From a virus (taxonomy: Duplodnaviria > Heunggongvirae > Uroviricota > Caudoviricetes): a stretch of DNA of 5,797 nt. The notes under the pieces are model-generated. The model searched no databases and had not been told where the DNA came from. It saw nothing but the letters and a program-made list of their open reading frames with translations. This document shows, piece after piece, positions 1 to 5,797 of this stretch (positions within the stretch are counted from its first letter, which is position 1; every line of letters begins with the position of its first letter). The stretch lies in the IMG/VR virus record IMGVR_UViG_2778261506_000008, positions 1 through 5,797 of that record; one strand, written 5' to 3'. The position numbers and the translations under genes were made by a program.

Positions 1-438
1 AGGCCGCAGTCGGTAACCTCGCGCATACAGCCGGGCAGTGACGTCATCGTCTGCGCGGAAATGGACGAACAGTGGGGCTATGTCGGGGCTAAATCGCGCC
101 AGCGCTGGCTGTTTTACGCGTATGACAGGCTCCGGAAGACGGTTGTTGCGCACGTATTCGGTGAACGCACTATGGCGACGCTGGGGCGTCTTATGAGGCT
201 GCTGTCACCCTTTGACGTGGTGATATGGATGACGGATGGCTGGCCGCTGTATGAATCCCGCCTGAAGGGAAAGCTGCACGTAATCAGCAAGCGATATACG
301 CAGCGAATTGAGCGGCATAACCTGAATCTGAGGCAGCACCTGGCACGGCTGGGACGGAAGTCGCTGTCGTTCTCAAAATCGGTGGAGCTGCATGACAAAG
401 TCATCGGGCATTATCTGAACATAAAACACTATCAATAA
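1..438 (+). CDS. insB: IS1 transposase InsB (5'-partial, frame open to window start; stop TAA 436-438)
   Basis: Translation (…[42 protein letters not shown]…[15 protein letters not shown]) is near-identical to IS1 InsB from memory. Two residues differ from the canonical copy I recall (Arg for Ser in YDRLRK and in LMRLLSP), suggesting an iso-IS1 variant. Confidence 0.9.
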
Positions 439-453
439 GTTGGAGTCATTACC
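431..453. repeat. IS1 right terminal inverted repeat
   Basis: Terminal ~23 bp matches the IS1 inverted-repeat end (complement reads GGTAATGACTCCAACTTATTGAT). Confidence 0.75.
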
Positions 454-480
454 CTGGAGCCGGACAGCAAAGACGGCCAG

Positions 481-1521
481 ATGGTGGCGCTGGTTGCGCT
501 GGCTATTCACGATGCCAATAACACGGCCATTACTGTTTACAACTGCTTCTCACCTGCTACGGGTTACGGCGCAGCGCTGACCAGTAACGTGAAAATTAAC
601 GGTATCGCGCGCAAAGGGGCGACGAACTCCACTGTGGATCTGCTGCTCACCGGCACTGCAGGGACAACTATCACGAACGGTACCGTTAAAGACACTAATA
701 ACGTGATCTGGCGTCTTCCTGCCTCAGTAGTGATTGGCGTTGACGGTACGGTTACGGCCACTGCCACTTGCTCAAACAGCGGCGCTGTCGCAGCGCTGGC
801 GGGGACAATTACTACCATCAACACACCGACTCGAGGCTGGACATCGGTAACCAACCCGGCGGCGGCCACCGTAGGCGCACCAGCAGAAACCGACGCAGAG
901 CTGCGCATCAGGCAGGGGCAGAGCGTCGCGCTACCCTCTATCACGCCGTTTGAGGGCGTTGACGGTGCGATTGCTAACGTTGCTGGCGTGACACGTCACA
1001 AGCTCTACGAAAATGATACTGGCGCGACCGATAGTAACGGGCTGCCGCCACACTCTATCTCAGCCATCGTGGACGGCGGGGACGTGACCGACATTGCCCA
1101 GACTATCCGGGGTAATAAAGGGCAGGGAACGGCGACCTACGGTACGACCTCTGTCACGGTACCGGACACTTACGGCAACCCACACGTGATCAGTTTTTCG
1201 CGTTCGACTGATGTTCCGATTTACGGGCATATCACACTGAAAGCCTTTACGGGCTACACGTCGCAAATTGGCGTGCAGATTCAGCAGGCCGTCGCGGATT
1301 ACATCAACGGGCTGACGATCGGTGATTCGGTTCTGCTGAGCCGCATATACTCCCCGGCGAACCTCGGCGTGGTGAGTGGTGGCAGTGCAAGCTATTACGA
1401 CATTCAGGAGCTGCTGATTGGCAAATCTGCCGGAACGGTAGCGGCGGCGAATATCAATATCGCCTACAACGAATCAGCGTCCTGTAAGCCGGAAAATATT
1501 GTTCTAACGGTGACGTCATGA
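481..1521 (+). CDS. Phage baseplate protein (baseplate J / Mu gp47 / e14 JayE-like), probably 5'-truncated by the IS1 insertion
   Basis: 346-codon ORF rich in Gly/Thr/Ala/Val, typical of a structural protein, sitting first in a coupled tail operon ahead of a tail fibre. The frame is open from the IS1 junction (454) to the first ATG at 481 and there is no Shine-Dalgarno before 481, so the true start probably lay upstream of the IS1. Stop overlaps the next start (ATGA at 1518-1521). Family assignment is from position and composition, not a confirmed domain match. Confidence 0.55.
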   Translation: MVALVALAIHDANNTAITVYNCFSPATGYGAALTSNVKINGIARKGATNSTVDLLLTGTAGTTITNGTVKDTNNVIWRLPASVVIGVDGTVTATATCSNSGAVAALAGTITTINTPTRGWTSVTNPAAATVGAPAETDAELRIRQGQSVALPSITPFEGVDGAIANVAGVTRHKLYENDTGATDSNGLPPHSISAIVDGGDVTDIAQTIRGNKGQGTATYGTTSVTVPDTYGNPHVISFSRSTDVPIYGHITLKAFTGYTSQIGVQIQQAVADYINGLTIGDSVLLSRIYSPANLGVVSGGSASYYDIQELLIGKSAGTVAAANINIAYNESASCKPENIVLTVTS

Positions 1522-2198
1522 GCAAGTACACAGATTTAATCACCAACTACCACGCCACCAGACCGAAATACTTTGATCACATCGACCTGAGCACCCGGCC
1601 GCTGATTGACATCACATCAGCCACCCGGGGGCTGGTTAGCGCATTTGACATTGATACGGCGGTAGGCGTCCAGCTTGATACCCTCGGGCTCTGGATCGGA
1701 CGTAGCCGTATAGTCAGCCAGCCCATTACGGGAGTTTATTTCAGCTGGGACACCGACGGGCTCGGATATGACCAGGGCGTCTGGCAAGGGCCGTATGATC
1801 CGGACTCAGGCTATACGTCGCTGAGCGATGACACCTACCGCATCATTCTGAAAGCAAAAATCGCTATCAACAACTGGGACGGCCGCAACGACTCTCTGCC
1901 GCCCATCCTTGACGCTGCGACTGCAGGCTCTGGCCTGAAGATGCAGATCGTCGACAACCAGGACATGACGATTTCGGTCTGGGTTTTCCCCGAGACTGAT
2001 ATTTCTGATGTGTCACTAGAACTGATCGCCGCTATCAAACAGGGCTATCTCACCGTAAAAGCTGCTGGCGTATGGGCCGGTGATGTGGAAACGCCTTCGG
2101 TAGAAACACCGTCCGAGGGCTCAAAATTCTTTGGTTTTGATATGGATAACGAATACATCGGCGGGTTCGATGTAGGAGCATGGGGGACTTTACTCTAA
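1518..2198 (+). CDS. Phage tail/baseplate protein (position of P2 gpI / Mu gp48 / e14 YmfQ)
   Basis: 226-codon ORF coupled to both neighbours (ATGA overlap at start, TAATG overlap at end) between the baseplate-J-like gene and the tail fibre gene. GGTGA-like SD 4 nt upstream. Function inferred from synteny only. Confidence 0.5.
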   Translation: MSKYTDLITNYHATRPKYFDHIDLSTRPLIDITSATRGLVSAFDIDTAVGVQLDTLGLWIGRSRIVSQPITGVYFSWDTDGLGYDQGVWQGPYDPDSGYTSLSDDTYRIILKAKIAINNWDGRNDSLPPILDAATAGSGLKMQIVDNQDMTISVWVFPETDISDVSLELIAAIKQGYLTVKAAGVWAGDVETPSVETPSEGSKFFGFDMDNEYIGGFDVGAWGTLL

Positions 2199-2959
2199 TG
2201 GCAACAAATAACTTTAAAGCGTTCGCGCTTGATCCTAATGCTAACGTCATGTCACAGGCTGACTGGGAATCGCTTCCGGCGTTGCTGTCCGGGTTTACCG
2301 CTGGTAAAGCATCCAGCGCTCAGGTCAACAAAGCCATTCGCCAGGCGACCACAATTGCCGCGCTGGTGGGGCAGTTTATTGCGAACTCCGGAGTAGATGC
2401 CCTGGACAATGCAGACGTTAACGGGCTGGTGACAAAATTCACGAATGCGCTTACCGCAAATCTCCGTTTGGGAGCTGGTGCTCCAGCTATAGGTATTCCT
2501 TTTTTCTGGCCGTCCTCGGCTATGCCAAATACGGTTATGACAGAATGGGCTGATATGGTATTTCTTAAGTTCAACGGAGCGACGTTCTCAGCGACCGCAT
2601 ACCCTAAATTAGCGCAGGTAATCCCTAGCTTAAAACTCACCGAAGCACGTGGCGAATTCCCACGGATTTGGGATGATGGTCGCGGAGTTGACTCAGGGCG
2701 AACCCTACTTAGCGCTCAAGGGGACGCTATTCGAAATATTACTGGCCAAATTATTGGCGCAAACTATAGAGCATGGCGTGGAGAGCCTACAGGGGTCTTT
2801 TCGTCAGCAGAATTGTCTCCAGGCAGTTCATTAAGTACAGATGGGACATCAAATACCAACGGCAGAGCAACCACTATGGATGTATCTCTTCAGGTCCCTA
2901 CTGCATCTGAAAATCGTCCACGTAACATAGCTTTTAACTTTTTAGTAAGGGCTAAATAA
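2198..2959 (+). CDS. Phage tail fibre protein with tail-collar domain
   Basis: N-terminus MATNNFKAFALDPNANVMSQADWESL is typical of Mu/e14-type side tail fibres. C-terminal half carries the collar signature (…TEARGEFPRIWDDGRGVDSGRTLLSAQGDAIRNITGQI…RPRNIAFNFLVRAK). Start chosen at the ATG overlapping the upstream stop (TAATG); an in-frame ATG at 2180 is an alternative. Confidence 0.8.
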   Translation: MATNNFKAFALDPNANVMSQADWESLPALLSGFTAGKASSAQVNKAIRQATTIAALVGQFIANSGVDALDNADVNGLVTKFTNALTANLRLGAGAPAIGIPFFWPSSAMPNTVMTEWADMVFLKFNGATFSATAYPKLAQVIPSLKLTEARGEFPRIWDDGRGVDSGRTLLSAQGDAIRNITGQIIGANYRAWRGEPTGVFSSAELSPGSSLSTDGTSNTNGRATTMDVSLQVPTASENRPRNIAFNFLVRAK

Positions 2960-3552
2960 TGAAACCAATTTTTGATAAAAATGGCCTGGCTACTGAATCA
3001 GGAAATATTCGCTGTTTTTATTACGATGAAAATACGAATGAATATATTGGTTGGTCAGATGAATATATTAATTTAGGTGTTAGCATGCCCAGTAACTCTA
3101 CCGATATTGAACCGGATCAGGAAGTAGACGGAATGATAGCTGTCTTTGTAAGCGGTGCCTGGAGGTATGAGGAGGATAATCGTGGAGAAATAGTCTACTC
3201 AACTGATACCGGCGAGCCTATGGAAATCGATTATATTGGCAAAGTTCGTGATGGTTTCACAAGAGTCGCCCCTTCAACCCCTTTCGACAGATGGGATGGT
3301 CAACGCTGGGTAATAGATGAAGATGCAAAGCATACTTCTGATGTTGTAAGTGCTGAAAAAGAAAAGGAGTTTAGAATTAATGAGGCTAATGAGTATATTA
3401 ATAGGATGCAATGGCCTGGTAAAGCATCCTTAGGGCGATTGAAAGAGACAGAAAAGGCTGAGTACAATAAATGGATTGATTATTTGGACGAACTTTTTTC
3501 CACGGATACATCAACGGCCCCAATGGTGAACTTCCCAAATAAACCAGAGTAG
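2959..3552 (+). CDS. Tail fibre assembly protein (Tfa chaperone, Caudovirales TAP family)
   Basis: 197-codon ORF starting at a TAATG overlap with the fibre gene, AAGGG SD 7 nt upstream. C-terminus …WIDYLDELFSTDTSTAPMVNFPNKPE resembles the conserved Tfa C-terminal motif (compare …VDTSTAPDIEWP…). Lower GC than the upstream tail genes. Confidence 0.8.
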   Translation: MKPIFDKNGLATESGNIRCFYYDENTNEYIGWSDEYINLGVSMPSNSTDIEPDQEVDGMIAVFVSGAWRYEEDNRGEIVYSTDTGEPMEIDYIGKVRDGFTRVAPSTPFDRWDGQRWVIDEDAKHTSDVVSAEKEKEFRINEANEYINRMQWPGKASLGRLKETEKAEYNKWIDYLDELFSTDTSTAPMVNFPNKPE

Positions 3553-3570
3553 GCATAAGCTATAGTATAA

Positions 3571-3593
3571 AGGGCATATTTGGCATATGCCCT
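3571..3593. terminator. Perfect 9-bp hairpin between the convergent tfa and acyltransferase genes (putative bidirectional terminator)
   Basis: AGGGCATAT-ttggc-ATATGCCCT, located 19 nt after the tfa stop and 14 nt after the acyltransferase stop, with A/T-rich flanks. Confidence 0.4.
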
Positions 3594-3606
3594 AATAAAA
3601 GGATTT

Positions 3607-4569
3607 TTATAAAAACAATGGTCGTTTGTAGACCTTCTTGAAAAGTGTAAGGGAGTACGATAAAGATAATGTGAGAACTATAATGGTAATAAATAACACT
3701 GATTTATTATTTATGCCGATTATGTCAAATATTTTATTTGTCGCTTTGATACAAAAAACATGTGCAAAGAAAATTGCTGTAGCAAAATCAGATAGTTTTT
3801 TTGAGTTTCCAGTCAAGGTTCCGCTTTTTGCAATTAAGAAGAGGATTGTAGATGTTGGTATGGAAAATATGAAAAGATCAATTGGTTTGTTTATTCCAAA
3901 AATCGCCTTGTTAATAATGCTTTCCGAAAGTAAAAGGCATATCGAGATTGCTAAAGTTGCATAAACTATTTTTTTGCTAAATTTCGAGAAAGTCTCAGTT
4001 ATGTTTAATTTATTAAGGAGAAAACCGAAGCATAAAAACGGGAAGCAATCAAATAAAAAATTCCTATATAGAGTTATTTTTATTTGCTCGTTCGTTATAA
4101 TTGTATTTACATATCCTTTGTTTACGATGTATTGAATAATTAATCCTATAAGGTATAGGGATAAGGAAGCAAGTAATAATTTTTCTGGGCGTAAATTTCT
4201 GCATTGCCTCAGAACAAGTGATGCCAGAATTAAACCCGGGATATACCATAATAGATGGTAACCAAAAAGAATGTTTAATAAAATGTCAATACCAGAATTG
4301 TTAGGTATCCAAAAATAAGAATACACGCACATCCAAGTAATATATAAAACGACTAATTTTTTTTGGTTTTTAAAGTATTCATTACTATTGATTGTTTTAT
4401 ATAGATAGTAACCGTTTATTATCAAAAACGTAGGTACTGCTATCCGGAATATTCCGTTGACCAGTAAATAACTCAAATCCATATTAAAAGATGCTAAGAA
4501 CTTCAAATGTAAAAGCATGACAAAAATTGACAGTAGAATTTTTAGTAGATCTAGGGTGATGTTTCTCAT
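3607..4569 (-). CDS. Integral membrane acyltransferase, acyltransferase-3 family (OafA/Oac-like), candidate O-antigen/LPS O-acetyltransferase
   Basis: 320-codon, highly hydrophobic multi-helix protein. Three acyltransferase-3 family motifs are present: N-terminal R-x4-D-x2-K…H (MRNITLDLLKILLSIFVMLLH), the RIAVPTFLIINGYYL block (family R…FF-x-SGF region), and HLLWYIPG (family HLWFL motif). Very AT-rich (by eye under ~30% GC), unlike its flanks. Weak SD. Confidence 0.7.
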   Translation of the reverse strand: MRNITLDLLKILLSIFVMLLHLKFLASFNMDLSYLLVNGIFRIAVPTFLIINGYYLYKTINSNEYFKNQKKLVVLYITWMCVYSYFWIPNNSGIDILLNILFGYHLLWYIPGLILASLVLRQCRNLRPEKLLLASLSLYLIGLIIQYIVNKGYVNTIITNEQIKITLYRNFLFDCFPFLCFGFLLNKLNITETFSKFSKKIVYATLAISICLLLSESIINKAIFGINKPIDLFIFSIPTSTILFLIAKSGTLTGNSKKLSDFATAIFFAHVFCIKATNKIFDIIGINNKSVLFITIIVLTLSLSYSLTLFKKVYKRPLFL

Positions 4570-4674
4570 GGTTTCATAAATGCCACTTTATTGATTTTTT
4601 CATATACTAACGTAATATTTTTATTATTTCACCAATAAATTGTCTGGCACACATGCATACTAAGTTCGGTTTGA

Positions 4675-4811
4675 AGGTTAAAGCTCGCGGAGGAGCTGTG
4701 GGCTGAAGCAGGAAGATTGATTGCGGCCGGGAAACCCTGCCAGTGCGTGGAGATAATTTATGATGGGGCGTTTTCAAGCTGTACCTGAAGCCCCCGGCGG
4801 GAAATGTGTGA
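4675..4811 (+). pseudogene. 3' remnant of a serine DNA invertase gene (Gin/Pin/Hin/Cin family), C-terminal HTH domain only, with a 1-nt frameshift
   Basis: Frame 1 (4675-4785) reads RLKLAEELWAEAGRLIAAGKPCQCVEIIYDGAFS; shifting by one nucleotide near 4777 continues as LYLKPPAGNV then stop (4809-4811). This parallels the invertase C-terminus as I recall it (Gin: …KAEWEQAGRLLAQGIPRKQVALIYDVALSTLYKKHPA). There is no start codon, and the upstream sequence is the AT-rich cassette on the opposite strand, so the catalytic N-terminal ~150 codons are missing. Confidence 0.55.
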
Positions 4812-4819
4812 AGTAAATG

Positions 4820-4850
4820 CAGGCGGCCTAGACGACAAACTGGCCGCCTG
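4820..4850. terminator. GC-rich hairpin between the invertase remnant (+) and the dinI-like gene (-); putative bidirectional terminator
   Basis: CAGGCGGCC-(13 nt loop)-GGCCGCCTG, a perfect 9-bp stem 7 nt downstream of the dinI-like stop and 9 nt downstream of the invertase-remnant stop, followed by TTTCACGTT on the + strand. Confidence 0.35.
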
Positions 4851-4857
4851 TTTCACG

Positions 4858-5124
4858 TTACATCGCAACTTGACGCACAGATGGGAGCTCAGACACCAAC
4901 CATATATCGGCCTCTTCAAACATATCCTCAAGCATGCGGTTCAGCTTCTCCCGATCGCTTTTGCTGGCATCGCTATTCAGGCCGTTCGCTTGCATCGGCT
5001 TCACCCTTACTTCGGCATCAGGGAAAATCTGGTGCACTCGTTTCGTCAGCTCTGCCAGGATAATCTCTCTGGCCCCTTCGAGCCCCTCTACATTGCGTTT
5101 GTCATAAACCAGTTCAACGAACAT
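4858..5124 (-). CDS. DinI-family protein (DNA-damage-inducible protein I-like, RecA-filament modulator), prophage-encoded
   Basis: 88-codon ORF; …ILAELTKRVHQIFPDAEVRVKPMQANGLNSDASKSDREKLNRMLEDMFEEADIWLVSE aligns with E. coli DinI from memory (…LAGELSRRIQYAFPDNEGHVSVRYAAANNLSVIGATKEDKQRISEILQETWESADDWFVSE). Strong SD GGAGG 5 nt before the ATG. LexA boxes lie upstream. Confidence 0.85.
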   Translation of the reverse strand: MFVELVYDKRNVEGLEGAREIILAELTKRVHQIFPDAEVRVKPMQANGLNSDASKSDREKLNRMLEDMFEEADIWLVSELPSVRQVAM

Positions 5125-5141
5125 AAAAGCCTCCGGAAAAC

Positions 5142-5189
5142 CACTGTGGTTGTATACAGTGTTTTTACTGTAAAAATAAACAGTGTCAA
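5142..5189 (-). promoter_or_regulatory. Tandem LexA operators (SOS boxes) overlapping the dinI-like promoter
   Basis: Two CTGT-N8-ACAG motifs: cores at 5144-5159 (CTGTggttgtatACAG) and 5168-5183 (CTGTaaaaataaACAG), the second matching the 20-mer consensus TACTGTATATATATACAGTA closely. On the gene strand a perfect -35 TTGACA (5184-5189) abuts box 2; candidate -10 hexamers are TAAAAA (5162-5167) or TATACA (5151-5156). Boxes sit about 20-60 nt upstream of the dinI-like ATG. Confidence 0.7.
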
Positions 5190-5246
5190 GGCGAGCGGGG
5201 CGCGAAAGGGAGAGGGGGTTTTGTTACCCTTAGTTACAAATAGAAA

Positions 5247-5277
5247 AACCCCAGACCGTGAGATCTGGGGTTCTTTT
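5247..5277 (-). terminator. Rho-independent terminator (bidirectional) between ssrA and the dinI-like promoter
   Basis: Stem AACCCCAGA / TCTGGGGTT (9 bp, 8-nt loop) flanked by U-runs on both strands (TTCTTTT on +, TTTTTCTATTT on -). Lies about 125-150 nt downstream of the mature tmRNA 3' end. Confidence 0.5.
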
Positions 5278-5395
5278 AAAGTGCACGTGCATTTCACGTG
5301 TATATTTTTGTCTTTTCTCGGTCTGCCTGCTGTCTGGTCAGTGTCCGTAAGTGGCTGTTTTTATTGCCGCTGTCCGGTTGCAGTCCTATCAAAAG

Positions 5396-5758
5396 TGGTG
5401 GAGCTGGCGGGAGTTGAACCCGCGTCCGAAATTCCTACATCCTCGGTACTACATGCTTAGTCAGTCTTTACATTCGCTTGCCAGCTGCGGACGGACACGC
5501 CACTAACAAACTAGCCTGATTAAGTTTTAACGCTTCAACCCCAGGCAGGACTTCCACGCGATCTCTTTTGGGTTTGACCTCTCTTGATCCCCGTCCTAAG
5601 AGCGGAGGCTAGGGAGAGAGGGCTCTAAGCAGGTTATTAAGCTGCTAAAGCGTAGTTTTCGTCGTTTGCGACTATTTTTTGCGGCTTTTTACGAGGCCAA
5701 CCGCCCCTCGGCATGCACCTTGGGTTTCGCAAATCCCGTCGAATCCAGAATCAGCCCC
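5396..5758 (-). ncRNA. ssrA: tmRNA (SsrA), complete 363-nt mature sequence
   Basis: Reverse complement begins GGGGCTGATTCTGGATTCGACGGG and ends …CCCGCCAGCTCCACCA, and contains the tag template GCAAACGACGAAAACTACGCTTTAGCAGCTTAA (ANDENYALAA). Essentially identical to the E. coli tmRNA I recall. Confidence 0.97.
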
Positions 5759-5772
5759 AATGTGTAAAGGTA

Positions 5773-5778
5773 AGTATA
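5773..5778 (-). promoter_or_regulatory. Putative -10 hexamer (TATACT) of the ssrA promoter
   Basis: TATACT lies 14 nt upstream of the mature tmRNA 5' end, consistent with a precursor start a few nt upstream of the mature end. The -35 would lie beyond the window. Confidence 0.4.
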
Positions 5779-5797
5779 CCAGATTTATGAGCGCCAT

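Follow-up and report, generated by a model that had tools for sequence, protein, structure and literature searches.

The DNA analysed in this work (the window) is a stretch of 5797 bases that comprises positions 1-5797 of the E. coli draft contig NLVP01000052.1 (assembly GCA_002511785.1). It is identical, base for base, to L011, which begins at contig base 1, inside an IS1 element. Table 1 shows the features found from this contig end to the ssrA gene; in the source contig, smpB is the next gene after ssrA and lies just past the window end. The window is the right end of a contractile-tailed prophage that is integrated at ssrA.

Table 1. Features of the 5797-base window
Feature	Position	Strand	Remarks
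3' 453 bp of IS1 (about IS1 nt 316-768)	1..453	+	insB 3' part, frame 1, stop TAA 436-438
IS1 right terminal inverted repeat	431..453	-	GGTAATGACTCCAACTTATTGAT on the minus strand; last IS1 base 453
First 9 bp of phage DNA, CTGGAGCCG	454..462	+	gene nt 133-141; candidate surviving copy of the target duplication
5'-truncated baseplate J/gp47 gene	454..1521	+	codons 45-399 of 399; Pfam PF04865
Baseplate wedge protein (DUF2612/Phage_Wedge1), intact, 226 aa	1518..2198	+	Pfam E=6.7e-45
Tail-fibre/collar-like protein, intact, 253 aa	2198..2959	+	named phage tail protein in source records
Tail-fibre assembly protein, intact, 197 aa	2959..3552	+	Pfam Caudo_TAP E=6.2e-26
Acyltransferase-3 family membrane protein, 320 aa	3607..4569	-	Pfam PF01757 (Acyl_transf_3)
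DinI-like gene, 88 aa	4858..5124	-	Pfam DinI PF06183 E=3.2e-22
ssrA (tmRNA, tag ANDENYALAA)	5396..5758	-	ARAGORN; 3' end faces the prophage

The prophage at ssrA and its cargo genes

Intact prophages with the same right end beside ssrA-smpB were found in L001, L004, L005 and L035, and the 3' end of ssrA appears to be the attachment site of the prophage. An exact copy of the wedge protein was present in the intact prophages L003-L010, and an exact copy of the tail-fibre protein was present in intact (L004, L005, L035) as well as truncated prophages; a Pfam search with the 253-aa tail-fibre protein returned no match. Cultured relatives of the tail module are the Yersinia phage YP3 (85% nucleotide identity), the Salmonella phage SEN34 (80%) and the Citrobacter phage Omnitron (78%), and the order of sheath initiator, J, wedge 1 and fibre is that of the simple contractile tails (Mu, E217, XM1 and Pam3). 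One of the intact copies at ssrA (L005) lies in a 4.84-Mb contig of assembly GCA_023558905.1, the proteins of which are named Enterobacter kobei. Its tail module differs from that of the window at 11 of 3099 bases, and this prophage appears to be a very recent cross-genus relative.

The acyltransferase gene has a GC content of 29.5% and the fibre-assembly gene one of 40%, compared with about 55% in the tail and baseplate genes; the low-GC block at the right end is compositionally foreign cargo. The exact acyltransferase protein belongs to a cluster of mainly 320-aa proteins from E. coli and Enterobacter kobei. Upstream of the DinI-like gene are two LexA-box-like sites, at 5142-5161 (CACTGTGGTTGTATACAGTG) and 5166-5185 (TACTGTAAAAATAAACAGTG), with CTG-N10-CAG cores at 5144-5159 and 5168-5183. 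They match TACTG(TA)5CAGTA at 14 and 16 of 20 positions, respectively, and are the two best such sites in the window, which suggests that the DinI-like cargo gene may be under SOS control.

The IS1 end and the truncated baseplate gene

When bases 1-453 of the window were compared with two annotated 768-bp IS1 copies (IS1A/IS1B) of E. coli LHM10-1 (L002), the identities were 99.8% and 99.3%, and both alignments terminated at the element's final base. When reverse-complemented, the IS1 right end (GGTAATGACTCCAACTTATTGATAG...) matches bases 401-453 exactly, and the 23-mer at 431-453 also closes both 768-bp copies of L002. The ORF at 61-438 matched the Pfam family DDE_Tnp_IS1 (PF03400) with E=1.7e-73 over profile positions 7-131 of 131. 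The window element is thus like IS1 of E. coli (IS1A/IS1B) in its identical terminal inverted repeat, its 99.3-99.8% identity over 453 bp and its InsB ORF, and at such a length and more than 99% identity a chance resemblance to IS1 may be considered ruled out. The window covers no more than the right 59% of the element, and the left end and insA lie outside it.

In every comparison with intact, IS-free prophages, homology began at base 454 (at 453 in some matches). From 454 to 1521 the translation is free of stops (LEPDSKDGQMVALVALAIHD..., LEPDSKDGQM...), and the first in-frame start codon after the junction is the ATG at 481. The preliminary description had placed the IS1 right end against an open phage frame, and this was confirmed by the IS1 identity of bases 1-453 and the stop-free frame from 454. 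It had also given the sequence of bases 454-462 correctly, as the window reads CTGGAGCCG there. This 9-mer occurs once at the equivalent position in intact L003 and L005, and L004 reads CTGGAACCG. The insB gene and the truncated J gene share a reading frame, with the insB stop TAA at 436-438 and five codons in between (window 436-456); the shared frame is probably a coincidence.

A contig that starts inside a multicopy repeat could owe such a join to a chimeric end produced in short-read assembly. However, at least 25 independent contigs, which come from several projects and several assemblers (NCBI, Logan, ENA), share the identical junction, and it was found in three different downstream contexts, so that an assembly artefact is scarcely conceivable here.

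The retained ORF matched Baseplate_J (PF04865) with E=2.7e-14 and 53.5 bits (cut-off, 21.1), and wedge proteins in the PDB matched J with E values down to 1e-31. The intact homologues are 399 aa long (L002, 5869-7068; L003, L004 and L005, 8805-10004; L035; L038-L040; and further 399-aa cluster members) and read MALNLDTLGLSATVTAEGISAPDYQTILDTLTSYFQQIYGSDAY followed directly by LEPDSKDGQMVALVALAIHD... (...GSDAY followed by LEPDSKDGQM...), the boundary between the two being window 453/454. Relative to them, the window J lacks 132 nt (44 codons, MALNLDTLGLSATVTAEGISAPDYQTILDTLTSYFQQIYGSDAY), the start codon and the ribosome-binding site; a comparison of the 355 codons that remain with residues 45-399 of the L004 protein and of the L005 protein shows 2 aa differences in each case. 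The number of missing codons, which the preliminary description had left to alignment with intact homologues, is therefore 44, and the ATG at 481 is the internal Met54 in the alignment, the intact genes starting 53 codons earlier. The description's further point that the frame has no start signals of its own also held: no sigma-70-like promoter was found in 300-700, including any hybrid outward promoter from the IS1 end, and the bases ahead of 481 (AAAGACGGCCAG), read directly, contain no good Shine-Dalgarno match.

The gene could be untruncated only if J existed as a shorter natural variant that starts at the ATG at 481, with IS1 in the intergenic space. Indeed, the ORF at 481-1521 is open and has been called as a 346-aa protein, and the Pfam Baseplate_J match falls entirely inside the retained part. 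Nevertheless, every full-length relative has 399 aa and continues across the junction point; the 27 nt before 481 are coding sequence in the same frame and match codons 45-53 of the intact genes exactly; the solved homologues align from the N-terminus; there is no ribosome-binding site or promoter-like site; and no 346-aa form was found other than the one behind this IS1 junction. A natural short variant was thus refuted by the alignment to intact homologues, and we give it practically no weight.

Alignments with the chains of the solved homologues, among them XM1 gp16 (7kh1) and E217 gp44 (8env), begin at query residues 11-17 and chain residues 2-10, and the missing N-terminal segment is part of the conserved fold and not a dispensable extension. 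In E217, two copies of gp44 and one of gp45 make up a triplex, and six triplexes form the baseplate "nut" that bears the fibres (PMC10329688). The window gene is like Mu gp47, E217 gp44, XM1 gp16 and Pam3 gp22 in its Baseplate_J match and in its sequence matches to the solved chains, but unlike them it is without residues 1-44 and the start signals. Because the 44 N-terminal codons and the expression signals are absent, the window copy of J is a pseudogene and not a working member of the family. For the same reason, the element is predicted to be unable to make tails, in line with the loss of tail assembly claimed in the preliminary description. The acyltransferase and DinI-like cargo genes are intact, as the description had also stated (ORFs of 320 and 88 aa, both with Pfam matches).

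J has been inactivated in other ways elsewhere (L001, 5869-7067; L016, 10001-10200; P0019, P0026, P0105 and P0107). The gene has a frameshift in DX6 and a TAG nonsense codon at codon 44 in L016, and there are several other frameshifted N-terminal fragments. Some of these frameshift and nonsense alleles may be sequencing or assembly errors.

The left side of IS1 and the sister copies

The public contigs that carry the junction, more than 25 in number, without exception start in or at IS1. Among the carriers are the assemblies GCA_002511785.1, GCA_028525825.1, GCA_018028575.1 and GCA_022968465.1 and the run SRR13871137. The junction was absent from the complete E. coli RefSeq genomes, which were queried with the whole window and with a 311-nt junction probe. 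Exact-pattern scanning of IMG/VR for the right junction and for the predicted left one found no copy of either, and a scan of JGI metagenomes and GTDB representative genomes with one degenerate pattern for both junctions found neither of them. All that the pattern scans matched was an unrelated IS1 junction, CTGGACCCG, in nine copies.

The preliminary description held that the 5' part of the gene and a second copy of CTGGAGCCG lie just beyond IS1. In such a simple insertion, IS1 would have entered J at CTGGAGCCG and duplicated 9 bp, the first 141 nt of J would adjoin it on the left with the whole upstream prophage beyond them, and inactivation would come only from the disruption of the gene and the polarity of IS1. 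The sequence ...GACGCTTA(C/T)CTGGAGCCG should then run into the IS1 left end GGTGATGCTGCC, with the sheath-initiator gene upstream. Consistent with this, the right junction coincides with the IS1 terminus to the base, the phage sequence beyond it is colinear and in frame, and the downstream genes are undamaged. In addition, simple insertion is the commonest IS event (PMC11708052), and the usual duplication made by IS1 is 9 bp. The two IS1 copies of L002 (9955-10722 and 12803-13570), which are close to a related prophage, served as a control. One of them has a perfect 9-bp target duplication, with CACGTCTTG on both sides; the other has no duplication and is beside a truncated fdeC. The right end of the L002 prophage does not adjoin ssrA.

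Retention of the 5' 141 nt next to the IS1 left end would be expected to give each carrier a 55-aa ORF (...SDAYLEPGDAANLLI). We predicted such ORFs for duplications of 0, 6, 8, 9, 10 and 12 bp at the IS1 left end, together with one at the right end. An exact look-up in about 15 billion proteins found none of the predicted J'(1-47)::IS1 products, and no J sequence with a tail running into IS1 was found among 52 cluster representatives of N-terminal fragments or their listed members. The protein collection also yielded no 44-47-aa contig-end partial of the expected J allele. These absences count against a simple insertion, since 35 blocks of the same collection contain the right-junction product and comparable J fragments of 50-56 aa are routine in it: many of 51-56 aa that arose from frameshifts are recorded (P0012, P0105, P0106, P0107, P0119), and the same gene caller recorded a 41-aa ORF on the window's own contig. 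The absence of the chimeric ORF appears to be meaningful but not decisive, as it depends on gene calling and on the assumed 5' allele.

Contigs that end at J codon 43/44 (P0030) were first suspected to be the left junction and were rejected, as they contain no IS sequence. Many Logan contigs of this kind (the ends of L017-L025; 64 index blocks) stop at J nt 129-131. The contig ends are probably merges in the de Bruijn graph, at a place (from about nt 100) where co-resident J alleles would become the same. Among the J ends at codon 43/44 there was one true TAG nonsense allele, that of L016.

Looking up the window's exact 253-aa tail-fibre protein identified sister copies of the prophage with different left boundaries. 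The prophage in L035 is intact and has no such boundary. In L012, L037, L041, L042 and L043 the boundary is IS1 joined to J nt 133. In L038-L040 (bases 1-209, 1-99 and 1-29) an IS3 end forms it, 8 nt ahead of the start codon of J, and in L044 (bases 1-30) the same IS3 end is at nt 195 of the wedge gene; the identity of the end as IS3 was confirmed. The two IS3 endpoints make up a nested series, which looks like a typical product of successive adjacent deletions. In L036, the chromosomal gene ypjA is fused directly to nt 285 of the wedge gene. The L036 contig crosses this boundary: ypjA (5192-6712), which encodes an autotransporter, is cut after 506 of 1526 codons, the junction is at 6689/6690 (window 1802), and there is no IS at the joint. 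The deletion took out the remainder of ypjA together with the left attachment site and the entire prophage as far as the wedge gene. The start of the L036 contig is an IS1 right end inside an alpha-amylase pseudogene, about 6.6 kb to the left of the joint, and this IS1 has the same orientation as that of the window.

The five carriers of the IS1-J' junction that were compared (L012, L037, L041, L042 and L043) showed zero differences over 1.8 kb, and because their remnant sequences are identical, one ancestral event fits the IS1-J' junction. The IS3-bounded copies and the ypjA fusion are likewise identical to each other over 1.8 kb and 1 base away from intact L035; the two groups are 4 bases apart over the same 1.8 kb. 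The IS1-J' remnant was found in three downstream contexts, namely at ssrA, beside a P4-like element and beside a 186-like prophage, and it therefore appears to have persisted through later integrations. In some carriers, integrative elements are in tandem between the DinI-like gene of the remnant and ssrA (L012, 5294-11096; L041, 5340-12582; L036, 10804-17847; L043, 5098-10609). The P4-like tandem element has genes for primase/D5, Ash, AlpA, Ogr/Delta and Psu, and the tandem element of L043 is a 186/P2-like prophage with integrase, CI, CP76 and Fil.

Probable loss of the left part of the prophage

Since the predicted left-junction ORFs are absent and the sister copies are truncated from the left in other ways, we favour a deletion. 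The 5' end of J and the upstream prophage were probably lost by IS1-associated deletion or recombination, which left an IS1-bounded remnant. IS-adjacent deletions and IS-IS recombination are both documented causes of IS elements without target duplications (PMC11708052). Some evidence speaks against a deletion. The left side of the window IS1 is unseen, each contig stopping in the IS; most IS insertions are simple, and in the LTEE 69 of the 69 IS movements without an associated large deletion left a duplication (PMC11708052); one IS1 of L002 has its perfect 9-bp duplication; and the downstream tail genes are intact, which would fit a recent event of either type. For a simple insertion, on the other hand, the expected fusion proteins and contig-end partials are missing, and deletions from the left are demonstrable in sister lineages of this prophage. 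We consider a simple insertion possible but rather unlikely, and the claim that the 5' part of the gene and a second CTGGAGCCG are just beyond IS1 was not confirmed.

For the favoured deletion we propose that the IS1 right end joined to J nt 133 would be the left edge of a prophage remnant of about 5 kb. An adjacent deletion mediated by IS1 may have removed the 5' piece of J and the upstream prophage, or two IS1 copies may have recombined with the same result; the loss could have taken place after an initial insertion at CTGGAGCCG or have proceeded from an IS1 first sited further left. The 9-mer CTGGAGCCG may be the surviving copy of a duplication, or it may simply mark where an IS1 adjacent deletion ended. 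With no functional J protein, there would be no baseplate and hence no tails, and the plus-strand genes for the wedge, the fibre and fibre assembly would be cut off from any late promoter. The minus-strand acyltransferase and DinI-like genes keep their own upstream regions in either case and are likely the parts that are still expressed. The tail-assembly defect holds under a deletion and a simple insertion alike.

The locus resembles the IS-mediated adjacent deletions described in the LTEE (PMC11708052) in that an IS end is against a truncated gene with no second half detected, and sister copies of the window prophage show the nested IS3 series. Unlike in the LTEE, the deletion at the IS1 junction is inferred and not observed.

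CP4-57 of E. coli K-12 is a defective prophage at the ssrA locus. The window is similar to such defective ssrA prophages in being a degraded element at the 3' end of ssrA and in the tandem occupancy of the site by other integrative elements, as P4-like and 186-like elements adjoin the remnant in L012, L041 and L043. Unlike CP4-57, the phage of the window is a myovirus related to YP3, SEN34 and Omnitron (78-85% nucleotide identity).

All four independent left-end truncations in this single lineage of the prophage (by IS1, by IS3 at two endpoints and by the ypjA fusion) spare the right end. It is conceivable, but in our view quite improbable, that selection has kept a right-end module (fibre, fibre assembly, the low-GC acyltransferase and the LexA-boxed DinI-like gene) while the rest was repeatedly stripped. 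If this were true, the remnant would be a domesticated cassette for surface modification and SOS modulation and not neutral debris. The spared right end could be explained equally well by the loss of ssrA and smpB that a deletion running the opposite way would entail.

For annotation, the 346-aa "hypothetical protein" (481-1521) of the public record should be a 5'-truncated, IS1-bounded baseplate J pseudogene, and the element should be described as a defective prophage remnant. IS1, the Baseplate_J wedge gene, the ssrA prophage and IS-driven prophage decay are all already known, and this instance is an ordinary one, the importance of which is small beyond annotation. The locus is a small example of IS elements eroding a prophage from one side while the cargo at the attachment site persists, a process that is well documented.

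Follow-up and report, generated by a model that had tools for sequence, protein, structure and literature searches.

The coupled gene pairs closest to those considered here were described in Escherichia coli by Huber et al. (2019, 2023), where stop and start codons overlap in ATGA or TAATG motifs, Shine-Dalgarno (SD) motifs lie inside the upstream gene and the products are subunits of heteromeric assemblies (PMC6728339, PMC10666635). Junctions in the -8 to +6 range represent 24% of co-directional E. coli pairs, and coupling collapses when the intergenic gap reaches about 20 nt (PMC6728339, PMC10666635). Among E. coli pairs with such overlaps, four of five tested are strictly coupled and one is not, and 13 of the 14 overlapping pairs tested are strictly coupled (PMC6728339). 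Moreover, overlaps are enriched among subunits of heteromeric complexes (PMC10666635). On the structural side, the baseplate of the simple myophage Pam3 has a wedge heterotriplex that bears the fibres, and its genes gp22-gp23-gp24 encode in this order a J-like wedge protein, a second wedge subunit and the fibre (PMC9942802). Phages and prophages of the SEN34/ST64B-like type display the order sheath initiator, baseplate J, DUF2612, fibre and tail fibre assembly protein (Tfa), followed by a reverse-strand O-acetyltransferase and then a DinI-like gene.

The stretch analysed here (the window, 5,797 nt of IMG/VR record IMGVR_UViG_2778261506_000008) shares these properties. It has the gene order of Pam3 gp22-gp24 and that of SEN34/ST64B-like elements, both before and after Tfa, and it carries the motifs, the E. 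coli host, the SD motifs inside upstream genes and the class of encoded subunits of the Huber et al. pairs, from which its architecture does not differ. Coupling was measured in those pairs and is predicted here from the architecture, and the window copy lacks the upstream operon because of an IS1 element. SEN34 is about 80% identical in nucleotides over J and DUF2612, with overlaps of -4 and -1 at the first two junctions in both. On the other hand, its fibre C-terminus and Tfa belong to another mosaic module, with a fibre of 381 aa and a +2 gap before Tfa, and it carries another acyltransferase; the window copy, by contrast, is truncated by IS1. Taken as a whole, we regard it as probable that these are overlapping late tail genes of a SEN34/ST64B-like prophage, coupled by termination-reinitiation, with the fibre gene starting at 2198.

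The tail module and its genomic setting

Four co-directional genes of the + strand are joined by three junctions. The baseplate J (gp47-type wedge) gene, truncated at its 5' end, occupies 454..1521 (PF04865, E 2.6e-14; phrog_6, E 1.1e-59), followed by a DUF2612/Phage_Wedge1 baseplate wedge gene at 1518..2198 (226 aa; PF11041, E 6.7e-45; phrog_587, E 3.8e-73), a tail fibre gene at 2198..2959 (253 aa; phrog_3100, E 7.5e-63) and a tail fibre assembly (chaperone) gene at 2959..3552 (197 aa; PF02413 Caudo_TAP, E 6.2e-26; phrog_105, E 1.3e-66). These Baseplate_J, DUF2612/Phage_Wedge1, tail fibre PHROG and Caudo_TAP assignments support, as far as comparison of sequences can test it, the proposal of an earlier note, made from the sequence alone, that the cluster is a phage tail morphogenesis module. 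The genes are syntenic with those of Salmonella phage SEN34 and of related E. coli phages and prophages, for which the deposited annotations place the starts at the same overlaps.

The J product clearly matches solved wedge proteins (9zd7 gp88, 2.7e-30; Pam3 gp22, 5e-8), and the fibre matches the short tail fibre 9cuy (4.6e-14). For the solved baseplates 9zd7 and 7kh1, the chain counts of J-like to DUF2612-like proteins, which neighbouring genes encode, are 12:6; compared with these wedges of two J-like proteins to one second subunit, the sequence similarity of our DUF2612 protein is weak (9zd7 gp89, 9.6e-5; 7kh1 gp17, 0.0085). In the fibre gene the N-terminal baseplate-attachment part is conserved and the C-terminal collar/gp53-like part is mosaic.

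We place the module at the right end of a SEN34/ST64B-like (Brunovirus-type) prophage inserted at ssrA in E. coli, where it lies distally in the predicted late (tail) operon of this myovirus-type element. The order Baseplate_J, DUF2612/Wedge1, fibre, Caudo_TAP is that of the Brunovirus-type tail module, and SEN34 aligns to positions 440-3600 with 79.7% nucleotide identity over 60% of the span, only the prophage right end being present in the window. The contig begins within an IS1 element, whose 3' part (1..453, + strand) interrupts the J gene. It contains an insB-type ORF at 61-438 (PF03400 DDE_Tnp_IS1, E 1.7e-73), its terminal inverted repeat ends ...GTTGGAGTCATTACC at 453, and homology to the intact, near-identical prophage L145 begins at 454; an intact L145-type prophage is carried by E. 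coli GCA_036603215.1. When mapped onto L145, the J gene is missing 132 nt (44 codons); its relatives have 399 aa, and position 481 holds its first in-frame ATG. The run opens with a 5'-truncated pseudogene cut by IS1, a point that had been overlooked, and the prophage carrying the module is defective. An IS1 insertion in J was sought in complete E. coli genomes; in H16 (LHM10-1) IS1 lies elsewhere and not in J. As IS1 appears to have taken away both the 5' end of J and all that preceded it, the upstream part of the operon is lost from this copy, which leaves the module as a probable silent remnant.

Geometry and conservation of the junctions

Direct reading of the + strand bears out the three overlaps reported earlier. 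At junction A (ATGA, 1518-1521), the ATG of DUF2612 at 1518 overlaps by 4 nt with the end of J, whose stop codon is TGA 1519-1521. At junction B (TAATG, 2196-2200), the DUF2612 stop TAA 2196-2198 shares one nucleotide with the fibre ATG 2198-2200. Similarly, at junction C (TAATG, 2957-2961), the fibre stop TAA 2957-2959 shares one nucleotide with the ATG of the assembly gene at 2959.

We surveyed 142 homologous loci. The -4 overlap of junction A is found in 132 of 136 loci and the -1 overlap of junction B in 124 of 128, counts that are not independent events since many of the loci are closely related. Among 100 distinct junction contexts, all have -4 at junction A and 96 have -1 at junction B. 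Both junctions stay free of indels over a range of 49-100% protein identity. Gaps of 5-17 nt are seen at junction A in distant DUF2612 homologues (26-37% identity). At junction C, -1 or -4 is found in 40 of the 100 contexts and +1 or +2 in 26. TAATG or TGATG is present at every one of the 19 distinct junctions with a Tfa homologous to that of the window, and other fibre/Tfa modules often have gaps of +1 or +2. The overlaps are maintained in evolution, A and B across loci and C among fibre/Tfa modules of its own type but not family-wide. Deposited annotations give, for A, B and C respectively, -4, -1 and +2 in SEN34, -4, -1 and -4 in both vB_EcoM-606R2 and LHM10-1, and -4, -1 and -1 in E. coli DX6. 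Yersinia phage YP3, in which J and DUF2612 are annotated as one long 'tail fiber protein', was left out of the junction counts, the fusion being treated as a frameshift or an annotation artefact.

By themselves the motifs are frequent, the + strand of the window containing 26 ATGA, 8 TAATG and 9 TGATG; what goes beyond chance is that those at the gene boundaries sit where they do and are conserved. The succession of three overlaps, which the earlier note had singled out, is not statistically special. Junctions of -4 or -1 make up 14 of the 54 co-directional junctions of SEN34 (26%), whose replication genes contain another run of three successive -4 overlaps, and 6 of the 15 junctions of the L145 tail module are -1 or -4 (40%). 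With such overlaps at 26-40% of junctions, three in a row are unremarkable, and since consecutive triples are common in these phages, a fact the note had missed, the run carries little information.

Predicted ribosome-binding signals within the upstream genes

Pairing energies were computed against the 16S 3' end GAUCACCUCCUUA. Upstream of junction A, the SD-like GGTGA (1509..1513, + strand; -7.4 kcal/mol) lies in the J codons ACG GTG, 4 nt from ATG 1518, and ACGGTG is near-invariant in 68 distinct homologous junctions while adjacent synonymous sites vary. Upstream of junction B, the last DUF2612 codons contain the SD-like purine run GGGGGA (2182..2187, + strand; -8.4 kcal/mol), at 10-11 nt from ATG 2198, towards the upper limit of functional spacings. 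In 86 distinct sequences, G is invariant at positions -15 and -14 and only purines occupy positions -13 to -11, even though the encoded residue switches between Gly and Glu. Upstream of junction C, the SD-like TAAGGG (2946..2951, + strand; -4.9 kcal/mol) lies 7 nt from ATG 2959 and includes a rare Arg codon of the fibre gene, AGG (2948-2950). This codon is used in 18 of 18 distinct RA[K/A]-stop junctions with an overlapping ATG, against 9.5% of Arg codons elsewhere in these genes, and the invariant AGG is a predicted SD embedded at junction C. The synonymous-site constraint on ACG GTG, on the purine run and on AGG can be ascribed to ribosome-binding signals within coding sequence.

Start of the fibre gene

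Another ATG (2180-2182, + strand) precedes ATG 2198 by 18 nt in the same frame; it is made up of the final base of a GCA (Ala) codon and the first two of a TGG (Trp) codon of DUF2612. From 2198 the predicted fibre N-terminus is (M)ATNNFKAFALDPNANVMSQADWESLPALLSGFTAGK, and from 2180 it would be MGDFTLMATNN... The earlier preference for 2198 stands: its equivalent is ATG in 126 of 128 homologous loci, and homologues do not consistently start at the equivalent of 2180, where the codon is ATG in 106, TTG in 10, GTG in 4 and CTG or absent in 5. In homologues, the latter position falls on the third (wobble) base of an Ala/Ser codon belonging to the upstream gene. Variability of third positions in the fibre frame starts only at +5, right after the 2198-type ATG, and upstream of -18 the codon periodicity is that of the DUF2612 frame. 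Position 1 of the phrog_11303 profile aligns with the Met at 2198, residue 7 of the longer ORF.

Could the fibre nevertheless start at 2180, as a 259-aa protein, or could both codons be used and give two isoforms? The -18 ATG is present in 70 of 86 distinct homologous contexts, above what GCA codon usage alone predicts, the 259-aa form is called on 5 Logan contigs, and the phrog_1396 alignment begins at its residue 1. Against this, at least 5 distinct lineages carry CTG in its place or lack the codon, others carry TTG or GTG, and the 253-aa form is annotated on 39 contigs, NCBI annotations among them, the 2198-type start being that of the NCBI, PGAP and phage annotations, including SEN34, 606R2, DX6 and LHM10-1. 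The AGGAG found at 2174-2178 in the window is only 1 nt upstream of ATG 2180, too close to function, and most relatives have GGCGC instead; at usable spacing, anti-SD pairing for 2180 reaches -2.7 to -4.0 kcal/mol. Across 65 of 65 distinct homologues, pairing is stronger at the 2198-type start (mean -7.9 versus -2.7 kcal/mol), and the six extra residues of the longer form show no codon periodicity in the fibre frame. We therefore consider a start at 2180, alone or shared, very improbable: its codon is an Ala/Ser wobble position, variable or absent, lacking a usable SD, and the fibre start is predicted at 2198.

Coupling or compaction

Termination-reinitiation is the likely mechanism at these junctions. 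At each junction the stop codon of one gene and the start codon of the next have bases in common (ATGA, TAATG, TAATG), so that a ribosome terminating on the upstream gene would already sit on the next start codon, where the SD-like motifs of the last upstream codons may help to hold it. The components of one baseplate wedge-fibre complex would thereby be synthesized in a coupled manner. Overlaps conserved across 49-100% protein identity and accompanied by embedded SD-like motifs are the pattern experimentally tied to coupling in E. coli (PMC6728339, PMC10666635). Coupling through the unfolding of RNA structure is, on the other hand, unsupported, since 70-nt windows at the three junctions fold no more strongly than shuffles (z +0.39, +1.23 and -1.17). 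Within the cluster, 12 promoter-like sites (shuffled 7.2 +/- 2.6) represent no clear excess and 3 terminator-like sites (shuffled 4.3 +/- 2.3) no excess; the only terminator-like match on the + strand, at 2113-2134, was not taken as real, having only 3 G-C pairs and lying inside DUF2612. We infer from the arrangement that the four genes share one transcript and that their translation is coupled.

Alternatively, the overlaps could be a by-product of genome compaction and stop/start drift, each gene being initiated independently at its embedded SD, with no functional coupling. The predicted motifs at 1518 and 2198 could indeed suffice for de novo initiation, in which case the overlap might reflect compaction more than obligatory coupling. 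Junctions of -4 or -1 are the commonest type in general, as the SEN34 and L145 frequencies and the share of the -8 to +6 range in E. coli illustrate, one of five assayed E. coli overlapping pairs is uncoupled, and relatives tolerate small gaps at junction C. Such drift, however, has left no indel at junctions A and B, the great majority of assayed overlapping pairs (13 of 14) are strictly coupled (PMC6728339), and the proteins encoded here are subunits of one complex, the class enriched for overlaps (PMC10666635). We hold compaction without coupling to be unlikely, and termination-reinitiation remains the reading we prefer.

Significance of the arrangement

The three junctions may not be equivalent. 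SD strengths and the rare AGG could be tuned so that reinitiation gives about 2:1 J:Wedge1, the strong SD of 2198 adding de novo initiation for a several-fold excess of fibre. This idea is speculative and we consider it rather doubtful; if true, baseplate stoichiometry would be written into the junctions.

The overlapping arrangement is genuine and relatives share it, but it is an ordinary, already well-known trait of compact phage operons. It adds a further example of conserved stop/start overlaps between genes for subunits of one complex, without new biology. Its chief value is for annotation: the fibre start is fixed at 2198 by sequence comparison, the first gene is recognized as an IS1-truncated pseudogene, and the module is placed in a known type of ssrA prophage.

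Results

The earlier note had placed three consecutive stop/start overlaps in a tail module, and all three are read directly in the window, ATGA at 1518-1521 (junction A), TAATG at 2196-2200 (junction B) and TAATG at 2957-2961 (junction C), as the boundaries between four co-directional ORFs of a mechanical ORF list (481..1521, 1518..2198, 2180/2198..2959 and 2959..3552). The second ORF and the fourth each have the overlapping ATG as their earliest possible start past the upstream in-frame stop; the third has two candidate ATG codons, 2180 and 2198, in one frame and 18 nt apart. Pfam and PHROG scans bear out the tail-module assignment, the genes encoding a baseplate J/gp47-type wedge protein (J, 481-1521; PF04865, phrog_6), a DUF2612 protein, currently named Phage_Wedge1 (1518-2198; PF11041, E 6.7e-45), a tail fibre (2198-2959; phrog_3100 and others) and a tail-fibre assembly protein (Tfa, 2959-3552; PF02413). 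They are preceded by an IS1 transposase fragment (61-438; PF03400) and followed, on the reverse strand, by a low-GC acyltransferase gene (3607-4569; PF01757), a DinI-like gene (4858-5124; PF06183) and the ssrA tmRNA (5396-5758; tag ANDENYALAA).

The window matches the opening 5797 nt of E. coli contig NLVP01000052.1 without a difference and has the same gene order as its closest phages, Salmonella phage SEN34 (Brunovirus), Yersinia phage YP3 and several induced E. coli myophages including vB_EcoM-606R2. The arrangement recurs adjoining ssrA/smpB in E. coli DX6. This gene order and location show that the window contains the right-hand end of a SEN34/ST64B-like prophage inserted at ssrA, the DinI-family gene and the ssrA tmRNA marking the prophage-chromosome boundary. 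Several relatives (L146, L148-L150) carry a tandem P4-like satellite (D5-type primase, AlpA, Ogr/Delta, Psu) that separates DinI from the chromosome at this site. The IS1 element extends to 453, and from 454 onward the sequence is homologous to the intact prophage, with 132 nt (44 codons) of the J gene absent by comparison with the near-identical intact prophage L145 (E. coli GCA_036603215.1, 99.8% identical); the J protein of relatives has 399 aa, and NLVP01000052.1 itself starts within IS1. From the IS1 cut and the missing segment, this operon copy appears to have lost its upstream part. The first reading has to be corrected here, the first gene of the run being an IS1-truncated pseudogene.

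Homologous starts and stops were placed by tblastn and frame walking in 59 genomic and 80 viral loci with a DUF2612 relative, together with annotated loci from phages and E. coli. At junction A, a -4 overlap (4 nt shared by upstream stop and downstream start) is found in 132/136 loci. Three of the four exceptions are distant DUF2612 homologues (26-37% identity) of Firmicutes and Bdellovibrionales (L059, L060 and L062, from Alicyclobacillus, Oscillospiraceae and Bdellovibrionales), with gaps of 5-17 nt and canonical Shine-Dalgarno (SD) sequences, which indicates that the ATGA overlap belongs to the enterobacterial clade and does not characterize the Pfam family as a whole. The fourth is the YP3 record, where J and DUF2612 are fused, probably through a frameshift, a sequencing error or mis-annotation; this record (PV092592.1, 3369-5171) annotates them as a single 600-aa 'tail fiber protein', and its junction sequence deviates (…ACGGTGACTGAGCCAATTATG…). 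Junction B is a -1 overlap in 124/128 loci. Junction C is mixed family-wide because the fibre C-terminus and Tfa are mosaic: among 100 distinct contexts, 40 are -1 or -4, 26 are gaps of +1 or +2, and the remainder are other short gaps or uncallable. Within the window's module type (fibre end ...V-R-A-K/A-stop), TAATG or TGATG is present in 19/19 distinct junctions. Deposited annotations concur, with A at -4 and B at -1 in SEN34, vB_EcoM-606R2, E. coli DX6 and E. coli LHM10-1, and C at +2, -4, -1 and -4, respectively. Across the fibre C-terminus and the Tfa gene (2400-3552), GC falls from ~54% to 33-47%, and the match to different E. coli relatives is interrupted at ~2346, 2473 and 2746, a typical mosaic exchange of the receptor-binding module.

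The choice of 2198 over 2180 as fibre start, also made in the earlier note, holds in the homologues, which do not consistently use the 2180 equivalent, whereas the 2198-equivalent codon is ATG in 126/128 loci. ATG 2180 consists of the wobble base of a DUF2612 Ala codon (GCA) and the TG of an invariant Trp codon. The codon at -18 is ATG in 106 loci, TTG in 10 and GTG in 4, with none in 5 (CTG where the sequence is listed) and start candidates at other offsets in 3 further loci. Of 86 distinct contexts, 70 have A at the wobble position, 7 T, 5 C and 4 G; this A is commoner than GCA usage predicts, for which shared ancestry or preference for a weakly structured A/U-rich initiation region are candidate causes. 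The AGGAG found 1 nt before ATG 2180 in the window, where most relatives have GGCGC, is too near for an SD role. At usable spacing, anti-SD pairing amounts to -2.7 to -4.0 kcal/mol for 2180 versus -8.4 for 2198, and the 2198-type start has the stronger SD in 65/65 distinct homologues (means -7.9 vs -2.7 kcal/mol). Per-position entropy displays DUF2612-frame periodicity upstream of -18 and fibre-frame periodicity that sets in only after the 2198-type ATG. Between these regions, positions -13 to -11 hold purines only, even though the residue alternates between Gly and Glu, so that it is the SD and not a protein extension that seems constrained. The phrog_11303 start corresponds to the Met of 2198, and the exact 253-aa product occurs on 39 contigs, NCBI annotations among them, the 259-aa form on only 5 Logan contigs. 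We thus reject 2180, for its codon variability, weaker SD and lack of fibre-frame periodicity ahead of 2198, and on comparative grounds assign the start to 2198.

SD signals are also embedded in the coding sequences at the two other junctions. At junction A, the codons ACG GTG (GGTGA, 1509-1513; -7.4 kcal/mol against the extended anti-SD) are almost invariant over 68 distinct sequences and flanking synonymous sites vary. At junction C, all 18 distinct overlapping junctions of the window's type have the rare AGG as the Arg codon three codons ahead of the stop (2948-2950); in other parts of these genes AGG represents 9.5% of 1524 Arg codons, and the sole RAG-ending fibre with CGC has no overlapping ATG. 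These SD-motif counts are not phylogenetically independent; invariant SD bases beside variable synonymous sites nevertheless indicate nucleotide-level selection.

Downstream, the acyltransferase gene (3607-4569, reverse strand) is convergent with the Tfa gene and encodes a 320-aa Acyl_transf_3 protein, at 28-30% GC versus ~55% for the baseplate genes. SEN34 has a reverse-strand O-acetyltransferase in this slot, and L145 and L149, with identical fibre and Tfa, a 93-aa ORF. It resembles a swappable cargo gene for lysogenic conversion, possibly acting in O-antigen acetylation. Between the two convergent genes, a 9-bp perfect inverted repeat (3571-3593, AGGGCATAT-TTGGC-ATATGCCCT) may be a bidirectional terminator; the consensus terminator scan made no call there because no T-run follows it.

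Discussion

Stop/start overlaps belong to the textbook picture of phage late operons and prokaryotic operons generally. Among E. coli co-directional pairs, the most frequent spacing is -4, with -1 and -8 next, and the range -8 to +6 comprises 24% of pairs (PMC10666635). In SEN34, 14/54 co-directional junctions are -4 or -1, with another run of three in the replication genes, as are 6/15 in the intact tail module of L145. The run of three is therefore not unusual and, contrary to the first reading, has no statistical weight alone; what backs the gene calls is the conservation of the overlaps in homologues.

Termination-reinitiation coupling at the overlapping codons is the best-supported explanation of the observed architecture, its conservation and the SD signals, and the genes would accordingly be co-transcribed and coupled. 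Huber et al. found strict coupling in 13/14 overlapping pairs tested, including 4/5 E. coli pairs, with an SD contribution that differed among pairs (PMC6728339), and gaps of ~20 nt abolish coupling (PMC10666635). Given the strong SDs at 1518 and 2198, ribosomes could initiate independently there as well as reinitiate; the SD spacing at 2198, 10-11 nt, is near the upper functional limit. RNA around the junctions folds no more strongly than shuffled sequence, and promoter-like and terminator-like sites are in no clear excess over shuffles.

Subunits of heteromeric complexes are enriched in overlaps (PMC10666635), a class that the J, DUF2612 and fibre products fit. J matches solved wedge subunits (9zd7 gp88, 2.7e-30; Pam3 gp22, 5e-8; Mu gp47, 2.4e-4), and DUF2612 has a weak match to the adjacent wedge subunit of two solved baseplates. 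Chain counts are 36:18 across three entries of the 9zd7 group and 12:6 in 7kh1, both 2:1; the Pam3 wedge is a gp22(2)-gp23(1) heterotriplex with trimeric fibres on gp23 (PMC9942802). At the end of the fibre gene, AGG 2948-2950 clearly exemplifies an SD signal limiting synonymous codon choice.

Follow-up and report, generated by a model that had tools for sequence, protein, structure and literature searches.

Among the described acyltransferase-3 (AT3) systems carried by phages, Oac (OacA) of Shigella phage Sf6 is a stand-alone AT3 protein of 333 residues with a match to PF01757, and its activity on O-antigen rhamnose is proven (PMC9558356). The gene order in Sf6 is tailspike, terminator, oac in convergent orientation, promoter, int and attP. 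OafA and OafB of Salmonella likewise have an AT3 membrane domain with the R/K-X10-H and F...G motifs, followed by an 11th helix, a linker and an SGNH domain that makes the final transfer. The oafA gene belongs to a remnant, where its neighbour is a phage gene for tail-fibre assembly (PMC9426603); oafB is carried by a prophage and gives protection against phage BTP1 (PMC9558356). WbaK of Salmonella group E1 is an AT3 protein encoded within the O-antigen cluster (PMC9558356). In Salmonella phage SEN34, a Brunovirus, the product of SEN34_29 is annotated as an O-acetyltransferase.

Here we describe an AT3 gene in a stretch of 5,797 nucleotides (the window) at the end of an Escherichia coli prophage. 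The gene order resembles that of Sf6 and runs fibre, assembly gene, hairpin, AT3 (convergent), dinI and ssrA. However, Sf6 is a podovirus with a tailspike, whereas the window prophage is a myovirus with a fibre and a chaperone. The AT3 protein, of 320 residues, stands alone like Oac, and its activity is putative. The 11th helix, linker and SGNH domain of OafA and OafB are lacking, so that in place of the SGNH-mediated final transfer the window protein would act alone or with a partner. The setting of the Salmonella oafA remnant is much like that of two remnant loci described below (L001 and L072). WbaK is comparable by gene position: its placement resembles that of subfamily members with 31-34% identity, but the window gene lies outside biosynthesis clusters, on a prophage. 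SEN34_29 occupies the identical slot on the same strand. We put at roughly 0.6 the probability that the window gene is a lysogenic-conversion gene whose product would acylate a surface polysaccharide, with O-antigen as the most likely target and reduced phage adsorption as the result.

The window opens with the right end of an IS1 element (1..454, plus strand; the 3' part of insB and the terminal inverted repeat; PF03400, E 1.7e-73). Phage records contain IS1 copies that match these positions at 99% identity, the match ending at 453-455. IS1 truncates the 5' end of a baseplate J gene (455..1521, plus; PF04865), whose homology with intact 399-aa genes begins exactly at 454; in other strains an intact 399-aa baseplate J gene adjoins the same AT3 gene. 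Three further plus-strand genes follow: a DUF2612/baseplate wedge gene of the prophage backbone (1518..2198; PF11041, E 6.7e-45), a tail fibre gene (2180..2959; phrog_3100 tail fiber protein, E 7.5e-63; NCBI places the start at 2198, giving 253 aa) and a tail fibre assembly, or chaperone, gene (2959..3552; PF02413 Caudo_TAP, E 6.2e-26; phrog_105, E 1.3e-66). Beyond the AT3 gene (3607..4569, minus) lies a prophage gene of the dinI family (4858..5124, minus; PF06183, E 3.2e-22), which forms the conserved right-hand edge of the slot and whose protein is 92-94% identical in all E. coli comparators. At the prophage end is the chromosomal attachment site, the ssrA (tmRNA) gene (5396..5758, minus; ARAGORN; Rfam RF00023, 295.5 bits), and 401 of the 402 bases from 5396 to 5797 are identical to E. 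coli chromosomes. The prophage is a SEN34-like temperate myovirus at the 3' end of E. coli ssrA, and the copy in the window is defective through IS1 in the baseplate gene. Membership of the AT3 or DinI protein in a defence system was rejected, as no PADLOC model matched either.

The slot has been compared in several related prophages. In E. coli 25-07338, a homologous prophage at ssrA has the slot empty: the gap between the assembly gene and dinI is 96 bp with one hairpin, and blastn aligns this prophage with the window only at 454-2269 and 4858-5797. The variable block delimited by blastn (2270..4857) comprises the C-terminal part of the fibre, the assembly gene, and the AT3 gene with its upstream region. 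Only the N-terminal 84-163 aa of the fibre are common to most other prophages of this backbone, the exception being the fibre of locus L007, which aligns over its full length at 51%. In E. coli DX6, Rb-23 and S163-2 and in phage SEN34, the slot holds a different AT3 gene in each case, on the same strand and, in the E. coli prophages, directly upstream of dinI. The backbone of these comparators is 76-86% identical in DNA over the baseplate genes, and homology with Rb-23 resumes at 4725. All four slot genes are uncharacterised but confirmed by Pfam (PF01757), with a GC of 0.32-0.36 against 0.47-0.52 in the flanks; that of S163-2 is an AT3-SGNH fusion of 631 aa with PF19040 SGNH. In SEN34, an 88-aa protein encoded downstream of the acetyltransferase was considered as a DinI homologue and set aside, since it is not similar to the window DinI and has no Pfam match. 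The four slot proteins match Sf6 Oac by BLASTP (E 1e-6 to 1e-9), whereas the window AT3 protein resembles none of them (E above 0.2; 0.62 with SEN34_29). One short slot in a common E. coli and Salmonella prophage family has thus been filled at least five times by differing acyltransferase genes. The initial annotation had proposed a cassette inserted at the tail-fibre locus, and the empty slot of 25-07338 and the other AT3 genes of the four comparators bear this out. The AT3 gene is cargo (a 'moron') that was acquired horizontally and sits between the assembly gene and dinI.

The 320-aa product is an exact sequence match to WP_097428950.1, an entry listed by NCBI as 'acyltransferase family protein [Escherichia coli]'. 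Some NCBI records begin at a 303-aa start, but the 320-aa start is favoured because the N-terminal residues R2, D7 and K10 are nearly invariant. The initial annotation rightly described a segment of very low GC, opposite in orientation to the tail genes: the ORF lies on the minus strand and runs towards the plus-strand tail genes, and its GC is 0.295 against 0.509 in the flanks. In 200-nt intervals GC is 0.27-0.33 in all from about 3600 to 4700, compared with 0.47-0.62 upstream of 2900 and 0.47-0.55 past 4700. Two plus-strand ORFs within the AT-rich segment (3638-3964 and 3974-4135) were put down to base composition, since it is the minus-strand frame that has the Pfam match and conserved homologues. 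That match, to PF01757 (Acyl_transf_3), has an E of 1.7e-17 and 64 bits, above the curated cut-off of 31 bits, and covers the profile over its full length (residues 5-308 align with positions 3-325 of its 326). It is the sole Pfam match of the protein, with no SGNH domain. Judged by sequence, assignment to the acyltransferase-3 family is far beyond chance, as first proposed; a significant profile match is indeed present. In narrower searches, the protein has no PHROG family, tblastn against 50,697 phage records gave no match at 1e-5, and NCBIfam returned only weak VanT membrane-domain matches, far below cut-off. Since neither a PHROG family nor a phage-record match was found, function can be transferred only at the superfamily level.

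The AlphaFold model (AF2) of the AT3 protein has a mean pLDDT of 91.8 and a pTM of 0.90 and is almost all helix. Ten long helices (4-21, 40-59, 63-82, 105-122, 128-150, 171-187, 199-224, 236-248, 258-284 and 289-313), counted by reading the DSSP string of the model rather than from a topology predictor, are accompanied by short loop helices, and a hydropathy scan finds strongly hydrophobic 19-mers over the entire length of the protein. The model and the hydropathy agree with the expectation of a membrane protein with about 10 helices, and the protein can confidently be predicted to be a helical membrane protein. Foldseek against PDB gave no match at E <=0.001. The best was GWT1 (8xij; E 0.68, probability 0.66, TM 0.38), which is an acyltransferase and a TmAT member (PMC12423673). 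The sole plausible match in BFVD was an unnamed viral protein of 637 aa (probability 0.99, TM 0.50, E 0.085), and phmmer against PDB sequences found nothing meaningful.

Three AT3 motifs had been claimed at the outset. Two of them stand: R/K-X10-H in TMH1, defined with a catalytic His (PMC7448272, PMC12423673), is present as K10...H21, and FFXISG/FxxxxG in TMH2 as F48-L-I-I-N-G53, the Ser being replaced by Asn52. The third, RxxR in TMH3, is degenerate: R73-A-R75-R76 of Oac aligns with N68-Q-K70-K71, so that Asn takes the place of the first Arg and Lys that of the second. At this position the subfamily has the consensus W-x-K-R. RxxR is highly, though not absolutely, conserved (PMC7448272). In TMH9, SxxxY is absent, A263-T-A-I-F267 aligning with S...Y278 of the Oac-type alignment; S-x-x-x-Y is retained by distant members of the subfamily, and the enterobacterial clade has Phe. 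Mutating residues equivalent to those of RxxR or SxxxY damages OafA, Oac, HGSNAT or OatA (PMC7448272, PMC12423673). Among 28 subfamily members D7, K10 and H21 are each >=90% conserved and F48 and G53 are invariant, as is the conserved Gly of TMH6, G182, which aligns with the invariant G206 of the Oac-type alignment; all six are thus invariant or nearly so.

Close kinship to Oac, OacB-D or OafA was rejected, as BLASTP against Sf6 Oac finds no similarity (E 0.74) and the SGNH domain is absent. Homology to Oac is seen only profile to profile: hhalign of the AT3 protein with an alignment containing Sf6 Oac gives a probability of 94.8% and an E of 5.5e-8 over 258 columns. In this alignment K10/H21 and F48...G53 fall on R11/H22 and F48/F49...G53 of Oac; the basic residue and His of TMH1, the F...G of TMH2 and the Gly of TMH6 are thus common to both proteins, whereas Oac R73 becomes N68 and Oac Y278 becomes F267.

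These substitutions bear on whether the AT3 fold might serve an altered chemistry, with another acyl donor (a longer or charged acyl-CoA) or a non-transferase role. Lysines would stand in the pore in place of three conserved arginines (K10, N68 and K70/K71 for R and RxxR), and the TMH9 Ser and Tyr are missing (A263...F267 for SxxxY). Such residues surround acyl-CoA in HGSNAT and OafB models (PMC12423673, PMC9833829), and among AT3 family members are enzymes that transfer succinyl or other acyl groups (PMC9558356). However, the published motif itself reads R/K-X10-H, and some TmAT families usually have Lys there (PMC7448272, PMC12423673). The catalytic His21 and F48, G53 and G182 are invariant, and replacement of Tyr by Phe or of Arg by Lys is conservative. 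Because the more distant members keep S...Y, the subfamily as a whole looks orthodox. We hold an altered chemistry to be highly improbable, compared with acylation of a surface polysaccharide.

The sequence around the AT3 gene may bear on expression in the lysogen. The segment had initially been described as flanked by hairpins, which holds on the left side. There a hairpin (3571..3593) with a perfect 9-bp stem, AGGGCATAT/ATATGCCCT, and a 5-nt loop (minus strand, dG -13.5 kcal/mol, z -2.5) lies between the convergent stop codons of the assembly and AT3 genes and is probably a terminator common to both. On the right, a hairpin at the border near 4674 was rejected, since a search of 4570-4800 found none. 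The only strong hairpin on the upstream side of the AT3 gene (4820..4850, minus; 9-bp perfect GC-rich repeat, dG -23.6 kcal/mol, z -4.6) is 146 nt past position 4674, where the segment had been taken to end. As it directly follows the dinI stop codon, it is the dinI terminator and insulates the AT3 gene from transcription of dinI. The stem is kept in L001 and L072 with a different sequence.

Between this terminator and the AT3 gene lies an AT-rich upstream region with promoter-like sites (4570..4680, minus), which is better conserved than the sequence further upstream. Copies with 81% identity in the coding sequence have changed little over the ~110 bp before the AT3 ATG. A putative promoter-like match, GTGCCA-16-AATAAT with an upstream TG, is found at 4650-4623 on the minus strand; no strong promoter for the AT3 gene was found in the upstream sequence, and the gene has a weak ribosome-binding site. 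Phase variation of the gtr or oafB type (Dam and OxyR) was dropped because the upstream region has no GATC, such sites occurring only at 3876, 4548 and 4953. With a conserved upstream region, the dinI terminator shielding it from upstream and the shared hairpin downstream, the AT3 gene would form its own transcription unit, and these signals make its expression from the prophage state plausible.

The dN/dS of the AT3 gene is 0.165-0.19 (about 0.17) against 83%-identical copies, at a dS of about 0.5, and 0.14 within a Klebsiella-type pair. The gene is under purifying selection, a dN/dS of 0.17 at this dS arguing against neutral drift. Three remnant loci (L001, L002 and L072) share 2818-5192 with the window as one block at 81%. 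In L001 and L072, AT3 is complete while the fibre is cut to 40 aa and dinI is split; the assembly gene is annotated only as a short fragment of 104-124 aa and is frameshifted in L072. AT3 is thus the only intact gene in remnants with decayed neighbours.

These data weigh on the idea that the gene is a silent passenger, that is, functionless foreign AT-rich DNA, for instance quieted by H-NS, in a dead prophage, its frame intact only through recent acquisition. The window prophage is indeed defective, with IS1 in its baseplate J gene, and the very low GC of 0.295 makes H-NS silencing plausible. The weak ribosome-binding site and the lack of a strong promoter fit the same idea, as does rarity: megablast of 3400-4800 matched none of 5,426 complete E. 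coli genomes, and the gene is known only from draft assemblies. A passenger of this kind is nevertheless at odds with the dN/dS, with AT3 being the sole intact gene in decayed remnants, with the conserved 110 bp upstream and with the presence of a protein >90% identical in both E. coli and Enterobacter kobei. We consider it very unlikely that the gene is a silent passenger.

In 90% clusters the DUF2612 protein has 998 members, AT3 18, the assembly protein 12 and the fibre 9; the AT3 subfamily as a whole comprises roughly 1,000 clusters. In both E. coli and Enterobacter kobei the accession numbers of the AT3, assembly and fibre proteins are adjacent, and the three were found together in all six contexts read. 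A scan of 100,044 species-representative genomes gave no enterobacterial relative of the AT3 protein, the best being from Colwellia, Chryseobacterium and Vibrio at 36-38%. A 49% homologue lies between tail fibre and tailspike genes in a P2-like prophage of Klebsiella pneumoniae, and a 35% homologue is in a Vibrio parahaemolyticus prophage near tail fibre/tailspike genes. Homologues at 31-34% have genes for Wzy polymerase and glycosyltransferases as overlapping or abutting neighbours, in a Stenotrophomonas genome and on metagenome contigs.

The same relatives leave room for a working AT3 enzyme with another acceptor, such as capsule/K-antigen, colanic acid, enterobacterial common antigen (ECA) or LPS core, in which case capsule- or core-dependent phages or immunity would be affected, not the O-serotype. 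Klebsiella tailspikes usually target capsule, and the 49% homologue adjoins one; the Wzy-type clusters of the distant homologues could be capsule or exopolysaccharide loci; and the AT3 subfamily is separate from the Oac-like AT3s. The substrate cannot be read from the AT3 sequence, and AT3-only proteins act on many glycans, e.g., WecH on ECA (PMC7448272, PMC9558356). On the other hand, the characterised phage-borne AT3 enzymes that a review lists, Oac/OacA, OacD, PhiV10 Oac and OafB, all act on O-antigen (PMC9558356), and the SEN34 gene in the same slot is an O-acetyltransferase by annotation alone. Another acceptor is a tentative alternative that we regard as rather unlikely, and O-antigen is still preferred as the target.

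The lysogenic-conversion reading draws its support from purifying selection, survival in remnants and the linkage of the relatives to fibre, tailspike and polysaccharide genes. The candidate conversion gene of the initial annotation is thus upheld by indirect evidence: a dN/dS of 0.17, remnant survival, fibre/tailspike linkage, Wzy neighbours and the Sf6-like gene order. The product is predicted to be an inner-membrane protein of the AT3/TmAT type, standing alone and built of ten long helices. By analogy with characterised AT3 proteins, cytoplasmic acyl-CoA would donate an acyl group, most likely acetyl, into a membrane pore lined by K10, K70/K71 and F48...G53. At the periplasmic face His21 would then hand the group on to a hydroxyl in the repeat unit of a surface polysaccharide, with O-antigen as the most likely acceptor. 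The outcome would be an altered surface antigen and fewer adsorbing phages among those that read the polysaccharide, and hence possibly phage exclusion, including the superinfection exclusion suggested by the initial annotation. Such a benefit to the host would explain how the AT3 gene outlives the rest of the prophage. Fibres with chaperones of the Tfa type often recognise the LPS core or outer-membrane proteins, not O-antigen, so that direct receptor masking by this phage is not assured.

The set of fibre, chaperone and AT3 is seen in E. coli, Enterobacter kobei and the remnant-carrying host. Two doubtful extensions go further. Fibre tip, chaperone and acyltransferase might form a portable 'recognise and then mask' module that moves across backbones and genera. 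Separately, with its all-lysine pore and, in this clade, no TMH9 tyrosine, the AT3 branch could use a donor, or act on a non-O-antigen glycan, different from those of Oac and OafA.

The element is of a kind already well known and represents a familiar phage strategy, with no new principle. What is new here is an uncharacterised, divergent AT3 branch with unusual pore residues, and an AT3 gene in a prophage slot that can outlive its phage. As the slot is repeatedly filled and its gene is able to outlive the phage, it is a convenient place to seek surface-modifying genes. If the enzyme is active, carriers would display an acylated surface polysaccharide that is not predicted by O-antigen gene-cluster typing, and serotyping, vaccine or antibody recognition and the choice of therapeutic phages would be affected.

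The window can be interpreted as a prophage's right end together with the chromosomal gene that adjoins it. It opens with the right end of an IS1 element (1-454; PF03400, E 1.7e-73; 99% identity to IS1 copies), followed by a baseplate J gene whose 5' end has been removed by IS1 (455-1521), a DUF2612 or baseplate wedge gene (1518-2198), a tail fibre gene (2180-2959) and a Caudo_TAP tail-fibre assembly (chaperone) gene (2959-3552). A 320-aa ORF comes next (3607-4569), on the strand opposite to the tail genes, and then a dinI-family gene (4858-5124, minus strand) and ssrA, the tmRNA gene (5396-5758). The host is E. coli, since 401 of the 402 bases in 5396-5797 match E. coli chromosomes. At the DNA level the baseplate genes are 76-86% identical to those of the backbone's relatives, among them several E. 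coli prophages, Yersinia phage YP3 and Salmonella phage SEN34 (genus Brunovirus). The IS1 match stops at 453-455 and homology to intact 399-aa baseplate J genes starts at 454. IS1 has inserted within the baseplate J gene, and the prophage is therefore defective in the window's strain. Between dinI and ssrA lies a spacer of 271 bp, which is about 95% identical in other ssrA-integrated prophages and has two terminator-like hairpins (5244-5275 and 5281-5303), one of them a minus-strand stem of 14 pairs with a T-run behind it.

The product of the 320-aa ORF belongs to the acyltransferase-3 (AT3) family, as the initial annotation had it: the ORF gives a full-length match to PF01757 (Acyl_transf_3; 64 bits against a cut-off of 31, E 1.7e-17), and its product is identical to WP_097428950.1, listed by NCBI as 'acyltransferase family protein [Escherichia coli]'. 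A confident AlphaFold model built from 28 homologues (pLDDT 91.8, pTM 0.90) is almost all helical, its ten long helices agreeing with the membrane protein of about ten transmembrane helices that was expected. A shorter product of 303 aa, beginning at Met18, is given in some NCBI records, but R2, D7 and K10 are nearly invariant, which argues for the 320-aa start. The segment is indeed poor in GC, with 0.27-0.33 in all 200-nt windows from about 3600 to 4700 against roughly 0.5-0.6 on both sides (ORF 0.295, flanks 0.509). Hairpins had been proposed at both ends of the segment 3553-4674, but only the left one is found (3571-3593; 9-bp perfect stem, dG -13.5 kcal/mol, z -2.5), between two convergent stop codons. 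There is none near 4674; the only strong hairpin on that side, at 4820-4850 (dG -23.6, z -4.6), directly follows the dinI stop and is therefore the dinI terminator. Likewise, three AT3 motifs had been claimed, which as published are R/K-X10-H, FFXISG/FxxxxG and RxxR (PMC7448272; PMC12423673). The first two are present (K10...H21 and F48-L-I-I-N-G53), whereas RxxR is degenerate (N68-Q-K70-K71).

The gene lies in a cargo slot between the assembly gene and dinI. In blastn against E. coli 25-07338, which has the same backbone at ssrA, alignment is seen only at 454-2269 and 4858-5797, and 25-07338 has 96 bp with a single GC-rich hairpin between the two genes. Four other relatives carry cargo, all on the same strand as the window gene: a 334-aa AT3 in E. 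coli DX6 (also at ssrA), a 341-aa AT3 in E. coli Rb-23, a 631-aa AT3-SGNH protein in E. coli S163-2 and a 363-aa annotated O-acetyltransferase in phage SEN34. All four match PF01757, with GC of 0.32-0.36 against 0.47-0.52 in the flanks. In phage vB_EcoM-606R2 an invertible fibre segment occupies the position instead. Because the AT3 cargo differs among the comparators, the slot has been filled repeatedly, with at least five different AT3 genes captured; these comparisons bear out the proposal of a cassette inserted at the tail-fibre locus. The variable block also takes in the fibre C-terminus and the chaperone. Fibre alignment is limited to the first 84-163 residues in most other prophages, the exception being vB_EcoM-606R2, where the whole fibre and chaperone align at 48-51%. 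The stretch from the AT3 upstream region to the dinI terminator (4725-4857) is shared with Rb-23 at about 87%, and the Rb-23 annotation gives an incomplete helix-turn-helix pseudogene fragment there; it looks like what an earlier slot occupant left behind.

At 90% identity the AT3 cluster has 18 members, drawn from both E. coli and Enterobacter kobei, the fibre cluster has 9 and the chaperone cluster 12, against 998 for DUF2612 and 427 for DinI. The same dinI, chaperone and fibre genes flank AT3 in every context read. Fibre, chaperone and AT3 are a rare three-gene module of E. coli and Enterobacter kobei, carried by a prophage backbone that is very common; in other strains (loci L088 and L089) this module is accompanied by an uninterrupted baseplate J gene of 399 aa. 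Decayed remnants (L001, L002 and L072) hold copies whose protein is 83% identical. In these remnants only the last 40 codons of the fibre are left, the chaperone is a short fragment (frameshifted in L072) and dinI is split; AT3 is still complete there, and about 110 bp before its ATG are conserved. By the Nei-Gojobori method, dN/dS is 0.165-0.19 at dS of about 0.5 between the window gene and these copies, and 0.14 for a Klebsiella-type pair. The gene is maintained, and the selection data speak against its being silent passenger DNA, which we consider very unlikely.

In two remnants (L001, 3775-6807; L072, 1770-4802) two more AT3 genes lie about 3 kb from the 83% homologue, so that three different acyltransferase genes have accumulated in a small chromosomal region. 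One encodes a 360-aa AT3-only protein and the other a 643-aa AT3-SGNH protein, the latter broken into two ORFs in L072, L073 and L074. At loci L086, L088, L090 and L091 (about 450-8,900 in each), a P4-like satellite adjoins the prophage dinI at the position of ssrA in the window. It has genes for Psu, Ogr/Delta, AlpA, Ash and primase, with integrase also in L086, and a variable end that differs per locus (HamA and a helicase, SIR2-like and DUF87, a HEPN protein, or a SEC-C protein). Prophage and satellite look like tandem elements with defence-type cargo, possibly with an attachment site in common.

Acetylation of O-antigen and a block to superinfection are known effects of such AT3 enzymes when encoded by phages (PMC9558356). 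The window layout mirrors that of Shigella phage Sf6 (tailspike, terminator, convergent oac, promoter, int), and Salmonella oafA adjoins a phage tail-fibre assembly gene, as the window gene does (PMC9426603). In the AT3/TmAT model, a membrane pore admits acyl-CoA on its cytoplasmic side, and transfer takes place at the periplasmic face with a TMH1 histidine (PMC9833829; PMC12423673). By analogy, the pore of the window protein would take in cytoplasmic acyl-CoA, and its TMH1 histidine would serve in moving the acyl group at the periplasmic face. The residues concerned, D7, K10 and H21 (TMH1), F48...G53 (TMH2), K70/K71 (TMH3) and G182 (TMH6), are conserved in the subfamily and aligned to Oac counterparts in a profile-profile alignment (probability 94.8%, E 5.5e-8, 258 columns). 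Since there is no SGNH domain, the AT3 domain itself would transfer the group straight to the acceptor, as assumed for Oac (PMC9558356).

Pairwise BLASTP relates the window protein neither to Sf6 Oac (E 0.74) nor to SEN34_29, the annotated O-acetyltransferase of SEN34 (E 0.62), whereas other slot cargoes match Oac at 1e-6 to 1e-9. It has no PHROG family and no matching PADLOC model, and neither tblastn against 50,697 phage records nor megablast against 5,426 complete E. coli genomes gave a match; Foldseek gave no significant solved structure, the best being GWT1, a TmAT member (E 0.68). The first Arg of the Oac RxxR is Asn68 in the profile alignment, and in the enterobacterial clade Lys occupies all the pore positions at which Oac and OafA have Arg (residues 10 and 68-71 of the window protein). 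The SxxxY of TMH9 is A263...F267 in this clade, whereas distant members keep Ser and Tyr; His270, three residues past F267, is invariant across the whole subfamily. The changed pore residues could denote a different acyl donor, although we hold this to be improbable. Such divergence weakens the claim that the protein is an Oac, but not the claim that it acylates surface glycans in the manner of an AT3 enzyme.

A word-indexed search returned 41 homologous proteins, and an exhaustive one 1,079 clusters of 50% identity at E <=0.001 (100 at <=1e-30); the subfamily is modest in size, with members of about 300-330 aa. A 49% homologue lies between tail fibre and tailspike genes of a P2-like prophage (the copy is named Klebsiella pneumoniae by NCBI), a 50% homologue in a remnant beside a 640-aa gene, and a 35% homologue in a Vibrio parahaemolyticus prophage, with replication genes on one side and integrase on the other. 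Members at 31-34% overlap or abut genes for Wzy polymerase, glycosyltransferase and UDP-sugar dehydrogenase (Stenotrophomonas genome, metagenome contigs); two others are orphans. These contexts tie the subfamily to phage receptor-binding genes, in several independent cases, and to surface-polysaccharide repeat-unit pathways. The analysis establishes family, fold class, key residues, slot status, selection and homologue context, and it supports lysogenic conversion, suggested initially, as a candidate assignment; we give O-antigen or surface-polysaccharide conversion by the window AT3 a probability of roughly 0.6. The gene would then be expressed, the group would be acetyl, the acceptor would be O-antigen and phage exclusion might follow. 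An acceptor other than O-antigen (capsule, ECA, colanic acid or core) is a minority possibility. The sequence does not discriminate between these acceptors, and the tailspike context of the Klebsiella homologue hints at capsule. With surface-glycan conversion as the preferred reading, the element is of an ordinary kind, a prophage moron for surface-glycan acylation; what is new is an uncharacterised, fairly divergent AT3 branch in a slot with repeated AT3 capture.

Follow-up and report, generated by a model that had tools for sequence, protein, structure and literature searches.

Background

The closest described counterparts of the locus reported here are the G segment of phage Mu (invertase Gin), the C segment of P1 (Cin) and the P segment of e14 (Pin). 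In all three the order is fibre gene, tfa (tail fibre assembly), the inverted tfa'-fibre' pair and the invertase gene, which is transcribed in the direction of the fibre gene. The published core of the gix crossover site is CTGT AAA CC GA GG TTT TGGA (PMC3985619), and a recombinational (Fis-dependent) enhancer was located in the 5' part of Mu gin (Kahmann 1985, as cited in PMC3798978). In a survey of programmed inversions, DUF2612 proteins were 25.7-fold enriched beside inversion targets (PMC9881135). Acyltransferases of the AT3 family are also found next to tail fibre genes: in Salmonella, oafA is flanked by umuD and a phage tfa gene (PMC9426603), and O-acetylation of the O-antigen by AT3 proteins alters both serotype and phage sensitivity (PMC9833829).

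Organisation of the prophage end

The stretch of DNA analysed (5,797 bases, hereafter the window) is the right end of a defective prophage located at ssrA in E. coli. It is matched at 100% identity by contig NLVP01000052.1 (GCA_002511785.1), whose host flank shows 99.3-99.5% identity with E. coli chromosomes. The window proteins are sourced as E. coli, and copies more than 90% identical are also present in Enterobacter kobei. The following features were identified:

1-453: IS1 end, with terminal repeat at 431-453
481-1521: baseplate J gene, cut by IS1
1518-2198: DUF2612 wedge protein gene
2198-2959, + strand: tail fibre gene, constant N-terminal part up to 2473 and variable C-terminal part after it
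2451-2476, + strand: degenerate gix-like 26-bp crossover site, within the fibre gene
2959-3552, + strand: tail fibre assembly gene tfa (Pfam Caudo_TAP, E 6e-26)
3553 to about 4668, - strand: low-GC foreign cassette (hairpin, AT3 acyltransferase and leader)
3571-3593: hairpin in the cassette
3607-4569, - strand: AT3 acyltransferase gene, 320 aa (Pfam Acyl_transf_3)
4570-4668, - strand: AT-rich leader of the acyltransferase
4669-4811, + strand: invertase pseudogene stub, codons about 139-184 (HTH_7)
4819-4851, no strand: hairpin in the native spacer that separates invertase and dinI, which are convergent; kept along with the stub (folding energy -26.9 kcal/mol, z = -4.6)
4858-5124, - strand: DinI-family gene (Pfam DinI, E 3e-22; synteny)
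5396-5758, - strand: ssrA (tmRNA), prophage attachment site

The GC content is 0.27-0.33 across 3600-4600 and 0.47-0.55 beyond 4600. When the window was scanned against Rfam, the tmRNA was the sole match. The baseplate J gene is truncated by IS1, and the homology of all the relatives begins at 454; the product has 346 aa here versus 399 aa in most other carriers, which indicates that this copy is defective. At the opposite end, homology with four of the carrier contigs (L006, L008, L010 and L011) ends at 5418, within the 3' end of ssrA, and a P4-like satellite (Psu, Ogr/Delta, AlpA, Ash, primase) is found beyond this point, indicating that the attachment site is occupied in tandem in these contigs.

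The remnant of the invertase gene

Similarity searches confirmed that positions from about 4669 to 4811 (+ strand) correspond to what is left, at the 3' end, of a serine DNA invertase gene of the Gin/Pin type; this remnant is predicted to be non-functional. Six intact Gin/Pin-type invertases taken from related loci were used as tblastn queries, with Mu Gin added. Residues 140-174 of the six aligned with 4675-4779 in frame 1 (54-60% identity, E values from 6e-8 to 1e-6), and residues 171-183 with 4767-4805 in frame 3; Mu Gin showed 48% identity over residues 142-174. With a DNA profile built from the six intact genes, nhmmer aligned 4673-4807 with model positions 416-551 out of 555 (E 1.7e-21). 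The frame-repaired peptide, compared with all PDB sequences, matched Mu Gin alone (3uj3, E 5e-6; 4m6f, E 2e-4) over residues 142-181. Among 50,697 phage records blastn matched a single gene, which in Yersinia phage YP3 is annotated as 'serine recombinase gin' (74.8% over 134 nt, E 2e-15), and among 5,426 complete E. coli genomes the stub matched only two genes, both annotated as 'recombinase family protein'. Neither the raw nor the frame-repaired window peptides were assigned to any family by Pfam, HTH_7 included; hence, homology was established pairwise and with the DNA profile.

In the intact relatives, Pfam locates the Resolvase domain at residues 3-135 and HTH_7 at residues 138-180. Since the remnant covers residues from about 139 to 184, the HTH domain alone is left. 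The C-terminal HTH_7 domain is present in the stub by homology to Gin residues 142-181, and the Resolvase catalytic domain (PF00239), with its active-site serine, is absent. In the alignment with the DNA profile the first 415 nt of the gene are missing; about 75% of the gene has gone, and with it the 5' region and the catalytic domain. The stub, which has no start codon and is directly preceded by an in-frame TGA (4672-4674), is translated as KLAEELWAEAGRLIAAGKPCQCVEIIYDGAFS in frame 1 and then, after a 1-nt deletion at 4775/4776 (codon 173) that shifts the frame, as KLYLKPPAGNV* in frame 3, ending at the natural stop (TGA, 4809-4811). No + strand ORF of at least 30 aa was found in the stub region. 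Stretch 4640-4668 belongs to the leader of the acyltransferase, not to the invertase, and is 81% common with a diverged sister locus (see below). By these alignments, the invertase-derived sequence begins at about 4669-4673 and the breakpoint falls at the domain boundary.

A preliminary description of the window, made from its sequence, had recognised at 4640-4811 only the C-terminal HTH domain of a serine invertase, with a frameshift and without a start codon. This reading was borne out by the HTH_7 remnant, the deletion at 4775/4776 and the TGA at 4672-4674, and the C-termini of Gin/Pin-type invertases were all that the translated region matched. Regarding its extent, the right end at 4811 was correct and the start had to be moved to about 4669-4673. 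The jump in GC content that had been taken to mark a junction at about 4640-4675 is real (0.33 in 4501-4700 versus 0.545 in 4701-4900), but the breakpoint lies at about 4669-4673 and not at 4640.

Intact relatives and ancestral gene order

The right-hand part of the window is collinear without interruption with E. coli isolate 44 from 4680 to 5797 (89.5% identity over 1,123 bp). In this isolate the order is tfa, an intact 184-aa invertase that is a close homologue of Gin (PDB 3uj3, E 9e-90), the same spacer hairpin, DinI and ssrA. The spacer hairpin of the window (4819-4851) aligns with the equivalent hairpin of the intact loci, and the position of DinI immediately to the right of the invertase is conserved among related prophages. 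The nearest relative of the left, or tail, module is a prophage of E. coli Sx181-0-1, with 95.3% identity over window positions 454-2473. Its genes follow the order baseplate J, DUF2612, fibre, tfa, inverted tfa' and fibre', invertase and convergent DinI, and it contains inverted repeats of 67 nt at 6076-6142 and 7588-7654. Identity between the window and Sx181-0-1 is 95% on the left and 80% on the right. A full switch ending in pinE is present in TUM11352, an e14-like prophage at ssrA, and the same switch order, with the invertase followed by DinI, was found in AH01, an e14-like prophage at icd. The baseplate module of Yersinia phage YP3 is 85% identical to that of the window.

The variable fibre-tfa cassette of the window was also searched for in combination with an intact switch; the only matches, located where the fibre gene meets tfa, were about 170-235 nt long and covered no more than 22% of the query. 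No genome carried this fibre-tfa cassette together with tfa'-fibre' and an intact invertase, and the ancestral state is therefore reconstructed from relatives. When 3500-5400 was compared by megablast with the 5,426 complete E. coli genomes, only the DinI/ssrA part was matched, and the cassette and the stub were found in none of them.

The YP3 record (PV092592.1) contains the baseplate J-DUF2612 region twice, at 409-2277 and at 30868-32589, and one of the two copies is followed by tfa and gin without a fibre gene between them. This arrangement could be an error of assembly at a region that is invertible or variable.

An orphan crossover site in a mosaic fibre gene

The fibre gene contains a gix-like site at 2451-2476 (TTACCGCAAATC TC CGTTTGGGAGCT), at the junction between its constant and variable parts. 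The core of this site (AAATCTCCGTTTGGGA, at 2458-2473) has 2 mismatches to AAACCNNGGTTTGGGA. Alignment of the window fibre gene with four intact switches showed that their eight crossover sites all read AAAC[C/G/A]T[T/C]GGTTTGGGA; the two substitutions unique to the window adjoin the 2-bp core, at positions that are invariant in the eight intact sites. Two inverted gix-like sites were present in the four invertase-bearing loci examined, none was found in four of the six invertase-less relatives sampled (DX6, SEN34, 25-07338 and LHM10-1), and exactly one, mutated, was found in the window. This indicates that the site is not a generic element of these fibre genes.

The mosaic break of the fibre gene coincides with the crossover site: homology to Sx181-0-1 (95% DNA identity for the constant part) ends at 2473, and homology to the e14-type variable cassette of L017 starts at 2455. 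The variable part of the fibre and tfa show 50% and 47% protein identity, respectively, with the invertible segment of L017 (e14-like), and the tfa gene at 2959-3552 is the surviving half of a former invertible segment. The window has a single variable part and a single tfa, whereas Sx181-0-1 has both sets; with one fibre/tfa set, inversion is impossible.

The same degenerate site (AAATCTCCGTTTGGGA) was found in the prophage of E. coli 730V1 (L025 6889-6904), so the two site mutations predate the split of the lineages. This prophage carries the fibre-variable/tfa type of the window (L025 7900-8250) and ends at a tRNA attachment site directly after tfa. In a different case, the fibre gene of the BEN2908 prophage (L027 7143-7158) contains a single near-consensus gix-like site (ATACCTTGGTTTGGGA) in a locus with no invertase and with a DX6-type acyltransferase after tfa, possibly as a result of a second, independent loss of the switch.

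Sister loci and age of the truncation

Two relatives of the acyltransferase (P0037 and P0038, 83% identity) are encoded in the metagenomic contigs L028-L032, which are 81% identical to window positions 2818-5192 and have the same order: C-terminal fragment of the fibre gene, tfa, acyltransferase, stub and DinI. In the DNA profile their stub starts at position 416, as it does in the window, and the junction AGT TYG GTT TGA WGG TYA AAG is common to both. The presence of one breakpoint and one junction in lineages that are 81% identical indicates that the truncation happened once, before the split, and that the event is ancient and did not take place in this strain. The sister stub has no frameshift and reaches 29.4 bits with Pfam HTH_7 (L028; cut-off 23.8), with replacements at residues that are invariant in the intact enzymes (A149V/F, Q150L, G158A and V164R/G). 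The stub is the same in all ten carrier contigs compared, apart from a single SNP in one contig.

Segment by segment, the window and L028 showed the following identities:

Fibre C-terminal part: 88%
tfa: 83%
Acyltransferase gene: 85% (codon positions 88.5 / 92.5 / 73.8)
Acyltransferase leader: 81%
Stub: 68%
Spacer: 54%
DinI: 78%

The codon-position pattern of the acyltransferase indicates purifying selection, and the stub changes at least as fast as synonymous sites, as corresponds to a neutral fossil. Both stubs are nearest to YP3 gin (window 73%, sister 86%), from which they have decayed unequally, by 27% and 14%, as a strict clock would not predict. An origin of the window stub from another invertase allele (L002-like, by gene conversion) was considered and rejected, since YP3 gin is the nearest allele for the window stub and the sister stub alike.

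In L028-L032 the acyltransferase ORF is intact, and tfa and DinI are broken (e.g. L030 7001-7963, 8105-8479 and 6445-6706); two more AT3 genes, one of them fused to SGNH, lie 3-6 kb off. It would seem that in these contigs the host retained the moron once the phage had decayed.

The acyltransferase cassette and the slot after tfa

The acyltransferase matches Acyl_transf_3 (PF01757) over residues 5-308 of 320 (E 1.7e-17, 64 bits versus a cut-off of 31). Its gene has a GC content of 0.295, versus about 0.55 in the flanks, is located on the opposite strand with a flanking hairpin, and is absent from Sx181-0-1, 25-07338 and 730V1; atypical composition, an own transcription unit and optional presence are thus combined in it. 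Among species-representative genomes its nearest relatives were found in Chryseobacterium only (32-37% identity), and a 36% homologue lies inside a Wzx/EpsG/GT4/Caps_synth cluster, which points to a surface polysaccharide as the probable substrate. The protein is most likely a surface-polysaccharide (O-antigen) O-acetylase, encoded by a lysogenic-conversion moron. A scan of IMG/VR with the acyltransferase gave no match, and no direct repeats of the kind left by a transposon-like insertion were found flanking the cassette. One promoter-like match for the acyltransferase is located in its own AT-rich leader (4650-4623); the number of matches in the promoter scan was not above that of shuffled sequences (8 versus 6.2 +/- 2.4).

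In related prophages the slot after tfa is variable. It contains the intact switch in Sx181-0-1 and is empty in 25-07338 and 730V1. At least four AT3 types, mutually unrelated or only distantly related, occupy it in other cases: that of the window, that of DX6 and BEN2908 (91% identical to each other), that of SEN34 and that of LHM10-1. No pairwise similarity was detected between the window acyltransferase and the other slot acyltransferases, and neither tblastn nor nhmmer revealed an invertase stub in DX6, SEN34, LHM10-1, BEN2908 or L038. In SEN34-like prophages this slot is a recurrent hotspot for morons. Besides that of the window, three low-GC AT3 types (32-36%) were observed there, each immediately following tfa and on the other strand; AT3 genes at the slot are located at L004 6816-7820, L019 9317-10408, L026 7780-8874 and L027 8296-9333.

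In a P2-like prophage of Klebsiella (L033 5441-8323), a gene for a 49%-identical acyltransferase was observed between a tail-fibre gene and a tailspike gene accompanied by an 87-aa gene. The sheath-to-U tail operon of this prophage is convergent with the baseplate-fibre operon, an orientation that presumably differs from that of the P2 genes.

A second clade of acyltransferases (L036, L037 and L039) is 46-50% identical to that of the window. An HTH_7-like stub lies 5' of the acyltransferase in this clade (L036 6603-6791; L039 upstream of 1303), in a region with no DNA homology to the upstream region of the window. A patch of about 160 nt, comprising the 3' half of the stub, a hairpin with a U7 tail on the other strand and about 45 nt, is about 90% identical between L036 and L039, versus 58% at third codon positions of the acyltransferase; no credible Rfam match was found upstream of the acyltransferase in L036. 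The patch may reflect an independent event, a recent exchange or constraint. The presence of a stub beside the acyltransferase in this second clade could indicate that the association is more than accidental.

Proposed history of the locus and alternative explanations

The stub is very probably the fossil of a Mu-type switch that was lost where the acyltransferase cassette now sits. The ancestor would have been a SEN34/Brunovirus-like (YP3-like) myovirus with a switch of the Mu G-segment type at its right end, arranged as fibre (constant), gixL, fibre (variable)-tfa, inverted tfa'-fibre', gixR, invertase, convergent dinI and att. A single, old illegitimate recombination, extending from just past the tfa stop codon to about codon 139 of the invertase, would have taken out tfa', fibre' and gixR and, from the invertase gene, the whole catalytic domain together with the 5' part, which in Mu contains the enhancer. 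The resulting gap would be the one now filled by the 1.1-kb cassette of 29.5% GC, with its oppositely oriented AT3 acyltransferase and leader. Loss and gain may have been a single event, in which the cassette caused the loss in one step, or the cassette may have filled an earlier deletion. After the event the fibre would have been frozen in one orientation, and the orphan gixL and the HTH stub would have decayed neutrally since then. It was probably at the gix site that the right-hand module became linked to the Sx181-like module on the left.

In the preliminary description, the invertase gene was expected downstream of an invertible segment and in the direction of the fibre genes, an order which is indeed that of Sx181-0-1 and TUM11352; among intact related prophages the predicted arrangement is also matched by isolate 44 (tfa, invertase, DinI, ssrA). 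The proposal that the cassette stands in place of an invertible switch is supported by the order in Sx181-0-1, by the gix relic and by the AT3 cassette filling the gap. A residual crossover site had been anticipated at about 2550-2650; one degenerate gix-like site does exist, but at 2451-2476.

One important question is whether the stub has been read correctly as an invertase remnant. Chance or generic HTH similarity might be argued from the failure of the Pfam HTH_7 model to detect the window peptide even when frame-repaired. This explanation is refuted, and has practically no probability left, on the statistics of the profile (1.7e-21) and gin (2e-15) matches and on the PDB result, restricted to Gin; moreover, 1.1 kb are collinear with an intact locus and the sister copy clears the HTH_7 threshold. 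It could also be considered that the acyltransferase was the first occupant of the tfa/dinI slot, as in DX6 and SEN34, and that an invertase fragment was imported later, so that no switch was displaced. DX6, BEN2908, LHM10-1 and SEN34 do carry an acyltransferase right after tfa with no trace of an invertase, and the prophage is a mosaic, as evidenced by the unequal identity to Sx181-0-1 on its two sides. Against this stand the orphan gix-like site in the fibre gene, which has no counterpart in four of the six sampled invertase-less relatives, a variable fibre part and a tfa that belong to families found inside invertible segments, the collinearity of the stub with its native 3' spacer and dinI, and the lack of relationship between the window acyltransferase and the other occupants of the slot. 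Hence, this order of events is very improbable.

The stub might, on the other hand, have been retained for a function, in the promoter or regulation of the divergently placed acyltransferase, as a terminator module of dinI or as a homology arm that, together with tfa or dinI, would allow the acyltransferase cassette to enter any invertase-bearing phage by recombination. Its persistence beside the acyltransferase in 81%-identical lineages is consistent with this, as are the strong structure of the spacer hairpin (4819-4851) and the second clade, with an HTH_7-like stub in the same relative position and a 3' half plus hairpin about 90% identical between L036 and L039. However, the identity of the stub between the window and L028 is the lowest except for that of the spacer and is below that of third codon positions of the acyltransferase. 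The stub also lacks a start codon, is preceded by a stop and contains a frameshift. The sole promoter-like match for the acyltransferase sits in its leader, and such matches are no more frequent in the scan than in shuffles. Both stubs come from one YP3-like allele, and no re-sampling of other alleles was seen. A retained function is therefore quite improbable. A broader proposal is that an AT3 gene plus an invertase HTH stub forms a recurrent, possibly self-propagating module, in which the stub and tfa/dinI would act as homology arms overwriting the switch of any invertase-bearing phage, and unrelated AT3 morons would repeatedly have occupied the place of the switch in SEN34-like, e14-like and P2-like prophages, or else that the L036/L039 patch is a functional RNA or regulatory element. 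We regard this proposal as unlikely; in both versions, the phages would be giving up flexibility in host range and gaining receptor masking.

Significance and comparison with known systems

A Mu-type switch lost to an acyltransferase cassette, the reading preferred here, would be a dated example of modular prophage evolution, in which a variation system was lost where a lysogenic-conversion gene was gained, with both scars still readable as the orphan crossover site and the HTH stub cut at a domain boundary. It opens no new mechanism and settles no long-standing question: the stub is a familiar kind of prophage decay, and partial invertase genes are also present in other cryptic E. coli prophages. 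What is added here is a precise breakpoint, the orphan site, evidence for an old event and a neutral stub, and the recurrent use of the slot by unrelated AT3 morons. For annotation, 4669-4811 should be marked as an invertase pseudogene, and no fibre inversion is to be expected in these lysogens. The hotspot in the slot bears on the prediction of serotype conversion and receptor masking in E. coli, Salmonella and Enterobacter.

The acyltransferase resembles Oac of Sf6 and OafA of S. Typhimurium in being a membrane protein of the Acyl_transf_3 family, encoded by a low-GC gene at a prophage end beside tail-fibre genes; in contrast to the phage-borne AT3 O-antigen acetylases, it is matched by no PHROGs family, and its role as an O-acetylase is putative. 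With regard to the switches of Mu, P1 and e14, the stub is homologous to the DNA-binding domain of Gin (residues 142-181) and the orphan site shares the crossover core of Mu gix (AAACC-NN-GGTTT), whereas the window has one mutated crossover site and no catalytic domain, and its baseplate module (baseplate J plus DUF2612) is SEN34/Brunovirus-like, unlike that of Mu. The switch of Sx181-0-1 (NZ_CP078137.1 700815-703596) has a left module 95% identical to that of the window, and YP3 gin is the intact allele closest to the stub; both differ from the window in having complete 184-aa invertases, and Sx181-0-1 also in having both cassette halves. In isolate 44, a partial 'recombinase family protein' gene, which we take to be pinH of K-12, lies between ypjCB and ypjA in an ssrA-linked island (L003 2117-2284). 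Like the stub, this fragment is a truncated Pin-type invertase gene in a decaying ssrA-linked prophage region, but it lacks both ends and has no moron attached, whereas in the window the break falls between the two domains and the stub lies directly against a foreign gene.

Follow-up and report, generated by a model that had tools for sequence, protein, structure and literature searches.

The locus analyzed here raises the question of why a small dinI-like gene lies directly beside ssrA at the edge of a prophage, how it is controlled, and what its product may do. The analysis covered a stretch of DNA of 5,797 nucleotides (the window), in whose open reading frame list the gene appears as an intact minus-strand reading frame at 4858..5124, with an ATG start and a TAA stop, encoding 88 amino acids. 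The explanation that we consider probable is that of an att-proximal, LexA-controlled cargo gene of the MsgA type, carried by a PhiNP-like prophage in ssrA. SOS-controlled dinI-like genes at the att end are a standard arrangement, known already from many enterobacterial temperate phages, and the main value of the present results is a correct annotation, that of one more predicted prophage-borne member of the SOS regulon.

The signals in front of the gene bear out the description given in the earlier note, which had proposed a strong ribosome-binding site and two LexA operators overlapping the promoter. A Shine-Dalgarno sequence, GGAGG (5130..5134, minus strand), can be read 5 nt before the ATG and is kept in all ssrA-adjacent relatives. 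On the same strand, a consensus -35 hexamer, TTGACA (5184..5189), which is likewise read from the sequence and kept in relatives, is followed at a spacing of 16 nt by a putative -10, TAAAAA (5162..5167), assigned from this spacing and from aligned relatives, which have TATAAA or TATAAG at the same place. A generic promoter scan of the window did not call this promoter because the tool demands a T at position 6, which TAAAAA does not have, and the assignment was made by hand, from the consensus and the alignment to relatives. The distal LexA box, CACTGTTTATTTTTACAGTA (5166..5185; gene strand 5185-5166), has an exact CTGT-N8-ACAG core at 5168-5183 that fills the spacer between the -35 and the -10, and its 20-mer shares 2 nt with TTGACA. 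The proximal box, CACTGTATACAACCACAGTG (5142..5161; gene strand 5161-5142), is exact as well (core 5144-5159) and begins 1 nt past the -10, over the expected transcription start, so that the -10 lies between the two boxes, whose centres are 24 bp apart. Scoring by heterology index, which had been suggested as a check, gave 7.4 for the proximal and 4.9 for the distal box, inside the range of 0.9-9.8 of the E. coli operators used in building the index, which is an approximate surrogate from 29 such operators, not the published Lewis matrix, and whose absolute values should not be set against published ones. Exactly two CTGT-N8-ACAG sequences occur in the 5797-bp window against 0.06 expected, a number reached by 1 of 200 shuffles. 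Measured from the ATG, the boxes lie at about 17-18 and 41-42 nt; those of Salmonella chromosomal dinI lie at 19 and 42 nt (PMC8072944). A LexA-controlled divergent partner gene of the UmuD-like kind known from mEp390 and phiKO2 was not found, the interval 5190-5395 holding only hairpins and the att arm. A plus-strand open reading frame of 218 amino acids at 4804-5460 was rejected as an antisense artefact running into ssrA.

Both sides of this transcription unit carry hairpins. Between ssrA and the dinI-like promoter, the terminator scan called a strong intrinsic terminator on the minus strand (5244..5275; 14-bp stem and U-run), and the 76-nt segment 5225-5300, which also takes in a second small hairpin, folds at -28.3 kcal/mol (z=-4.9). 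The probable role of this terminator is to end transcription of ssrA and to insulate the SOS promoter; terminator-like palindromes likewise precede the LexA boxes of the Gifsy dinI genes (PMC3121763). Just past the dinI-like stop codon lies a GC-rich minus-strand hairpin with a weak U-tract (4820..4850; fold z=-2.7), which the terminator scan passed over because its loop exceeds 8 nt and which is likely to act as a terminator or bidirectional stop. The ssrA gene itself is complete (5396..5758, minus strand; ARAGORN, and Rfam RF00023 at 295 bits) and 99.7% identical to that of E. coli, and its tmRNA was the only structured RNA found in the window with Rfam. Its 3' end holds the 25-bp att core TGGTGGAGCTGGCGGGAGTTGAACC (5396..5420), which marks the prophage/host junction and is an exact match to the published PhiNP attP/attB (PMC6456863). 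Homology with satellite-bearing relatives ends at 5418.

Membership of the DinI family, which had been claimed from the reading frame, is unambiguous at the level of sequence. In a profile search the 88-aa protein hit Pfam DinI (PF06183) at 79.1 bits against a gathering cutoff of 24.2 (E=3.2e-22, profile positions 2-63 of 63); its PDB match was E. coli DinI (1GHH/7YWA; E=2.4e-7, residues 17-79), and it also matched PHROG 189, 'RecA filament binding protein DinI' (E=1.5e-21). PHROG 189 spans fusions such as coliphage 186 Tum and the split tum of Fels-2 and PSP3, which are LexA-controlled and have a DinI-like half; because only positions 71-150 of 151 were matched, the window protein, in contrast to 186 Tum, has no antirepressor half, and by this profile coverage the Tum-type N-terminal antirepressor domain is absent from its 88 residues. 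The score against the NCBIfam DinI equivalog NF007893 was 39.9 bits, below the cutoff of 111, and identity to E. coli DinI is about 30%. The subthreshold equivalog score therefore indicates an MsgA-type paralogue and not DinI proper, and the protein is not an orthologue of the chromosomal DinI of E. coli and Salmonella (1GHH, 7YWA). It shares with the latter the Pfam DinI domain, a similar size, an acidic C-terminal helix, membership (predicted for the window gene) of the SOS regulon, and, in the case of Salmonella dinI, a two-boxed promoter, but differs from it in being phage-borne and in a C-terminal extension of 9 aa. This extension is conserved in some phage copies (FPTVRQVGL or LPSVRQVAM) and missing from DinI. 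Salmonella MsgA (macrophage survival gene A) is assigned to the same subfamily by the database naming of close homologues and has been studied as a virulence locus, not as a phage gene; its gene has one weak LexA box, with an HI of 11.9, 14 nt from the ATG (PMC8072944). A single-sequence AlphaFold2 model of the window protein, of low confidence (pLDDT 56, pTM 0.43), shows a strand-helix-strand-helix order compatible with DinI. The median dN/dS of the window gene against its homologues is 0.06, and the family is under strong purifying selection.

These features suggest how the gene would work. A PhiNP-like temperate myovirus would have inserted itself into an Escherichia/Shigella chromosome at the 3' end of ssrA, bringing the dinI-like gene as att-proximal cargo. 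The sigma-70 promoter (TTGACA, 16 nt, TAAAAA) would be bound by two LexA dimers, one in the spacer, where it would block the binding of RNA polymerase, and a second just past the -10, over the transcription start; with the upstream terminator shielding the promoter from ssrA read-through, the gene would be off in undamaged cells. Upon DNA damage, RecA* would promote the self-cleavage of LexA, and the gene would be transcribed and translated from its strong ribosome-binding site. By family analogy, the 88-aa product may use its acidic C-terminal helix (KSDREKLNRMLEDMFEEADIWLVSE) to bind RecA nucleoprotein filaments and tune the co-protease activity of RecA, thereby modulating the SOS response of the lysogen. 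In the alignment with 1GHH residues 16-81, this helix is retained (...EDMFEEADIWLVSE in the window protein versus ...QETWESADDWFVSE in DinI) with the same net charge, and the last 25 aligned positions contain eight acidic residues in either protein. The C-terminal helix of DinI, a DNA mimic, reportedly mediates its contact with RecA (Voloshin et al. 2001).

The last step of this scheme meets the best surviving alternative, namely that the protein is SOS-induced and of the MsgA type but acts on a target other than RecA, either in virulence or stress, a role that has been proposed for Salmonella MsgA, or as a DNA mimic on another DNA-binding protein. RecA filament binding and co-protease modulation are established only for E. 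coli DinI (review PMC6590174), and our literature searches found neither a RecA-binding test of any MsgA-type protein nor a demonstrated role for DinI-like phage proteins or those of the MsgA type. The distance from DinI, both in identity and in the equivalog score, and the C-terminal extension seen in some phage copies would fit a different target, as would the annotation 'virulence protein MsgA' in several family records and the report that non-polar deletions of the Gifsy dinI homologues leave prophage induction unaffected (PMC3121763). On the other hand, the conserved acidic helix, SOS co-regulation, and an operator geometry like that of dinI suit a RecA-linked role, and no alternative target is known. 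We thus regard another target as somewhat unlikely, and modulation of RecA, as suggested by analogy with DinI, is retained in the proposed scheme.

The position of the gene finds its explanation in intact relatives, in which the order is baseplate J, DUF2612, tail fibre, tail-fibre assembly, (acyltransferase), dinI-like gene, ssrA. The first open reading frame inward from the att core is the dinI-like gene, and homology between phages breaks exactly at its stop codon, beyond which relatives have convergent tail or invertase genes. The gene is thus natively monocistronic and the last one before the att site, which is why it is found beside ssrA. In the window, the next gene is an acyltransferase-3 family moron of 320 aa (3607..4569, minus strand; Pfam PF01757, E=1.7e-17) with a GC content of 28-30%, which is optional among relatives, runs in the same direction 288 nt away, and has its own promoter-like site at 4650-4623. 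Near copies of the dinI-like promoter and gene occur in 36 of 5426 complete E. coli genomes, none above 95% identity, and the whole region was found in none of these genomes.

The segment of about 560 bp that reaches from the att core in ssrA as far as the stop codon of the dinI-like gene, and takes in the att arm, the terminator, the promoter with its two LexA boxes, and the MsgA-type gene, is found with ssrA integration specificity on unrelated chassis, including a myovirus, a lambda-like siphovirus, and EHEC effector-carrying prophages, and these observations support its modular spread. A distinct function of the product, which has a conserved C-terminal tail absent from DinI, is pure speculation. 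The combined proposal, that this is a portable unit whose product could be a phage-serving RecA* brake and not a simple duplicate of DinI, seems to us unlikely; if true, such a brake would limit SOS-driven induction of the phage itself or of co-resident prophages, or tune lysogen survival.

Proximity to ssrA had also been interpreted in terms of decay, the earlier note describing a prophage inactivated by IS1 and deletion in which the gene was kept as a host-beneficial module. The first half of this description holds in part: the baseplate J gene is truncated by IS1 at 453/454, whereas a deletion is not visible because the source contig, which is 100% identical to the window (L093), ends within IS1. 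Copies with a complete baseplate J of 399 aa and further tail genes match the window at 99.85% identity over 5.3 kb, one of them (L091) having at least 10 kb of tail genes besides intact baseplate J, and for this reason the IS1 insertion must be recent. Selective retention of the dinI-like gene as an SOS module of benefit to the host, while the rest of the prophage decays, would be in line with the IS1 truncation, with the finding of other E. coli strains where a dinI-like gene persists by ssrA and adjoins prophage remnants that are unrelated, and with the purifying selection on the family. However, so recent an event leaves no decay to be seen, and a gene in the terminal position on the att side is expected to outlast internal deletions without any selection. 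Moreover, the ssrA-adjacent copy of EHEC O26/O103 is a pseudogene with an internal stop, which argues against a general retention at the level of the host. Selective retention therefore appears improbable, and a cargo gene that is natively terminal in its prophage accounts better for the arrangement. The function of MsgA-type genes in phage or host could conveniently be tested in an intact relative of this prophage.

Comparable genes are known from several temperate phages. The window protein is 80-92% identical to phi80 dinL, mEp390 gp24, and other att-proximal MsgA-type genes, which stand alone in functional phages (mEp390, phi80, HK140). In the lambdoid coliphages phi80, mEp390 (gp24), mEp237, HK140, and HK225, whose products are 81-91% identical to the window protein and in some cases also have 88 aa, the gene follows the tail-fibre genes on the opposite strand and close to attP, as in the window, and the promoter logic is shared, with a LexA box within the TTGACA/TATAAA spacer. 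These phages differ from the window prophage in being siphoviruses with other att sites; furthermore, phi80 and mEp390 have one LexA box where the window promoter has two, and upstream of the dinI-like gene of mEp390 and phiKO2 lies an oppositely oriented UmuD-like gene, which the window lacks; the promoter annotated for this UmuD-like gene in phiKO2 lies in the region of the LexA site. The Citrobacter rodentium temperate myovirus PhiNP has the same 25-bp ssrA att core as the window and, like the window prophage, myovirus-type tail/baseplate genes. In the published account, ORF1 is listed as a DinI-like protein among 'fitness' cargo genes (PMC6456863), and its number suggests that it adjoins the att site; no description of LexA boxes at this gene was found in the passages of that article that were consulted.

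The analogy with Salmonella Gifsy prophages drawn in the earlier note, on the other hand, does not carry over. In the dinI-antirepressor (gfoA/gftA)-irsA operon of Gifsy-1, -2, and -3, the first gene is a damage-inducible DinI-family gene preceded, as in the window, by a terminator-like palindrome and then a LexA box, but the operon is polycistronic, has one LexA box, and triggers prophage induction through its antirepressor, whereas the window gene is monocistronic, two-boxed, and located at the att end. It is highly improbable that the window gene is a remnant of such an SOS operon from which the antirepressor was deleted. The statement that no antirepressor-like open reading frame follows in the window is accurate, since directly downstream there is no small gfoA/gftA-like reading frame but a hairpin and then the acyltransferase, and this would be compatible with a remnant; yet nothing has been lost here, the homology between phages stopping exactly at the stop codon before the hairpin. 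The dinI gene upstream of gftA in Gifsy-2 (STM1019) is a different paralogue, only 26% identical to the window protein and situated behind the replication genes in the early region, whereas the window gene occupies the att-proximal late end and shares its high identity with stand-alone genes of functional phages and intact prophages. Gifsy-2 itself has both types in separate places: at its att-proximal end lies an unannotated MsgA-type copy, C-terminally truncated, 90% identical over residues 1-63, and with a LexA box of its own, and it is this copy that corresponds to the window gene in both position and sequence. Phage 'dinI-like' genes thus comprise at least two paralogous classes, one early-region and linked to an antirepressor, the other stand-alone, att-proximal, and of the MsgA type; because the two differ in genomic logic, they are not to be conflated when predicting prophage induction.

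Conservation gives strong support to LexA control of the window gene as predicted from its promoter sequence. At least one LexA box (HI <=11) was found within 160 nt upstream in 87 of 88 homologous loci from phages and Enterobacteriaceae, against a background rate of 0.008 per 160 nt in 685 kb of the same loci, and this footprint is solid evidence for SOS control of MsgA-type genes across the Enterobacteriaceae. The two-box promoter is common to every ssrA-adjacent copy, and the position of the proximal box (-13 to -18 from the ATG) is occupied in about half of the 88 loci. In a comparison that took in E. coli, Enterobacter, Citrobacter, Pseudocitrobacter, and Atlantibacter, the distal box was identical in all ssrA-adjacent and two-box relatives of the window promoter except one (L023). 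Across relatives, boxes occupy two fixed positions, in the spacer and just past the -10, with sequences that vary while CTG-N10-CAG is kept. That the two palindromes arose by chance or have a structural role, for example as a terminator or another RNA hairpin, and that the gene is outside LexA control is barely credible: the terminator scan did flag 5142-5161 on the plus strand as a weak hairpin followed by T's, but the excess of exact boxes in the window, their recurrence in nearly all homologues, the fixed positions relative to the -35 and -10 with changes that preserve the palindrome, and the damage inducibility of relatives (PMC8072944) all speak for operators. Binding of LexA and induction at the window promoter itself would be expected by analogy with these relatives, for which they were measured. 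For example, the Gifsy dinI homologues and msgA, all of which have a LexA box, respond to nalidixic acid with an induction of 4.6- to 23-fold and 3.4-fold, respectively (PMC8072944), and mitomycin C leads to accumulation of the Gifsy-2 DinI protein (PMC3121763). The dinI-like gene of phiKO2 has been stated to be LexA-regulated (PMC7556043), and LexA sites are annotated in the database records at phiKO2 gene 22 and at phi80 dinL, the latter record placing its predicted site where the distal box lies in the window.

The dinI-like gene of the window is an intact ORF of 88 codons on the minus strand (4858-5124), beginning with ATG and preceded, five bases 5' of this codon, by a GGAGG ribosome-binding site (5130-5134, minus strand) that was graded strong, as the earlier note had read it. 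The assignment to the DinI family made in that note was likewise borne out, the protein scoring 79.1 bits in a search of the Pfam DinI profile (gathering score 24.2; E = 3.2e-22), matching PHROG 189, "RecA filament binding protein DinI" (E = 1.5e-21), and retrieving E. coli DinI as the only solved structure (1GHH and 7YWA; E = 2.4e-7). The alignment with E. coli DinI reaches the end of the latter and retains the acidic C-terminal helix. On the NCBIfam equivalog model for chromosomal DinI the protein obtained 39.9 bits, under the cutoff of 111, which makes it, by profile comparison, a paralogue of chromosomal DinI and not DinI itself. Part of the MsgA-type subfamily, the window copy included, has a conserved C-terminal tail of 9 residues with no counterpart in DinI, and the gene is under strong purifying selection (median dN/dS of 0.06 against 50 homologues).

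Across the whole window there are exactly two occurrences of the motif CTGT-N8-ACAG (5144-5159 and 5168-5183), against 0.06 expected from shuffles, and both lie upstream of this gene. On the gene strand, the promoter reads TTGACA (5189-5184), CTGTTTATTTTTACAG, TAAAAA (5167-5162), CACTGTATACAACCACAGTG, 7 nt, GGAGG, 5 nt and ATG, with a consensus -35 and a putative -10 separated by a 16-nt spacer on the minus strand. The distal LexA box occupies this spacer and shares two bases with the -35, an overlap that had been correctly recognized from the sequence, and the proximal box starts one base past the -10, so that the transcription start must be expected under the proximal box if this promoter is used as predicted. 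On a heterology-type index, an approximate surrogate derived from a set of 29 E. coli operators and differing from the published matrix, the two boxes scored 4.9 and 7.4, within the range of the operators behind it (0.9-9.8), and the third-ranked site in the window scored 12.6. The promoter is absent from the output of a generic promoter scan because TAAAAA lacks a T at position 6; relatives have TATAAA in this place.

The same arrangement was followed across 88 gene copies having sufficient upstream sequence, comprising 80 loci from species-representative genomes (Enterobacter, Citrobacter, Kosakonia, Leclercia, Atlantibacter, Tatumella, Salmonella and others), with E. coli prophages and the phages mEp390, phi80 and phiKO2 making up the remainder. 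Counting sites with an index of at most 11 within 160 nt 5' of the start codon, at least one LexA box was found in 87 of the 88 copies and two in 18, against a background of 0.008 such sites per 160 nt in the other 685 kb of these loci. The boxes recur at two positions, in the -35/-10 spacer and immediately past the -10; in aligned homologous promoters their centres vary by lineage with CTG-N10-CAG preserved, and some promoters keep a decayed half-site where a second box had been. Taken together, these observations indicate a functional operator pair rather than a chance occurrence. All ssrA-adjacent copies (five in E. coli, plus those in Enterobacter, Pseudocitrobacter and Atlantibacter) have the two-box promoter of the window. 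The sole locus without an upstream box, in Enterobacterales bacterium CwR94 (about 3840-4003 of L011), has upstream sequence unrelated to that of the other loci, which suggests that this copy may be rearranged or promoter-less. LexA sites are also annotated at the dinI-like copies in the GenBank records of phi80 and phiKO2. In Salmonella, nalidixic acid induced the Gifsy dinI homologues 4.6- to 23-fold and msgA 3.4-fold, each with its LexA box at a distance of 14-19 nt from the start codon, and the dinI gene proper carries a pair of boxes, 19 and 42 nt away (PMC8072944), a spacing nearly equal to that in the window. Mitomycin C led to accumulation of the Gifsy-2 DinI protein (PMC3121763).

Judged from the sequence, the boxes are of operator quality and placed to obstruct both RNA polymerase binding and initiation, and LexA would repress the gene until RecA* prompts its cleavage. 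Upstream of the promoter, the terminator scan reported a strong terminator at 5244-5275, the 76-nt segment containing it folding at -28.3 kcal/mol (z = -4.9); this terminator should stop ssrA transcripts and shield the SOS promoter, and terminator-like palindromes likewise precede the Gifsy LexA boxes (PMC3121763). Once made, the protein may use its acidic C-terminal helix to bind RecA filaments and tune RecA co-protease activity, by analogy with E. coli DinI, which stabilizes filaments when present stoichiometrically and, at high levels, inhibits UmuD cleavage (reviewed in PMC6590174). This last step is the weakest of the proposed mechanism; our literature search found no paper testing an MsgA-type protein on RecA, Gifsy dinI deletions gave no induction phenotype (PMC3121763), and the 9-residue tail noted above sets this copy apart from DinI.

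The earlier note had likened the gene to the Gifsy operon in which dinI is co-transcribed with an antirepressor, a comparison that rests on the wrong paralogue. The Gifsy-2 gene concerned, STM1019, which precedes gftA, encodes a protein only 26% identical to that of the window and maps to the early region, past the replication genes, whereas the window gene is att-proximal. Gifsy-2 (NC_010393.1) also contains a second, unannotated MsgA-type ORF (45340-45560, minus strand; about 66 aa, C-terminally truncated). Situated at the prophage end next to att, this copy shares 90% identity with the window protein across residues 1-63 and is served by a TTGACA promoter and a near-consensus LexA box of its own (TACTGTATATACAAACAGTT), and it is to its class, by sequence and position, that the window gene belongs, not to that of STM1019. 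The same class includes phi80 dinL, mEp390 gp24 and the copies of mEp237, HK140 and HK225 (81-91% identity), and in these functional phages the gene stands alone between the tail fibre genes and attP. The absence of an antirepressor downstream, also remarked on from the sequence, holds: the gene that follows on this strand encodes an acyltransferase, lies 288 nt away and has a promoter-like site of its own. When the window is aligned with prophages that have other tails, nucleotide homology stops exactly at the stop codon (4858), just past which lies a GC-rich hairpin (4820-4850; fold z = -2.7). Nothing has been lost downstream of the gene.

Positions 5396-5420 (25 bases) exactly reproduce the attP/attB core published for PhiNP, a temperate myovirus of Citrobacter rodentium that integrates in the ssrA 3' end and whose ORF1 is listed as a DinI-like protein (PMC6456863). 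The remaining content of the window fits a prophage of this kind. An IS1 transposase remnant (InsB C-terminal part and terminal inverted repeat; 1-453) abuts, at 453/454, a baseplate J gene that has lost its first ~50 codons (346 aa remaining, against 399 when complete), and the prophage part further encodes a DUF2612 wedge protein, a tail fibre, a tail-fibre assembly protein and the acyltransferase-3 family protein (320 aa; 3607-4569, minus strand). The prophage also occurs in other genomes (99.2-99.85% identity), there with the complete baseplate J and at least 10 kb of further tail genes; two of these copies are found in a host with a flank only 82% identical to E. coli. In all of them, and in the more distant intact prophages of E. 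coli DX6 and 25-07338, gene order is constant: baseplate J, wedge protein, fibre, assembly protein, optional acyltransferase, dinI-like gene, ssrA. The exact protein is present in many assemblies, among them a contig (L093) that matches the window at 100% over its whole length and breaks off inside IS1; its chromosomal flank, 99.4-99.5% identical to E. coli, places the source in Escherichia or Shigella. At loci L089 and L090, compared with L091 and L093, the same prophage end lies at ssrA with 99.2% identity over 5.3 kb and an identical DinI-like protein, the host flanks being only 78-82% identical to E. coli; these sequences indicate a recent spread of the phage between genera.

The acyltransferase (GC 28-30%) lies in a GC trough at about 2850-4650, within surroundings of 50-60%, and low GC extends to the tail-fibre assembly gene and the 3' end of the fibre gene. 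This slot is the one in which serotype-converting phages have O-antigen modification genes; DX6 has a different acyltransferase there and 25-07338 none. A remnant of a Pin/Gin-type DNA invertase, its C-terminal helix-turn-helix part, is found at 4675-4779 (plus strand), with 60% identity over 35 aa (E = 1e-8) to an intact invertase adjoining dinI in an E. coli locus (L001). The low-GC cassette appears to have replaced most of this tail-fibre invertase gene. Otherwise intact prophage copies are collinear with the window across the region (99.2-99.9% identity).

That the dinI-like gene is selectively kept as a host-beneficial module while the prophage decays, as had been proposed, finds no support: the IS1 insertion is recent, since uninterrupted copies are 99.85% identical, the supposed deletion is not visible because IS1 is where the assembly stops, a gene at the extreme prophage end outlasts internal damage without selection, and the ssrA-adjacent copy is a pseudogene in EHEC O26/O103 strains. 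In EHEC strains (L008 from E. coli E2865, and also O26/O103 hits H18-H25), the stretch from the att core to the proximal LexA box is kept at 95% identity, the gene itself is more divergent with an internal stop, and the type III effector genes espK and espN lie 3' of it.

LexA-controlled dinI-like genes are already described, in the literature or in annotation, for Gifsy, 186/Fels-2, phiKO2, phi80 and Serratia phage OS31. Our literature search found no description of the specific two-box promoter of the ssrA-linked module, which is a variation on a known design with a geometry common to Salmonella dinI; the finding is real but ordinary. Its mild interest lies in the role of MsgA-type proteins and in a portable att-to-gene unit, in which att arm, terminator, SOS promoter and gene spread together over unrelated phage chassis. 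At two loci (L092 and L094, about 1-9700), homology to the window ends at 5418, within the att core, and a P4-like satellite lies immediately upstream of the dinI-like gene, where the window has ssrA; it is probably a tandem insertion at the ssrA att site. The satellite genes encode an integrase, Psu, Ogr/Delta, AlpA, an Ash-family protein and a D5-type primase, to which L094 adds a HamA/helicase (Hachimoji-like) pair.
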